Source: Lophium mytilinum (lineage: Eukaryota). From it: a stretch of 64,000 nucleotides of DNA. A program made the translations under genes and the position numbers. The stretch is from positions 506,801 through 570,800 of the forward strand of contig MU004184.1 in the NCBI GenBank assembly GCA_010093605.1. The letters run 5' to 3'. Below, in pieces: positions 1-64,000 of the stretch; the first letter of the stretch is position 1, and each line of letters begins with the position of its first letter. Below the pieces are notes generated by a model. It did no database searches. It worked only from the letters and a program-made list of their open reading frames with translations, and had not been told where the DNA came from.

Positions 1-947
1 GGCCTTGACGACGGCGTTCTTGGGCGTAATGCTGCCATCAGTGCTGACGCGGAGCTCGAACATCGCGAACAACGGGTGCGGGACCTTGTACGCGGCGAAC
101 GTGACGCGGTCGTCCTTCAGCAGACGCGCGGTGATGAGGTTGCCCAGCGTGTGATCCTCCTTGTTGAAGGTGAAGGTCACGGTGTTCGGGATGCCTGGGG
201 ATGGGTGTTAGTCAGGGCCATGCAGATCAGGTGACGCGCGAGAATGTTTTGATGACGTAGTGAGGAGGGTGAGGGCAGACGTGAGGATGCGGGGATGGAT
301 GGGTGGATGGATGGGCGACTTACGGGTCTCTTCCTTCTGCTCGACCTTCTTCTCGCCCTCGGCGAGCAGGAACGTCTCGAACCTGTCCGGGATGTCAATG
401 CTGCCCACCTCGTTCAAGGTGTTTTCGTTTGCGTGGACGCCGGGCTGGAACGGAGCCATGAGGTTGTAGTGCTCTCGGTTGCGGTGCTGGGTGTCGGGGC
501 CGGTCAAGGCGGGGGTGCTGGTCTCGTTGTGTTCCGGCATGCTTGCTCTTGATGCGCGATCTGGTGATGAAGGAATGGGAAGTGGTGATGGAGTGATTGA
601 GTGACACGCACGAAGCAGGAGTGAATTGATTGCTTTGACAGTGGTGAAGACACAGAAGGAAGGTGGTGTTGTTGTGAGGTGGAGGAGGAAAGGAAAGGTC
701 TGGCGGGGGAAATTTATAGGCCAGCAGACGGGCGAGTGCGCGCTCCGGATCAACACGCCGCTCCGAAGCTGCGCACCTGCTCCGGATCACTGCACCACGC
801 TGCCGCTGCCGCCTCGGGGAAATGTGTGATCGGGAGGGGTTGAGATCGCGCATCGGCATGCCGCACCGCACCGAGAGAGCTTCTTCGCCGAGTTCGCACC
901 GGCCCGGGCGTCCACACGTGGTTGACGTACCTGTCAGGGGCGTTCAT
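1..947 (-). CDS. RPB11: DNA-directed RNA polymerase II subunit RPB11 (3' end runs off the window). Exons 947-931, 382-324, 194-<1
   Basis: Spliced translation MNAPDR|FETFLLAEGEKKVEQKEETR|IPNTVTFTFNKEDHTLGNLITARLLKDDRVTFAAYKVPHPLF carries the RPB11 signature (KEDHTLGN, YKVPHPL). Introns 930-383 (GTACGT..CAG) and 323-195 (GTAAGT..CTAAC..CAG) keep the frame. Confidence 0.93.
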
Positions 948-984
948 CTTGACGGCTGATGTCTGATGTGCTGTGGAGGGATGT

Positions 985-1409
985 CTAGAATAGACTGTCA
1001 GCGGGACAGTCCATGGGGGGGTCCGCGATTTGGGGTCGTACAGGTTGAAATTTGCTTGTCAGGTGACAGCGTTGGAGGTGTGCCTATCCATTATCATTAG
1101 CCACAGGTCTCTCATAATAGGCGTCCCATACAGGGTGACCAGGCATGTATGAGCTGGGGGAGGTACTGGGGGAGGTGGGCTTGGTGGGAGGTCGTAGATT
1201 CAAGGCCATTGGCCAGCGAGATGGGGGGATGGATGAGGACGTGTAAACAGTCCTAGGGGTGCAGAGACAGGAGGGAAAGAGACGACAGGAGAGTGCATAT
1301 GAGAGTGAGGAGGTTCGGGCAGATGAGGGAGCTCGTGAATCAGGACGCTGGCCCGTCGGATTGCGCCCGGCGACGCAGCGACGGGGAGAGGGAGAACAGG
1401 GTATCTTAC
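985..1409 (-). other. Two putative 5'UTR introns of RPB11 (1409-1084 and 1041-985)
   Basis: Minus strand: GTAAGA...GCTAAT...TAG (326 nt) and GTACGA...GCTGAC...TAG (57 nt), directly upstream of the RPB11 ATG. Confidence 0.55.
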
Positions 1410-1863
1410 AGGTCAAGGATGTCGTGGACGAGGTACAGACTGGAGTGTGTGGAGTGTGCAACGTGGACAGAGCGTGGTGTGGAGGGGGTGAAGCTGTCGC
1501 GGTGATGTTGGAGGATGAAGAAGTGAGGTTGGTCGCGAGTCAGAAGGCGCGGGACATTCTTTGTGGTTTGTATTACATACACACCGCTAACCCCCCTGCG
1601 CCAATCATTCGCGGGCTACACAGTCTTGGTAGGACCGAGGAAGCACCCTAGTAATACATTCTGCCGCCCCAAGACCCCTGCAGATGCCCTATGATACTCG
1701 ACAAGCCATGCACTGCCTCCAAGACGCTCAAGAAACCTCCAAGACCCTCCTAGCCTGCATGTAGGACTCAAATAGTCCTTCCAACAGCAGTCCACCGAGC
1801 TGCAAGCCTTGCAGCGTTGCGAGCGTGCCTGCAGCTTGCTTGCTCCGTCAAACCTGCCTCCTC

Positions 1864-4800
1864 TTAGCCTATGACCCTCCCAGCGACCGGCGGCCCGCTC
1901 TTGTCCTTCGTCTGCACCTTGCGAAGGCCCTTGCCCGACTGGATTTCGCCCAAGAGGCCTCCGATATTGGGTACAGCAGCCCTTGGGGCTGGCGGCATCC
2001 CTGGCGGAGGCGGAGGGGCGCCCCCTGTCGGCATGGGTGGCGGGGGCGGGGCACCGCCACTTGGCATCGGCGGGGCGGGCGGAGGACCCGTTGGCGACGC
2101 AACAGCAGGACTCTCAGCGCGAGGGCTCTTATTATCCATCGACGACAGCGGACGCGGCGGCGCCATGGTGCCAAAGAGGATTGAGGCCAGCTGCTTGGCG
2201 TTGCCCGCGCCGGCCGGGCGGTCATCGTCATCCGACGAGTCGTCGTTGTCGGAATCCACCACACTCCACTCATCCTCCTCCGGCCGCGCACGAGTACGAA
2301 TCGACGGAACAGAGGGCTCCGCAGCTGCCCGCGCATTCGACTCCTGCGTCAAACGATGGAACGGGTTCGTGGACACTTCGCTGGTGTTGCTGGGTGGGGG
2401 TGGGGGAGTTGGGATACTGGCAGCCTCGGAGGACTGCGCCATCTTCTTCAGGAACGGGTTCTTGGTCTCAGTATCAGTCATGCCAGCGTGCGGGCTAGTT
2501 ACTGAAGACGCAGGAGGGCTGGTGACTGAAGAAGGGGGCGTGATAGCCTGGCGCGGCACCGGGGGTGCTGCTGGAGGCATCGGCGGCGCAGCAGGGGGCG
2601 CGCTCTCCCTCTGCAACTCCTGACTGGCGGTAGGCGTGGTCTCCAGGGGTGTAATCTCCTGGGGACCTTCGTCGTCTGAAGAATCGTCGTCGTCGTCGAG
2701 GCTCTCAAGCTGGAGCTGCAGCTGTCGCTCCCGTTCCCTCGCTGCTTCAATCTCTGCTCGCTGAGCCGCCAGTCTCGATTCCTTCTCTTTCGCCTCCTTT
2801 TGCGCGGCATGCTTCCTTCTCTTCTCTTCTGCTTTCTGAACTTTCCCTTGCTTCACCTGCTCTTCCAATGCGCGGAGTCGGGCCTGAGCCGCCTCCCTTT
2901 CCTTTGCCAAGTCTTCTTCTTGGCGTCGCTCCTCATCCCTAGACTTTTGTTAGTCTCGCATACTTCATACAGATACATTCCTAACTTACTCCATCCTCTT
3001 CGTCTCAGCTTCCTGCGCATCCTGCTGCTCGCGCAACGCGTTTTCTGCGCTTTCATGCTCAGCTCTCTTCGCCTCCGCTTCCGCTTGCTTCACATCATTC
3101 TGCGCACTATCGGCTTTCCCCTTTCGCACAGGGGGTGGCGGCGGCCCAGGCTTCTTCGGAGATGCCTTGGTAATAGTAGGCGGGCCTGCATGTTCTTCAG
3201 CCAGTCTTCGCTGCCTCTCCTCTTCTCGCCGAGCGTCTTCTTCCTCAGCTTGTCGAAGCTTCTCTTCTCGTTCTTTCTTCTCCCGCTCTTGTCGCTGCTG
3301 CGCATTCTCACCAGACTTGACAGGTGGGCGAAGTCCCAAAGCCGCGAGTCTCTCCGCCATCTTCTGCTCCGCCTGCTGCTTAATGAACGCCGCACGCTCT
3401 TCTGCAGTCTTATATGACGAGTAATTCGATCCCCCAGCCGGCGTGGGAGTCGCCGAAGGGCGTGACGTTGGCTCAGGGGTTCGGGCCGGGCTTTCATAAC
3501 GCGACGCCGACGCCGATCTCGCCGAATCTTCGGCACGGGGAGCCGATCCATAGCGATCTCCCGACTTACTGCCAGGTAGGTTAGCATAAGGTTTGCACGT
3601 GACTTTGCGGGCTACCCACTCTTCCTTGCGGATCCTCGTCGAGCGACTGCTGCGCTGGAGATCGAAGATGAAGTCCTTGACGTCTTCCTCCACGCCGAGT
3701 CCATCTTCCCAGCGACGACGCTCATGTTCACTGCTGGCATCATGCCCACCGTCTTTGAGGCTGTCCACCAAGCTCTTGCTGTACTCCGTGACGCTGTCCT
3801 CAACATCTCTAACCATGCGTTCGTTGTTTTCTTTCTCAGTTCGGACACGAGAGTTCTCTTCTTCAACGCGCTTGGCGGCCGCGCCAGCATCGTCTTGACT
3901 CTTGGGTGCAGGCTTGCCGGTCAAAGCAGCAGAGCGCGCTTCCATCATTGCCTTTGCGCGAGCCTTGAGGCGATCGGATTCAGTCACAGAGCCCCCTGGG
4001 CCGGTACCGACGATTGGCGCTCCCGAGTTGGGATGCGCTTTAGCATCTTTCAGTCTGAAAAGTTCAAGTTTGGCATCCGCGATCTCGCGTTCTGCGCGAC
4101 GCACGTCCGATGCAAGTTGTGGCAGGCGATCAGTCAAGCCCTGGAGCTGTCTGCGAAGAGTTCTCCGTTCCGCATCAGACTCACCCGAGCGCATAGATGC
4201 GCCAGGGTGGCTGTCGATGTCTTCCTGCACACGTCGAATGCGACGATACAAGTCATCGGCCTCGCGTCGGTCTCGGCGGTCGAGGGCGTCGTCTTCGTCC
4301 GCACGGTTCTCGTCCTGAGTGTCTAGCGCGTCGAGGAGCACCTGTTTTTCTCTGACTGACTTGCGAAGCTGATCCACGGAGAGCTCGTCTGCTGATCGTT
4401 CAGATGCCGGGGAGGTCGGGGTCGCTGGGGATGGCGAACGGCCGCCAGCTCCGAGGCGATGACGTGCACTAGAGCGATACCCGACGTTGTCATCGTTGTT
4501 CTTGAAGACCGTCGCGTCTTTGCGACCGCTGCTGATGGGGCTGCCTTGACGGAATGAGTGCGACTTAAGATAGCTGACACCAGTACGCTGTGGTTGGAGG
4601 AATGCCCCGGTGTTCTTCCTCTCCTCCGCATCCCGAGAGAGCAATGATTTCATAGTGCCGATCGATTCGTTAAAATTTCGAGTCGATGGTGGCACTAATT
4701 CAGGGGGAAGGCGATTCGGCACGGGATAGCCGTTGAGCTTGCGGTAGATTAGATGCATGGCGACGGCAAACTCGTCGAGGTTGAGGCGGCCCCTATCGGC

Positions 4801-6315
4801 TGAATCCGCCAGGGTCCAGATGCGCTCGAGATCGGGTTTGGGAAGACCACTCTGCCCAAAGATTTCCAGAGACTGTTCACCGGAGATGTACCCACGTCCA
4901 AACCCATCCCATGCCTTGAATGTCTCATCGTAGAGCTTTTTCTCGGGCTTCGTGATGGCCCAGGGGATCGTGGCATTTCCGCTGAGTCCTGTTGTGGTAT
5001 ATCCGCCCTGCTCCCGGCCCTGCTGCGGCATCATTTGCTGTTGTAGCGCTTCAATGTTGGGCAGGCCGGTAGCAGGTGCATTGACCAGTCCCCATTGCCC
5101 CGGCATCCCGGTTGGTTGAGCGTTGAGCGGGGCCATGCCAGTTTGCGTAGGAGTGAGATTCGAGCCATAGCCAGTTGGCATAGGGGGCATTGGCGGTCGC
5201 GGACCGTTGTAGCCAGTTGGCTGAGGCATCCCATATCCAGTAGGCTGTGGCTGCATTCCCGTCTGCTGCGGCTGGAAGCCCTGCGGTTGCGACGGATACC
5301 CAGTCATCTGAGGCGTAAACCCCGTGGGCTGCGAGACCAATTGCGAGAGCAGCGCACTATTTGATGGCTGAGGTTGCGGTTGTTGTATCGCAGGCAACTG
5401 CTGATTGTTCTGTTGCGGCTCATCAAAGCTAGGGGCATTGGGCGATGGCCTCGGACGGCCCGGCTTCGTCGGCTGCGCGTCGTCCGCAATGCCAAAAGAT
5501 ATAATGTCCACCATGCCTGACACTTCGTTTTGTATGCGCTCCGGCAGAGCATTAGGTAGTTCCTTTCCCGTAAGCGCAAGATTACATAGGTACATGGCGA
5601 GTGCGAATTCGGGGAATAGGAGTTGGCCCGATTTGGTCGTGTCGGACAGAGTCCTGCGTCGCATTAGCAGTGAATTTACTACAAGATTCACATTCACATA
5701 CCAGATATGAGACAGTGCATCCCCAGTAAGCTTGGACCTCAGAAGCAGATCCCGAGCCTTGTCGCCTGACAGCGCCTGTCCATTCCCAGCCGCAGACTTG
5801 AACAGCTGCTCGAACTTGGCCTGGTCCGTTACTGTTATGAACGACAGCCTGATATTCGGGATCTTCGAAGACGCAATCTTCGGCAGAGGTGGAGGCGCCT
5901 GCGACGAGTTTCCTCGAAAGGAGTCCGCCATCTGCGCCGACGTCATGCCCGTAGGCTGTGGGACCTGCTGAGGAGCCTGGGGAGCCTGGAGCTGCTGCTG
6001 AGGCATTGTAGGGTTGATTTGTCCCGTCTGGAAAGACTGCTGCGGTTGAGCTTGCTGGAAGTTCTGCTGCTGCTGGCCTGGATACCCCGTGAATTGCGGT
6101 TGCTGCTGGGGAGCGAACTGCTGTTGCGGCGGAGGCTGCTGGCCCGGAAACCCAGTGAATTGACTCTGCAGCGGAGGAGCGCCATATCCGGTTTGCTGAG
6201 GCTGGAAGCCCTGGGGTTGCTGTTGCTGGAATGACTGTTGCTGCTGACCATACTGAGGCTGGCCGGGCCGGGAGCTATTGGCGCCCCCTAAGTACGAGTT
6301 CGAGCCGGAAAACAT
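1864..6315 (-). CDS. PAN1: Actin cytoskeleton-regulatory complex protein Pan1 (EH domains, coiled coil, Pro-rich tail with WH2 motif); about 3 short introns near 5700-5650, 3620-3570 and 2990-2940
   Basis: Gln-rich N-terminus with QxTG repeats, two EH domains ([47 protein letters not shown]), C-terminal poly-Pro plus [16 protein letters not shown] (WH2). Confidence 0.95.
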
Positions 6316-6570
6316 GGTGCTTCAGGGCACGCAGTGAAGCCGGCGCGGGCGATTCGCCGTAGAGACGGTGAGGATGTAGGAATGAGGGGAGACCTGGGGA
6401 GTCGAGGTCAAGTGGTAGTGGAGCGGTCGGGGGTGTGCGGTTGTCTGTGCTGTCCACTGCGCGTGAAGCGTGGGTAAGCTAGCGTCGTCATAAACGCCAA
6501 GTGCGACTGAGGCTGTGGAGACGACGCGGACACCACCAACTATTCACCAACACCGAGGTTCAGCGTCAGG

Positions 6571-6886
6571 ATGGCTGCTCAGCAGAATGGGAAGCCGGGG
6601 AATGTGTTGCAGGAGCCAGATTTCGCTCAGGTTGGTGTTGCTGCGGCGCCTGGGCTAGGTACAGTGAACTGACATCCATCCGCAGGCGTTCCAGGAGCTT
6701 GCCCGAGGCGAACAAACAGCTGCTGCACTCGAGAGCTCGCTCGACAAGGTTGAGAGGATGATGGACGAGTTCCTGGCCAAAGCTGAAGAGGAGAAGGAGG
6801 CAAAACAGGCTCTGGCGGGTATCGGAAGCAAAGCGAAGTCACAAACAACCACCGTCGACTCGGACACAGCCAATGACACGTCTTGA
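6571..6886 (+). CDS. Small 86-aa predicted helical/coiled-coil protein, two exons (6571-6630, 6686-6886); absent from the ORF track
   Basis: ATG...GCTCAG|GTTGGT...ACTGAC...CGCAG| 55-nt intron; translation MAAQQNGKPGNVLQEPDFAQAFQELARGEQTAAALESSLDKVERMMDEFLAKAEEEKEAK...DTS*; coding-like codon usage; divergent from PAN1. Confidence 0.75.
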
Positions 6887-7348
6887 GATCGGACTCTGCA
6901 TCTAGGGCGTTCAAGCCATACGTTGCATACAACACTTTTTGGCGTAAAGCATAGATGGGTTGCTCAGGGGTGGTCTCAGGTCCGACTTTAGTTATACACG
7001 ATCCAGCACTTCTACACCCTGAGAGATTGCTCTCTTGTGAGCTTCCTCAAAGCCCCGGCACTGCGTCAAGCGCTATAGAAACCACAATCGCTTCCTGCTA
7101 TGTCTTGTACATCGGACAGGTGAGAGGGAGGGCGGGTTGTAGCTGCAAATGCTGAAAAGAACCTTAAAAACTCCAATTTCACCATGCTCTGCCACTTTTT
7201 ACGAGCTGCCCTATTTTCATCCCAATGCTTTAAACGCCCTACAAATCAACTCCCTTGCCGCAGCAGTAGATGCTTCAAGCAGCCGAGGCCGAAGGTTGAT
7301 TTTTCATCATGTTGTACAGTACGAACCAGAGCTCCATCATCGTCCTCT

Positions 7349-8547
7349 TCAGTCTTCAGGAGTCGCGTCCATTATCTCGTACAGGTTGAAACTCCCATCC
7401 TCCCGCCTCTCAACTACTCCCTTATCAGTGATAATAGCATCAATCAACTCATGTGGGGTGACGTCGAATGCCGGATTCCAGACGTTGATACCAGGTGCGG
7501 CGATGCTGACCTGCTCGACAACGCTCGTATCGAGGTGCACTCCATCGTAGCGCGGCCCCTTGATCATGGTAACCTCCTTGCCGTCTCGCTCTTCAATGAC
7601 AATGTCGTTTCCGGACTTCGTAGACAGGTCAATGGTTGTTCGTGGAGCTGCTACTAGGAACTTGATGCCGTGGTGCTTAGCAACAATCGCGAGCTGGTAT
7701 GTGCCGATCTTGTTCGCTGTGTCTCCATTGCGAGCAACACGGTCTGCCCCAACCACTATCGCTTGAATGTTGCTGCTGGCGCCCTTCTGTTGTAAGAGAG
7801 CAGACGCCATTGAGTCAGTGATGAGCGTAGCTGGAATCTGGTCATGGACAAGCTCGAAAGCCGTCAACCTCGAGCCTTGGTTATACGGCCGCGTCTCTGT
7901 GCAATAAGCACGCTCTAGCAGCCCATTCTGGTGCAGATAGCGAATAACACCCAGAGCTGTCCCATACCCAGCCGTAGCGAGAGACCTTTCAAGAAATCAG
8001 AAACGATCTCACTGAACCCCAAAGCGAGATCATCTTACCCAGTATTGCAATGCGTCAACACACTCACCTTCCTCCCCATCCCACCCCCCAACTCCTCAAT
8101 CCACCGCCCCCCAAACTCCCCAATCCTCTCATTATCCCTCACATCATGCTCCAGCATCACCTCCGCCGCCTGCACATACGCCTCCCTCACTCCTGTCCCC
8201 GTCTTAAGGAAGGGTAGGGCGTCCTCCACAACCCCCACCAGCTCCCTCGCCGCCGTCCCCAGATTAACCGCCGTCGGCCGGCTCGTGACCAGATACGCCA
8301 GCTTCTCCTTAATAAACACAGCCACCTCCTCCCCGACCTCGGAGATCTTGATGGTTTCTAGCTCGACTGCTAGCGAGAGCGCGGCGACGATCGCGATTGC
8401 GGGCGCGCCGCGGGTCCGCATGGCTTTGATGGCATGCCAGGCGTCCGTGGAGGAGTAGATGGCGTCCCAGTGCTCTTCGTGGGGGAGTTTGGTTTGGTCG
8501 AGGATTTGGAGCTGGCCGCGTGTGTATTTGATGGCGGAGAGGACCAT
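7349..8547 (-). CDS. MRI1: Methylthioribose-1-phosphate isomerase (methionine salvage), one intron 8038-7986
   Basis: Motifs [81 protein letters not shown]. Confidence 0.95.
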
Positions 8548-9721
8548 TTTGGGTGTGGTAGGAGGTGGGAATGGGGAAACAATAAGGGAGGTAGAGCTTT
8601 TGGTGGGTTGTGGCAGAAAAAGTTGGGTGAGGGGCGAGGCGGTCTGGCGGACCACCGAGGGGTAGGTTCGGGAGGTTTTGATTGGCTGAGGGCCGGGGAT
8701 GGTTGTTTTTATTGGTGTGATTGTGGTGTTTAAACGTGGGCGTGGGAATTAGTGGGGTAAGGAAGGAGCTATCAGCAACTTGCATAGACTTTACTATTTA
8801 TATAAGACGGCGGACAGTAGTAAGTCGAGGCTGTACTTGTTAGAGCATTGAAATGCCCAGGCGTATTGTTGTCAACCCTGCAAATCAAAGATATGTTTAC
8901 TGCAGGAGCACGAGGCCTAGTATTACATTAAGTACTAGTGGTGTTTGGAGAATATCGATGGGACCTCCAAGCATCGATCATTGTTTATTAGACATTGGCT
9001 GATGTTAAAATACTAGAACGAGTCAATCCACACCCCTTCTAAACACGAGCTTCGCTTCCCGTATAATCTAATGTAAATGTTCGTACAGTTGCTTTTAAAG
9101 GTAAATTCACTTGCTTGCATTCTGCTTTCACGGTACATCAGTTACTGCTGTCTTTAGTAAAACTTCTTCTCGGACATATTCTAAAACGGTGCTATAAAAT
9201 GATCCAGTTGTGCAGATACAAACAAACCTCTATTCGGCATTATAATATTTGACAGCTATATATAGCGATATTTTCAAAGTAATGTAAATCTACTACTGTT
9301 CTATAGCGGGTCGGCCGGGACGAAGCAGCTAATCAGAGGATTAGATAACACGGGGACTGAAAGGGGGGTGCCTATTTCCTAGCTCCCAAATTATTAGCGC
9401 AATTGGGCTCCATTTGCCAATAATTGGCGAACATCGACGAGAATCGCAGATTGATGTTTGGAAGCGCACATATTAATGTCACAGCGTGTCTGTCACAGTG
9501 TGATTTGAGCATAGTAAACAGTTGAATAGTATTATTAGAAGCACTTCAAGACTTGCTAACTACATGGAAACTCCACCCGCTATGCCGAAGAGTGTTTTTT
9601 GGGGTTTTTTGTTTGTGATTTGATGTTGTGTTGAGAGAGAGAAAAGGAGTGAAAGACAGGAGGACTGTGCAATGTGATAAGCCGACTCCCTCCCTCATCC
9701 ATCCATCCATCCACCCATCAT

Positions 9722-10411
9722 CTACTCAACCTGAATGCGGCGAACCTCCTGCTTCGCCTTCTTCGGGATGATGACGCTGAGAACCCCATTCTTGAGGCTT
9801 GCCTTCACATTCTCCTGATCCACCAGCGTCGGGAAGCTGAACGAGCGATGGAACTCGCCTACCGAGCGCTCGGTGATCCAGTACCTCGAAGTCGGCTTCG
9901 GCTTCGGCTTCTCCGCCGCGACCTCGCCAGCCGCAGGCGTCTTCGCGACTTCCGTCTTTTCGGATCCGGTAGCCGGGGCGGTGCTTGATTCGGCAGGGTC
10001 GGCGGCGTCTTCGACAGTCGCTTTGTGGTAGTGTGATTCCGATCCGTTCTCAGACTCGTGGCCTTGTGCTTCTGTGGTCTCCCATCCTTCTTCTTGGACT
10101 TTCTCGGGGGCGTCACCCTCGGTGCGGTTGTACTCGGTACGGCCGTGGATGCTCAGGACGTTGCCCTCGGACCACTCGATCTCGACGTTCTTCTGCTCGA
10201 TGCCGGGGAGTTCGCCATGAAGCTCGTAGCCGGTCTTGGTTTCCTTGATGTCGAACTTGGGGGCGAAGGTCAAGGTTTGTTGGGTCTCAGCGAGACGGCG
10301 ACGCAGGGACTGCGGGCGGTTCACTGGCTCCTCGAGGAGGTTGAGGAGGGAGAAGAGATCATTTTGGTTGGAAGAGTGGGTGGTATTAAAGAAGGGGCGG
10401 AAGAGAGACAT
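9722..10411 (-). CDS. Small heat shock protein (HSP20/alpha-crystallin, fungal Hsp30-type), 229 aa, single exon
   Basis: FAPKFDIKET..YELHGELPGIEQKNVEIEW and YWITERSVGEFHRSFSFP..VKASLKNGVLSVIIPK. True start is probably MSLFRPFF (10411), downstream of a TATA box. Confidence 0.93.
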   Translation of the reverse strand: MSLFRPFFNTTHSSNQNDLFSLLNLLEEPVNRPQSLRRRLAETQQTLTFAPKFDIKETKTGYELHGELPGIEQKNVEIEWSEGNVLSIHGRTEYNRTEGDAPEKVQEEGWETTEAQGHESENGSESHYHKATVEDAADPAESSTAPATGSEKTEVAKTPAAGEVAAEKPKPKPTSRYWITERSVGEFHRSFSFPTLVDQENVKASLKNGVLSVIIPKKAKQEVRRIQVE

Positions 10412-10548
10412 TTTGCGTGTTGTTGGTGGTTTGCAGAGAGGTAGTGCTCGTTTGGTAATGAGTTTGATTGTTGGAGTTGAGGCTCGAAGTGATTGCATGA
10501 GAGGACTTTGTTGTGATGAGGAGGACTTGAGGGCTGGCAAGTGGGTAG

Positions 10549-10890
10549 TTATATACTGGAGGTTGCCGTTCTGGAAAGCACGAGAGGCACCTCGTAATCT
10601 GGTGACGAAAGCATGGCGAATTGTCGTGAGGGTTCTGGAAAGCGCGAGAACTCTCACGATGCTGCCATATCCGTCTGCTTTCTCATCCCAGGCAAGCACC
10701 AGTTGCGTTATGGCCAATAGCAATCATGCCAACGCGACGCCTGGAGCTTACTACACTCAACCAGAAAGTTCCTCCGACTGCTTTAGGGCTGCTTCGTTGA
10801 CGAACCATCTCGCCTCCCCCAGCATGTTCTGGAAGTTTCCGTGTATCACGTGACATCCATCACCAACCACCACGCCCGCGTGGAATTCTG
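10549..10890 (-). promoter_or_regulatory. HSP20 promoter: TATA box and clustered heat-shock elements (nGAAn inverted repeats)
   Basis: TATATAA on the minus strand at about 10549-10555; TTCtgGAA at 10569 and 10633, GAAagTTC at 10764, perfect three-unit TTCtgGAAgtTTC at 10827-10839. Confidence 0.8.
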
Positions 10891-12740
10891 GGATGTCAAA
10901 CATGAAACGCGGAGTGCAGACACGAACCCACATTGTGCCAGACCATGCACTCAACCGCCGTGGCGGTTTGTGGGTGAGCGCTATTCTGCACGCCCCCATT
11001 CGCTGCCCCATCTTTTGCCACCCCCTTCGAAGGACGCAAGCCATCGAGCCCATCAGCGGGAGATATTGGTGATACCTGGATCGGCGTAGATTTCGAGTTG
11101 CCGGTTGCCGCGGCGGAGCATGTACTCAATAGTCGAGAAGTCTTTCTTGTTGAGGTGAATGTGTTCCCGGAATTCTTTTCTGGGGTGGCTTAGCAATCAG
11201 ATCCATCAAGGTTAGTAGAGCTAGAAAAAGTGAATTCGAACCGTGTGAAGTCTTCAAAGTTCTTTCGAGTTTCCTAGAGTCTAGTTAGCTTGGTGTTTTG
11301 ATGGAACAGGTGAAGAGTCGATGACTTCAAGGACTTACAGCAGGCTTCGCTCTCGCCGCCCTTAGGCATTGGCGGTAGAGCGCTAGCACGTCCCTCTGAA
11401 GTCCCGATAGCTTTGCCATTGGAACTCTCCAAGATAGAGACAAAGCAAATAGCAAAATAAGTAGCACAACGCAACAGAAGACGTCTAGAAAATCTTTAAG
11501 ATGTGCAGGGATAGGCCAGATGACGCTTCGATAACCTTGCCGAAGTAGCCGACCGGGAGACCCAGCGCGGGCCGCCAGCCGAATAGCCTATCAAGGGCTG
11601 CCGTCACTTCAACACCAAGCACGAAACTCAACACCCTCGCGATAGTAGTCATGAACATTTGCACGTGTTATGCGATATATGGGATTTACTGGTGGCTGAA
11701 GTTTGACATTGAAGTTGAATAAATCTGAGATGATCAATAGCGCACCTCATGCAGCCACGTCTGAAAGCGACGACGACCCCGCTCAGCCTGCAGATTGTGC
11801 GGGTGGCACAGCTGTCCGTGGTGAACGTAGCCTTCAGCTCTTATCTCTGCTTGATCTTCTTTATTCTGCGTGGTTCCTTTGCCGCTGCTGTGAATTTTGA
11901 AAGCAAACATATTGTTTCGTGATTGATATCCAATTCGACTACATTGTTGCGCTTTCTGGTAGCCCTGCCGACATGCGATCTAAAAGACGCTTCATAAGAG
12001 AAGCATTACACGATAGAGTCATAGCGCAAATGCAGAGAGCGAGAATGAGTACGGGGATGCCAGATCCCCGAGCGAAGAACGTAGGAATACACTACAAGAA
12101 AACCACAAATACAGCGACTAGCAAACATGGTTGAAATCAGAACAAAACCAAATGTATGTTTTACAGAACGTTTTATCATTTCGCACGACATAAACCACGC
12201 AGAAAAGAGAATCAAGAACAGGGTACGGTACAGTGCTCCAGCAGATAGCTCATCTATGTTTTGGGGTTTTCGTTTGGGCATAATGAGTAGGAAAACAAAT
12301 GTAAAAACAACAAGTACGAAGCTGACCAGTCACTAGCCCACTTCAAAACGAACCAGGACTGTTACATCCCTTTTCTCCGACCGACCCGATGCGAAACCCT
12401 GATTAGAGGAGCCAGTCTCCAATCCGAAAGGAAACAGTGGGAATAAATGCCCGCGGGGATGTTGGAGCGCCAATGAGGGTGGAAGGAAACCACAGAGGCT
12501 TGTGCTAGCAAAGAAAGAGAGAAAGGAGAGAGGTGGTAATACAAGTTCAAGAACAAGAGGCACAATACAAGAAACAGTCGGAAAATAAAGGTGTTAGGGT
12601 CCCGAAAGTCATCAGGTCAAGACGACGAAGACGAGCGATCGGCCACATTATCGTAGAAATGCGTTGATGGGCCATGATACAGTGTCGCATAAGCCATCGG
12701 TCGTGGAAGGGCGTCAACATGGGTTCCGAAGCGGGCGGTA

Positions 12741-13605
12741 TTACTGTCCTTGCTCCCTCCACTCCTGATCATACTCGTTGAGGGTCTTCGGAACATTTTG
12801 TTGGTTGTAGCGATCATACACGCTAAATGGAAATGGTTCCTGTGGAATACGAGGTGCCGAAAGGTGGAGGCTAGGCTCGTCCTCCTCGTCCTGATGCGTC
12901 AGGTTTCGACTTTGGATCGAGGCGCGAGTAGGGGTATGGCTAGGCGACTGGCTGGGGGTGTAAAAGATGTCAGCGGCGCTGCTGCTGTAGCGATCGTTGA
13001 CGCCTGCGTCAGCGATGGAAGAGAGATCAGACATGTCGCCGGGGTATCGATGCTGTGGAGAAGGGGAGGGTTGCTCCTGAGCAGAGTAGTACGATCGATC
13101 GCTGGCGTCCCGTTCTAAGATAAGGTTAATAACTTTGCGATCGATTTGAAAGGAGTACGAAGAGATATCGAGAAAACATACTGGAGCTCGGTGAGCGACT
13201 CGGAGTGCGTCCGCGGCCGGGGCCCAACTTGTTCTGATCTTTGTTCGTTCCTAGGGGATACGGCGTCCACGGGCGGACTCGTTCACTTTCGGGAGTATCA
13301 TTCGGAGTAAGAGTCATCGTGTACTGTGCGACCGGTCGCAGGGGCGTTCCAGTGTTACTGGAGGGTGGAGATAGAGGATCCTGGTGTGTACTTAGGGCTG
13401 ACCCGCAGCCATATTCCTCGTCGCTCTCCTCGAGTTCAAGAGGGTACTTGCAAGACTCGAGGGCAGCAGGATCTCCGCAACCACCGTCGGTGTGTTTGAC
13501 CTCCCATGAGTCGACCTTCTTCTGAGCCGGAGAACGGGCACGGTACTGCTCGTAGTGGTGCGTTGCAGACTCGAACTCCCGGGCAAAGTCCCCGTCAGAC
13601 GACAT
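12741..13605 (-). CDS. Hypothetical Ser/Pro-rich disordered protein, about 265 aa, one intron 13181-13115
   Basis: Two track ORFs join in frame across GTATGT...ATTAAC...TAG; a pyrimidine-rich leader lies upstream. No recognisable domain. Confidence 0.6.
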
Positions 13606-16600
13606 CGTGGAGTGTGGGTTGAAGAGCGGACGCGGAAAGGATGATGATAGGAACCAGCGAAAATCTAGCCCGAAACGATGGTAGTGGTAATATTAGCAGA
13701 AACTTGCAAAGAACGATTCGCCAGCCCAGCTGTCTGCTTGTGTGTAAGCGTGGTCGAGTTGACCGAACAAAGTGAGCGATGTGAAGAGAAACGATTAGGA
13801 GAAGAGAACGGGACGAAGGTAGTAGCAGCAAACACTACGATTAAGATGTCGTTCTGAGAGGAGCGAAGGCAGAGATATTTAAACGAGCGATTGCGGTCCA
13901 CAAAGAACAGCCCCTAGTGTAAGTGAGGGCGGTGTTTGGGTCCGAAAGGAGGGTGGCGGATATCACACGCTCGGCAACGGTGCCACTCCTAGGTCCTTTA
14001 AACGCGGCGGAGATGCAAAAGGGGTCGCAGAAGTGCGAACCACCCGCGAGGCAGCGGACTCACTGCCTTCAGAGCCTTGAATAGCATTGAAAGTAGGCAA
14101 CCATGGACAATTGCGTTCGCGTTGGCCGAATTTTAGGTCAACGCTGCATGCAGCTGCACGTAGTCGTCGCGTGCCTCCCAGGGGACACCGCCGACATTCA
14201 AATTTAGGATCTCGATTTGTGTTCTTTTGACGATTGCGTCTTCCAGGCGGTGTTTCACGTTGCTTCTGTCATGTACGGTAAGATGGGCGCGTATGCGCTG
14301 GTGACATAAGCTGCCCGCGCACACACCCTCTCGCGATATTTTTAGTGGTTGCATGTTTCAACATGTTCAAAAATGAGTTCCGATGTGGTAAGATCTAGAG
14401 CAAGCGTGAGAGTTGTGCGCCGCTTGAAGCAATTGGACGCGTGATTCCAATCCGGCTGACATACTGGGCGACTGTGGTGGAAAAGGCTGTATGTCGACGT
14501 TGTGCAACGCGGATATCAGGCTCCATTCGCTCTTCCAGCTGCGTTTCACAGAGCCTCGTGGGGGAAAACTTTTCGCTGCGTGAAAAGGCCTGCGAGCTGC
14601 GCCCCTGTGTCAAGGTCTTCGAATTCAGGTTGCCTTAGATAGAGGGCTCTCCGTGATGCTTGGCCGGTTGAGTCTGGCGTCACTTAGGTACTTTCAGTTG
14701 CATTAGTGCAGGCCCAACCGTCGCCTGAATTTCACTACGCCGTCCCTGGCTGGACTCCGGGGGAGGCACTGCCATCCTAAGGGCCTGCTAGTGATCCGAT
14801 AGCTTCAGGGGGTACCCGTTGCTGTGGAGCGGTGGCAACGTGGGCCCGCTGTATCCAATTGGAAGCATATAGCGGTCTGAGAGCGATTGACGGATGGCGG
14901 ACGGCAGTGTAGCGGCGGGGCACGTGCGCCGCCTTTACCTGAAAGTAGGGCTGAGAACCCTGCGCAACCCCGGAAATCCACGTCCATTCGACGCCTGTTT
15001 TAAATGAGCAAAGGTGCTTCAGACGCAAGAAGCGGGCTAACGATGCGGCGGCGAGACCTTGACAGCGTAGCGTCGGCGGTGAAAGCCGATCTGTTGATGC
15101 AGTGACAAGTTCAAGAACCTCCGCTTTAGTGGTTCCGGAGGGGTTTGCGGCGTGTCCACAGCTTCCAGTAACGGCTGATAGTCGCTCCAACGGGAGTGTA
15201 AAGGCCGTTGAGGCTCGGCCCAACCCGGTCCAATGAGGAAAATTGGTTGCCATTCTCGTTGGTGAGTGGTTCAGCCTCCTCCAATGGCTAGTCGGCAGTT
15301 CTGGCGGTTACCAAGGCTGTCGGTGGAAGACACGTACATCTGTCTCTGTGCGGGGTTGCTGGGCACCGCTGATGGTCTGGTTGACCGGAAGATGCATGCA
15401 GTATGCACTCCTGACCGTGCAGCATCCCCGGCGGAGCTGGACTTCGTCTCCACACTTCCAGACTAGAAAGAACCTGAGCCTATTAGCAAACAGTATGATA
15501 TCATGAGAAATTGGCGACTCGGCGCTGGGGCATCATGTTGGTGGTGCTCGTAACATGCAGCCAACTCGAAGCACGTTCAGGGTCGATACGCACGGATCCT
15601 TTGGAATATTCCACTGGAACACCAAGAGCTACACAAGTAGGCCACACCTTGGTGTTTCAACTTGCATGGGGCATGCTCGGGCCTTCCTGTGTTCCCTGCG
15701 CCGTTCCCAGAATCTGCCACTTTCCAATTCAGGGACCATGGCGCGTACGGTTGAGATCGGTGAAAGGCTCCTGATTCGCTTCAACCTGCAGCAAAGTCGC
15801 TTCAGTCCTGATCTTGGGTCGATTCGAGGCTCCGCAACGCGTTTCATTGGCCGTCCGCGTCCGGCACAACGGGCGAGTGGACCAACTTGGGTCGCCTGAT
15901 AATGCCTAGAGTCTGCATCTGCGTGTCGTCGCAAGCAATTTGGCTGACACTACCAATAGGCGACCAGGGCAGGGCTTTCGCCACCTGGAAAACGCCGGGC
16001 CATCGTCTTCGAGGGCCTCCCGTCTGCATGGAGACGACGATGTCCCCAGCGACTCGGCCCGCAGCCTCCAGCCTACAGAGGGACCAGTCAATCGTGACAC
16101 CCACTGAGACACCACGTTTTGATCGCTACAGCGTTACATTGACACAAGGCTCGTTTGCCCGGTTCGTTTCTCGATACTGTTTCTATGGTTGGTGTCGACA
16201 TAGGTAGGTAGAGGATGCCGAAGATTCCCACAGATGCCGCTCACTTTGGAGCATCAGTGGATCGCCACGCAAAGCTAACACAACATTTCAATTGCTGATA
16301 GTAGCCTTGTCGGTTCACCTTGGCTATGTTCTCGCCACTGTTTGCCGGAAGCAACGCTGGCGTGGGTGCAGGCTGATGATGTCGATGAAAAGTGTCCACA
16401 CGTGCCATGCTACATAAAATTAGTGCATCGTAGATCATTCAGCTGGAATGTATCCTTGCAATGGCCTGCCAGATCAGTGTTGGCTCGGACTGGATACGTG
16501 GGAACTGCCACACACGCTGCGCCTTGTGAGGATCGTGGCACAGAAAAAGGCATTTTGTGCTATGGTTCTGAAGTCGCCGTTGGCCGATTGATTGGTATCG

Positions 16601-17231
16601 GGGTAGGCGGAGCATGCTGGGGTCTCCATGGTTCGCTGCATGCTCTTCACGTCGTGATGCAGGGCGAGGCACTACGTCTGGATGACTGCAACGTCAGTGG
16701 GAATGGGAAATTTCACAGTACCTGTTACCCAGACTCAATGCTCGCTACCGGTTTCCTAATTGATATTGGTGCATGCGAAGAGACCTGTAGACTGATAGAG
16801 ACCTATGCTCCTCCCTTCATGATTTGCCAAGATCCTGGTCTGGGTGCTGACCGGTGAAATATGTCGGCGATACACACCATGCATATGCTCTCCCCTGCAA
16901 GATGGACCGTCTGATCAGAATTATCGAGTTGTCGAGCGTGTGTACGAGTTTGAAGGACGATCGCGTTGATACGAATGATGCGAAAAAATGCCGGAACGGA
17001 AAGAGGAATTTTTTAGTACTGTTGCCATCCGAATTGATGCTGCGTATGCACATCTACCACCTTCGTCTTTTATTCGTCGATATCATACCCATGATCACAT
17101 GCTAGCCTTCTAGCTGTCAAAACCCGAACCGGGCCTGAGAAAGCAGAGAACTTTTGGTCTCCGGCATTGCCGACGCCGGACGCCTACTATGCCTCCGCAA
17201 CGAGAAGAAGTGATGAGAATCTAGGAAACCT

Positions 17232-18478
<1,247 letters not shown>

Positions 18479-19368
18479 GATGGATGGGCTGCGAGGAAGA
18501 ACAGAAGACAATTGCTCAATGGGTATCAGTTGGACGTCTAGAGGTTAGCTGAGAGTTGTAGAGGGCGTGAAGATATTTATGAGTCGAGAGATGCCCTTTG
18601 ACTCCGATGACGGCTTATATTTCCATTGGTTGTCAGTAGTGGGCGAGGTCTCTCCCATCGGATCCGGCCAGGGTTCGCCCAGTGGTGGTTGCACGCCTGA
18701 CGAAATCTTTGCGGAAAAAACTCATCCCACGCCACTTGATCACTCCAATTACCTATGTGTGCGGAGAGACGTCTCACTGCCCAATTCCGCCTCAATGCAA
18801 GGTTACTATTGTCCAGCACGAGTTTCACGCATGTCGTCTCAGAGAACTAATCGCCGTCGTTGCCGACTTGTGGGTGGCGCTCTGACAGCAAGGAAGTCTC
18901 AATTGTGATTGCAATCATAGGCGGGTTTGCGAACTTCCTCGCCGCATCTTGACCGCCTCGCCGAACCCTCTCTACTTGTTTATGCACCGTAGTCTGCAAT
19001 GTCAGACAGGCACCAACTGTGGTCCGCCGTCTGGACTGCCCCGGATGTCCCTTGCACAGCATAGTCAGCATTCCTTGCTCCGGAGGACTCTCCCCGATGT
19101 CATCATCTCGGCCATTATCAGTACATGGCGGATCCGAGGAAAGTTGGGGAAGAGATGCATGGCTCTATACCAACGACCTCGTTAACCTTCCACGAGAAGA
19201 GCTACCGGCATGGGGCGGCCTCAAACTCTTGGGCACTACGCACCCTCGACGTCACTGAGGGGCTTCCAGAATTTGCCTACCAACACCATGTTAAACCTCA
19301 ATTGCTCTATTCTCAGTCTGCTAACAGCTAAATAACACTAACCCGACAAATAGCACAGCACCACAGCC

Positions 19369-20472
19369 ATGTCGATCGACCTCGCAACTCTCACGAACAT
19401 CCCCATCAGCTACGCGTCCTGCTCCATCGGAAATTCATCCACTCCTCTTCCCGAGAAACTCGACGCCCTATCCAAAACCGGCTTCGAAGGCATCGAGCTC
19501 TCCTTTCCCGATATACTTGCCTTCGGCAAGCTACATCTAGGCCATGATATCAAGCCCGACAATTACGGTGAGCTCGAGAAGGTTGCCACGGAGATAAAAG
19601 ACATGTGCAAGGCGCGGAATCTCAAAATCATGCTACTACAACCCTTCGCGAATTTCGAAGGATGGCCGCAAAACTCCGAGGAGCACAAAGACGCCCTAGA
19701 GCGGGCGGCGGGATGGATCAGAATCATGCAGGCTTGTGGGTGTGATATCCTCCAGGTATAACCACCCTACCCACCATCACAGATACCTATCCTAATTATG
19801 AATCTCCAGGTCGGCTCCACAGACACTCCCATAGAGAAACTCGACAAAAGCCGCATCATCCCCGACCTCCGCCACCTCGCTGACCTACTTGCCGCCCAAA
19901 ACTTCCGCCTCGCATACGAGAATTGGTGTTGGTCCTCCCACGCGCCCGACTGGCGCGACTGCTGGGATATAGTCAAGGCCGTAGACCGACCAAACATCGG
20001 CCTGTGTCTCGACACCTTCCAAACTGCCGGGGGCGAGTGGGCAGACCCAACAACGTCCTCGGGTATCATCGAGTCCATACCCCGTGAAGAGCTCGAGGAG
20101 AAGTTTCACAAGAGCATGATGGAGCTGGGCAACACAATACCGAAGGATAAAATATATCTGCTTCAAATTTCGGACGCTTACAAGGTACCCCGCCCCATCG
20201 ACCCCTCGCCTGATGAGAGCGGCCTCAGGCCAAGAGGGCGCTGGAGCCACGACTTTAGGCCGCTCCCATATAATGGCGGCTACCTGCCCATAGTAGAGGT
20301 AGCAAGGGGAGTACTGAGGACGGGATTTAGGGGTTGGTTCTCATACGAGGTGTTCGATGGTGGTCCTGAAGGGAAGGACATAGAGCGGGAGTGGGATTTG
20401 CTTTCGTACGCGAAGACGGCGAGGACTGTGCAGGATAGGCTGATGATGGAATGTGGAGGGAAGTACATGTAA
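19369..20472 (+). CDS. Xylose-isomerase-like TIM barrel protein, 3-dehydroshikimate dehydratase (qa-4/QutC)-like family; intron 19756-19809
   Basis: GFEGIELSFPD, LQPFANFEGW, AYENWCW, DRPNIGLCLDTFQ, LQISDA, WSHDFRPLP, GWFSYEVF are motifs typical of this family. The substrate is inferred. Confidence 0.8.
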
Positions 20473-20890
20473 GAATTAAGTGCATATCATATGCTAGGGT
20501 ATACCAACATTCACCTTGGAATCGTTCTCACTGCAAGAGTAAATTGTCTTCAGAAACTAACATTCACGTGATATTATATTACGTCAGCTACCGCCTCCGA
20601 ATCAACGTCCCGTCCAACACAACACAATCCAAAGCCCATAGCCGTCTTTATCATCCCGGCCGTCAAAGTCTCACTCAAACAAGCAGAACATCACAATATG
20701 TAGCGTGAAAGAACATAACACAAAGCTATTTTTACTATTTTATTGTCTTCCCGAATCACTCGACACTACAAAGGAGAAAACTAAGAAAGAACGCTGATCA
20801 CCTCAAACAAAGGGGCTGCCGACACTCCTACCACCGCCCGAAACAATGACAAGGTCGTCAGATGAAAGATGGCAAAAAGCCAATTAAGAA

Positions 20891-22774
20891 CTAGCAGTTT
20901 TGCCCAGGATACGGGCACCACTTCTTGCTCTTCGTCTCCGTGGGCTCCGGCTTTTGGGAGGGCACGTGGCACTTCTGGCCGGGGTACGGACACCATGGCG
21001 CCTTCGTGCTCGTAGGCTCCATGGTCGGGGTAGGTTGTGGGGCGTCGCTTTGCTTCGTGCTCCAAGTGATTATATTTGAGGGCTTTGCGGACGAAGAAGC
21101 GGGGGTTGGGGTAGGCTTCTTCGAACTTGGTGCATGGCTTGAAACTGACATCGAACTCGGCGTATGGCTGGCAGCCGACTTCGAGCTCGGCGCATGGCTT
21201 GAAGCTAACTTGGCGCTGGAGGTTGGCTTTAAACTAGCACTATGTGCGGAATTCTGCGTTGAGACGTCAGCAATGCAGGCTTCTGAGGCGGGAGGGGAGG
21301 CGAGTGCGTACCTAGTCACAACAGGGATGCTGGGACTCGGGTTCTCGTCCACTACCAGCCCTTCCCGCACGCGTTCCGCATTCTTGTGGTTGGCAGAGGG
21401 GGTGATGATGGGTTCAGCGGAGTAGTGAAGCCCAGTGAAAGCACCAACGGCCGGTGAGGGCTCGGCCCTCCGTTCTCCGACAATGTGGGTGAGAGTCCTA
21501 GGCGGGACGTACTTGGATGAAGAAGGGGGTGGTGGTGGTGGCGGTGGCGGCGGGGTAGATTTGGGTGGAGGGGGTGGAGGGGGTGTCGACGACGTAGTAG
21601 GGCCCAAGCTGAAGGTATACGAAACCTTCGCCGGCGCGGTGGGTGGGTGCTCCACATGACCTGAGGGAGTTGACAAGTACGTTACGACAGATCCTGGCGA
21701 GGTGGCGATTGGTAGTCCGCACTCGAAGATCGTAGACGGCGGCTTGGTCGACACGATGGTCACTGGCTGCAGGTTTATCGTGGGGACAATTTGGGGTCCG
21801 TTCGTGAAGAGTTTCGAGAGCAGTGGATTAACAGCGTCTGATTTGTCTGCCCTGCGGAAGTCGCGAGGATGGTGAGCCGTAACAGACGCCGCTGGGATGT
21901 TTATCTTCGATTTCAGTTCCGCAAGGGCACTGCCTGTGACTGGGATAACGACGATGGCTGTGCTGTGAGAGCTAGAGCTACTGTGGGCCGGCGTTGGTTT
22001 TGGGCTCGTTGGCTGTTTGCTACTGGAGGCCATCGACGCGGCAGGGTTGGTATTCGAGGGGTAGAGGATGGTGAAGAAATCACTAGACTGCGTGCTGACC
22101 GGCGGCTTAACTGGGGCAGATGACGGGGGTAGCATAGCACTTCCAAGGCTTGAGCCATGGGATAGAGTCAACCTCGAGTACGCCAGTGGATTGTTGGCTG
22201 CAGGCTTGCTGGAGGCTGAATTGCTGGTTGCAGGCTTGCTAGCCGCTGGAGTGCCGGTCGCAGGCTTGCTAGCCGTGGAGTTGCTGGCCATCGGGATGCT
22301 TGGGGCTAGTGTCGCCTTCGACGCTTTACAGTAGCTTCGATTCGAAGACTGGGTGCTCGGCTTCCACGTATACTTGGGGAAGGGTAGCGACGACGGGGTG
22401 ACAATGGAAGAGGCTGAATAATGAATGCCGGAGAATCCGACACGGGATGCCGACACAACAATTGTTGGTGAGTCGACGATGCTCTTGCTGTTGGAGTTCA
22501 CAGATTGAACAGATTGGATGGTAGCCGGGGGAGGCACCTGGAGCTGGCCGTTTGATATTTGAGTCACAGGAAGGAGACCTGCTGAGAGAGCACTCTGCGA
22601 GGCGGTGACGGTTTCAAAGACAGTGTAAAACGATGTCTTCGTTGGCGTCGCGACTGGGACTGTTACTACCTGAGTAACGGTCACAACGGTTTCGCCGGCT
22701 TGTCGGGGCAAAACAGCTGCAGAATTGGCCAACTGAGTGGCCAAGAGGATGAGGGAAATAACGACTAGAAACAT
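20891..22774 (-). CDS. Secreted Ser/Thr/Pro-rich cell-wall-like protein with a PIR-like motif and two C-terminal WCPYPGQxC repeats
   Basis: 627-aa ORF; hydrophobic signal peptide MFLVVISLILLATQLANS; VTQISNGQLQ; mucin-like composition; internal repeats. Confidence 0.85.
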   Translation of the reverse strand: MFLVVISLILLATQLANSAAVLPRQAGETVVTVTQVVTVPVATPTKTSFYTVFETVTASQSALSAGLLPVTQISNGQLQVPPPATIQSVQSVNSNSKSIVDSPTIVVSASRVGFSGIHYSASSIVTPSSLPFPKYTWKPSTQSSNRSYCKASKATLAPSIPMASNSTASKPATGTPAASKPATSNSASSKPAANNPLAYSRLTLSHGSSLGSAMLPPSSAPVKPPVSTQSSDFFTILYPSNTNPAASMASSSKQPTSPKPTPAHSSSSSHSTAIVVIPVTGSALAELKSKINIPAASVTAHHPRDFRRADKSDAVNPLLSKLFTNGPQIVPTINLQPVTIVSTKPPSTIFECGLPIATSPGSVVTYLSTPSGHVEHPPTAPAKVSYTFSLGPTTSSTPPPPPPPKSTPPPPPPPPPPSSSKYVPPRTLTHIVGERRAEPSPAVGAFTGLHYSAEPIITPSANHKNAERVREGLVVDENPSPSIPVVTRYALASPPASEACIADVSTQNSAHSASLKPTSSAKLASSHAPSSKSAASHTPSSMSVSSHAPSSKKPTPTPASSSAKPSNIITWSTKQSDAPQPTPTMEPTSTKAPWCPYPGQKCHVPSQKPEPTETKSKKWCPYPGQNC

Positions 22775-23729
22775 TTTGATGCGTTGCTGAAATGATTAAC
22801 GAGTGTTGGGGAGTATATCAGATATAGGTCAACTATTACGGACTTGAGTAGGATCAGGAAGAACGACAAGAGGAATGGAGCTTTTTGATGATATACGTCT
22901 AGTCATGAACAACAATAGGAAGCAGGCCTTTGTCCTCCAGAATACAATCGGCTCATGATTCAATGACATTATGCCCCGCATCGGCCTTCACTGTGAGATG
23001 GTATTCCTTTCAGCCCCAAACGCCTACAAAGAAGACAAAGAGCTGAAGCAATGCCATGTACATCAGCCGAAGCTATATTTGCAACAGCTGGTCGAATCGG
23101 AATCCTCAAAAGCATCGGGGGTAGGGAAACGCCGCCAGCACCTTTAGAAACCGGACTCCTACCACATTTGCGGGTAGTATAATGAGTGCTATGAATGAAG
23201 AGCTCAGATGCCAAGGATGCAGCTGCCTCACGCTTCTAGTTCAGATCGCCGCCTTGAATGGCAGCCAGCGGACTGCATGAGGAGCCAATGCCGAACAAGA
23301 GAAGCACAGCTCACCTAAAAGAACTCGACCATGGCTCGCCATTGTGCTTCACAAGCACTCAATAATACTTGCAGATAGCGGGTGGCGAAGCTTCGATAGT
23401 CGTGATGAAAGCAGAGTCAACACGCTGGAATGCCGCTAAGGCGCCATCGTAGGCGTCAGTGACACTTCACTTTGGAAACCATGGTCAGATTTGGCCCTGG
23501 CGTGTATGGATCATTCTTATGGTAGAGTTGATCGAGCTGGGAGGTTTTGGGGTGGCACACTAGGCTGGTGAAGGTCGTAGATAGCGTCTCGGGTCGTGGC
23601 AGGCAAGATACAGAATCTAATGCAGGAAACACAAAGCCAAAAGGGACAGCCGTGATGAATGAAGCTGGCGACCGCCTCCCAAATCGATGACAAGCACACA
23701 TTGGTGGTGTTGAGGTGGGTCGCCGTCGG

Positions 23730-23749
23730 CCAATGAGTGGCACTGCAAT
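23730..23749 (+). promoter_or_regulatory. CCAAT box matching the bipartite CBC:HapX consensus CSAAT-N12-RWT upstream of CYT1
   Basis: CCAAT gagtggcactgc AAT, 185 bp upstream of the CYT1 ATG. Confidence 0.55.
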
Positions 23750-23914
23750 GAACTGACCGCCAAGACACGGTAGCGGCAGCGTCGAATCTTGCGAAGGAGC
23801 AAGTGCACCCAACGTCTCTCCTCTAAGCCGAGCCACCTCCTCCACCACGACCCGCCGACCCCCCAATTGACCCTCTCCGCTCCTCTCCCGGCTTTGAGCC
23901 AGCTCGACATCACA

Positions 23915-25203
23915 ATGTTGGCCAGATCGTGCCTCCGCTCGGCGCGCTCGGTCGGCCCAGCTGCGCGCAACATCGCCAGCAAAACAGCTTCGGTACGCCC
24001 CGTCCATCCCATCCGGCCGCAGTGCTGCCTCGCCAGTGCCATCTCGAGCTGAGCGGCATTCAATTGACTCGGGGGCTGACACATTGGCTATCTAGCGTTC
24101 GGCCTCATCATCCAGCTCCTCAGCCGAGGAAGCTGCCTCATCCTGGCGGACGAAGGCCCTCAGCGGAGGCTCCCTCGCTGTCGCCATCGGATCCGTAGCA
24201 TGGTACAACTATCAGTACGGCATGAGTGCTGATGCCATGACGCCGGCAGAAGAGGGGTGAGTGAATTGGACGGATACGCGGATCACCGGATCGTGGGCTG
24301 CATTTCACGGAAACCTCGAATACTGACTTTCTGGCCACCAATAGTCTCCATCCTACCGCATATCCCTGGGAACACACCAAATGGAGCAAGACCTACGACC
24401 ATGCTGCGTGAGTGCCTCAATTGAGTGTTTCCGAATTTTGAGACTGACCACCACAGTCTCCGCCGAGGCTTCATGGTCTACCGCGAAGTCTGCGCCTCCT
24501 GCCATTCCCTCGCTCGTATCCCCTACCGATCGCTCGTTGGTGTTGCCATGACCGTGGATGAGGCGAAGGCGATGGCTGAGGAGAACGAATACGATACTGA
24601 ACCCAATGACGAGGGCGAGATTGAGAAGCGACCCGGCAAGCTGTCCGACTACCTCCCCAGCCCATACAAAAACGATGAGGCTGCTCGCGCTGCCAACAAC
24701 GGTGCTCTGCCCCCAGATCTGAGTTTGATGGTCAAGGCCCGCCATGGTGGCTGCGACTACATCTTCAACCTATTGACTGGATACCCCGAGGAGCCCCCAG
24801 CGGGAGCTGTCGTCCCAGAGGGCCTAAACTTCAACCCCTACTTCCCAGGAACTGGAATCGCCATGGCCCGTGTGCTGTACGATGACCTTGTCGAGTACGA
24901 AGACGGCACACCCGCGTCGACTTCCCAAATGGCCAAGGACGTTGTAGAATTCCTGAACTGGTCCGCAGAACCCGAGGCAGACGAGAGGAAAAAGATGGGC
25001 TGGAAGGTGTTGGCCGTCACCAGTGTTCTGTTCGGTCTCAGCGTATGGGTCAAGCGGTAATAATATATCCCCAGTTTCCTTCCAGTTTCCTTTGCTCCGA
25101 AATTAAACTAACAATCCCCAGTTACAAATGGTCGACAATCAAGACCCGGAAGCTAGTCTACAACCCACCCGTCGCCGGCGCGAAGAGCCCTTTTAAGAAG
25201 TAA
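23915..25203 (+). CDS. CYT1: Cytochrome c1, mitochondrial (4 introns)
   Basis: Arg/Ser-rich presequence, [30 protein letters not shown] heme motif, [21 protein letters not shown]-terminal TM helix then KR|YKW. Confidence 0.97.
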
Positions 25204-25810
25204 ACCGGGGATCATGTATGGGAGGCTTAAGGAGATATTTGGGTCGATGGGTTTCATATGCAAGGCACTGGGAGCGATGCCGTGTCTACTACTTGTACAG
25301 CACTAGAAAAACACTACTGGCTCCACCTTTTTCCTTTGATTGTGCGATAGACACCCGGGGTGCTGCACGGAGAGGTGCGGTTGATTTGTGTACTACCAAA
25401 TGCATGTTGTTTGATCTATCCCGGTGCAAACATTTGTTGTCACTAACTAAAACGGGTGTGGGAGAGTATAAGGTCTAGGTCATCCTATCGGAGTTCCAAA
25501 CTCGGTCTATAAGAAGACATTCACTTGGCTAACTAGTGATAAACAGTGAAACAGAAAAATAGGATTCAGCATCCAAGCAACAACCGATAACACAATAAGA
25601 CATCGCAATCTACCGAGCCGCGCCAGTCCACCTAGGGCTCAAAACTCCCCATCTCAAACCAGCACGACCAAACAGTGTAACAGTAACAATAACAGAAAGA
25701 AACCAAATTGAAGACTCGACCGAAAGGTCTTCATTCCTCCAGCAATCCCCCTTCGCCTACGCTGCGCTTTCTAGTCCCCTCGTGGATTCATTTGCCTAAC
25801 CTGCTGGAAT

Positions 25811-26224
25811 TCATCGATACCTATTGTCCCGGTACTTTGTGCACTTCTCACTGGGGCAAAAAAAGTTGTCAACCCAGATGCGGCCCGGAACGCCTTCTCT
25901 ACTCGTATCGGGGAGGATGCACTCGCAGGGCTTCCCCTCTTTTCGCAAGGGGCACTTCTCTATGTCATCCTCGTTGTATTTTGAGCCTTCCTTCACTACA
26001 CGGATACAGTATGCGCATTTGTACCGACGTATGGAACAGATTTTCTCTTTCTTAAGACTCTTAACCTCGTCCTCCTTTCGGTCTTCGCTTGGTGATTGAT
26101 TTGCTTCTCCTTCTGGAGCTGGAGATTTATCCCGGGTTGGCTTGATCGCCTTCCCTTTTTCGATAGGAGCTGGAGTCTCGAGGGGAGCAGCATCCCTGAC
26201 TGGGGCATCTGCAGCTGTCGGCAT
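25811..26224 (-). CDS. Small 8-cysteine protein A (137 aa), putative Zn-binding, no signal peptide
   Basis: C-x6-C-x2-C-x17-C-x8-C-x-C-x20-C-x4-C; 5'UTR intron 26380-26286 (GTAATC..GCTGAC..CAG); TATA at about 26541-26548. Confidence 0.65.
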   Translation of the reverse strand: MPTAADAPVRDAAPLETPAPIEKGKAIKPTRDKSPAPEGEANQSPSEDRKEDEVKSLKKEKICSIRRYKCAYCIRVVKEGSKYNEDDIEKCPLRKEGKPCECILPDTSREGVPGRIWVDNFFCPSEKCTKYRDNRYR

Positions 26225-27151
26225 ATTGAGTGGCGGATGAGGCAACGAGGTTGTATCTTTGGTCGGGTCGTGAGTAGTCGAGAGTCTGCGTTCACATAGT
26301 CAGCGCCCAGGGTCAAAGTTAGTAAAACATTTATAAGATGCTGCCTACACTTTAATGGTGCCAGCAAGCTCCTAGATTACTTGTGTTCTCGATAGTATTT
26401 CCTTAGCTAAGTATATGAAGGAAGCGAGGAATAGATCCTGATGAAAGTGTTGAAGATGGACGTTTATGAAAGTACTCAATCAGTAATTGGTAATTCGTAG
26501 GTGGATGCGGATGGTGGAGGAATATCCCCATCGGCGCGGGTTATATACAGGCTTGAGCACGTCCTCTTCTTGGCTTTCGATGACTATACTTCTACCCACA
26601 TCTGTCACTGCTATGAAACATGGCTATTGCGGCGCTGAGTCTTGATGAGTCTCCAGAATATCAAATGACTGACTGCGGTTCTTATCAGGGATCAATTCAA
26701 AAGAAGACATTGACTTAGCTAACTAGTTATAAACAGGCAAGGAGAGAAGCCAAAGCAAGAATAAAAGGAAATCTAATATTCATGCAACAACTACAATATC
26801 CAAGAAACCCTTCAATCAAGCACCGCCTCCAAAGTTCGCTCCAGGCAAAAGAGATAGCTTCCAAACCAAAGAAATCTAATATTCACGCAATGGCCAGAAT
26901 TCCCAAGAAACACTACAGTCCAGTAAGCCCTCCCAGCCCATGTCCTAGTCGAGCAATCCACCCCTCCAAGCACAATCTGATACCAAAGGAAAATACACCC
27001 AAGCAACAATACAAATGCTCAAGATACACTACAGTCTAAGAAATCCTCCGAGTCCATCTCCACATCGAACACTTCACTTCTCCCAGTGCAAGCTCTGTCG
27101 AAACCAAGCATTCGGCTCCGCCTGTGCCTAGAGGTTTGAGTAGAACGTGCT

Positions 27152-27394
27152 CTACTTCTTGCAGTGATCGCACTCCGAAGCGTCACGCTTGACGAAGTTG
27201 TCCGTATCTGGATACAAAGGTGTTGTCCCTAAGGCCTCATCATCGCAGTCGCAATACGTGTATTTACTCTGTCTTCGGTTTACGCACGAAGATCGGGAAC
27301 CTTCGTCGCCTTTCGATAGTTTGCCGCATGTGTTGCATTTCTTCCAGAAATACCAGCATTGGACTTCCAGGCGCAGGCTGCTGAGTTCGGGCAT
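27152..27394 (-). CDS. Small 8-cysteine protein B (80 aa), paralogue of A
   Basis: C-x6-C-x2-C-x13-C-x10-C-x-C-x24-C-x2-C; 5'UTR intron 27484-27440 (GTGAGC..GCTGAC..TAG); TATA at about 27673-27681. Confidence 0.65.
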   Translation of the reverse strand: MPELSSLRLEVQCWYFWKKCNTCGKLSKGDEGSRSSCVNRRQSKYTYCDCDDEALGTTPLYPDTDNFVKRDASECDHCKK

Positions 27395-27737
27395 GATGCA
27401 ATGCTCTTAGAAGCTTGGAATAATGGGCGTTCTTGGTATCTACGGTCAGCCTCTAGCATCTAGCTGGTATTGGAGAGCGCTCACTCGTAAGAAGCAGGGT
27501 GAGTTCGAGATAGATTTGTTTTGTTCGTTGATCGCCTGCTGGCTTATGGGATATTAAAGCCGAAGAAGTATGAATGGATGTATCGACGGTTGATAGTTGT
27601 GAATGCTTGCTCGTTCAATTTGGTAGGTTGTAGGTGGATGTGGATGACGGAGGAATACTGCCATTGACGCAGTATATATACATGCTTGAGCTCGGTCTCT
27701 GCTTGGCTTTTCGATGACTATACTGCTCCCAAACTAC

Positions 27738-28150
27738 ATGACTGGTATGAAACTTGGCTATTGCGGCGGTTATTCTCAACGACATGAAACCACTGACTGC
27801 GATCTAGTCATATATGTAGCAGGAGAGATATTTCGCAACCGGCCTCGAGCCTCTATTTCGAATTATTTCTCGACTCGACCGCATGACTGGCATGAAACTT
27901 GGCTATTGCCGCGATGATTCTGCAAGAATTGAAACAGTTGACTGTAACTCTAGTCATAGATATAGAACGGAAGATATTTCGCAACTGATTCGCAAGATCC
28001 TTTCTTCAATTGTACTTCAAATCGACCGCATGACCTGTATGAAACGTGGCTATTGCGGCGATGACTCTCGAGGATATGAAACGACTGACTGCGACTCTAG
28101 TCATGAACGCAGAACGAGAGATGTGTCGCAGCATGACGACTCAGAATAGG
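27738..28150. repeat. Three degenerate tandem copies of a ~145-bp unit
   Basis: atgac(t/c)(g/t)g(t/c)atgaaac(t/g)tggctattgc(g/c)gcg...tgactg(c/t)...tctagtcat...gagatatttcgcaac at 27738, 27883 and 28030; a single related copy lies at about 26605-26690. Confidence 0.9.
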
Positions 28151-28525
28151 TTGCGTTGCGATTAATAGAGTTTGATTGCTCTTGTCGCTGGGCAGGTGAA
28201 TTAAGGAAGAGGCTTTCACGCGATTTGTTTGAACTCTATGAGGTCTTGTCGTTGAGGACTTCACTCTTTCCGTAGGCCAGGGCCGTTACCTCGTTGTTTG
28301 AGTGCTGGTTATTAGCACCTCGATTACAATCTTCACTCTTTCAGTCCCCCTAGTCCAGTCAGAACATCTAGCCGCTCTACGTGCGACTCCCGAGAACGCA
28401 ATTCACAGCCCATCCAAAGCACAAAAATAACTTCTTAAGCCCCTCGGAAGCCGCAGCTCCAGCTCCAGCTCCAGCTCCTCCTCTCTACCCAGTATTCCCA
28501 CCGATCCCCTCAACTTCCCCAAAAA

Positions 28526-28810
28526 TCACGAACCCCCAAAACACTTCCAACACCCCCCTACCGCGTCCTTCACCGAATCCGCCCCTCCAGCTTCGCGTCC
28601 CGCCAACACATAGTTAAGCGTCCGCATGATCCCATCCAGCAGCGTCAAGATCTGCGCCTGAAACAACAGGAGCAGGAAGAACATCGCTCCCGCAACAACA
28701 GCGATGATGCGTAAAGCCGTGAAATTCGGGGTTGGATTCCGTTTCTGGGCGGAGAGGGATTCGGGGTCGATGCGGTGGTAGGTGGGTGGAGGGGAGAGGG
28801 AGTCAGTCAT
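28526..28810 (-). CDS. Possible small single-pass membrane protein (94 aa)
   Basis: ATG-initiated ORF with an N-terminal PPTY motif and a hydrophobic stretch IIAVVAGAMFFLLLLF; no recognisable family. Confidence 0.35.
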   Translation of the reverse strand: MTDSLSPPPTYHRIDPESLSAQKRNPTPNFTALRIIAVVAGAMFFLLLLFQAQILTLLDGIMRTLNYVLAGREAGGADSVKDAVGGCWKCFGGS

Positions 28811-30019
28811 GCTGAAGTAGATTGGAAGATGTGGGTGCGTGATTTATTATTATGTATAGTACGAGGCTGGGGAGGTGGAGCTTTAACTTTCTTTCCCTGT
28901 GGTTTTGGACGTCTGTGGCGAGGTGGTTGAGGTCTAGAGGGCTTGTGTAGGTAGCGGGGGAGATTGGGGTGGCTGCTTGTTGCCTGATTTGGGGTTCAAT
29001 GGGTTGCGGGAGGCTTTGTTGTGGTGGAGGGCTTTGACTAGACTTTTTAGCGATGGACAAAGTTCGAGGAGTGATGTTCAGAACTCGCGAGATCGCGACA
29101 TGGATATGGCTCATTAGAGAAGACATGATGATCCTACTAATTAATAAGGAGGGTGATACTGGGACTCACGTGTAGCCATACTCTAGAATACTTTCGAGGC
29201 TATCGACAGTAGGCTTAAACGCAAGCATGTAGAACTACAGATATTTCCTCCATGTGGGATAGGAGGGAACAAAGTACGACTCTTCTAATTCTCTTAACTT
29301 AAATAGTACCCCGTGCAAAATTCAAACATCAAAGTTGAGTACGTACGCTGTCCTCAACTTTCCTATGCAGAATCTTCCTTGTCATAATATTACGGCGCCT
29401 CGAACCCACAACTCCCGAGCGGGAAGGTAACACATCCCTTATCCTCTCAACTCTCCTATTTCCTGAGCTTTCTCCCGCCGCCGGTATACCACCTGCAACT
29501 ACTCCGCCCAACTACGGTACCAGATGTTGGAAGACTCCGGCGCCGAAGCCCTGATTGGTCGATTGCAGTCCTTGCAGGGATCACCTACCTGCGATATTGA
29601 CGCGGGACGGCAGAGCTGCAGGAAGGATGTCGTGAAACCGAATCGAGGGCCCAGAACAGCTTGCTTTGGTGGTAGGATGCTCTACGTCCAGGCCATCGGT
29701 GTCAGCAGAATGGCTTAGCTGCAGGCGGAGTAGGGGATATCTGATATTTTATATCTGCAACCCGGGTGCAGGTAGCTATATCAAGTGGCTCTGCCCACAT
29801 GGGTGGGAAGGTAACGCACCTGGATTGTCTCACCGACCCCATCCGCGTTGATCAATCGATGACGTCGGGTTGAAGTCGCTGTTTCGTTTTCCTCATCTGC
29901 TTGGAGAGCCGTTGATATCTTCTTCGTTGAGGTTTGACGCGTGTTTCTGATCCATTACTCGTCGTCCGCAACTCCACTCTGGTCATTATAAGCAGACCAG
30001 GCCGCTCGATCTCGAAGCC

Positions 30020-31078
30020 ATGGCCTCCGCCGAGGTCGAGACTCCAGCAGTGGATCCAACCCCAGCGCTTCCAGACTACCTCACCGACCAGAACGCTGTC
30101 CTCGGCGATGTCGAGGCAACATGGCGATACGGCAAACCACCAGACTACTCGAACACGCGGAAGGTCTTTGAAGAGAGTAAGCAGCCACCTACCTCCTCTC
30201 CAGATCCTTGCCCTCGTTGACATATTCAGCGAAATCCAAGATCCATCCAGCAACCACCCTGCCCGCCCTCGTCCAGAACCTCATCAAGAATTGGGAAGTC
30301 GAAGCCTCCTTCAAACCCGACCTCCGCGACTGGCGCACCATCGACCACGCCAACTATTCCTTCGCGATAAACGGAGGCCCGCCACAGACGGCTGAGCATA
30401 TGCTGAAAGTCGGGACGTACAACGCGATCGTGTGTCCGAACGAGTATTACAGTCCCGAGCATAGCGATTTCGCGGCGAGCCATAAAACGTTCAAGCGTAT
30501 GATGCCCACGTTCGCGTGGGAGGTGCTGGAGATGTATAGTGGTCCGCCGCAGGTTGCGTTTCGGTGGAGGCATTGGGGGGTTATGGAGAGGGATTATGTT
30601 GGGTTCAATGAGTGAGTGTACCTAGTGAATTGAATCTTTCTGGAAGAGAGGTGAAGTATTGTAAGGCTGATTGAGCGATAGTAAAGGAGAGAAGGTCACC
30701 GCGAAAGCCCACGGCGGCCCGATTGATATCCAAGGCGTGACGGTAGCGACTGTAGATGAGAGGGTTCGACTGCAAAGAGTCGAGACGTGGTTTGACCCTA
30801 TGGAGATGTTTCGACAGATTGCGCCTAAGGGGGTTGTGAATAAGGAGATTGTTTCTGAGAAAGAGAAGGCGGGGGATGAGGAGGATGAGGAAAGCAAACC
30901 CTCGACGAAAGAAACGCAGGTCTCTCAACAGCACCCGCACAATATGGAAGAGATAGTCAAACCGGCCCCTGGGGAGGCTGTTGTTGCCCCTGTCGAAAGC
31001 GAGGAGGTGAACTTGACGCAGGAAGAGATGTCAAATATTACTCCGGCTGAGTTCCCAAATCTGATGAACAAGGAGTAG
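30020..31078 (+). CDS. Pathogen-related protein (plant PRP-like, NTF2/SnoaL-like fold); introns 30177-30229 and 30612-30681
   Basis: WRYGKPPDY, LVQNLIKNWEVEASFK, GTYNA, SHKTFKRMMPTFAWEVLEMYSGPPQVAFRWRHWG match this family as I recall it; splice sites keep the frame. Confidence 0.85.
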
Positions 31079-34000
31079 GTCTTGATTTCTCCATCTTAGT
31101 TGGTTACGGGTCCTAGTGTTTTGAATTGTTGGAAAGAGCTCTTTTTTTATTCATCTGACTGTATACAACATTCATCGCGGCATGAAGCGAATCGTTATGA
31201 CTTAGCGACTTTCCTAGAGCAGGCAGAATTCAGCTTTGCCAGCTGTACAAAACACATCCTATTTAGGCGTTGCTCTGATCCTTCGTGGAGTGGAGGCATG
31301 AATAAGATTGAAATCGGCCTGGGTACTATTCCTACGACTTGGTTGGTTACTGAAAATAAGTAGAAACTCAGCTCTTACTAGTTACAGCTACACACCGACA
31401 TTTTAAGGCGTCTTCACGGCCCTCTGTGGTGTTGATAGTGCTTATCTAGCTGAGGTGTGGAGTACCCAACACGAGTCTAGCGCGGAGGAATGGTCAGCCT
31501 TCAGGAATCCATTTTCCCCAGGCTGCTGCGAATTTCTTTCTTCTTTCCTGCTTCTCGAAACGGCCCCCTGATCGCAGCGTCAGCCTCCTACGTTGATCCT
31601 CCACACCCAGAAGGTGCGAAGTCGCGAGGCCGACGACCTGGCGATCGCGATTTGCGAGTTCGTCGGACTTCGCTCTCGTGCCTGAGGCGACGTCGCAGCA
31701 CACCACCTTTTCTCATCCAAAGGACTCCGGCAGCAACCAAGTGCCAGAGCGCGGGCTAGGCATCTTCGCCATCGCCACTTGCTTCTGCGATGATGAGGGC
31801 GATTCCGATCTCGGCGGCAACGTGTCTTTGCCGCCAGCGATGACTGTGACTCGGGAGTTTCACGCCCAGCGCTTGCTGGCGGGTGGTACCCATCCCACAC
31901 AGGCTCCAGCCTCGCATTCGACAAAGCTCTGCCAGTCACGCCGCTGTCAGCGCCATCGCGAGGCCGACGGCACCCGTGGTCAACTGGTCATGCTTCACTC
32001 ATGTGCCCCATTCCTTTGTGGTTGACTGTCAACAAACCGTGTGGCGCATGAAACTCCAAGCAGGCAGAAGCGTCGCAGGTGCCTAGACCCAAATTAGCGG
32101 TAGGGTAGCGCTATCCCGGTGCCCGTGGGAGAGTTGACTCAGCGCGCCACCAATGCCGCCCTTTGACCCTTTCATCCTTTGTGAGATTATTCCCCAGGGG
32201 TCGGCCGAGCTCGTGATCGAGCTGGAGGATGAGAACGAACGCTGGGCTGGGCACAAAAAGGAGGTATCTCGGGTGGTCGGCGCCGATGGTGATGAGTCTG
32301 CGGGAAATCTCTGCAGTGGACTGCTGGACTGCGGTCTGGCTTCAGACTGCATGGCCGTTCTGCCGTTGTCTCACGGGCACCGGCAAAAGTCGGATGGGGG
32401 TTCCAGTTGTCTCCAGACTGCTGTGCCACTTCCAAGGTTTGCTGCTGCGTGTCATGGCCCACTTATTTGAAGACCGGCCCGGCAGCGTCCGCTGGATGAC
32501 CATCGAGCTTTTGAAGTGGCGTCTCCAGACTGCCACTGCATTCGGCTCTCGTTTAATCTGCCGTGTTGATCTTGTTCTCGGTGTCTTCAGACCAGCAGAT
32601 CGTGAGTGTCGGCAGGCCTGTTGCAGCGGCAGAAGTACGAGGACCACTGCGCTGATTTGAAGCTTGCAGCACCCTCCGCGTCGCACCGTCGCACGCTCCA
32701 CGGAGCACTCAAGGAGGTGTGTCGCGTCCCCAGCGATTGCGGGCAGCTGGGTGAGTCAAATGGCAGCTAATAGTGCCCGAGGTGGCAAGGCTGATATGCC
32801 AAGGCGGGCAATAGGCACGCTCTGGGCGCAAGCGTTCTCCATTGTTCGTGAATGCATCCACACCAGCCCGGGGAGCGGCGCGAGGAGCGAATGAAGCTTG
32901 AGCACGCATCTGATGAGGGGAAGAGGACGCCATGGTGGCCAGCGGGGGCGCGATAGGCTGCACTACGACGGGCGGTGGACGCTGCGCAGAGGCACGCAAG
33001 CAGAGTGGAGCTGATACCCAGCAAGCCATGGCAGCAATCGTCCAGCTGTTCCCTTTGACTGACGCAACTGCAAACCTCGCAGCCCTGAGGCGCTGAAGCA
33101 CGGCGGCGGGAACGACGACGAACTGTCCTCTGCGCTGCGCTCGGCCCGGTGCCTGGCCGTCAGTGAACAGCCACCTTGCGTGCGATCAACCCATCACTCA
33201 GCCTCGTTAAGCAGGCGGCGGTGTTGCTGCGACGATGGCCTCGAGAGCGCCAGGCTGCCCCAAGACGCACGGGTGCTGCGTTTGATGGCAGTGTCGCCAG
33301 CCCTGATATCGCGGCCGCCGCAAACAGTGCCCCAAACCGCACTGTGGAAGCAAATAATAGACAGCAGCGGAAATTCGGCAGCAATTATTCATAGCAAATG
33401 AGAAGCGCGTGGGAGGCCCAATAGGGCGTTCTCCATTAGAATGGCAGTGAGTGGCCAAATTCTCGGGGGGCAAGGAGGGTGTGGGCGCGGACCACCAGGC
33501 GCTGAGCCCGTCGACTCATCCGCGCTGGGCTGTCTATCATCAAAACCGCCTCTCGCCCCCCTCCCAAGCCCGAACCCATCGCCAAAAATGACCCCCTCAA
33601 TACCCAACATCGATCCCTCGGGGACGCAGTAGCTGCAGCCTGCGCACGAACAGCTCCATCACCGTCACCGTCGCCCGCTCTACTCTCAACTCAGTCTTCT
33701 GTTCCGTCCTACGACCTTTGTCCTCTTCTTCTTCTTCAGCCAGCAGCTTTGTCTCGGGACTTTGCCGCCTCGACCCTGCTGCCGCCTACCCCAAGACTCA
33801 TCAGCACACAGTCATTCACTGCGCCGGCCCTTTAATTCCAGCACTGGCCCCGTGCATTCTGCTACAGACCCCCCTCCCGACTCCCTTCGACAGCCTTGCC
33901 GTGCTGCTGTAGCTCTTGCCTCGTTTACTCGATCGCGACCGCCGCACCAGAACGCCATCACCGCCGAGCCCCAACGTCAACCCCAACCGTCACCCCAACA

Positions 34001-34163
34001 CCTCGAATCTTCACTCCATCACCCCGTGGCCCTGCCTCAATAATATCTCGCTGCCTATTTCGCCGCGCCGTGTGACTCGTCAGCCGACCGTGAAGCTGCT
34101 CTTTCTGGTGACCTCCCTCGTCATCAACTGAACACTTCTCCCTCGACCAACCAGCTCCACACC

Positions 34164-34262
34164 ATGCACCCCACGTCTCCAACTACTCCAGTCTCTCGTC
34201 GCTCAGATATCACACTCTCAACCGGAAACAAGGCCACCATCATTGGAGGCTCCCGCTATTAG
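34164..34262 (+). promoter_or_regulatory. Upstream ORF (32 aa) in the putative long 5' leader of the cyclin gene
   Basis: CACACCATGC context; MHPTSPTTPVSRRSDITLSTGNKATIIGGSRY*; the only plus-strand ATG I found between 33591 and 34902. Confidence 0.6.
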
Positions 34263-34902
34263 ACACCCGCGACCTTCGAATTCCGGCTTTTACGGCGACA
34301 CTGTCGTCCTAGGAGCTCTCTCGAAGCGATTGCGGTCCGGTCTTGCATACACAGGTCTTGTTTTTGTGATTCTGAGGCGGACTAGTGACTGGAGTCACTA
34401 TCGGCAAGCGAACGGACCGAACTGAGCAGTTATTGTTCAGCAACCTCTCCAATCGTGCGCCTGCTGCCACCACCTCTCCTACTACACCACCCGCGCATCA
34501 TCTGCTCTCCTCCCGAGTTCCTGCATCCTCTGGTCTTTTTGCCATTCGCTCGACTCCGCACGGCATTTGCTGTCCGGACTCCGTTTGAAAGGCTCATTAG
34601 CACGTTTGGCCGCTGGAACGAGCTTCCTAAGGAAGAAAGCAGAAGGAAAAATCGCGACTGCATCAGCTGTCGAAATCAGCCCACGCGTGGCTTGTAGGGC
34701 GTCATCCCGAACGGTTCGTCTATCGGTTAATCTCAGGTCACCCCACGACCACTCGATCACGTTTCTCTACCTTACGACTCGTCCCCAGCCTTACCAGGTT
34801 GACACGATAGGGTAATCCAAACAAAAGCTCTATCTCCCCTCAGTCCTTTATCCACTTTCATATCACGGGTTTCTTTTGCCTACTCTTCCACCTTTCATCA
34901 AC

Positions 34903-37037
34903 ATGGGCCTCGACCAACAATCAAGTCTTGGCACTTCGCCTCCTCGGAGCCACCCATATGCCTCATCGCTCTCTTCATCGGCATCCTCTTCTATGTCCTC
35001 CGTCTTCTCGGTCGATGCCGCCTCTTCGCAAACAACCACGTCGTCAGTCTCCAGCTCGCAGATTGGCTGGGAATCGGAAGAGGGTTGGAGCTCATCGCGG
35101 CCCGTCGCTGCACCAATCAACGACGTCAATGGTGTGAACAGCTTCGCACCAATCAGCCGTGTCAGCACGTTCCCGCAGTATCAGCCGCAAGCATGCCACG
35201 ACTCCGCTGCCGAGCGCGTCCTTCCTCCTCTGAGGTCCGACTTGCCCGTCCCTGCGGAGCAACGCCAGCATCCCCGACGCTCATCAACAGCTTCTGCACG
35301 TCCACCGCCAGCTCTAGTTCGCCAGTGCGAGCGTAGGGTCAACTTCGTGGATGGTCTAGTCGGTAAGCAGTATTCCTGTTCGTGTGTATATTGATGCGTT
35401 TCATTCGCTAAGCCGTTTTCTTCTTTCAAGATTCTGCAACTCAGATGGTCGAGTGCATTTGGCCTCTCTCAGTTCCCTCCAGCCGCTGCGAGGCTGCTAG
35501 TGGCCGTGGTGTCTTGCCTCTCCGGACCTTCATCCAGGAGACCCTTCGCCGCTCCCGAACCAGCTATTCGACGCTCCAGGTCGCACTCTACTACCTGATC
35601 CTCATCAAGTCCCATGTTCCCAAACACGACTTCACCATGCAGCAACCGGAAGACACCCAATCATGCCGTGCGCTCCAGTGCGGTCGACGCATGTTCCTAG
35701 CTGCTCTCATCCTCGCGTCGAAGTATCTGCAAGACCGCAACTACTCTGCTCGCGCTTGGGCCAAGATCTCAGGCTTGAAGGTCTGCGAGATCAACACGAA
35801 CGAGATGGCTTTCCTCACCGCCGTCAACTGGAAGCTTCACATCACCGATCCCACCTGGGAGCGTTGGCAGAAGGTCGTCCTCGACAACACCCCTACCCAG
35901 CACCCCCCGCCTCCTGGTGCTGGAGCGCTTTCCGTCAGCTCGAACATGTCTTATTGGCGCGCCATAATTCCCAACCTGACTCCAGAGCTGGACGTTATCG
36001 AGCTTCCTTCCGAGGTACAAGTTCTTAAGCCCAAGCACCAGCAAGAGTTCCACGTCCGCCCTGCTCTGCGAACCCCCACCTGGACAGAAGGCTGCTCATC
36101 CCAGGAGACTACGCCCACTCCGTCGCACTACAAGCTTCCGCGGTTCTTGGAGCCCAAGCCCGACATGCTGCCTCCTACGCCGACTCTGCCTCGCATGGGC
36201 CCCTTGCCAACACCGAACTTGACTCCTCAATCGATTGCCTCTTCCACTCCTGCTGCGAGTGCCATGGCTTTCGGATCGAGGCGTCCATCCATGTGTGCAG
36301 CAATGGCTCAGGCTCAGAGCGCCTCACTAGCTCGCACTTGCATGGATCAATGGTCTGTGAGGACTGGCTTGGAGGCTTACCAGTTTAGTGGCCGCCGACC
36401 GTCGCTTGCCCCCTCAAATGCTTCTTCCTCATCGTCTCCCGAGTCTATGGTCATGGACACTTCCCGCTCTTCCCGCGCATCGTCGATCTCGTCCGTCTCA
36501 TCCGCAGGCTGGGCGCCGGTCCAGGCCAAATTGGCCCGACTGGCGACTTGCCGATCAGCGAGACTGCCGTACCCGGCCATGCAGAAGCTGGAGGTTACCG
36601 AGTATCCTATGGAGCCCATGTCCTCGCCCAATCTAGACAGCTTCCACATCGACGATGTTGAGATCAAGCAGTTCGACAGCCCATTGTCCATGCGTAGCAC
36701 TCACGAGAAGAAGTTGAACGGCCGGAAGCGTGGCCGATCGTCTGTAGACTTACAGAAGAACGTCCGCCATCTACTGAACATTTCCCACTCGGTGTCCAAC
36801 CTCCGCGGCTCCAACATGGTGCTGCCCGACCGCTCCGCCGCCACGTCGTTTCTTCTCCCAGACCCAACCAGCAACAGGACCCCCCCTCTGGGCTCCCAGT
36901 CGCCGATGTCCATGTCGCCGGAACGCCGCCTGCCAATAGAGAAGAATTTCGGCCATAAGCGTGCGTGCGCGACGGAGGCTGTGCCAACCTTCCAGCGTGG
37001 TCCGGGTGGCCCAGGAATGTGGAAGGACGTGTTGTAG
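34903..37037 (+). CDS. Pho85-type cyclin, PCL5/Clg1-like; intron 35363-35430
   Basis: NFVDGLV|DSATQMVECIWP, LRTFIQETLRRSRTSYSTLQVALYYL, CGRRMFLAALILASKYLQDRNYSARAWAKISGL cyclin box; long Ser/Pro-rich tail. Confidence 0.9.
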
Positions 37038-37474
37038 CACCATTAACAACTACATACACTACCACCAGACCCCCTACAAAATACCCCTTACCGTGTACAT
37101 TGACCAACACAAGCCACAATTACCTCCTTTTCTTTCTTTTTCTTTTTCTTTTAACTACGTGGAGGGGGCCTCTGCGTCTTAATCCGGCGTTCTTGGGAAA
37201 CCCTGCGGAGGGCGGGCGAGGGGAACCGGTACCCCGAGCCTGCCCTTCCGCAGGGTTGGGAACGGGCCGGAAATGGCAGTTTTGTAGGTTTATTGCGAGG
37301 GAGAGGGGGAGCTGGTGGGTGGCAGATAGTGAATCAATTAGGGTCGAAGACCTTGTTATATGTACGCGTTGTTGTGACTAGGTGACCTTGTTGTATGTTC
37401 GTGTTGTTGTGACTACTTGATGTGATGTGGTGTGGTGAGGGAGAAGGGGTTAGATACAATACTGCTTAGACTCT

Positions 37475-40400
37475 CGTCTTGCACACGTGATGCCGCTGTG
37501 AGGAGGGCCCTGGGTGGTAGATGGGTGGGTGGGTAACAGGTAGGCCGATTTTTGTGGTGTTAAGGTTGATATTGACGTGGGGTGCTAATTCTAGGTGGAG
37601 TTCCTAGTGAATGGGTATTGCGCTGCGATAACTTCATCTTTGCGTGTCTAATAGCACTGTGAGGAGGGCCTTGGGTAGTAGGTGCTTGTGCTGTTAAAAC
37701 GTATGCTAACTTCCGTGGTGTTGACTTTGACATCACGTTTTCAGGGCCGCAATTCAGCGGATGGATATCACAGTACTAGGGCTTTCCTTTTGCACTCTTG
37801 ATGCCAACGTGAGGAGGGCTTTGCCTAGCAGACAGGTAGTCGGCCAAAAGGTATCTTAATTGCCGCGGTATTGACTTTAACATCCCGCTTTTAGGGCTGC
37901 ATTTTGGTTGAATGGATATAACAACGCTAGGGCTTCCTTTCTGCTTGGTAGATGCCACTGTCAGGAGCGCCTTACCTAATAGATGCTTGTGTAGGCAAAA
38001 GGTAGGCTAGCTTCCGTGGTGTTGATTCAAATATTAGTCTAATAGAATATCTTAGAGGCTGGGTTTAGATGAATAGATATAGGGCTACCTAAGCTTCCAT
38101 TCTGCACGCCAGGTAACACTATTAGGAGGACCCTGCGTAGCAACTAGCTAGTCGGGCAAACGGTAGGCTAATTTACAATATACTAGCGTTGAAATCGACG
38201 TAATATATATTTTTCAAGTGCTGGATCTAGGTTATTAGATATGGCAATACCTAGACTTCTATTTTGCGCTCTAAACGCCGCCGTAAGGAGTACCCTGCAT
38301 AGTACCTAGCTAACCGGCTAAAAGGCAGCATAATATACACGGTACGAAACTTTTAACTCTACTTCCTAGTATGTAAAATAGTGCTGGAGATCCTAAAGAC
38401 CTCTCCTCATGCTGCAATAAATTTTCTACAGCGGTAAGATTTTGAAGCTGCGTTATAGAGTGCGGCGTAGCCTGAATAAGTAACTTTGTCAAGTGAATTG
38501 CTAGTAAACTAGCATCCTAAAAGGTCTCCCGGGTTAATCTAAAATCCTGCGCAGTGATGTAAAAGACGTAACGCGGCGAACGAAACTGGTATTATTCCTC
38601 TCTTGAAACACTACAAAGACTAGGATTTTGGATCAGAGACATAGCTACAACGCCGCGAAGGCTATAATCTTGCTTGCGTGATGTCGCTGTTAGGAGGGCG
38701 CTATGGAGCAAGTCGCTGGATAGTGCAAAGGAAGTCTGATTTTAATCGTGGGAATTTTACATCGGATCTAAGGGCTAAAGAGCCCGTAAAATGCAGTTTG
38801 CATAGCTTAGACTTCTCTCTTGTTCGTGCAATAGCACTGTACGAAGGGTCTTGCGAAGTAAGCCGCAAGTTGGTGAAAAGGTCGCCTAATACACGCTGTA
38901 TTGACATGGACATTGAGCTAGGGGCTAGAAAGCCCGTAAGTTCGCGATTACGCTGCTTAGACTTTCATCTGGCTCGTCCGATGACGTTGTTAGGAGGGCC
39001 CTAGCTAGTAAGTGGGCTGTCAGCTAAAGTATAGTCCAATTCCTAAGGCGTTGATGTTAGCATCGTAACCGGGGGTCTAGACCGCTGATCAGGTCGAGAT
39101 TACACTGCCTGGAATTCTTTCTTGCGTGCTTGTTACTACTGTGAGGAGAGCCTTGGCTAGGAGGTATGATGTTAGCCAAAAGTCAATTTGAACTTCGCTG
39201 TGTTGACTTTGACATCGTCTCCGGGGGTTTGGAAATCCTGCGAGTGTGAAATTGTACTATGTGGATCGCTTTCTTGCGTGCGTGATACTACCGTAGGGAG
39301 GGCTCCAGCTAACAGGTCGTTATTTAAGCAAAAGGTAGTCTAACCTTCACCGTATTGACCTCCACATCGTCCCCGGGGTGTGAAAATTACGTATATTCAA
39401 GATTACACGACTGCGGCATTTCTCTTGCGTTTTGCATAGCACTGTAAAGGGTCCCCTAGCTAGCAGGTGGTACCGATTTTCCTGATTGATAGTGACGTTT
39501 GAGAATGTCGTCTTTTCAATCTGCGTTCGTTTCAAGCGTGCAGCCCCCTCCCCTGAGCCAGAATTGGGTCCTCAGGCGAAGAGGCCTCGGATCATCCAGG
39601 AAGCCTTCCATCCCTCCTCCTTCAGGTGGGTAAACGGGAATCTAAACTCCGCTGCGTTGACCTTAACATCGTGTCTAGAATCTTGACAAATCGGCGGTGG
39701 TAAGTGAATACACTTAGGCTTCTTTTTTGCTCGTTCAACGACGCCGTAAAGAGTACCCTGGATAGCAAACAGCATGCTAGTCAATGTACATTCTGATTCC
39801 GGTTGCATTGGCTTTGGCATCGAGGTCCCGGGTTGAAAAGCATAAGGGCCACAGCACCTCGATGTACCGTTCCGTTTTTGATCACCCGACGCCACTGTAA
39901 CGGGTTCCTTGACTATTAGGTGGTCGTCTAGGTAAGAGGTAGTCTGATATGCGCTGTGTTGACCTTAGCATCATGTCTCAAGTCTTAGGAACTAGGCAGT
40001 GACGAATGGTTATACTTAGGCTCCTTATTTGCGCGTTTGATTACACCGTCTGAAGGATCTTGGCTAGCAGATAGCGAGCAAGTTAAATGGCACTCTGATT
40101 TCCGCCGCATTGAATTTAACATCGAGATTGGAGGTTGAATGTCCGAGGAGCCCTAGTACATGGATATACCGTTCCATTTTTGATCGGTCAACACCACCGT
40201 GAGGCGGACCATACCTAGCATGTGGCTTCTCGATCGAAAGGCGAGTTGATATCCGCTGCGCCAACATTGACAATGTGTTTGAGTTGTTAAAAATCCCGTG
40301 GAGTAACCCAAGCAGTGTCATGTTTTAGGCATACAATTATAGCAAGATGCTGCACGCGTATAGCACCACTCCAGCTTCAATTTTGCTCGCTCGACAGCGC

Positions 40401-41525
40401 TGTCAGGAGTGGTCCAATTAGCAAGCGGCTCCTCGGTCAAAGGTTAGCTTGATCTCCGCTGTACCAACTTTGACATCGTGGTAGAGTTGTTGAGAATCCC
40501 GTGGAGATACTCTACGCAGTGATAGGCATGGGTACGGACATTTGTAGCAAGACACAGTACGAATACACCACGACTTGGCTCCTTCCTTGCACATTCGTCA
40601 CTACAGTAAGGAGTGCCCTGACTAGCAGGTGTTAGTTTAGATTAAAGGCAGTATAATCGTCGCTGTCTTAACTTTAACATCGTATTCGAGATTTGAAAAG
40701 CTTGTGGAGGTACTCCGAGCAGTAACATGCCTATATACCGAGATGTGCGCAAGACACTTCACGTGAATAGTACGACTCGGGCTCCGTCTTTACTCGCTCG
40801 ACACGACCGTAAGGAGTATCCTGGCAAGTCTGTACCGGGCTGATCAAGAACTAGTGTAAGAAGTAGCCTAGCTAGCACAAAGCCCATCGGTCAAAAGATA
40901 GCCTGACTTCCACTGTGTAAGCGTTAAGATCGTGTTTAGACGTCTTCGAGGCTAAAGGGGTACTAAATTGCCCGTGTATACCACCGCAAGGAGTTCCTTA
41001 GCTAGCACGTAGCTAGTCCGTTAAAAGAACGCTCATTTCTTAGTGGGTCAGCATTGATGTTGATTTCTCCGCTCCCGCGCACTTGACACCGCTGTAAGGA
41101 AGGCATCAGCTAGCAAGTATCCTATCGGTCAAAAGGAAACTTAGTTCCCGCTACACTGACCTCGACATCGTAGTCTTTCCTTTTGCTCGCTCAGTGCCAC
41201 TATGAGGAGTAGTCTAGCTAGCTTGTTGCCAGCCATCCAGGAGCTAGAGTAATTCCCGCTGCAGTGACCTTTAGATCGTCTTCTTTGCTTTTGCACGCTT
41301 AATAGCGCCATGTGAGGTGTCCCGCGAAGCAGGTAGATGGCCGGCCAAAAGGCTGTCTAACTCCTACTGCATTAGTAATGACCTTGAATCCTCCGCTCCC
41401 ACACACGTTACACCACTGTCAGGAAGGCCTCAACCAGGAAGTATCCCATCGGTCCAAAAGGTATCTTGATTCCTACTGTAATGACCATGATATCCTACTC
41501 GGGGTATCGAAAAGCCCTAGCACGC
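37475..41525. repeat. Degenerate non-coding tandem array, about 25 units
   Basis: Recurrent core of roughly cttgcg...cactgt(g/a)aggagggcc(c/t)t.gctagcaggt...ggtcaaaaggtag.ct.a.ttccgctgtgttgac(t/c)tt(g/a)acatcgt. Anchors near 37496, 37657, 37807, 37957, 38118, 38280, 38687, 38836, 38986, 39138, 39290, 39440, 39743, 39893, 40045, 40196, 40399, 40602, 40807, 40982, 41091, 41198, 41309, 41414. Confidence 0.9.
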
Positions 41526-41537
41526 CTCGCCTCTACC

Positions 41538-43666
41538 TCAACTCATCAGCAGCCGGCACACGCTGCCCACATTCAACCCCCTCAAATCAGCATAATGCTG
41601 CCCAACCCCCAAGAACACCACCGGAATACCAGTAGCATGCACCATACTCACCAGCGTGCCCACCATATCCCCAACGGTATCGCACTTGCTAATCACAAAC
41701 CCATCCAAGCCCCTGCCCGCGCCGAACGAGTTATTGAAATTCCGTGCTTGCGCTACCGCATCCGACCCTACGAGCGCCTCGCCAACCATGAGAATCTTAT
41801 CTGGCTTCGCTAGCTTCGCGAACTTCTCCAGGGAAGACATGAGGCGCGCATCGTTGTGACGCCGGCCGGCGGTGTCGATAAGCACGACGTCGTACTTGTT
41901 TTCTTTCGCGAATGTGACGGCGTCTGCGGCGATATTTGCGGCGTCTTTGCCGTAGCCCTTCTCGAAGATGTCAACTTCGCCGCCCTCACGCTTTGAAAGC
42001 TCTTTGAGATTCCGAACGTGGACGCGGAGTTGTTCGACGGCGCCGGAGCGGAAGGTGTCGGCGGCGGCGATGAGTACGCGGTGGTGGTTTTGGAGGAGGA
42101 AGAAGGCGATCTTGGAGAGGTTGGTGGATTTGCCCACGCCATTGACGCCGACGATGGATAAGACATAGGGGCGGTTGGTGGATGTAACGGTGGAGATTTC
42201 GCGGAGGAGGTCGAGGGAGGAGGTTGGGGTGAGGATTTTGGTTAGGGCGCGCTCCATGGCGGTGCGGAGGGTGGACTCGATTGCTGGAAGGGAATTTGGT
42301 CAGTTTAAGGATCTTAGAGAAGGGGAAAAAGAGATGGAAAAGAACATACTTGTGAAGCTGTTCGTCTTGAGACCGATCAAGTCCCGCTCGACACTATCAC
42401 ACAGCCGCACTGCTGCTTCCCGCGCGACGTTCTTCTTGAGTAGATGGTCCTCCATACCTTTCAATGGCTTCTCCAGGTCCTCTTTCGTGAGTGTCTTTCC
42501 ACCCACAACATTCCTAAAGAGCCCTCCGATAGCACCAAGACTCGATCCTACGATCCCGCCTGCTGCGGTGGAACTCTCCTTCTTCGCGTTCGCAGACGCT
42601 ATTATCTCATCCATCTCCTCGTCCAAATCCTTCAGCACGAACTGCCCCTTGCCGGTTGTCCGACCCCAAGATTCAGGATTAATGGCGTCTGGCAATTCGA
42701 AATCGGCGGGGTCGTTTGCTGAGACAGTCGAGTAATCCAGATTTATAGATTTATCCTCTTCGTCTGCGCCAAATTCGTTCCACACACGGTTCTTCTTCTG
42801 TTTCCCAGCAGCTTTGCCTTTGCGCGCTGATGTCTCGTCCCCGGAGGACGCGGGCGCCGAGTTCTCGGCAGCCTTCACTTTGCGATCGCGCCGCGAGGGC
42901 TTGCTTCCCGGGCGTGTCTTTCCGGTGAGAATACGTGAAGCAGGAGTAGAGGGGCGGGAGGTATCAGGTGTAGGGACGGGAGTGGCATCGGTCGAAGTAT
43001 CGGGATTGTATATGGGCTTCTGAGGAGCTGTAGCTTTTATTAACATTTGTCACCATACTTCACGGGGAAAAACTATACCTTTCCGCAATCCAGGCATCGG
43101 CGGTGGTTCATCAGCTCCGTGATCTGTCCCCGAACTCGACGGAGGCGTAAACTCAGTATTGGATGTGACTTCGAAGGCAGAGCTTGTGGATGTATCGTTC
43201 GAGGCTTCCACTCTCTGCATTTCTCGATCGAAGTATGGGTCGAATGGAAACTTGGCATTGCTTGTCTCCCCCTTCAGCTGCTCCCCATATAGCCCTGTGA
43301 ATAGTGCCGACACATTATCTATGAGCTTGTCTATCCAAGTCAAGTGGACCAGTGATTGGTATACAGCCTGCCTTCAAGTTAGCAATTATTCACAACCAAG
43401 AACGACAGTCCTGAGGCATCGTATCTCTGTCCCTCACTCACCACGAATATAAGCCCAAAGTCCTTTGCCAAATTCCATTTCATAATATACCCATCCTTGC
43501 GGTACGTTGGCTTCGTGGTACCGTCGCCGTACGCGACTTTGTTGGTGCGCTCTTCGATGAGCACCTCGCGGATGAGGCTGTTGATGACATAGCTGTGGAC
43601 AGGGACGTAGGTCCGTGACCAGAGCACGACGCCCGAGGTCGACAGGATCTCGAAGGTGTCGAGCAT
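41538..43666 (-). CDS. SRP101: Signal recognition particle receptor subunit alpha (3 introns)
   Basis: Longin N-terminus MLDTFEILSTSGVVLWSR..INSLIREVLIEER..GLIFV|AVYQSLVHLTWIDKL; SRP GTPase motifs GVNGVGKSTNLSK, DTFRSGAVEQL, DTAGR, SKCDT, GVGQHYADL. Confidence 0.95.
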
Positions 43667-44787
43667 GGTGGTTGTTGGGGTTGTGGTGGGCTGGTCGGAC
43701 TGCGGCCGGCCGCACAATGACGAAGGAGCATTGGGTCGGGATTGGGTGCGGTGATCGGCAGGGTTGTTGCCAGATTGCTGCTACAGCGACGGTAAGAACG
43801 ACAACGACGTAGAATCAATGTCGAGGACGAGGTTCTTCACGGTGAAAGTAGAGCAGGGGTTTGTTCACTGATATGAGATATTATTCGATTTATTGTCGAT
43901 GGCTTGGGTGATAGAGTTCTCCGAATGACTGTTCTGGCACGCACGATTTCACAACTATGCACCGAAAAAGTTGCGTCTTGAGTGCTACTTTCTTATACTG
44001 ATGCCCTTTTAAGAATCCGGTGAGTTTAAGTAATATCAGTCTTACCATAGTGCAGCGTTGAGGATGGTTTCTCATCGTCCTTTAGAGCTTTATCGAGAGG
44101 AGCCTATTTCTAGTCGCCGCTTTGGGTGCAGCACTCTCTCTTCCTGTCCCGTTGCTCAATTCTAGTCTTTTCAGGAGCTTTTTGTATCCCGAGCGAATCT
44201 TTATGCAAAGCTCTTTGTTATGTGCTGCTGAACTGATGAGGAGGATTCTGAATTTACGCATTCCTCATTCTCAGTTTCCACCCTCAGTCCGTCTCCTCGA
44301 GGGGGCCAACATTCTCCGACGATATATTATAGAGAGAGGTTCGCGGCTCTCTATGACGAGAGTCTCCATAAAGATTACTCAGTGAGAAACAGCGGAGAGC
44401 CTTAAACCAAATCACTCCACTAAGAATCTCTAGTCAGCGTAGATACGTCGCTACTTTACCCCGTTTTGGTACCAGCTTTGGATATTAAATGATGGGGTCA
44501 GATTCCCCCCTGTCGAAGGAGCTCAACAAATTTACTCCACTCAGAAGCTCTGCTCGGGCCCACACTGCTGATTGCGGCGTTTTTGGCATGTTGATTTGCC
44601 CTGTACGCACGATTCGGCCCTGCATTAGCGTTTGGGCTTGCGCGGGTGCAAGAACACTCTTAATACAACATGGAGAGGACGCACTACTATTGCCCTTCTA
44701 TAACGCATCTAAGCATCAAGGCAAAGAGGTTATCCCTAACGATCAACTTTTCCCGCCATTTTTCAGTCTATCTCAAGCCTTGAAGTC

Positions 44788-46386
44788 ATGGCCGACATGA
44801 AGCAGAGTCCTTTTCGGGTGATCGTTGTAGGTGGGAGCATATCAGGTCTCACCATGTCACACTGTCTACAGCAAGCTGGCATCGATCACGTTGTCCTGGA
44901 GAGACGGAGCACCATCATTCAATCAAACGGCGCCTCTATCAATCTCTGGCCACAAGGTTTGCGCTTGATGGAACAGCTCGGGTGTCTAGAAGCTATCGAG
45001 GAGACGTGTGCGCCGATGCATGCCAACTACTTTCGACGACCTGATGGCACCCCGACTATCGTCAGCCCTCTATTTAAACAGATAATCGAAAGGTGTGCTT
45101 ATCTCTCGAGCGAAATGACTGCTGCCTATCGACTGCGCTTACGATTCGTACAGACATGGGTATGGATTCCTTGTGGTTGACCGTGAGAAGCTTTTGCGAA
45201 TTATCTACGAACACTTACCGTCGAAATCGTACATCAAAGGAGGCTGTAGCGTTGTCCGTATCGAAGAGCACGAAAACGGAGTCAAAGTACATCTAGAAGA
45301 CGGAAGTGTTGAGACTGGCGACATCGTCATCGGAGCGGATGGAGTCAACAGTGTTGTGCGGAAAGCTATGTGGACAATTGCAAACGACCGATGTCCTGGA
45401 ACATTCTCTCAAAAGGAACAACAAAGTAATGCCCATCCTGCTCAGCCTTCAGACCCTTACTGATCTGTCACAAAAGCACTGAACACAGCATACAAATGTC
45501 TCTTCGGAACATCCACACCGCCTGCTGGGTCAGTCCCCGGCGAGATGATTCTAACGCACAACCACGGCTTCTCCTTTCTGACATTGACCCAACCGACGCG
45601 TGTATACTTCTTCGTGTTTATCAAGCTCCCTAAGGCTATGAGATGGCCAGATCGAGCAAAGTACACTTCTCAAGATGCAGAGCTAGAATCAGTCAAATAC
45701 ATGAATTGTCGTATCAACGAGATTTTCACCTTTGGTGACCTTTGGGAGAACAAGCTCTGGTTTTACCTTTCTCCTCTAGAAGAGGGCGTCTTCGAACAAT
45801 GGCATTGGGGAAGAATAGCGCTGGCTGGAGATGCTGCCCACAAGGTTAGCAAAAACTGTGGTTTTTGCTGAACGGAGCTAATCAGTGAGCTCAGGTGACC
45901 CCTAATCTAGCATTCGGCGCCAACAGCGCCATGGAAAGCGTCGCAGCGCTCTCGAATGGCTTGAACCGAGCGCTTGAGAACCAACTAGACTCGAAACTCA
46001 GCCGAAAGCAGATTAGCATGGTGTTTCAAGACTATCAGCGAAAGAGAATAGGCCGCGTGACCAAGGCCTATAACTTCACAGGCGGATTCACGCGGATTTC
46101 AGCTTGGGATGGACCACTGAACAGGTTCATAGCCTCGTGGATCCTGCCCGTTACTGCGCATGATGTAATAGCAGACAAGTTTACTCGCTTGATTAGGGGC
46201 GGGGTGAAGTTGACTTACGTGCCGTACAAGGAGACTAGGTCTGGTTCCGTGCGTTGGGACGATGAATCAGAAGAGTATCCTAGTGCCGCAGTTAAGCTGA
46301 CATCCGTGTCTGTAGTCAGCATTCTTGTATCATGTTTAGGTATCGGCGCATTAGTCCGGTGGCTATTCTGGAATCTCATGACCTGA
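44788..46386 (+). CDS. FAD-dependent monooxygenase (FAD_binding_3 family; secondary-metabolism type), 3 introns, C-terminal hydrophobic helix
   Basis: VIVVGGSISGL (Rossmann), IGADGVNS (DG motif), LAGDAAHK|VTPNLAFGANSAMES (GD motif). Confidence 0.9.
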
Positions 46387-47406
46387 TTCAGAACACGATG
46401 TTCTCTCGTGGTGAGGCTCAGGCGAGCAAGAAGCCGGCCAAGGAGATCCGACCTATCTCTAGGAAATTGATGCACCGCTGGGTCCTCGTGAACTGCAACG
46501 ACAACAATTTCTCCGTCTCTTCCGCTCGACGCGACTCTCCGCGCCCTACTAGTATGTGCCTAACACGCTTGATAGCCATATCTTCTCGTTACCCCCCTTT
46601 CAGTTCCTTCCTTGGTCAGGTTCTGAACTTGACGGCATAGGTTTCCCACCTGCTACGTATCATCTCGTCTTTGCCGGCGAATGCTGGGTGTTGAACGCTG
46701 TTGGTACCTCCGAGAGCATGAAGAAAGACTTCTAGGTACTCTACAAGCCGGTTCCACATCTAGCATTTGCAACGTCTCCTAGGGGTACAAAGAGTCGAGA
46801 TTGGTTCGCGAATGCGGCTTGATATAGAAGGCGGTTATCTGGTAGCTAGCTGATGAGTTCGATGATATAATTATAGAGATCATTGGTTGCTTGCTTATCA
46901 CATGTACCATCCATTGCAACAAGACATACTAATCGCGTGGATGATTCGTGACTGTAATAGTACTGAGCTGACGAATATGATAGTTTCGTCCACGCAGTTG
47001 AAGCTGTATTCTCACCTGCGATGCTACCTATTGCCTTCTTCATGAATGCTTCCATGGCCTTTGGGAAAGAGCAGTTTGCGAGACTGGTTCAGTATGCTTG
47101 GAGTACACGGAACTGAAGTTAGCGGTCATGGTAGTCGCCACGCTGTAGCTGGCGTTTACGGCGGGAACGACAATAATGAACTCGTAGAAAGTGAGGTCTA
47201 TTTCAACTCAGCTAGGGATTCTAGAACAAGAACAAGACGAGACCAGAGAATGGACGTGGGGTAGCGACGAGGGAGCGTTAAAAGGTCGCCGCTAGTCGCC
47301 ACGACTTTCGTTAACTTCCAAGGATCAAACGCGACCAAGCTCTACATCACCGCCCTAAACCCAAACACTACTCGGGGCTTTACAACCCCCCTACGTAGTA
47401 ATCGTC

Positions 47407-49101
47407 ATGGCAAAGAGACGAGCCGCCGATTCACTTGAAGACTTCACCGCCGCAGATTCCCCCGCATCGAAACGAGCTCGTGTCGAGGATGAAGTCAACG
47501 ACCGGAAGCCTACCAACGGCGCAGCCAGCAACGGTGACATGATGCCCCTACGCCCGCGGGATCGAGACAAGATAGACATACTAGGCGCGGCAGATGTAGA
47601 GCATGCAGAGCTAGAGGAAGCTGGCGCGACACCTGCTGCTGCAATGGATGGTGATGAGGAGGACTCCGCGCTCACAGCTCCTATGCGACAGGAGGCGCCA
47701 GAGGAAGGATACACAGATCTATATCTGGACACCATAGATCGCGGAGTGCTAGACTTTGACTTCGAGAAGCTGTGCTCGGTCACACTCTCAAACATCAATG
47801 TTTATGCATGTCTAGTCTGCGGGAAATACTACCAGGGTCGAGGACCGAAGTCACAAGCATATTTCCATGCGCTGGAAATAGGCCACCACATCTACGTCAA
47901 CATGGAGACCAAGAAGATCTACGTTCTTCCCGAAGGATACGAAGTCACATCGAAGTCCCTCGATGACATCAAGTTTGTGGTTGATCCTCGACTCTCCCCT
48001 GACGAAGTGTCTATCCTGGACAAGGAGCAGAAGCAGGCATGGGATCTCCTGGGCCGTAAATACACACCTGGCTTCGTTGGCATGAACAACATCAAGGCAA
48101 ATGACTACTTCAATGTCGTCGTCCACGCCCTGGCGCACGTTGTTCCGCTTCGCAACTACCTCATGCTTGAAGATCTCTCCAAGCGGCCGCAGCTCGCACA
48201 GCGCTTCGGCATTCTTGTCCGTAAGATTTGGAATCCACGAGCCTTCAAATCCCACGTCTCGCCGCATGAGCTCCTCCAAGAGATTGCCCTTCGATCCTCC
48301 AAACGCTACACCCTCACTGAACAAGCCGACCCTGTCGACTTCCTTTCCTGGTTCCTTAACAACCTCCACTTAGCCCTCGGGGGTTCCAAGACGAAACCAG
48401 GCTCTAGCATCGTTCAAAAGGTCTTCCAAGGCAGTCTCAAGATCGAATCGCAGAAAATCACCGCCCGCGCCGACGCTGGCGACCGACTTCGTTTCGAAGA
48501 CGCCACCGTCCAGACCGAGATCTCGCGCTTCCTCGTCCTCACCCTCGACCTTCCTGCGGCGCCCCTCTTTCAGGACGCGTTAGACAAGAACATCATTCCT
48601 CAGGTGCCTCTAACGAGTATTTTGAGTAAGTACGACGGTATCCGGGCCCAGGAGCGCAAAGATGCCCGTGTGCGTTACCGACTCTTGCACCCTCTCCCAC
48701 CATATCTGCTCTTCCACATCAAACGCTTCAGCCGGAACAAGTTTGTGTCAGAACGCAATCCCACCATCGTCACATTCCCCGTTCGGTCGCTCGATATGTC
48801 GCCATACATTGAGCCTAACCCGAAATTGTACCCGCCCGGCGAGCCTGTCTGGTACGATCTCGTCGCCAACATCACCCACGAGGCCGTGCGTGTGAGAGAT
48901 GATAGCGTAGAAGGAGAACAAGAGAGCAAAGTGTGGCGAGTGCAGCTGAGAGATCGTAGCAGGGAAGAATGGTCGGAGGTGCAAGATCTGTTTGTCGAGA
49001 GAGAGCGAGCTGAGACTCTATTCACCAAGGAGAGCTATCTGCAGGTCTGGGAGAAGAGGAAGAAAGCCAAGGTGAACGGGAAGGGGAAGGAGAGGGTTTG
49101 A
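47407..49101 (+). CDS. SAD1: U4/U6.U5 tri-snRNP-associated pseudo-deubiquitinase Sad1/USP39
   Basis: YLDTIDRGVLDFDFEKLCSVTLSNINVYACLVCGKYYQGRG (ZnF-UBP), GFVGMNNIKANDY, WNPRAFKSHVSPHELLQ. Confidence 0.95.
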   Translation: MAKRRAADSLEDFTAADSPASKRARVEDEVNDRKPTNGAASNGDMMPLRPRDRDKIDILGAADVEHAELEEAGATPAAAMDGDEEDSALTAPMRQEAPEEGYTDLYLDTIDRGVLDFDFEKLCSVTLSNINVYACLVCGKYYQGRGPKSQAYFHALEIGHHIYVNMETKKIYVLPEGYEVTSKSLDDIKFVVDPRLSPDEVSILDKEQKQAWDLLGRKYTPGFVGMNNIKANDYFNVVVHALAHVVPLRNYLMLEDLSKRPQLAQRFGILVRKIWNPRAFKSHVSPHELLQEIALRSSKRYTLTEQADPVDFLSWFLNNLHLALGGSKTKPGSSIVQKVFQGSLKIESQKITARADAGDRLRFEDATVQTEISRFLVLTLDLPAAPLFQDALDKNIIPQVPLTSILSKYDGIRAQERKDARVRYRLLHPLPPYLLFHIKRFSRNKFVSERNPTIVTFPVRSLDMSPYIEPNPKLYPPGEPVWYDLVANITHEAVRVRDDSVEGEQESKVWRVQLRDRSREEWSEVQDLFVERERAETLFTKESYLQVWEKRKKAKVNGKGKERV

Positions 49102-49848
49102 ATACTAGCCAAAAAGGTGGTTGGTCGGGTCTGATATGAAGGTTCAGCTGTAGTTCCTTCGGAGAATCAATCGGTTTCTCCCTCTTTCGCTTCTCTGTCT
49201 TTATATCGTGATGTTGCCTGCTGTGTGATGCTGGTGTGTTGCTAGCGTTTGAGGGTTTAGCATGGTTTAATATTCGAAACAGGATGTTAAGAGTTGTGGT
49301 GTTTTAAATTGGGTATATAATTTCCGAAGCACGTATGTTAGAGCACAAGATACGTGCAGGTCTATACTGTTACTATATTATAGTATTGCTGGCGTAGTAA
49401 TATTGCTGTTAGAGGTGTCTTAGCAGTGCGGAAAACCCCAGCATAGGATGTCACAAGCTACGGTGTTTAGATTAGGAATGTAACTTCCACGACACGTATA
49501 TTAGACTTTAAGATATGTGTGCTATGCATGTTAGAACATTGTATATCTCCATTGCTATCGTGCTATGTGTTACGCTTGTTTAGCACCGTTTGCGGTCCTC
49601 CAGTATGCTATTGATATTCATGAAATACCAGCTTTAGCAAGCCTGATAGCTCTCCGGGCCACCTTAGACGGTGCTGAACGAGTGTACTACTTTTTTCCTG
49701 TCTAGCGTAGCTGTGAGCGCGGGCGTTGTTGACTTTCCCGAAGCTTAAACAAAGAGCCGAGGCTCCCCCCAAATTTATGGCATATTCGTACAGAACAGCA
49801 CCGCCAAACAACGGTGCATCACTCATCATCACCTCGACTGATATCAAA

Positions 49849-51000
49849 ATGGCGAAGCCGAAGATTACTCTATATGTAGATATTGTGTCCCCGTTTGCCT
49901 ACTTGGGGTTCTATGCGCTGCAGGTGAGTGGTCTGCGTTTATTGCGTCATAGGAGGGGAGAGTGTGATTCGTTGGAATTGCTGCATACTGTCTGTATAGG
50001 TGTTCTTTACAATGGGCTGGCATATATGAGATGTAGGCTGTTTGCCATTGGTTTACTCGGCGCAATTTCTAAAATTCACTTCCTTCGCATTCATACTTTG
50101 TTCGTTTCTACGTCGAGAGCCTTACACATCCTAGTTCTCATTCACTTGATCTCTTACCGTCAAAGTCAATGTCTCTACCTAAAAGTTCTTGAAGATTTCA
50201 GGCTAACGAATCAAACAGAACTTCCCAGTCTTCAAGCAATGCGAGATCACTTACATCCCCATCTTTCTTGGCGGACTGATGAAGGCTTGTGGTAACACGG
50301 CACCCATCAACGTGAAAAGTAAGTAGAAGCCCTTCCAGAGAAGCCGCTAGGCGGAGCAAGAGTATGAACTGACACCCTCCCAGACAAAGATAAATGGATA
50401 AACCTCGAACGAGCTCGCTGGTGCCGACAGTTCAACGTGCCAATATCGGAGAACGCACCCCCAGGCTTCCCTATTAATACCATCCTAGTAAGTCGAGGAT
50501 ATCCATAGATCATCGCCCAAGAACCTTGAGGTATCAGAGCTGACTATTTAGATCCAACGCACCCTTACAGCATTATCTGTCTCTCATCCAGATCTCATTC
50601 CCGCCGCCATTGCGGCGCTCTACCAAGCTTTCTGGGTTGAGTTTGACCACCCTGAGAAGCCAGAGAACTTGCTCCGGATTCTCAGCGCCGCTGTTGGAGA
50701 GGCAGCAGCCACAGAAGCCGTTGAGAAGAGCGGGAGCAAGGAGGTCAAAGATGGCTTGATGAAACGAACCGAGGAGTCGTTTGCCGAAGGTGCTTTTGGG
50801 TTGCCATGGTTTATAGGTGAAACTCACTCATATCACTCAACCCCAAATGCTGTGGTGTACGGCAAGGCTGACTTTCTTGCTTAGTAACAAATTCCAAAGG
50901 AGAAACAGAGTCCTTCTGGGGATTCGACCATCTCGGGCAGGTCGTTGATCACCTGGGACTTGCGAAACCGACTGATGGTGGTTGGAAGGCCATGCTTTGA
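49849..51000 (+). CDS. Glutathione S-transferase kappa / HCCA isomerase (DSBA-like thioredoxin), 5 introns
   Basis: ITLYVDIVSPFAYLG, PIFLGGLMKACGNTAP, GAFGLPWF, FWGFDHLGQV. Confidence 0.9.
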
Positions 51001-51350
51001 AGTCTCGTGGCGTTGCAGCAATCTTAACGGGAAACATAAAGATTACCTTCATTCCGCTTTGAATACACAGTCGTGTGGTACAATATTAGGACTAAAGCTT
51101 TTTTACATGTAACACTGCTATGGTGATTCAGGTTACAAGTAAAAAGCTAGATCAGCGGATCAATGGTCCGGTCTGTGTACACCTGCTCACAAGTGCTTGA
51201 GATGACTCGGTAAGGCTTTAGGCTTGGTCAATCGGTAGACCTGAGTCGCCTTCGGATTTCGAACGAACTTCAAGCGGCGTTACGAAGGTATATGGAGAGC
51301 TTTGACCCACAAGGAACCAAATGACTCCTACAAGTACTACCTACCATATT

Positions 51351-52673
51351 TCACCCATGGGCCACCCTGTACTTCGCTCGTGCCACTAAAATCTTAGTTA
51401 GTATCTCAACGAGCCATGAAAGGGATCGTACCCACATCCAACACTCCTCTGGTCGAAATCCAGAACAGTATAATATCCCCTCAAAAACGGCGTTCCCAGA
51501 ACAATGAAGTCCTTCTCATCCTTATCCTCTTTAGCCCACGGCAGTAACCCCACCACACACCTGACCCCTAAGTCTCCAAACTCCATCTCCAGCGTATAAT
51601 CAAAAGGGCTCAGGACGAACTCGTGCCCCCCAAGATCAAACATTAACCCCGGAAGCTCACCCACTCTCTCGCAGCTCACAGAGTCAGGCCAGTCAGGAAT
51701 ACGCTCCGGCCGAATAACCTCTTCCAACCTCTTAAACGCCGCCTCTGGCAGCCAAACAAACGGCTCCGCAGTATCCAACCGCGCCGTAAACCCCGCCAAA
51801 TCCACCGACTTACCCTCCCCCTTCCCCCACGATAACCCGCGCGTTTCCACCCGCCACGTCCCATTAAGCAGCGGCGGCCCAACCTCAAACGGATCCTCAC
51901 TCCCCGGCTGCGGATCCGTAACATTCGACAACGGAATCTCCACCATCTCACCCGCCTCAAACATCTCCGCATTAACGCCCCCAAACATAATCTCCCCCGC
52001 CACCTTCACATCCCCCTCCGTGCGCCCCAACGCGATCGACACCACATTCCTTGGCAGCAACCCCAGCCGCACCATCCCCGCAAACGGGCTCTCGATCCCT
52101 AGCAACGACCACGCCTCAAGCGGCGGCGCGAGGCCGAGGACGGAATCGAAATCGCGGCGCCAGAAGCTCGTCGGCACGCTCTTCACGCGGTCGAGTTCGT
52201 GGAAGAGCTGGTTCGGGACGTCGAGGCCCGCGACGCTGAGGGTGTCTTTGCTGAGGTGGCCGGCGGCGCGGAGGCCGGTGTAGATGAACTTTGAGCGGGC
52301 CGTGTCGCAGCTGTGGGTGTGAGAGGCGGAGGCGGCGTAGTGGTGGTGGTTTTGGCAGGGGCCGTCGGCGCAGGTGGCGGAGAAGGCGAAGGTGTCGGAC
52401 CAGGAGATGTCGATTAGGGCAAGCAGGGGCTGCGGGGGCGTGCCGATGGTGATGTTGGTGAGGTATTGCATGTTGTCGAGGTTCTGGGGGTTGGATGGAC
52501 GCTTAGTATATTCATGTGTAGTTGGAGAGTTGAGGACTCACGGTGATTGGCGCAGAAAATGATTTGGGGGATGAGTTGTCGTTTGGAACTAGAAGTGGTT
52601 TTTGGAGGACTTCTGCATGTCCTATGCTTGATGTGCATGCTAGCAGCGCGATGAGAGGGGAAATTCTATGCAT
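51351..52673 (-). CDS. Secreted pepsin-family (A1) aspartic protease-like protein with atypical catalytic motifs; 2 introns
   Basis: Signal peptide MHRISPLIALLAC; QYLTNITIGTPPQ, FDSVLGLA, GEIMFGG, FVLSPFDY, IVLGTPFLRGYYTVLDF; catalytic positions read DISWS and DTAEP. Confidence 0.85.
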
Positions 52674-53150
52674 GTCGAGTTTATGGAGTGATGCAATGAG
52701 AACGTGAAGCGAGTCTGTAACAAGAAATAAACAATAGGAAAAATAAACTTGAAGACGAGTACAAAGAACAGCCCTTCTACCCCTAGGAAGCCGATTCAAG
52801 ATAAGAAAGTAGAAGGAAAGGCAGAGAATCGCTTCTTTCATAGATGAACTATGAGTTCTCACGTGACTGAGGCAGTGATGCGGCACAGTTCACGGCGCGT
52901 ACTGTAGGCGCTCACTGTACGGAAATAGTATTCAATCCTTGCATTTCAGGGATCGCTTCAATGAACTCACCTTGGCGTATGTATTTCAGTAGATTTTGCT
53001 ATCATCTTTGATGTGCTTTCCGTTAATAGCTTAACTGATGATTGTCATGATCGCAAATCCTACACACACAGACCTGAAAAATCAGGCTGTCGTCAGATAG
53101 CGCCAAAGTAAGGGGCAGATACAGGATCGCGACACAACATAATAATACAT

Positions 53151-56100
53151 CTACATCAAACTTGACCGGCCCCCAATCTCGCTTCCTCCTTGTCCACTAG
53201 GCATTTCCCCATTCCTCCCGACCACAAACTCACGGTATATACCTGCCAGTCGTCTCCTCTCCTGCTCTGAAATACTACTCCTTGTGCTTGCAAGCGAGCT
53301 TTTGATATGCGGCCACTGAATCTCAGGCTCCTTGTTTTCAGGCTCCTCCTTAGATCCAGTCCCATCCGCATCCTGCTGCCCATGCAAATGATTCGCCAGC
53401 TTCTGCTTGCGTCGAATAGCCTGGAGGCTCGCGAGTTTGGCCGCAATAGCCGCACGTTCAGAGAGCGCCACAGAAGACGGCATCGCGTTATCCCCCGTAG
53501 CAGCGATAGCGTCACCGAAGCGGAAGTGAACAAAGTCGGGCGCGGAGCTCTTGTCTGATTTGCCAGACTTGGATGTCGTGCCGTTCACGGCTTTCTTGGC
53601 CTTTGAATCCTCGCCGATCTCAGGTACATGGTCACCAAGGACGTCGTGGATGGCCTCGAGTTGCGCGTTGTAGACGACGGCTTGGAGGTCGGCACCTGAG
53701 TAGCCCTCGGTGCGTTGAGCGATTTCGCGGAGATTCTCGCCTTCATGACCGGTTGTGAGGACAGAGGGCGCGAGACGAAGCTTTCGCGTCACAGCTGTGA
53801 GGATGTCTATCCGCTCCTCCAGGCCTGGCAAGTCGCATATGAGGCTCTTGTCTAAACGTCCTGGTCGAAGTAAGGCTGGGTCTATAAGGTCTGGGCGACT
53901 GGTGGCGGCAAGTACGTAGACGCCGGACAGGCCCTCGGCACCGTCCATCTGTGTGAGCAGCTGATTGACCACTCGGTCTGTGACGCCGGTGGAATCGTGT
54001 CCACGCTTTGGAGCAATACTGTCAAACTCGTCAAAGAACAAGACACAAGGCCGTGCGGCTTCAGCGCGCTCGAAGAGGTCACGGACCGACTTTTCGGAAG
54101 CGCCGATGTATTTGTTTAGGATCTCGGGCCCCTTTACGGAGATGAAGTTGAGGCCACATTCTCCGGCTACAGCTGATGCGAGAAGAGTTTTTCCGCAGCC
54201 GGGGTACCCGTATAGGAGTAGACCGGACCGCAAACGAAGAGGGCACTGGGCAAATATAGGAGCATAGGTGGTCGGGTACTGAAGAGTTTCGAGGAGAGTT
54301 TGACGGGTTGAGTGAAGACCGCCTATAGAGTCCCAGCGTGTTGTCGAGGATTGAAGGGTAACATTGCGGAGCGAGGCTGGTGTAAAGCCAGCTAGGGCGC
54401 TAGTAAAATCATCTTTGGAGAGCACGATGGATGTAGAGGATGAGCCACGAGAGTCGGAGTGCGAGTATGTTTCACTGACTGATCGAATTAGAGCTTCGCT
54501 GCGAGCGCGGGAACTGAGCAAGACCAAATCACCAGGCATGTAGCCATCGGTAAGGCCGGCTAGGTCGAGGAAGTCAATGCTGGGATCGACAACGAACCCA
54601 TCGGCGTCAGAAGCAGGCTGGGATTCGTATTGACCGGATGTACTAGGCCGACTGCCAGAGGTAGAGCTGCCAAGGAAAGAGTCGTCGTTATTTGAATATC
54701 CGTTCAGTCTCGAGTCGTCTGCTGCTGGTTTTGCATCTTTATGCACTAGCATCTCTAGTACTCGCCTTCTGCCTTCTTTATTAGGTGCCTTGAGGCTGAC
54801 AATTTCCCGAACGACGTGGCCGCCAATAATGACGTTATTTAGAGCTTCCTTGCTCTGGGCTGTTGCAAGGAGAACCACCCCGGAGTCTATCGAGCAGTAC
54901 TGCTTCACAATAGAGCAAAGACCCTCACTAATGTGGCGGCTTCGGCCGTTTTCTCCTCCCACCTGAAGCTCGGTCTCCACTGGACAAAGCCTGTCGAGAT
55001 CATCAAGGATCACTAAAGCTCTGCCCCCTAGTCGGGCACCCCATGATGCGCACGAAAAAAGGCGATTCAGGGTATCTTTGATTGTTGATACTCGTGTCTC
55101 GTCCGTCACGAGCTTGCGGCATGGATAATAGGTGACGTTGAAAAGACGCTCGGATCGCAGACTGTGTGCCAATAGATGGGTAAGGCTGGATTTGCCCGCT
55201 CCGAGCCCTCCAGTCAACAACACTGATGAATTGTGGGATAGATGCCCAGTGAGTTGTTCGATCAATGGATCAATTCCCACCATTGTCGGCGCAGAGCTTG
55301 GTATTGGCTCACCAGGAGATAAACCCTTCAGGGCATTCGAGGGTCTTATAATCTCAGGCAGGACTTCGATGGAAAACTTCCTCTCGGTGCCCAGAAACCA
55401 AGCTGGGGGAGCTTTGATCCCGTCCGCTGGTTGCTGTTGCGGCGGCTCAAACCTCACAATTCCACCCTGCCAGCCCTTTTCTGCATCATCCAAGGATGAC
55501 AGAATCATACCGTCCGTAATCGGGCCATCCAGAAGTCCAACCCCCTGTGGGCTTTTGCCATACATTCTCTTGATTCCTTGGGAGGCTTCTTCTCGTTCCT
55601 GTTTGGACTCGCCCCCGAATTTGAGAGTTGAGCCTGGCTGCGAGTTTGTCGATGCAAATGGCAACACCTTTATAGCTTTTACGCCAGCATCCTTGGATCC
55701 GGGAGGTTTGACCATAGACGACGGCTTGGCGGCTTGGGTGGGTGCTCCTTCAATCCGTACAAGTCCGCCCACGAACTGTTCAGAGCAAAGCACTTTGCAA
55801 AGAGGTGAGGACAACGCAACGTGCCGACTATCAGGAGCGTCCTCCCAGGCCTGGATGCGCGCAACGACCCTGTTGGCTGGTTTCTCGGTCTCTTGTTCCT
55901 TCTGCACGTCCACAGGCTCTTGTAGACCTGCTGGCTTCACAACAGAAACTAGAACCCATGTTACGCCTCTTAATTCCCTCGTCAGAAGCATGTCCCGATC
56001 CACCCAGACTTTGAGGCCCTCGTTCCTTTCATCTTCTTCCTCATCGAACCATTCCCCTGCTAGTTCTCTATCCACCCCACGTAGAAATAGGGCACCTTTG

Positions 56101-57055
56101 CTGGATGATTCATCTCTACCACTTCGTCGCCGTACAGTACTTGCAGAGCTTTTCCCACCCGCACTTCTGCGGCTTGTTCCACCGACACTCCTGCTTGCTC
56201 GATCGGAGTTCCGCTCTGATTTCTGTCGCGTTTTAGGTGCTACTATGACCTCGGCGTCGGGGGATATTTTGACAAAGGCTGACGAAGGAGGAGGCGCTGG
56301 GCTAACAGAGGTGACAGTTATATTGGCAGTAGTCGTAGGCGATAGATGGAGCGTCAATGGGTGTGGAGGCTGGCGCTGGCTTTCTGATGAAGGAGTATAT
56401 GCTGGATTTGGTAGCGCACGTATTTGGGCGAGGAAGTTGAGTTCCAAGAATTGAGCATGCAGTTCAATCACTGAGTGGGAGTGGTCAGTAAGTAGTCTTA
56501 TAGAAGAGCAGTGCGGAGAACATACTTTCCCAGTCTGCAGGAGTCAAAGGCTCAATGTTGATAGTATGCGCCTGAGGGGGGTCTACATGGAGTAAAATGC
56601 CGACCTTTTGGCCCTCGACGAGTCCTAGTAGCCGTCCATACGTTGCATCTACTTCCACAACTGCCACGTCTTGGTCCCTACTCACAGCACTTCCTCTGCT
56701 GCCACTCAGGCCATCCCTACCCACGACCGACGCAAGTTTGCGCTTGCTCTGCATGCCTGTCCATCCCGCAAAGACTGACTTTTGGACCGGAGAGGTACCC
56801 TTGGCGTCTGCACCAGGAGGGGGAGGTTGGCGATAGTTGAGCTCGAGGACGACATTCTGCGCGATCTGTATTGCATAAGTTTGTGCGCATTCAATCCCAT
56901 GGTTCGTGTGAGAGCAGTAGACGTACAGTATTCGCATTCACCAAGACCGAGACGAGGGAACCAGGGAGATTGACCAGACAGTTCTTTAACGACTGGATGA
57001 GAGCAACCTCAGCTTGCACAGCCTGGCCGCCCGGCCTCTTCGCCGCTGGAGCCAT
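53151..57055 (-). CDS. PEX1: Peroxisomal AAA ATPase Pex1 (2 introns near the 5' end)
   Basis: SLKNCLVNLP, IEPLTPADWE|VIELHAQFLE, D1 GGLGAGKS, D2 WDSIGGL..GYPGCGKT..FFDEFDSIAPKRGHDSTGVTDRVVNQ. Confidence 0.96.
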
Positions 57056-57199
57056 GGTGTTGTAGACAGCAGAGCTGGCGGCGCAAACGAAGATATTGCG
57101 AGCACAGAGGGACTGCCGAGGTCTTGAGCGTGAAAGCAGCTCACAAGCAGGCCGGCGCTGATTCGCAGGCCGAAGCAGGGGAGAAAGCGACGGCAAGGC

Positions 57200-57367
57200 G
57201 GTGGCGGGGCGCGAAACTGAAGCGCCCGAGCGCGTTGAATTCGTCGCGTCTCTTTCCCAGCCCCCGACGGCACTCCAGTTCTCCCTCTGCAAAGGTACCT
57301 TAGTCACTTCACCCCTTCTCGCAGAACCACTGTCGCTTCCCATACGCGATCCGACATAAGACGCGCA
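57200..57367. promoter_or_regulatory. Bidirectional PEX1/MCM7 promoter with MCB/SCB-like CGCG elements
   Basis: CGCGAAA at about 57210 plus CGCG cores at about 57230, 57245, 57345 and 57362, within 312 bp between divergent ATGs. Confidence 0.5.
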
Positions 57368-60030
57368 ATGGCGCTTTATACCTACCCCACCCTTGTCCAC
57401 TATGGAGAGCAGCAGAGTGAGTTGGGCCAGCTGTGCGCGTTCGACGTATAGCACTCTACTAATCGCAACTCCACTGCAGCCGCATTCGAGGACTTCCTGA
57501 AGACGTTCAAGTCGACGACAGTAGAGGCTGCCGATCAACTAGAAGGCCTGAACATTGGCGAAGATGGGCTCAGCGACGAGTATGATTTCATGGACGAAGA
57601 CGACGATGGTGCAGCGAGGACGCGGAGACAGGCCCGCGATCGCAATCCGAAGCAGAAATATATTCAGATGCTGCAAGACGTTGCAGACCGCGTGAGGTCA
57701 GAAATCCAGATAGATCTGGATGACCTGGATACTGTGCGTACTCTCTACGTTGGGGGTTTGAGGGCACTTTAAAGCTGATTGCGCAATGAACAGTACGAAA
57801 AAGGGCACGAGGGAGAACTCAAGCTGGTTTCTTCCATAGAGCAAAACGCCAATCACTATATCGAAGTCTTTGCGAGAGCGGTGGACAAGGTCATGCCAGA
57901 ACCGGCAAGGGATCCAACGTCAGTTCTCTCTGAGCAAAATTGGATGACCGATGATTGACAAACAGACAGCTTCAAGGACGACGTTCTAGACATCATAATG
58001 AGCCAACGATCCAAGCGAAATGAGCACATGCGAGAGTCGCAGCCACAGGATGAGGGCGCTCAGGTTGTGCCTGACTCCATCTTCCCTCCAGCACTCACCC
58101 GCCGCTATACTCTAAACTTCAAGCCAAGGATGCCCTCAGGCTCAAGCAGCGACCGCTCCTCCAAAGCACTGGCTGTCCGGAACGTTCGAGGAGAGCATCT
58201 TGGGCATCTCATCACTGTGCGCGGAATCGCGACCCGAGTGTCTGATGTAAAGCCCTCTGTGCAAGTCAATGCCTACTCCTGCGACCGATGTGGAAGTGAA
58301 ATCTTCCAGCCCGTCACGACCAAGCAATTTACCCCTATGGTAGAATGCCCGTCAGAAGACTGCAAGAGGAACAACACGAAGGGGTCCCTCTTCCTCTCCA
58401 CGCGGGCGTCCAAGTTTCTGCCGTTCCAGGAGGTCAAGATCCAAGAGATGGCTGATCAGGTCCCGGTTGGTCACATTCCTAGGATGCTGACGATACACTG
58501 CCACGGAGCCCTGGTCAGACAGATCAGCCCCGGTGATGTGGTTGATGTAGCTGGTATCTTCCTCCCAACCCCTTACACTGGATTCAAGGCAATCCGAGCA
58601 GGTCTGCTCACGGACACGTATCTCGAGGCTCAGTACGTCAATCAGCATAAGAAGGCATACGATGATATCGTACTCGCACAGCCCACGCTACGGAGAATGA
58701 ACGAGCTCGAACGATCAGGACAGCTTTACGAATATCTCTCTCGCTCGATTGCCCCTGAAATTTTCGGTCACGCTGATGTCAAGAAAGCACTCCTCCTCCA
58801 GCTTATTGGTGGTGTGACTAAAGAAATGGGGGATGGTATGCGCATCCGTGGTGACATCAACGTCTGCTTGATGGGTGATCCTGGTGTGGCCAAATCCCAA
58901 CTCCTCAAATACATCACTAAAGTTGCTCCTCGTGGCGTCTACACCACAGGCCGCGGTAGCAGTGGTGTTGGTCTCACGGCCGCGGTCATGCGTGATCCAG
59001 TCACAGACGAGATGGTGCTTGAGGGCGGTGCTCTAGTCCTAGCAGACAACGGCATGTGCTGCATCGACGAGTTCGACAAGATGGACGACAGCGACCGAAC
59101 CGCCATCCACGAAGTGATGGAACAACAAACCATCTCCATCAGCAAAGCCGGTATTACCACAACTCTCAACGCCCGCACATCTATACTCGCCGCTGCCAAT
59201 CCTCTGTACGGCCGCTACAACCCACGCATCTCCCCCGTCGAGAACATCAATCTCCCCGCCGCTCTACTCTCCCGTTTCGACGTCCTCTTCCTAATCCTAG
59301 ACACCCCTTCCCGTGACTCGGACGAGGAGCTCGCCCGCCACGTCACCTACGTGCACATGAACAACAAGCATCCCGAGCCCGCCGGCGGCGTCATCTTCTC
59401 CCCCGCCGAAGTCCGCCAATGGGTCGCCCGCGCCCGCTCCTTCCGTCCCACCGTGCCCCAGGAGGTCTCGGACTACATGGTCGGCGCATACGTGCGCATG
59501 CGGCAGCAGCAAAAGCGCGACGAGGGCTCCAAGAAGCAATTCACCCACACCTCGCCGCGCACGCTGCTCGGCGTGCTACGCTTGTCACAAGCACTCGCTC
59601 GCCTACGCTTCGCCGAGACGGTCATCACCGAGGATGTCGACGAAGCGCTCAGGTTGACGGAAGTCAGCAAGGCGAGTTTGTACGCGGATGACAGGAACCG
59701 CGACGACCATACGCCGAGTAGCAAGATCTATCACCTTATCCGCGGTATGGCGGCTAGTGGCGCGGCGGCGGTGGGCGACGGGAGCCGTGGGGAGTTGGAT
59801 CTTAGACGGGTTAGGGAGAGGGTGCTGGCGAAGGGCTTTACGGATGATCAGTTTGAGCAGGCTATCGATGAGTATGCCTTGCTGGATGTGAGTTTTCCGT
59901 TCCCGTTCGGGCGTCGAATATGTTTGCTAATCTTGTGGAATAGGTCTGGCAAACGGCCGCAGAAGGAACGAGGTTGGTGTTCATTGAGGCTGGGGATGAG
60001 GATGAGAATATGGATGATGATGACTTTTGA
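57368..60030 (+). CDS. MCM7: DNA replication licensing factor MCM7 (4 introns)
   Basis: FPPALTRRY, zinc finger [39 protein letters not shown]; last exon [14 protein letters not shown]. Confidence 0.97.
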
Positions 60031-60563
60031 GGGGCTGCAGGGGCGGGGATGAGGTTTTCATGATATCAATGGGTTCACGGGACGAGAGTGATGGCGTTGC
60101 GTATAGCATTGGTGTTTTGTACATTACACCGTATGCCGGGAAGCTATGTTCACGGGACTGTAAAACGCGTTCAGAACGAGCAAAGTCCCCTTTTCTTCAC
60201 ATGAAGCTGTCATATGCAACGTGTCTTAGCTTGACCATGCAAGCCCATGCCCAGATTCGTTGTGAATATGATGAGCATAGGCTCAGGACATTGTCACACC
60301 AAAGCACTGAAAGCTGACATGAGTATCACTACACGCACGCACTCACAAAACCACAACCGCAAAGCACCGAAGTTCTCCCAAAGTCCAAAAAGTGACCCAA
60401 AATGCCCACTGTATTAAGTTTCTACCCCAGCAAGACTCAAAACTACTTGTTACAGGGCAGGCAGAACCAGAAAGCCGCTTAGCGCCGTTAGGAAGTTGGA
60501 ACTGGAATCGGAAGACACGCATGATTATTGCAGCAACTCGTCATCGTCCCCGAACTCGGTTTA

Positions 60564-61474
60564 TCACTTCCCAAGCGCCTTCTGCACCGTCTCCTTTGCC
60601 TGTGTCGCGACGTCTGTCACTTTAGATTCCGCCTCGCTCGCTTTCGCCTTCAGGGCTTCGCTCTTTTCTCGGCCGCCGAAGCTGGGAGTCTGTGTTAGCA
60701 ATTGACTTGACCTGGTCGAGACGAGTTTCTAGTAGTGTGCATTTGGCTCGCGTCTGCTGCTCGCAGTGGCGGAGAACAGGGAGGTTTGAGGGGGTGGTGG
60801 TAGGAGAACTAGCAGTGTACGTACTTCCAGTAGTTCAGGTACCGGTATCCTTGTGTCAGCTGCGACCCGCAGTTGATGAAGTGGCAGCCGAACAGCAGGT
60901 AGTTCGCCGGCGTGACGGCGAGGGAGTAGCGCATGAAAACGGCGCTGTAGGTGGAGAGGGCGAGGGTCATGGGGCCGGAGATGCTGTTGGGTTTGTGGCT
61001 TGTCAGCGTTTGCTCGTTTTCGGGGGTATTGAGGGTGAGCGGCGTCGGAGGGATTGGTGGGGATAAGAGGCGGGAGGACAGCAATTCGACTCCGGTGGTG
61101 TTTATGAGGAGGCATATTGCGGGTATGGGAAGGTATAGTTCGCGCGGGTTGCGGTGTATATTGTCGTTGCGCGGGTCGCAGGCTTAGAGTCATCAAGACG
61201 GAGAAGACACCCACATCTCAGGATCCTTTTGCATGTCCGCTACGGCGGCAATCGGTATGCCAAAGTTACTCGCCGGGCCCCAGAAGTCTGTATAAACACC
61301 ATTGTGATCAGCTCAGCTCGTTCCGAGGTCGATAATGTATTCCCCGGCGTTACAGTCTACAGCTCCGAAGCCGGAACGGAGGCGTTTGGAGCGTCACCTA
61401 CGGGTCGAGCAGAAGTAGTCGAGGTATTTGTTCGACCGTATCTTCGCATTGAGGGCTTTCACTGCGGCCGCCAT
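60564..61474 (-). CDS. MPC1: Mitochondrial pyruvate carrier 1 (3 introns)
   Basis: Spliced [86 protein letters not shown]. Confidence 0.93.
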
Positions 61475-62169
61475 GGTGAGGGATTGCGGATTGAGCGTGG
61501 GGTGGTGAAGTTGGTGGTTGGGTTGTTGGATAGCTTGCGCCGACTTTCTTTGGCGTTGAGGTCCGGCCCGAGCTCGCGGTTCGGTCGGAGCGCCTTGTGG
61601 AGAAGCTTGCCAAGTGCGCCTCAGGAACCAATCCGAGTCACTACAATTCTATACAGTGCCTCGTTATAGTCTTACGCGTGTGTTCTAGCTTGCCTTTGTC
61701 ATGAGTGTCTCAACAAGCTGCCCGGAATCTACATAGGACGCAACTGAATCATCTCAAACGATAAGTCCTGAGGCCATATCCGTCTCGTGAGGGACCTATT
61801 AGTACAATAAAGGCCCAGAGGCAACGGCCGAGAAATGGGCATATATTTTTGACGACATTGTTGATGAAGGTTTGTTGGATTGCATTATTCCTGCCTTATG
61901 CATGGTATCATTCTCCGACAACACCGCACGACTTTTGGTCCCTCTCGTCGAAGGCAGGCAGATTCCACTGCTAATAGGTGACCAAGCCGGTCGACCTCGT
62001 TCCAATCAACCCTTCTACCACTGTACCAGGTGTGCGGCTTCCTAAACCAGACAAAATGCCATTCGTGAGCATACCTTTGGGTGGCCCCCGCAAAATTGTC
62101 TCGCTGACTTTGATACCATTCCATCTTTCATCGAGCTTCTGACTGAACCTACTGACCTTAAAACTCGGT

Positions 62170-63126
62170 CTACCGACCACCGAATCCTGGGGGTGGGTAC
62201 CCGCGACCGCCGGGTGGCTGGAAGCCTCCTGGCGGTCCTCCGAATTGAGCTGCGATTTGTTAGTATGTTTAGGAGCAGCGGGAACAGGTGCTCTTTGACT
62301 TACGAGGTCCGCCTGGGGGTCCTCCAAAACCTGCTGGGGGGAAGCCGGCTGCGATCTTATTAGTATCTCAGATGCATGAAGACTAGGTGTCAGTCGACTT
62401 ACGGGGTCCGCCTGGTGGTCCTCCTCGGCCGGGAAAACCTGCAGGTGGTCCAAACCCTCCGGGAGGTCCAAAGCCTGCTGGCGGTCCTCCAAAGCCTGGT
62501 CCTGGTCCTCCAACTCCAGCGGCAGGTCCAGTAAGACCAATCGGTAGGCCTCTTCCTGCGGGTTTACTGATGCCTGCACCTGGTTGTAGAGCCGCGGCCG
62601 CTCCTCCAGTCGCCGGTCCGCCCAGTCTTGCGGAAGGATCGTGGGGTGGGGGACCCTCTACGGATAGCGAGACGATGTGGGTGCCGCGCAGGATGATCAG
62701 CCCTAGAGTTCGCTTCTCTTCCGTCTCGACTGCTGCAGAGCTAGAACTGCCAGGCGCTTGGGAGCCCTTCGCGGCCTTCTTCGTCCGTCGAAATTCTTCG
62801 GTATCGGCAAGTACGAGATTCATATGCTGCGAGAAGATCAGCAATCTTGCGCCAGAAAAGCTTGTCCCATGAGTGCCCTTACCTTATCGAAGGCCAGCAT
62901 CTGTCCCACCATCTGCCTTGTATCGGTCAAGGTGGCTCGCATTTTGTAGTTGAGCTAGAACTGTCAGAGCCTTGTGTGGTATTTCTTGAGCGGGATGCTT
63001 ACTAGATTTTGCTGTAGGTCGAAGAGTTAGCTGGAACTATAGTCGGGTATCTTTCAGGGCTGCGAATGAAGTAGAGCGGGACTTGCGAGTACTTACGATC
63101 TTGCCTTGCCTATTTGCCGCAGCCAT
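62170..63126 (-). CDS. SMB1: Small nuclear ribonucleoprotein SmB (5 introns, including a 9-nt microexon 63011-63003)
   Basis: [77 protein letters not shown], followed by a Gly/Pro-rich tail. Confidence 0.93.
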
Positions 63127-63474
63127 AATGATGCGGGTGCGTGCGAACACGACTGGTCCTCCTTCGAAATTAGAGTTCCAGTAGTTCGGCGGAGGGAGAG
63201 GTGAGTGCGCAGTGGAAAGCACTGGTCACTGGGCGGGGTGATGTTGCGGTGGGAGCTCGAAGTTCAAGAAGCTTTCCGCGCGCGCCAAGACAATTCGCTT
63301 ACTAGCGCGCACTCTCGCGCAGGCCGTAGCCAACCTCACTCCAAACTCAGGAGAGTCCTCCACTTCACGAAATACTAACTCCAGGCCCCGCCACGACGCA
63401 ACCGGTACGCAGCACTTCAAGCTCCCATCTCGTGGATGCTATTCTGACCGATTGCTGCAGTGACATTCTTCAAG

Positions 63475-64000
63475 ATGGCCGAATCAGGAAAGGACAAGTC
63501 AGGTATGTCTCGCCCAAGCAATTCTTCCTGTGAGCATTGGCTAACTGTCGCAGCGAACGTGAGCTACCCATTACAAGCAGAATCGAGCCTATGAAACTAA
63601 TCATCTCGCCATCTAGCCCATGCGAGAGGTACTTCCCCCAATCCAGATTATGCCTTCCAGCGATGCCAATCCGCGCAATACCTACTCGAACCCTTCAACC
63701 ACTTGCGCAAGCATATCACAACATGGCTACACCTCAAACATCCGAGATACCGCTCTCGGACAAGGACACAAATGGAATTGGGCTGACAAGCAGTTTAGCT
63801 TCGAATCAGCAAGCTGGTTCTGAACATCTCGGTGGGAGAGGTACGAGATCTTGAACATCGGGAGATACATGGACAAAATAGCTGACTTTGACAGTCTGGT
63901 GATCGCTTGACTAGGGCCGCAAAGGTCTTGGAACAGCTTTCCGGTCAAACTCCTGTCTACTCCAAGGCACGATACACCGTCCGAACCTTCGGTATCCGTC
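63475..64000 (+). CDS. RPL11: 60S ribosomal protein L11 (uL5), 5' part. Exons 63475-63502, 63554-63558, 63617-63628, 63799-63840, 63895->64000
   Basis: Spliced [64 protein letters not shown]. Confidence 0.95.

Follow-up and report, generated by a model that had tools for sequence, protein, structure and literature searches.

A probable alternative first coding exon inside the first coding intron of RPB11 in Lophium mytilinum

Can the unusually long intron that separates the micro first exon of RPB11 from the body of the gene also supply a second start for the protein? The question arises in a 64,000-nt stretch of Lophium mytilinum DNA (assembly GCA_010093605.1, contig MU004184.1, positions 506,801 to 570,800 of the forward strand), hereafter the window. 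A first-pass annotation had proposed that this intron houses a TATA promoter and an ATG whose frame runs into exon 2, giving an isoform with a longer N-terminus; its further terms, "inducible", "variant polymerase" and "regulatory switch", are speculation. Sequence comparisons lead us to conclude that the intron probably contains an alternative first coding exon. The complete reading—a second first exon in the intron, an internally started mRNA and a tailed RPB11—is the account we favour, with moderate confidence.

Structure and splicing of the canonical gene

The canonical coding sequence opens with a micro-exon that runs from an ATG at 947-945 to position 931 on the minus strand and encodes MNAPD plus the AG of the following codon. 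Its donor, GTACGT, begins at 930, the acceptor CAG occupies 385-383, and exon 2 begins at 382 (Table 1). In run X1, whose RNA contigs match the window exactly, 931 is spliced to 382 with a skip of 548 nt, GT..AG borders and a depth of 2359, and the same joint recurs in the RNA contigs of a relative (run X2). Joint and coordinates together bear out the proposed micro first exon (MNAPDR) and its splice over 930-383. Spliced in this way, the protein begins MNAPDRFE like its fungal orthologues. The Rpb3/Rpb11 dimerisation domain expected of an RPB11 product is present in P0003, the genome's own model (Pfam PF13656, RNA_pol_L_2, 8.3e-28, 96 bits against a cut-off of 27; PF01193, 4.7e-9).

Farther upstream, X1 contig 3 covers 1409-1515 and is joined to 1082, with the GT..AG rule placing the exon end at 1410. 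Spliced 5'UTR contigs reach 1515 and the contig of the upstream gene ends at 1619, an interval into which the distal start guessed earlier, near 1550, fits. The main mRNA starts within this interval and loses two 5'UTR introns; canonical translation then begins at 947 and crosses the splice from 931 to 382.

Table 1. Features of the RPB11 locus, in window coordinates
Feature	Positions	Strand	Remarks
Distal 5'UTR exon of RPB11	1410..1515	-	Minimum extent; start between 1515 and ~1619
5'UTR intron, 326 nt, GTAAGA...ATAG	1084..1409	-	Joint 1082 to 1409, cut +1, depth 2568 in X1; also X2
Second 5'UTR exon	1042..1083	-	Pieces of X1 contig 3 and X2 contig 6
5'UTR intron, 57 nt	985..1041	-	Joint 984 to 1042, GT..AG, X1 and X2
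Exon with canonical start	931..984	-	Coding part 947-931, MNAPD and first two bases of R
First coding intron, 548 nt, absent from canonical mRNA	383..930	-	Joint with cut +2
Most conserved intron block against Mytilinidion resinicola; candidate upstream promoter element	806..859	-	16/18 virtual residues identical; MPMRDLNPSRSHISPRRQ against MPMRDPNPSRSHLSPRRQ
TATAAAT, candidate core promoter of internal transcript	712..718	-	Proposed from sequence
Presumed 5'UTR of internal transcript	541..711	-	Pyrimidine-rich, ATG-free; putative
Probable alternative first coding exon	383..540	-	ATG and 52 codons through the acceptor; MPEHNETSTPALTGPDTQHRNREHYNLMAPFQPGVHANENTLNEVGSIDIPD, then R
Second in-frame ATG (MAPFQ...)	457..459	-	Start of the genome's own model P0003; Mytilinidion reads IRAPFA, not conserved
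TTGAC, candidate branch point	394..398	-	Putative; 13 nt before acceptor; read as I-D codons in the alternative exon
Exon 2, common to both forms	324..382	-	FETFLLAEGEKKVEQKEET and R; X1 contig 1 piece 323-387
Intron 2, 129 nt	195..323	-	X1 contig 1 and X2 contig 6 pieces ending 193 and 323; the G at 323/194 fits either side, GT..AG sets 324
Exon 3 of RPB11, dimerisation domain	1..194	-	Extends beyond window edge

Coding character of the intronic reading frame

Within the intron, an ATG at 540-538 on the minus strand opens a 53-codon frame in phase with exon 2, reading MPEHNETST...IDIPDR and continuing into FETFLL of the common exon; coordinates and translation agree with the earlier claim on this point. 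The predicted product has 52 residues replacing MNAPD, a net gain of 47, which matches the ~47-aa longer N-terminus then announced. The claim that IPDR mimics the canonical APDR is literally true (ATT GAC ATC CCG GAC AG|G against ATG AAC GCC CCT GAC AG|G). In the nine ORF-bearing related loci introduced below, the residues before the acceptor read YENR, DYDR, DECR, GEFR, YECR, IPDR and NTTR, and only the final R, fixed by the AG| of the splice site, is constant.

The length of the frame alone is not beyond chance: when the intron was shuffled 5000 times with dinucleotides preserved, 1087 of the shuffles (22%) contained an in-frame ATG-ORF of at least 53 codons. Its codon-position signature is beyond chance. 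GC content at the three codon positions is 0.58/0.42/0.89 over 540-382 and 0.65/0.25/0.90 in exon 2, and the GC3 excess of 540-382 was reached by none of 20000 shuffles. Sliding windows place the periodicity from 540 onward only and in the exon-2 frame only. Read in the ORF frame, the leader (711-541) has no codon periodicity (0.49/0.60/0.40) and the 5' part of the intron is flat (0.64/0.67/0.71), as are the 5'UTR intron and intron 2.

The same architecture recurs in related genomes. A search gave 12 loci, from which two (L011 and L012) were excluded as unrelated, leaving 10 Pleosporales-like genomic loci; L006 and L007 are identical over the compared stretch. Pleosporales is an order of Dothideomycetes with many plant-associated species. 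The scan patterns lay in exon 2, and tblastn with a query that included the extension confirmed the loci. Such a query might enrich for loci whose peptide is conserved; however, two were accepted with hardly any extension match or none, L009 through exon 2 alone and L010 from query residue 36. In all 10, an MNAPD micro-exon is followed by an intron of 341-456 nt with the acceptor AG|(G/A)TTCGAG, and the micro-exon protein is invariant while its DNA carries synonymous changes. Alignment between loci fails over the 5' two-thirds of the introns and succeeds over the last ~140 nt, where the ORF lies. As to the suspicion that the frame might be interrupted in relatives, an in-frame ATG-ORF of 37-69 codons ends at the acceptor in nine of the 10 loci, whereas L008 has lost it through frameshifts and has no upstream ATG.

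Selection was assessed on six of the 10 loci (L001-L006), the others being a duplicate (L007), frameshifted (L008) or not alignable (L009 and L010). These six differ in the ORF stretch by whole codons only, and the exon-2 frame is the only one that is stop-free in all of them. L003 and L004 are separated by nine synonymous changes and one nonsynonymous change, and L001 and L002 by 15 and eight, respectively. Across L001-L004, pS is 0.42-0.78 and pN 0.01-0.15 (binomial p 4e-6 to 9e-5), and pN of the ORF is no higher than that of exon 2. The four close pairs have a pN/pS of 0.03-0.21 when read in frame with exon 2, versus 0.94-2.5 in the two other sense frames; the dN/dS-type check suggested by the first-pass annotation accordingly returns purifying selection in that one frame. 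That the codon pattern might stem from a gene on the antisense strand was rejected, every antisense frame having stops in at least two of the six loci.

Locus by locus, the GC3 test is more uneven. The excess was reached by none of 5000 shuffles in L001 and by one of 5000 in L010, whose extension cannot be aligned (GC3 0.80 vs 0.54/0.46); it stands at only 2-5% in L002, L003, L005 and L006, and is not significant in L004 (1315/5000) and L009 (561/5000). Global pairwise identities of the intron parts are poorly informative, since gap-rich alignments inflate them, and gap counts alone were useful. Part of the conservation is explained by splicing signals: a branch-point-like CTGAC lies inside the conserved H-K-A-D codons of the Pleosporales loci, and the final R is the acceptor AG. 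Two independent tests, the codon signature in the window and purifying selection in relatives, the latter confined to the exon-2 frame, indicate that the ATG-initiated frame at 540-383 evolves as protein-coding sequence and is probably a second first exon, in line with the original proposal.

Comparison with the nearest relative is less discriminating. The Mytilinidion resinicola model (P0002) keeps the ATG and the frame with one 1-codon indel, and conserves the blocks QHRNR, APF.PGVHA and NEV..IDIPDR; 29 of the 53 ORF residues are identical, as counted in the protein alignment with P0002. In this protein-level comparison with one close relative, the ORF is no better conserved than its non-coding flanks, which, treated as virtual protein, reach 53% upstream and 15/21 in the leader.

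Such figures bear on an alternative that we consider unlikely, namely that the ORF is untranslated in this lineage, a chance frame or exon relic in an intron conserved for an enhancer, for splicing control or for a non-coding RNA promoter. Its adherents could point to identity with Mytilinidion that does not exceed the flanks and to best-conserved blocks lying upstream of the ORF, as well as to a length that shuffles often attain, the excess of the canonical joint over intron cover in the RNA contigs (~29:1), the lack of detectable homology to the Pleosporales peptide and the loss of the ORF in L008. They would have to account for a GC3 periodicity that sets in exactly at the ATG, that resembles the pattern of genuine exons and that a dead exon would lose at the neutral rate, for the retention of ATG and frame in Mytilinidion with an in-frame indel, and for the clear coding selection on the same architecture in relatives. 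A non-coding role also finds no Rfam family in 1-2000; an intron-hosted snoRNA or other known RNA family was rejected on that search, which admitted matches at E up to 1.

Beyond the nearest relative, the tails diverge. Among 122 stored RPB11 proteins, 30 start MNAPDR and 62 have another N-terminus, with 7-119 residues before exon 2; the Pleosporales models have ..IGQLIE.NPN..LRD....R...HKAD.D in common. Against this motif, hhalign aligns only the last six residues of the window-type extension together with exon 2, and Smith-Waterman comparisons with shuffles against other orders gave z 3.7 in only two of 30 cases and nothing in the rest. At the sequence level, the window-type extension is without detectable homology between orders, and a common origin of the tails lacks support. 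A metagenome scan with the window and Mytilinidion alignment produced 591 pattern matches and no confirmed one. Residues 1-46 of P0003 retrieved only P0003 itself among two candidates in a protein search; the 182-aa read-through frame matched only Mytilinidion and the genome's own model, and a search of representatives with the 73-aa ORF plus exon 2 gave two matches, both set aside: a 2272-aa repeat protein, whose "NEN..NEVGS" repeats match by what we judge to be chance, and P0124, a 79-aa ORF that matches mostly through exon 2.

Deposited annotations have a problem of their own here. P0003, which starts MAPFQ at 459, and P0002, 284 aa long and read through the intron, both miss the RNA-supported 17-nt coding micro-exon. 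In this they resemble known gene-model errors at micro-exons. Such an error does not account for the signals at this locus, since neither the codon signature nor the selection tests depend on annotated models. Among Dothideomycetes, many of the RPB11 models on deposit are incorrect or lack a part, with the micro-exon missed or the intron read through.

Candidate promoter, proposed transcript and predicted product

The TATAAAT at 718-712, the pyrimidine-rich leader and the ATG within the intron are all present as the first-pass annotation described them, as sequence features. The TATA box is well placed, and the nearest relative's model may keep it: 13 of the 16 virtual residues around it are identical in Mytilinidion, with LLAYKF against LLAYIF, the latter fitting TATAT.T only if the Tyr codon is TAT. 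L003 and L004 also have TATATA(T), ~90 nt ahead of the start codon of the ORF. By eye, the leader is free of ATG; since it is G-poor, this is weak evidence.

The RNA data are contigs, which cannot show transcript starts or isoform-specific molecules. An unspliced X1 contig spans 358-958 at a mean depth of 81 and crosses both intron borders, amounting to ~3% of the canonical joint in this one informative RNA set. Because it crosses the border between exon 1 and the intron, at least part of the cover is not internally started but comes from DNA or from unspliced transcripts of the distal promoter. X1 cover is lacking in the 326-nt 5'UTR intron (1140-1407) and in the middle of intron 2 (202-268) but present in the 548-nt intron; holes in contig cover prove nothing, and we did not count this unevenness as evidence.

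On the reading that we favour, a second mRNA would start within the intron, downstream of the TATA box, and its first AUG would be that at 540, with a frame running directly into exon 2. With no donor preceding it in such a transcript, the acceptor at 383 would be read through. The expected product is an RPB11 with an unchanged dimerisation domain and a tail predicted to be disordered. AlphaFold2 gave an extended form pLDDT values of 38-51 over residues 1-50 and 75-95 over most of the core, with no fold for the tail, and Pfam has no match in the extension. We would guess that the tail carries short motifs that modulate how the Rpb3-Rpb11 platform assembles, how stable it is or how it binds its partners. 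In the tailed form, the candidate branch point and the acceptor would double as codons.

An extended protein could also be made without an internal promoter, if distal transcripts skipped the exon at 984-931 and a 5'UTR donor (1042 or 1410) joined an acceptor upstream of 540; a pyrimidine tract and CAG ending near 562, for example, would make 540 the first AUG. The coding evidence is silent on how the mRNA is made, neither 5'UTR exon contains an ATG, and a pyrimidine-rich tract followed by CAG does lie ~20 nt before the ATG. We nevertheless regard this route as quite improbable: by eye, the 60 nt before 562 hold no CTRAY-type branch point, the Pleosporales loci have no conserved acceptor-like site before their ATG, and the TATA element is promoter-like in position in the window and in L003 and L004. 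Such a joint is also absent among the contig joints, though contigs drop rare forms.

Regulated intron retention, in which unspliced mRNA would stop soon after MNAPDR and be degraded, tuning RPB11 dosage with the ORF incidental, is very unlikely as the explanation: the contig over both borders and a frame from the ATG at 947 that stops at 750, after 65 codons, do show a retained intron with a premature stop, which is compatible with the main reading, but 3% unspliced RNA is ordinary and may in part be DNA, and both the codon periodicity in the exon-2 frame and the pattern of synonymous versus nonsynonymous change in relatives are left unexplained.

Significance and comparison with known systems

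Among RNA polymerase II subunits, Rpb11 usually counts as an invariant scaffold. If a second form is indeed under selection in Pleosporales-like fungi, this would mean that the composition of Pol II can vary there, and the locus would make a clean model for an exon concealed within an intron, its splice signals serving as codons as well. As a wider and tentative suggestion, possible rather than probable, Dothideomycetes and perhaps other Pezizomycotina might make two Rpb11 forms from nested starts, MNAPDR and one with a disordered, lineage-specific tail bearing short motifs; at certain life stages or in certain conditions, the latter would enter a variant Pol II or form a free Rpb3-Rpb11 module. 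In the openly accessible literature, supplements apart, we came across no account of an N-terminal RPB11 isoform in a fungus.

Human POLR2J (hRPB11) isoforms are the products of duplicated genes and diverge at their C-termini; work by Proshkin et al. in 2019 is said to concern hRpb11b-alpha and ATF4. There, too, one organism has more than one Rpb11 protein form, and in human an isoform-specific partner has been proposed. In the fungus, by contrast, one gene would supply both forms, and these would differ at the N-terminus only.

Among fungi, yeast SUC2 and two-start tRNA synthetase genes use alternative promoters or first exons to give N-terminal isoforms. The RPB11 locus would share with them one gene with two 5' ends and two N-termini on a common body, and a micro-exon is involved, as in the micro-exon switch reported for Trichoderma Xlr2 (PMC11121469). 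It would differ in that the second exon lies inside a canonically removed intron and adjoins the acceptor, with the splice site read as codons; moreover, the gene encodes a core RNA polymerase II subunit, its tail has no evident targeting signal, and the second form is a predicted one.

A further parallel is AC40, the Rpb3-like subunit of Pol I and Pol III, for which a disordered N-terminal extension has been described and a regulatory role proposed (PMC13374769). Both would place a disordered N-terminal tail before the dimerisation domain of an alpha-like polymerase subunit. The AC40 tail is constitutive, whereas the RPB11 tail would be optional and carried by the small (Rpb11) partner.

The intronic reading frame of RPB11

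The 5′ part of the RPB11 gene lies on the minus strand within window positions 1–2000, and the coordinates and reading of the locus in the first-pass annotation proved correct when the sequence was read again. Within the first coding intron of the canonical form (MNAPDR micro-exon spliced to exon 2), the frame from the ATG at 540 translates as MPEHNETSTPALTGPDTQHRNREHYNLMAPFQPGVHANENTLNEVGSIDIPDR and continues unbroken into FETFLLAEGEKKVEQKEETR.

Features of the 5′ part of RPB11 in window coordinates (X1, a public RNA run)
Feature	Position	Strand	Basis or context
5′UTR exon	at least 1515 to 1410	−	X1 contigs
5′UTR intron, 326 nt	1409–1084	−	X1 contigs
Exon	1083–1042	−	X1 contigs
Intron, 57 nt	1041–985	−	X1 contigs
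Exon with ATG 947	984–931	−	X1 contigs
Coding micro-exon ATG AAC GCC CCT GAC AG	947–931	−	GTACGT next
Intron, 548 nt	930–383	−	X1 contigs
TATAAAT	718–712	−	within 548-nt interval
ATG-free pyrimidine-rich stretch	711–541	−	within 548-nt interval
ATG opening in-frame ORF	540	−	within 548-nt interval
Acceptor end ...ATT GAC ATC CCG GAC AG	400–383	−	sequence
Exon 2 start G TTC GAG ACG TTC CTG	from 382	−	sequence
Exon	382–324	−	X1 contigs
Intron	323–195	−	X1 contigs
Exon	194–1	−	X1 contigs

ORF length by itself is unremarkable in this C-rich, stop-poor intron: 1087 of 5000 dinucleotide-preserving intron shuffles gave an in-frame ATG-ORF of at least 53 codons reaching the acceptor. GC content by codon position is 0.58/0.42/0.89 over 540–382 and 0.65/0.25/0.90 in exon 2. 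The GC3 excess of the ORF (0.39) was reached by 0 of 20,000 ORF shuffles, and 30-codon sliding windows confine an excess of 0.33–0.40 to the exon-2 frame and to positions from 540 down. No codon-position pattern appears in the leader read in the ORF frame (699–541; 0.49/0.60/0.40), in the 5′ part of the 548-nt intron (0.64/0.67/0.71), in the 326-nt 5′UTR intron, or in intron 2. Since periodicity is not expected of noncoding DNA, this pattern is direct evidence from the window itself that the stretch from ATG to acceptor is under coding constraint now, or was very recently.

Related loci and deposited models

Twelve extension-type N-termini were aligned for a metagenome scan with search patterns in exon 2, which returned 12 loci (L001–L012). 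Two, L011 and L012, were dropped as unrelated, their frames lacking an RPB11 exon; they matched only query residues 35–69 of the alignment at 41–43% identity and encode an unrelated protein (..RLADYSRAISEKA.IDALQYAGAI.GDSEKEI.LIDEGQ.KVESKE..). All ten remaining loci carry the micro-exon ATGAAYGCNCCNGAY(A/C)G followed by GT, a long first intron (341–456 nt), and an acceptor AG followed by (G/A)TTCGAG; nine have an in-frame ATG-ORF of 37–69 codons ending at the acceptor. The 5′ two-thirds of the introns do not align between loci. The last ~140 nt do, and there L001–L006 differ by whole codons only; L006 equals L007 over the compared stretch.

Nei–Gojobori counts over 35–37 alignable codons of L001–L006 (L007 duplicates L006, L008 is frameshifted, and L009 and L010 cannot be aligned, so these four were set aside) point to constraint on the peptide. 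L003 and L004 differ by 9 synonymous changes and 1 nonsynonymous change, L001 and L002 by 15 and 8; across L001–L004, pS is 0.42–0.78 and pN 0.01–0.15, and binomial p values, taken against the fraction of sites that are synonymous, run from 4e-6 to 9e-5. Variable sites at codon positions 1, 2, and 3 number 21, 17, and 31 of 35. For the same nucleotides, pN/pS is 0.03–0.21 in the exon-2 frame and 0.94–2.5 in the other two sense frames. Exon 2 of L001–L006 has a pN of 0.07–0.14, so constraint on the extension core is close to that on a genuine exon; at the micro-exon the protein is invariant and synonymous changes occur. Selection thus acts on both first exons in these fungi. GC3 excess was matched by 0 of 5000 shuffles in L001 and 1 of 5000 in L010 (a locus with a tail that cannot be aligned to the rest), and is weaker or absent elsewhere.

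The earlier proposal that the intronic ORF is coding-like is thus borne out by periodicity in the window and by pN/pS in relatives. Stops in relatives, named there as grounds for refutation, are absent from the exon-2 frame in all six of L001–L006, the only frame of which this is true (every antisense frame is interrupted in two or more of these loci). L008 is frameshifted relative to the motif, with the ATG lost and six codons left. This Pleosporales-like locus (L008, 2246–2609) keeps the micro-exon and a 348-nt intron; its upstream ATG is gone, the frame changes within the motif, and MDPENR alone is in frame. Loss of the ORF within a lineage is thus possible. In the Pyrenophora teres models P0059 and P0062 the exon-2 frame encodes an unrelated peptide; its make-up, in our back-translation, suggests that it may be a frameshifted copy of the motif.

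The gap-free motif common to Pleosporales models is roughly ..IGQLIE.NPN..LRD....R.V.HKAD.D...R, followed by FELFLL. Its H-K-A-D codons (CAC AAR GCT GAC in L001–L006, in the last ~25 nt of intron 1) contain a branch-point-like CTGAC ~19 nt from the acceptor, and the final R combines the acceptor AG with the first base of exon 2. As judged from these sites, the conserved peptide coincides in part with splicing signals; the synonymous pattern reaches well upstream of them. The CTGAC bases would act as a splicing signal in one mRNA and as codons in the other.

Mytilinidion resinicola is the nearest relative found, with 8 differences in 123 residues of common body (own count). In its deposited model P0002 (284 aa) the homologous intron is read as coding sequence, so the entire intron (~859–383) is conserved between the two species. 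Compared as virtual proteins, leader, ORF, and exon 2 are 65% identical, and the part upstream is 53% identical with gaps and one frame change. Mytilinidion keeps the ATG and the frame, with a single one-codon indel; the best-conserved blocks are the TATA-box surroundings (13/16) and 859–806 (16/18). The ORF proper (29/53, own count) is no better conserved than its flanks, so this virtual-protein comparison carries no protein-level signal of its own. That result and the unremarkable ORF length would suit a nontranslated relic or chance frame within a regulatory intron; set against codon periodicity and selection in relatives, such a reading is improbable, though it is the strongest of the rivals.

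The deposited L. mytilinum model P0003 (149 aa) misses the micro-exon and begins at the second in-frame ATG (MAPFQ, 459–457), which is internal and nonconserved. A protein search with P0003 listed 120 RPB11 proteins. Among 122 collected RPB11 proteins, MNAPDR leads directly to exon 2 in 30 and into the intron in 2, another N-terminus of 7–119 residues precedes exon 2 in 62, and 28 did not fit the simple pattern used, counts that reflect annotation outcomes, not biology. Many deposited Dothideomycete models likewise differ even inside one genus, with lengths of both 130 and 163 aa in Curvularia and again in Plenodomus. Outside Pleosporales, intron-encoded N-termini (P0083, P0101, P0084, P0124; P0096, P0116) show family-level similarity, such as ..DPRI.GN.GTK.DV..D.PPDR, shared by two rock-fungus models, and ..KNP.LN....AEENI.PR, shared by two Acarosporaceae lichen models. 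This similarity is a hint that the arrangement extends beyond a single order. Between extension bodies of the window/Mytilinidion and Pleosporales types no homology was detectable; across orders, the arrangement is conserved, not the peptide.

RNA evidence and the proposed transcription units

Two public runs, X1 and X2, were aligned to window 1–2000. X1 contigs are 100% identical to the window and are spliced, which identifies X1 as RNA; exon borders follow the GT..AG rule where the aligner left 1–2 ambiguous bases. The canonical joint (931 to 382) has a depth of 2359 in X1, and joints of 548, 57, and 326/327 nt recur in X2, a soil metatranscriptome whose RPB11 pieces are each 0–3 letters off the window. 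The 5′UTR of the canonical mRNA (985–1515, minus strand) is cut by the 326- and 57-nt introns, its two exons lack an ATG, and three introns precede exon 2, unusual for a small fungal housekeeping gene. Upstream, at 1864–2910 on the minus strand, lies a gene for a proline-rich protein of 348 aa that carries a WH2 actin-binding motif at its C-terminus (Pfam PF02205, 6.1e-7). The RNA contig of this neighbor and the first RPB11 5′UTR contig end at 1619 and 1515, respectively; given this gap of ~100 nt, the distal RPB11 promoter is very compact or overlaps the neighbor's 3′ end.

The locus, we propose, holds two transcription units, one nested in the other. Of these the distal unit, shown by the spliced contigs, yields the canonical mRNA. 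The internal one, which we infer from TATAAAT, its conserved surroundings, the ATG-free leader, and 540 as first AUG, would yield an mRNA whose acceptor, left without a partner donor, becomes codons; its product would be RPB11 with 52 residues in place of the first five. RNA start positions cannot be read from the X1 and X2 contigs, and alternative splicing of distal-promoter transcripts could yield the same protein; the TATA box and leader hint at an internal start, and we consider this splicing route unlikely, slightly more so than a relic. Regulated intron retention would fit an unspliced 601-nt X1 contig (358–958) spanning the 548-nt intron, but with a mean depth of 81 (~3% of the joint) and, because it crosses the exon 1–intron border, cover at least partly from unspliced distal-promoter RNA or DNA, it is the least credible reading. 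Very probably, the ORF is a genuine alternative coding exon. That it is translated somehow is likely; the full proposal, an alternative coding exon with an internal transcription start, we favor with less assurance.

At the back of Pol II, the Rpb3–Rpb11 platform contacts Mediator and seeds polymerase assembly, from which we guess that the tail influences assembly, stability, or the choice of partners. In Pfam, the dimerization domain of Rpb3/Rpb11, in the body, is the sole match; the extension has none. AlphaFold2 on an extended Pleosporales form (29-sequence alignment) gives pLDDT 38–51 for residues 1–50 and 75–95 for most of the core, which suggests that the tail is disordered and carries short conserved motifs.

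Relation to known systems

No N-terminal RPB11 isoform in fungi turned up in a full-text literature search. In a 2026 review of alpha-like subunits, a disordered N-terminal extension is mentioned for AC40 only, the word "fungi" is absent, and human hRpb11 isoforms occur in the reference list only (PMC13374769). Alternative first exons are an arrangement already known; new, if true, would be its occurrence in a core subunit of the polymerase, where splice signals are also read as codons.

Follow-up and report, generated by a model that had tools for sequence, protein, structure and literature searches.

A tandem pair of orphan genes for putative eight-cysteine microproteins beside conserved non-coding DNA in Lophium mytilinum

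Introduction

Orphan small Cys-rich genes are numerous in fungal genomes, and the tandem pair presented here (genes A and B) is compared below with small proteins of described cysteine pattern. Small two-zinc Cys-knuckle modules include zinc ribbons, treble clefs and cross-braced fingers; like them, A and B are small and hydrophilic and carry candidate ligand sets made up solely of Cys in CxxC, CxC and Cx2-4C knuckles, whereas neither has a Pfam zinc-finger match (E<=10) or a significant PDB chain. The CSL/DPH3-type zinc finger is a domain of some 60 aa with a single C-x-C ... C-x2-C site, and only C5-C8 of B (C-x-C-x24-C-x2-C) bears a likeness to this spacing; no Pfam match at E<=10 places A or B in that type.

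The fungal Zn2Cys6 binuclear cluster (PF00172) follows the pattern C-x2-C-x6-C-x5-12-C-x2-C-x6-8-C. A and B are likewise fungal, hold at least six Cys and display C-x6-C and C-x2-C spacings, but their gaps run in the order 6,2,13-17,8-10,1,20-24,2-4 and they have no PF00172 match. With the small secreted cysteine-rich fungal proteins (effector-like SSCPs, CFEM proteins and hydrophobins) they share a tandem, lineage-restricted occurrence and an eight-Cys framework that is kept while the loops have diverged. Unlike those proteins they have neither a signal peptide nor a hydrophobic segment; CFEM and hydrophobin Pfam matches are absent, as are the CC pairs of hydrophobins. To our knowledge, the full spacing C-x6-C-x2-C...C-x8/10-C-x-C...C-x2/4-C fits no family that can be named.

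Results and discussion

The locus and its coding sequences

The sequence analysed was the stretch 506,801-570,800 of the forward strand of contig MU004184.1 in the Lophium mytilinum assembly GCA_010093605.1. This 64,000-nt stretch is termed the window, and all positions refer to it. Two tandem units of about 1.15 kb were delineated, with one minus-strand ORF in each:

25811-26224, minus strand: coding sequence of gene A, 137 aa; called as a protein in a public gene set (P0001)
27152-27394, minus strand: coding sequence of gene B, 80 aa; essentially a bare 8-Cys module

Protein A is composed of an acidic (pI 4.8), Cys-free N-terminal tail (residues 1-57) and a basic (pI 9.1) 8-Cys domain (residues 58-137). 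Among the six frames, the codon-usage score was highest in the ORF frame for both genes (A 0.155, B 0.079). Known coding chunks scored 0.20 +/- 0.11 on the same scale and off-frame chunks -0.15 +/- 0.13, with 0.8% (A) and 3.3% (B) of the off-frame chunks reaching the score of the ORF.

The eight-cysteine skeleton

The cysteines of each protein fall within one module:

25841-26038, minus strand: 8-Cys module of A, C-x6-C-x2-C-x17-C-x8-C-x-C-x20-C-x4-C
27161-27358, minus strand: 8-Cys module of B, C-x6-C-x2-C-x13-C-x10-C-x-C-x24-C-x2-C

A shared 8-Cys skeleton and a DNF tripeptide had been noticed by an earlier, sequence-only reading of this locus, and both were confirmed. Each protein contains exactly eight Cys (8/137 in A and 8/80 in B, a content of 6-10%), and all eight stand in near-identical spacing, at gaps 6,2,17,8,1,20,4 in A vs 6,2,13,10,1,24,2 in B. 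When eight Cys were placed at random in 80 positions, the observed per-gap tolerances were reproduced by 1 of 1,000,000 placements, and a total gap deviation no larger than that observed by 450 of 1,000,000. The skeleton, searched as a regular expression in all six frames of the 64-kb window, matched ORFs A and B and no further copy. A Cys-anchored alignment gives identity at 26 of 61 positions, or at 18 of 53 once the Cys are set aside, and EGS, PDT and DNF are common to both proteins. BLASTP of A against B left the relationship undetected (E = 2.5), and MAFFT put C5-C8 out of place. The register of all eight cysteines beyond chance, together with the best codon score falling in the ORF frame of both genes, argues that A and B are real, old paralogues kept by selection on the protein, as judged from sequence.

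The absence of a signal peptide, also proposed earlier, was upheld by the low N-terminal hydrophobicity (maximum Kyte-Doolittle 9-residue mean over the first 30 residues, 0.46 in A and 0.36 in B) and by the in-frame stop that lies 5' of the ATG in both ORFs, with no earlier in-frame ATG; over A, moreover, the RNA contig is unspliced. GRAVY is about -1.0 in both proteins, and an intracellular location is predicted. AlphaFold2 run without an alignment gave models too poor to use (pLDDT 45.3 for B and 38.9 for the A domain).

With a His content of 0 or 1, the ligand sets of both proteins would be all-Cys. It can be presumed that each protein is a small, very hydrophilic, intracellular one built on a single 8-Cys module, which most likely holds two metal ions; the knuckle arrangement suggests two Zn(Cys)4 sites, probably formed by the CxxC, CxC and Cx2-4C knuckles with the two single Cys. 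The same all-Cys sets and the missing zinc-finger family match would also suit an Fe-S cluster, copper, or disulfides in a non-classically exported peptide, with no structural zinc sites, and spacings of the C-x6-C-x2-C / C-x-C kind are compatible with Fe-S sites. However, no Fe-S, metallothionein or secreted-peptide family match was obtained either, there is no signal peptide, and the Cys content of metallothioneins is well above the 6-10% found here; this second assignment of the cysteines is accordingly regarded as improbable.

Searches for relatives

The pair had been put forward as a possibly undescribed family, and the database searches agree with that proposal. Neither protein matched a Pfam-A family at E<=10. 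With phmmer, A compared with 1.84 billion representative proteins returned 1 match, A itself. The word-indexed protein search confirmed 1 of 5 candidates for A, which was again A itself; for B it yielded none at near lengths, and 13 candidates among longer proteins with 0 at E<=0.01. Nothing significant was retrieved from the PDB by sequence, with 0 matches for the A domain and two insignificant ones for B (E 1.2 over 16 residues; E 2.2; C1orf123). A and B are a genuine orphan family with no detectable homologues in the protein data searched.

The literature matches listed for the string 'CX6CX2C' concern, in their available extracts, Zn2Cys6 regulators, radical SAM enzymes and peptide libraries, with no small-protein family among them. 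In the ESM Atlas, three unnamed clusters of small proteins from Ascomycota came up both for B and for residues 56-137 of A, at scores (0.86-0.89 and 0.81-0.83) that lie under the 0.9 bar and come from a comparison made without the cluster sequences, so that they constitute no more than a lead; in the structural rows TM stays below 0.5.

Transcripts and leaders

Transcription was assessed from one data set, treated as RNA-derived since its contigs are without the cytochrome c1 introns, all four of which are removed; the contigs are unstranded, carry a single depth figure each and come with no stated growth condition. One contig runs collinear with the genome between 25121 and 26558; it spans the whole of gene A, unspliced, and is merged with the very abundant convergent cytochrome c1 transcript. 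Gene B is covered by low-depth contigs, and the stretches lacking cover (26559-26975) were given no weight. Four features of the leaders are of interest:

26286-26350, minus strand: intron-like stretch in the A leader, with GT donor, TACTAAC branch and CAG acceptor recognised by eye; retained in the RNA contig
27440-27484, minus strand: intron-like 45-nt stretch in the B leader, by eye GTGAGC...CTGAC...TAG; holds the upstream ATG at 27459; no spliced contig seen
26403-26531, minus strand: upstream ORF in the A leader, 42 aa; its first 15 codons align with the 36-aa upstream ORF of B
27554-27664: upstream ORF in the B leader, 36 aa

Two claims of the sequence-only reading did not survive this comparison. 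A 5'UTR intron had been assigned to each unit; the sequence signals exist, but unit A is unspliced up to 26558 and the RNA contigs of this data set show no splice joint anywhere in 25121-28022. A 'TATA block' had been taken for the promoter; the motif (26541-26548) is situated inside the RNA contig, 10 nt from its end, and thus belongs to the leader of these transcripts and not to the region upstream of their start.

Upstream ATGs were located at 26531, 26330 and 26297 in the leader of A and at 27683, 27664 and 27459 in that of B, and unless the leaders are spliced they would interfere with translation of the main ORFs. Over the 15 aligned codons, the DNA of the two upstream ORFs is about 80% identical by hand count, the same as the surrounding block, and therefore gives no sign of coding constraint.

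These upstream ATGs, the lower GC at the pair (0.46, vs 0.50-0.60 in all but one other 2-kb bin), the repeat-rich character of the stretch and the absence of B from the protein collections searched could all be accommodated if the ORFs were untranslated remnants in repeat-rich, AT-richer intergenic DNA whose transcripts are non-coding or read-through, the more so as the RNA contigs give neither the strand nor the level of A itself. Against such an origin, neutral drift to saturation of the DNA (alignment z = 0 for the coding sequences, see below) would not leave two open frames with 8/8 Cys, nor does it agree with the best codon score lying in the ORF frame of both A and B. We consider it very unlikely that the ORFs are remnants of this kind.

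Conserved flanks and diverged coding DNA

The two units were found to align clearly outside their coding sequences, in the following blocks:

26441-26700, minus strand: upstream conserved block of A; as far as about 26558 it is within the RNA contig and hence leader (proximal part), and 26575-26700 (distal part) forms one copy of a 146-bp repeat
27574-27853, minus strand: upstream conserved block of B; proximal part and first 146-bp repeat copy (27709-27853)
25511-25558, no strand assigned: downstream conserved block of A, 48 bp; in an interval that the convergent cytochrome c1/gene A RNA contig bridges
26701-26748, no strand assigned: downstream conserved block of B; abuts the upstream block of A and so marks the tandem-duplication joint; the bin 26692-26975 is without RNA cover

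Upstream, 26487-26577 and 27620-27710 are 79% identical, as are 26575-26642 and 27709-27776, and gapped blastn aligned 26441-26642 with 27574-27776 at 73.7% over 205 columns; downstream, 25511-25558 and 26701-26748 share 83% identity. The reported alignment of the tandem units of about 1.15 kb in both flanks is thereby substantiated (74-79% and 83%), and so is the unusual observation that their non-coding DNA is more alike than their coding DNA. Set against 200 shuffles per segment, the A vs B alignment z-scores were 26.7 (upstream proximal), 17.9 (upstream distal) and 10.9 (downstream block), compared with 3.2 for the 3'UTR, 1.4 for the 5' leader and 0.0 for the CDS.

The sequence-only reading had attributed this pattern to diversifying selection, in which conflict, allorecognition or a mating-stage role drives the divergence of the coding sequences while the promoters are held constant. 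The retention of the Cys framework when nearly everything else has changed (18 of 53 non-Cys positions identical), the conserved flanks, and the failure to find homologues, as fast-evolving genes would predict, are all in keeping with that interpretation. However, the leader and 3'UTR are about as unalignable as the CDS, and accelerated coding evolution is therefore not required; we deem diversifying selection an unlikely cause. The saturation of the UTRs speaks for an old duplication with flanks that would have been conserved or homogenised, and it is the conserved flanks, rather than the diverged CDS, that need explaining.

A duplicate mutated by RIP was also considered as the cause of the divergence and rejected. 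RIP is expected to give a high TpA/ApT and a low (CpA+TpG)/(ApC+GpT) relative to the genome, and the indices of the units are ordinary (0.81-0.82 and 1.21-1.32, respectively, against 0.74 +/- 0.21 and 1.20 +/- 0.15 in 1.2-kb bins of the window).

No Rfam family (E<=1) or tRNA was detected at the locus, and no RNA fold in the conserved blocks was more stable than in shuffles (z -1.44 to +0.33); an action of the blocks at the DNA level is thus favoured.

The 146-bp repeat

The distal upstream block is one member of a repeat 145-147 bp long that occurs once at A and three times in tandem at B (27709-28147). This array was overlooked by the sequence-only reading and is not reported by Tandem Repeats Finder; it rests on self-alignment and on a four-copy alignment, whose mean column identity is 73%. 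The elements concerned are:

27854-28000 and 28001-28147, no strand assigned: two extra 146-bp repeat copies, 62-85% identical to the others over the cores; they flank no gene
26612-26634, plus strand: nearly invariant 23-bp repeat core, copy at A, TATGAAAC.TGGCTATTGC.GCG
27746-27768, 27891-27913 and 28038-28060: the other 23-bp core copies, at B

Allowing up to 3 mismatches, the core has 4 matches in the window vs 0 in 100 shuffles. A metagenome scan with the 21-nt core returned three loci whose likeness is limited to 22-28 nt and which have no ORF with the Cys skeleton; they were taken as chance.

Coding of the repeats on the plus strand (small ORFs, 67 and 88 aa long, in which M-K-x-G-Y-C recurs) was examined and discarded. 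The 145-147-nt spacing breaks the frame, and the repeat is not considered coding because the variable core positions would be non-synonymous and the frames of the plus-strand ORFs are not the best-scoring ones.

The likeness of the flanks could be a younger feature than the genes, produced as a 146-bp repeat expanded beside two old paralogues and its copies underwent gene conversion or unequal crossing-over. All repeat copies, even the two that flank no gene, are of similar identity (62-85% ungapped); the upstream block of about 200 bp is conserved evenly, with no islands of short motifs; and the distal part of A (26644-26687) is closer to the third copy at B (80%) than to the second (61%), no match being listed for the first. 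On the other hand, the proximal block (26487-26577/27620-27710) and the 48-bp downstream block lie outside the array and are equally conserved, and the 23-bp core is kept far better than the remainder of the repeat, which argues for constraint. Homogenisation and constraint are compatible with each other, and we accord homogenisation a real, if lesser, chance of accounting for the flanks.

Our preference, held with slightly more confidence than doubt, is for an old orphan pair under purifying selection on an 8-Cys metal-binding module, served by a shared, co-regulating upstream module. The tandem duplication would be old enough for unconstrained DNA (third positions of the CDS, leaders and 3'UTRs) to have diverged past alignment, while purifying selection on the proteins would have kept the frames, the eight Cys, their spacing and the loop residues EGS, PDT and DNF. 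It is plausible that the module of about 200 bp common to A and B is regulatory, with the 146-bp unit and its 23-bp core acting as a composite transcription-factor site; the core may well be the regulatory element proper. The module would co-regulate A and B, and the repeat copy number (1 vs 3) possibly sets the strength.

If real, the pair would offer a clear-cut natural instance of a protein family pared down to its metal-ligand skeleton, in which only the eight Cys and about one-third of the other aligned residues are shared and yet kept by selection, adjoined by a regulatory module better conserved than the genes it serves. It would also provide a testable case for the upkeep and co-regulation of orphan microproteins, and a compact enhancer, its 23-bp core present once at A and three times at B, from which the cognate factor could be identified. 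The matter is a modest one, no phenotype being yet linked to the A/B pair.

Candidate regulators

According to passages of PMC10789715, Ste12 binds TGAAACA in yeast as well as in filamentous fungi. Seven TGAAAC motifs lie between 26614 and 28077, two per repeat unit at B and all within copies of one repeat, and two of the seven are the exact Ste12-type TGAAACA. Upstream repeats of TGAAAC(A) bring Ste12/PRE-controlled promoters to mind, but five of the seven are not the exact 7-mer and all are copies of one repeat; they are treated as candidate sites.

The motif of MAT1-1-1 (alpha-box) is given in the excerpt of PMC8022922 as (T/C)(T/C)ATTGA(G/T/C), with core ATTGA. Compared with the motif in that form, the 23-bp core reads CTATTGCG / CTATTGCC in 4 of 4 repeat copies, where C replaces the final A of ATTGA (motif position 7). 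A mating-stage function, as one form of the diversifying-selection proposal, gains from the seven TGAAAC motifs and their two exact TGAAACA; it loses by this departure from the MAT1-1-1 core and by the non-independence of motifs that are copies of a single repeat.

A more ambitious synthesis would see here a new family of microproteins that act inside the cell and bind metal (two zinc ions or Fe-S), switched on by a dedicated, copy-number-variable 146-bp enhancer with paired Ste12-type elements, as a signalling- or mating-stage-specific module whose loops evolve under conflict while its ligands and enhancer stay fixed; we offer it as highly speculative and most probably wrong in this complete form. 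Over the whole window, TGAAAC occurs 32 times, vs about 31 calculated for random sequence.

Genomic setting and duplication of the gene pair

Genes A and B are genuine orphan genes lying in tandem; they encode small, presumably intracellular eight-cysteine proteins and share an upstream module built from a repeat. They sit in about 3 kb bounded by cytochrome c1 and by the next transcript on the minus strand, in DNA that reads as a fungal-type nuclear genome, with a DAHP synthase, a xylose-isomerase-like TIM-barrel gene and a cyclin-domain gene among the other neighbours in the window. The GC content of this stretch is 0.46, that of the other 2-kb bins being 0.50–0.60 with the exception of one bin. 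The pair is a tandem duplication, its two units meeting at 26700/26701.

Genes and conserved blocks of the locus
about 23877–25200, plus strand: cytochrome c1 gene (PF02167), with four short GT..AG introns absent from the contigs of the public run
25811–26224, minus strand: ORF of gene A, 137 aa
27152–27394, minus strand: ORF of gene B, 80 aa
26487–26577 and 27620–27710: proximal upstream block, 79% identical
26575–26642 and 27709–27776: distal upstream block, 79% identical
25511–25558 and 26701–26748: downstream block, 83% identical

Global alignment of the units segment by segment, with z-scores against 200 shuffles, gave 26.7 for the proximal upstream block, 17.9 for the distal upstream block and 10.9 for the downstream block, against 3.2 for the 3'UTR, 1.4 for the 5' leader and 0.0 for the coding region, confirming the claim of the sequence-only reading that non-coding DNA is here better conserved than coding DNA. 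Gapped blastn of 26441–26642 with 27574–27776 gave 73.7% over 205 columns.

The eight-cysteine proteins

BLASTP detected no relationship between A and B (E = 2.5). Each protein has exactly eight cysteines, with gaps of 6, 2, 17, 8, 1, 20, 4 in A and 6, 2, 13, 10, 1, 24, 2 in B; when eight cysteines were placed randomly in 80 positions, 1 of 1,000,000 placements fell inside the observed per-gap tolerances and 450 of 1,000,000 had a total deviation no larger than that observed. A regular expression for the skeleton, run over six frames of the 64 kb, matched the A and B ORFs only. In the Cys-anchored alignment 26 of 61 aligned positions are identical (18 of 53 non-Cys), among them EGS, PDT and DNF, so that the proposed skeleton and its accompanying DNF are borne out.

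Both proteins are very hydrophilic (GRAVY about −1) and lack a hydrophobic segment. Over the first 30 residues the 9-residue Kyte-Doolittle mean reaches at most 0.46 in A and 0.36 in B, and an in-frame stop precedes the ATG in both; neither is therefore a classical secreted peptide, in agreement with the earlier claim that a signal peptide is absent. A carries a Cys-free, acidic N-terminal tail of 57 aa (pI 4.8) before a basic Cys domain (pI 9.1), while B is the Cys domain alone (pI 6.5).

A codon-usage log-odds score was trained on 5,604 codons from the window's long ORFs; for both genes it was highest, among the six frames, in the frame of the ORF (A 0.155, B 0.079). Known coding 80-codon chunks scored 0.20 ± 0.11 and off-frame chunks −0.15 ± 0.13, the score of A being reached by 0.8% and that of B by 3.3% of the latter. 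The evolutionary argument is stronger: the coding regions are saturated, yet the frames are open and the eight cysteines in register, a state that neutral decay would not produce. A is 100% identical to P0001, a protein of a public gene set, and B was not found in the protein collections searched.

Six of the eight invariant cysteines form CxxC, CxC and Cx2-4C knuckles, and the other two stand singly. In a presumably reducing compartment, two tetrahedral metal sites per protein would be the simplest reading of this arrangement, and both proteins are probably metal-binding; zinc is the plausible default, with an Fe-S cluster as a possible alternative.

Pfam gave zero families at E ≤ 10 for A and B, the PDB sequence search gave no significant match for the A domain or B, and phmmer with A against 1.84 billion representatives returned A itself as sole match. 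Among the papers retrieved for the Cys spacing, titles and abstract openings revealed no such family. The proposal of an undescribed family is supported. AlphaFold2 models were unusable (pLDDT 45.3 and 38.9). In the ESM Atlas both queries drew the same three clusters, each unnamed and made up of small Ascomycota proteins, at sub-threshold scores of 0.81–0.89; these are a lead to possible relatives. Fungal genomes commonly carry small Cys-rich orphan genes.

RNA evidence

The A/B stretch is present in one public run, whose contigs lack the cytochrome c1 introns through splicing and hence derive from RNA. A 2,377-nt contig runs from cytochrome c1 through the entire gene A to 26558, gapless after 25121; contigs carry neither strand nor local depth, and the one over A also takes in a convergent transcript of very high abundance. 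B and its repeats (about 26976–28022) are covered by low-depth contigs (about 5–9), and the bin 26692–26975 has zero cover in this single run.

Features of the leaders
26286–26350: intron-like stretch in the A leader, with a TACTAAC branch, located by eye
27440–27484: intron-like stretch in the B leader, located by eye
26531, 26330, 26297: upstream ATGs, A leader
27683, 27664, 27459: upstream ATGs, B leader

The observation made from the sequence alone is largely right, two features excepted. The supposed 5'UTR introns are unsupported, no contig of the one run showing the intron-like stretches removed (minor spliced forms are possible). The TATA-like motif at 26541–26548, proposed as promoter, lies 10 nt inside the A contig and is thus leader for these transcripts, which start at or upstream of 26558.

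The contig at 23877–26558 joins spliced cytochrome c1 (plus strand) to whole gene A (minus strand), so the convergent transcripts overlap or abut somewhere in 25200–25810, an interval that takes in the conserved downstream block. Upstream ORFs at 26403–26531 (minus, 42 aa) and 27554–27664 (minus, 36 aa) start from ATGs that align with each other inside the conserved leader block, and they agree in 10 of their first 15 residues by hand count; their DNA identity is no higher than that of the surrounding block, with no signal of coding constraint.

The upstream repeat module

The distal upstream block is one unit of a 145–147-bp repeat, overlooked by the earlier reading.

Copies of the repeat
26575–26700: single copy at A
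27709–27853, 27854–28000, 28001–28147: tandem copies at B

Tandem Repeats Finder did not report the three-copy array at B. The unit is near nucleosome length. Its nearly invariant 23-bp core, TATGAAAC.TGGCTATTGC.GCG, has 4 matches in the window at ≤3 mismatches versus 0 in 100 shuffles. A second TGAAAC...TGACTG element follows that of the core by 37 nt in the three copies at B, each of which thus holds two TGAAAC elements at this distance.

A coding role was rejected: the small plus-strand ORFs, which share a recurring M-K-x-G-Y-C, lie outside the frame that scores best, the 145–147-nt spacing disrupts the frame, and the variable core positions would alter the residue. No Rfam family or tRNA was found, and folding of the conserved blocks did not surpass that of shuffled sequence (z −1.44, −0.16, −0.25, +0.33). 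Being non-coding, without such matches or a stable fold, the blocks may be read as elements acting on the DNA level.

TGAAACA is a Ste12-bound element in yeast and several filamentous fungi (PMC10789715); the exact 7-mer occurs in 2 of the 7 TGAAAC copies upstream of A and B. The CTATTG adjoining TGAAAC resembles the MAT1-1-1 site, whose defined core is ATTGA (PMC8022922), whereas all four repeat copies read ATTGC. A link to mating signalling would be a lead and not a result. Scanning metagenome contigs with a 21-nt core gave three loci matching over 22–28 nt only, probably all by chance; the longest outside match, at 706–733 of the 1,088-nt metagenome contig L001, aligns with the repeat core over 28 nt at 93%, with dissimilar flanks.

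Origin of the conservation pattern

The sequence-only reading took better conservation of non-coding than of coding DNA for a sign of diversifying selection, which the pattern itself does not demonstrate: by the segment z-scores, leaders and 3'UTRs have diverged as much as the coding regions. The loops may have evolved under positive selection. RIP was rejected as cause of the divergence, the indices of the units (0.81–0.82 and 1.21–1.32) being inside the window range.

The economical reading would be an old duplication in which all unconstrained DNA is saturated and selection on the protein maintains the Cys skeleton. Conservation of the flanks would come from a shared regulatory module under selection, from homogenisation at a later time through conversion or unequal exchange between copies of the repeat, or from the two together. 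The core is far better preserved than the remaining repeat, which argues for some constraint. The copies, including the two flanking no gene, are alike in identity (62–85% ungapped; a column mean of 73% when the four copies are aligned), which argues for some homogenisation or common age.

Further observations around the pair

The 3' region of unit B (26765–27094) holds internal direct repeats of about 103–116 nt (66 nt at 74%, 81 nt at 72%). The right-hand neighbour (28016–29820) is seemingly transcribed from the minus strand, with an intron of 138 nt at 29682–29819 (CT..AC on the plus strand) and a small ORF (28526–28843, minus) that includes a hydrophobic stretch; its contig stops at 28016, within the third repeat copy. 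Positions 28454–28478 hold a (CAGCTC)4 microsatellite. On the other side, a 634-aa open frame at 20891–22795 (minus), for which no Pfam match was found, appears to encode a secreted or wall protein, with very abundant Ser/Pro/Thr, a hydrophobic N-terminus and a Pro run.

Follow-up and report, generated by a model that had tools for sequence, protein, structure and literature searches.

The window analysed here, that is, the whole 64,000-nucleotide stretch of Lophium mytilinum DNA (assembly GCA_010093605.1, contig MU004184.1, positions 506,801 to 570,800 of the forward strand), lies in gene-dense DNA and carries a degenerate tandem array between a cyclin gene and the gene encoding SRP101. Positions are those of the window, and the array and its neighbors are as follows.

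35412-37037, forward strand: frame of a cyclin (PF08613), upstream of the array and on the same strand
37451-41512, forward strand: the whole tandem array of about 25 units, very probably MITE-derived (profile search and walk along the MITE model)
40773-41537, reverse strand: the part of the array inside a spliced SRP101 contig of run X3 (3'UTR)
41538-42299, reverse strand: final coding segment of SRP101 (SRP54-type GTPase domain), with its stop codon TGA at 41538-41540

Searching the entire window with a unit profile returned 26 matches, all on the forward strand, at 37470-41496, two of which are halves of one interrupted unit, giving a count of about 25. Successive units start at distances of 161, 150, 151, 161, 162, 406, 150, 150, 152, 152, 151 (six times), 203, 204, 203, 47, 131, 107, 108, 108 and 108 bp, forming classes of 150-162, 203-204, and 107-108 bp. 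An earlier note on this DNA, made from the sequence alone, had already described some 25 strongly diverged units with stepwise changes in period, which these results confirm; its steps of 150-161, 203, and 108 bp hold, but it missed the 406-bp gap and the 47/131 irregularity, and the core it gave as ~95 nt is closer to 105 nt. Pairwise identity among 19 window cores is 56% (43%–70%). Spacers are more similar between neighbors (0.46) than between distant units (0.36), in agreement with the serial local duplication read from them before, while core similarity hardly rises with proximity (0.57 versus 0.55). TRF, which had been proposed as a check, did not report the array.

Outside the window, a DNA search found the core on five other contigs, and its single copies pointed to the parent element: their flanks share a common left end, with an inverted copy of the same sequence on the right. 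The core is thus the interior of an element of ~227-230 bp, TA-flanked and with inverted ends of ~28 bp, with one core per element. The end pattern matched the genome 210 times at up to three mismatches (control: 0), and the 40 loci retrieved from the best of these matches all contained the core. Those loci held 45 inverted end pairs, with spans (both TA included) of 229-234 nt in 24 cases, 216-218 nt in seven and 382-385 nt in five, the other pairs being unique or reaching across neighboring elements. The 24 elements of 229-234 nt match their consensus at 83% identity; the ends of this consensus are TACAGTACTAGGCCATAAGTCTGGGCAC (left) and TACAGTGACAGGCCACAAGTCTGGGCAC (right, reversed), with 24 of the first 28 letters in agreement. 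TA stands on both sides in 18 of the 24 (chance 0.002) and presumably reflects a target-site duplication, although the test is partly circular, TA being part of the search pattern. TA target-site duplication is a mark of the Tc1/mariner superfamily. MITEs are defined, in the available excerpt of PMC5579170, as short (<500 bp), non-coding and uniform in length, and the element described here is short, uniform and non-coding, has terminal inverted repeats and is dispersed in high copy number.

Pfam searches of the genome detected relics of both Tc1-type (14 DDE_3, 7 HTH_Tnp_Tc3_2) and pogo-type (10 DDE_1) transposases, most of them with many TAG/TAA stops. In the Tc1-type relics, the spacing that leads up to the catalytic Glu is 34 residues by eye, and one relic of 1360 nt retains both ends. 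At seven Tc1-type loci (about five distinct places), TA-CAGT/TA-TAGT ends differ from the MITE end at 8-10 of 28 positions, compared with 1 of 140 shuffled loci at up to nine mismatches and 12 of 140 at up to ten. Judged from these letters, the relic ends appear related but not identical to those of the MITE, and because they resemble them, the MITE probably works like a Tc1-type element. Three Pfam searches yielded 29 transposase loci, among which there was no exact autonomous parent. Three weak matches to the MITE model occurred in transposase loci (E~0.003); two coincide within one transposase frame and were taken as chance, and the third is a probable MITE fragment.

Walking along the MITE model through 37200-41700 assigned 3341 nt to the element, compared with 144 nt in the reversed stretch, which excludes chance. 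The window units correspond to internal MITE segments (approximately positions 25-180, 28-231, and 45-152), arranged as follows.

37451-38352, forward strand: first six units, with periods of 161, 150, 151, 161 and 162 bp, from MITE position ~30
38353-38618, no strand: non-MITE stretch of 266 nt, the source of the 406-bp gap (MITE-model walk)
38619-40170, forward strand: 150-152-bp units, from MITE ~25/45 to ~172-181 (MITE-model walk)
39471-39622, no strand: foreign insert of 152 nt, interrupting one unit
40171-40759, forward strand: three 203-204-bp units, MITE ~28-231 (MITE-model walk)
40760-40963, forward strand: a unit cut short, with a partial duplication of 47 nt (MITE 28-121, then 75-183)
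40959-41512, forward strand: five 107-108-bp units, from MITE ~45/49 to 152/156

The two foreign stretches and the 47-nt partial duplication had been overlooked in the earlier reading. The 152-nt insert, whose length equals one period, has CAGGTGG at both borders and is a single copy in the genome, with no source elsewhere. The 203-204-bp units are the MITE without its left end-repeat, and a decayed right end-repeat remains at 40532-40559; the last 107-108-bp unit extends to MITE position 169. Outer end-repeats are unrecognizable at either end of the array (the best match in 37200-41700 has 11 mismatches in 28), and identity to the consensus of the young MITE reaches only 57% for window cores. 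The first ~390 nt of the array, together with its flank, recur in a five-unit array on another contig (C10), with 37401-37792 at 76% identity, indicating that blocks moved between loci.

Forms between the single element and the array are also found. Among the five end-bounded two-core elements of 382-385 nt, four jump from MITE position 172-175 back to 24-27, and the fifth repeats positions 1-152. The 151-bp window units end at MITE 172-181, and the junction of the 150-152-bp units is close to that of the end-bounded two-core MITEs of 383-385 bp. On the strength of these junctions, the two-core copies look like an intermediate between single MITE and array. We consider it very probable that the array arose when the interior of a ~227-bp, Tc1/mariner-type, non-autonomous MITE expanded in tandem and then decayed, and it can be explained as the offspring of one MITE family of which single, double and long forms are all present. 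The earlier note had proposed a unit grown from a 3'UTR segment; the units are instead the interior of a dispersed MITE and so match a transposon's internal repeat, an outcome that the note itself had set against its reading. Its view of the array as old, non-coding and made by serial local duplication is borne out. Under the proposed history, a MITE copy that had inserted downstream of the cyclin gene would have undergone duplication of an internal segment, and unequal exchange or repeated local duplication would have lengthened the array and altered its period; the outer ends would have been lost, and the DNA would have drifted without function, with SRP101 transcripts coming to extend ~750 nt into it. 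In the young consensus, no 14-nt window with at least nine matches was found at offsets of 108, 129, 151, 162 or 204, and the lack of strong direct microhomology there leaves the duplication step unexplained.

The family is widespread across the 43.4-Mb assembly. A 27-place box pattern of the core had 264 exact genome matches, compared with 10 for a control, and 55 loci chosen by match held 383 units (none in reversed sequence) in 90 runs, of which 38 were single copies. All 129 match-chosen loci together held 611 units, and scaling roughly from the box count gives a genome total of ~1400-1500. The arrays lie between genes and reach at most 4-8 kb; one on another contig (C6) has 57 units with periods of 107-108, 150-151 and 229-236 bp. 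The family does not look like a classical satellite, the arrays being short, the window cores 56% identical and 75% of tree length lying on terminal branches, with no homogenized long arrays.

RIP is marked by a high TpA/ApT ratio, a low (CpA+TpG)/(ApC+GpT) ratio and almost exclusively C-to-T changes. Array indices are 1.27 (product) and 0.99-1.0 (substrate), those of a pogo-type relic being 1.68 and 0.40; 71 cores from several loci give a ts/tv of 1.35, and C-to-T is mildly raised at CpA and CpG (0.36 and 0.40, compared with 0.20-0.24). Since neither the array indices nor ts/tv fit, RIP was rejected as the main cause and played at most a minor part. CTAG is frequent in the array, as previously suspected (10.2/kb versus 2.8/kb elsewhere in the window), but its reading as RIP-like decay fails beyond that minor part. 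The MITE itself carries CTAG, which partly accounts for this frequency.

A tree of 80 cores has a length of 24 substitutions per site, a gamma shape of 3.9 and only seven indel starts. Few indels were at first read as constraint, and selection against them was then rejected, solo copies being nearly alike: indels per substitution number 17/1948 for solos, 17/2013 for runs with three to five units and 25/4308 for those with at least six (long arrays 0.0058, solos 0.0087; p = 0.36). Rare indels are therefore common to arrays and solo copies, and the gapless look is general in the MITE family. Some columns are strongly conserved, with T11 and T30 retained in 69 of 71 cores, a feature for which the preferred explanation does not fully account. 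Most likely, the array has no function.

Two sets of observations bear on transcription of the array. Run X3 is taken to be RNA by guess, but its SRP101 contig skips five introns; no matching run is recorded as RNA, and X3 contigs have zero differences from the window. The spliced SRP101 contig reaches 40773 at depth 460, and the spliced cyclin contig ends at 37297 at depth 1498, ~150 nt short of the array, although true ends and strand cannot be read from such contigs. X3 depth in bins of 37411-40217 is 0-2.5. The last unit ends at ~41512, just short of the SRP101 TGA, and the right end of the array lies inside the SRP101 3'UTR, as had been proposed; the last ~750 bp of the array are a passenger in that 3'UTR, not the array's source. 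In three related runs, coverage extends to the flanking genes but not to the array; this absence is uninformative because at least two of these runs are spliced contigs.

The MITE origin leaves room for additional processes, since a ladder of periods and an orientation bias toward genes are not predicted by pure neutrality. The first of these would supplement the MITE explanation rather than replace it, and we rate it somewhat below an even chance: duplications made or kept in whole helical turns of ~10.75 bp, as expected if the source of each new unit were a small circle, a loop bridged by transposase or a pair of cuts on one helix face. The five periods present in at least six loci (107.9, 129.5, 150.9, 161.3, and 225.0 bp) correspond to 10.75 × 10, 12, 14, 15, and 21, with an rms of 0.48 bp (p = 0.0045), but at four other, lower thresholds, with minor periods counted equally, significance is lost (p = 0.44-0.72), as it is for 21 merged period classes (p = 0.96), and the ladder had been noticed in the same data before testing. 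Of the 60 locus-level periods measured at 34 new loci, 53 fell within 2.7 bp of the ladder, although only seven of the 14 outside the common classes did so; among periods of at least 165 bp, 19 of 24 were near it. Off-ladder periods of 124, 133-138, 143, 147, and 156 bp exist, as does the 216-218-nt MITE variant, and locus counts are not independent because blocks moved between contigs.

Within mixed arrays, cores were closer to units of other periods at the same locus than to units of their own period at other loci in 7 of 8 loci for the 129-bp class, 19 of 20 for 151, and 14 of 16 for 162 (4 of 6 for 108 and 1 of 4 for 204). Because the 129-, 151- and 162-bp cores group by locus and junction estimates vary within one period class, a repeated origin of the same lengths is suggested, although local conversion could homogenize cores and mimic this. 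Steps of ~10.5 bp, about one helical turn, are reported in the available excerpts for lengths of eccDNA (bioRxiv 10.64898/2026.10.19.760212) and of Spo11 double cuts (bioRxiv 10.1101/2019.12.18.881268), and the fitted 10.75 exceeds them. The earlier interest in period lengths may still matter, the commonest periods fitting the 10.75-bp ladder, although the near-nucleosomal reading is not needed given that periods of 108, 129, and 204 bp also occur.

The second process concerns place, and we hold it to be rather unlikely: upstream read-through would drive expansion in one orientation, or the array would act as a buffer or terminator between genes, so that arrays grow or persist according to where they lie. 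For arrays of at least three units, a same-strand gene terminates next to the left end in 28/32 cases of the discovery set and 14/17 of the validation set (pooled 42/49), compared with 23/49 and 15/24 (pooled 38/73) for sites with one or two copies (pooled p = 1e-4); the right end shows 22/43 (p = 5e-4 versus the left). The validation set, comprising 34 of 40 planned loci, differs by itself from one half (p = 0.013) but not from one-or-two-copy sites (p = 0.30). The genes behind these counts were called with a codon model that had nine window frames as its training set and ranked the true frame top in all 9 held-out cases; 18 sites (3 arrays, 15 small sites) lacked a neighbor call and were left out. 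The window array, with the same-strand cyclin gene upstream, fits the pattern. Both spliced contigs in the window stop at or inside the array, but the cyclin contig ends ~150 nt before it, and no sequence constraint was found.

Joining both processes, a Tc1-type MITE could repeatedly seed arrays through a step that favors 10, 12, 14, 15, 19, and 21 turns of ~10.75 bp and operates mainly where transcription of a gene enters the element in one orientation, a scenario to which we give less than even odds by some distance. The step might involve 100-230-bp circles that close and re-enter, or paired cuts on a single helix face. If true, the arrays would preserve, like fossils, the traces of geometry- and transcription-dependent tandem-repeat formation, and should ladder and bias hold, hundreds of natural events would bear on how a first tandem duplication arises.

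Two further explanations compete with the MITE origin itself. A protein-binding or chromatin repeat older than the MITE might have been captured and spread by it, as has been proposed for miDNA4 of Xenopus in the available part of PMC12628747, which we regard as improbable. Such a repeat would agree with short well-kept patches at fixed spacing, with a weak periodicity of 11 nt in site rates (p = 0.023; eight periods were tried) and with arrays being more diverged than solos (0.67 versus 0.73); however, site-rate variation is mild, and the units have no fixed boundaries, hold pieces of either end-repeat and differ in their junctions, as expected for cuts from a MITE. A structured-RNA array, intron-exon cassettes or a decayed repeat protein can be dismissed as scarcely credible, for although the core has branch-point-like YTRAY motifs, one X3 contig of depth 2 jumps over 59 nt (GT..AG) from 37833 to 37893 and one minus frame has the fewest stops (20), RNAalifold predicted no pairs for 31 units (plus strand), Rfam gave no matches at E<=5 on either strand, ARAGORN found no tRNAs, the 130-aa frame inside the array had no Pfam match, splice-like letters are not fixed, the three codon phases have equal entropy (p = 0.99, 19 cores) with no period-3 signal (p = 0.49), and, as the earlier note had observed for some units, every one of the six frames contains stops (20-60 per frame, 19 cores) and the modal periods, 151 and 107, are not multiples of 3. 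Those RNAalifold and Rfam results also dispose of the structured-RNA element suggested before.

The preferred reading, an expansion of MITE interior, can be compared with known systems. In the literature searched, mostly outside subscription papers, we found neither fungal MITE-derived arrays, whose absence is unproven, nor a helical-turn ladder in repeat units; in the available parts of reviews of MITE-derived repeats, fungi were absent or appeared only in reference titles. Among fungal elements, the mimp MITEs of Fusarium measure 180-220 bp and have the Tc1-like impala as parent, according to the excerpt of PMC5579170. The element described here resembles them in its ~227 bp, its ends starting with CAGT and the Tc1-type transposase relics in the genome. 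It differs in that its end fails the published mimp expression, only CAGT and a later AA agreeing (by eye), and no parent with identical ends was found among the 29 transposase loci; tandem internal arrays, present here, are unmentioned for mimp in that excerpt.

As for the possible helical step, segment lengths stepping by about one turn are shared with eccDNA and Spo11 double cuts as described in the excerpts cited above, although those are transient molecules with 10.5-bp steps, whereas the present repeats are fixed in the germline with a partly supported 10.75-bp fit. The closest parallels come from Xenopus. In the parts of the sources available, Xstir exists in three forms, namely MITE, composite and bare array (PMC12628747; PMC9659126; PMC6947457), and miDNA4, a Tc1/mariner MITE, is modeled as growing internal arrays and losing its ends, with short direct repeats at unit borders (PMC12628747). 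As described there for Xstir/Xmix and miDNA4, single MITE, internally tandem MITE and bare array coexist in L. mytilinum, and the arrays derive from internal MITE sequence with loss of the ends. Unlike Xstir and miDNA4 in these excerpts, the family inhabits a fungus, forms many short, presumably euchromatic arrays at 55%–70% identity with no homogenized satellite, mixes several unit boundaries and periods within one array, and possibly adds the 10.75-bp ladder and the gene-orientation bias; the border microhomology of miDNA4 was not found in the young consensus. MITE-derived tandem arrays are thus known from Xenopus, and the array in the window belongs to the same kind.

One unit of the decayed tandem array between the cyclin frame and SRP101 is split by a single-copy insert of 152 nt (window 39471-39622) with CAGGTGG on either border, and since this insert is almost exactly one period in length, the register of 151 is preserved. 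Also within the array lie 266 nt (window 38353-38618) without origin in the MITE, the TA-flanked and probably Tc1/mariner-type element whose internal segments form the units. Directly ahead of the array, a 35-bp repeat is present in two copies (window 37349-37418), in a flank shared in part with the C10 array.

Within an array unit, 59 nt with GT..AG ends (window 37833-37893) are skipped by one contig of depth 2 from X3, a coded sequencing run presumed to be RNA; this skip may mean that read-through RNA is occasionally spliced. At window 40383-40416 and 40855, X3 contigs have loose ends that reveal further copies of the element, located elsewhere and contained in assembled transcripts. The X3 cyclin contig (window 33000-37297) starts more than 2.3 kb ahead of the 35361-35430 intron, and its stretch is found at approximately 97% identity in two related runs. 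Its long 5' part could be read either as a long leader or as upstream frames. Elsewhere in the window, a 634-aa frame on the minus strand (20891-22795) contains 30-bp repeats, and a Pfam search of it returned no matches.

A same-family array of 57 units on C6 (L015 1-5320 with L020, G000:C6:162032-170217) changes in period from 107-108 through 150-151 to 229-236, lies downstream of a gene carrying its own Thr/Ala-rich repeats, and has blocks recurring on C16. A MITE variant of 216-218 nt has a shorter left part (L117-L119, L121, L102, L105 and L116), and at L029 438-507 two copies stand back to back with overlapping left ends.

A Tc1-type relic of 1295 nt on contig C2 (G000:C2; L071/L124, 723-2017 and 1101-2395) has perfect inverted ends of 52 nt, of another sequence. 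At L130 (G000:C23:244271-244780), a DDE_1 match falls inside an open 426-aa frame without stops, with inverted repeats 3149 nt apart; this locus is possibly an intact pogo-type element amid RIP-like relics.
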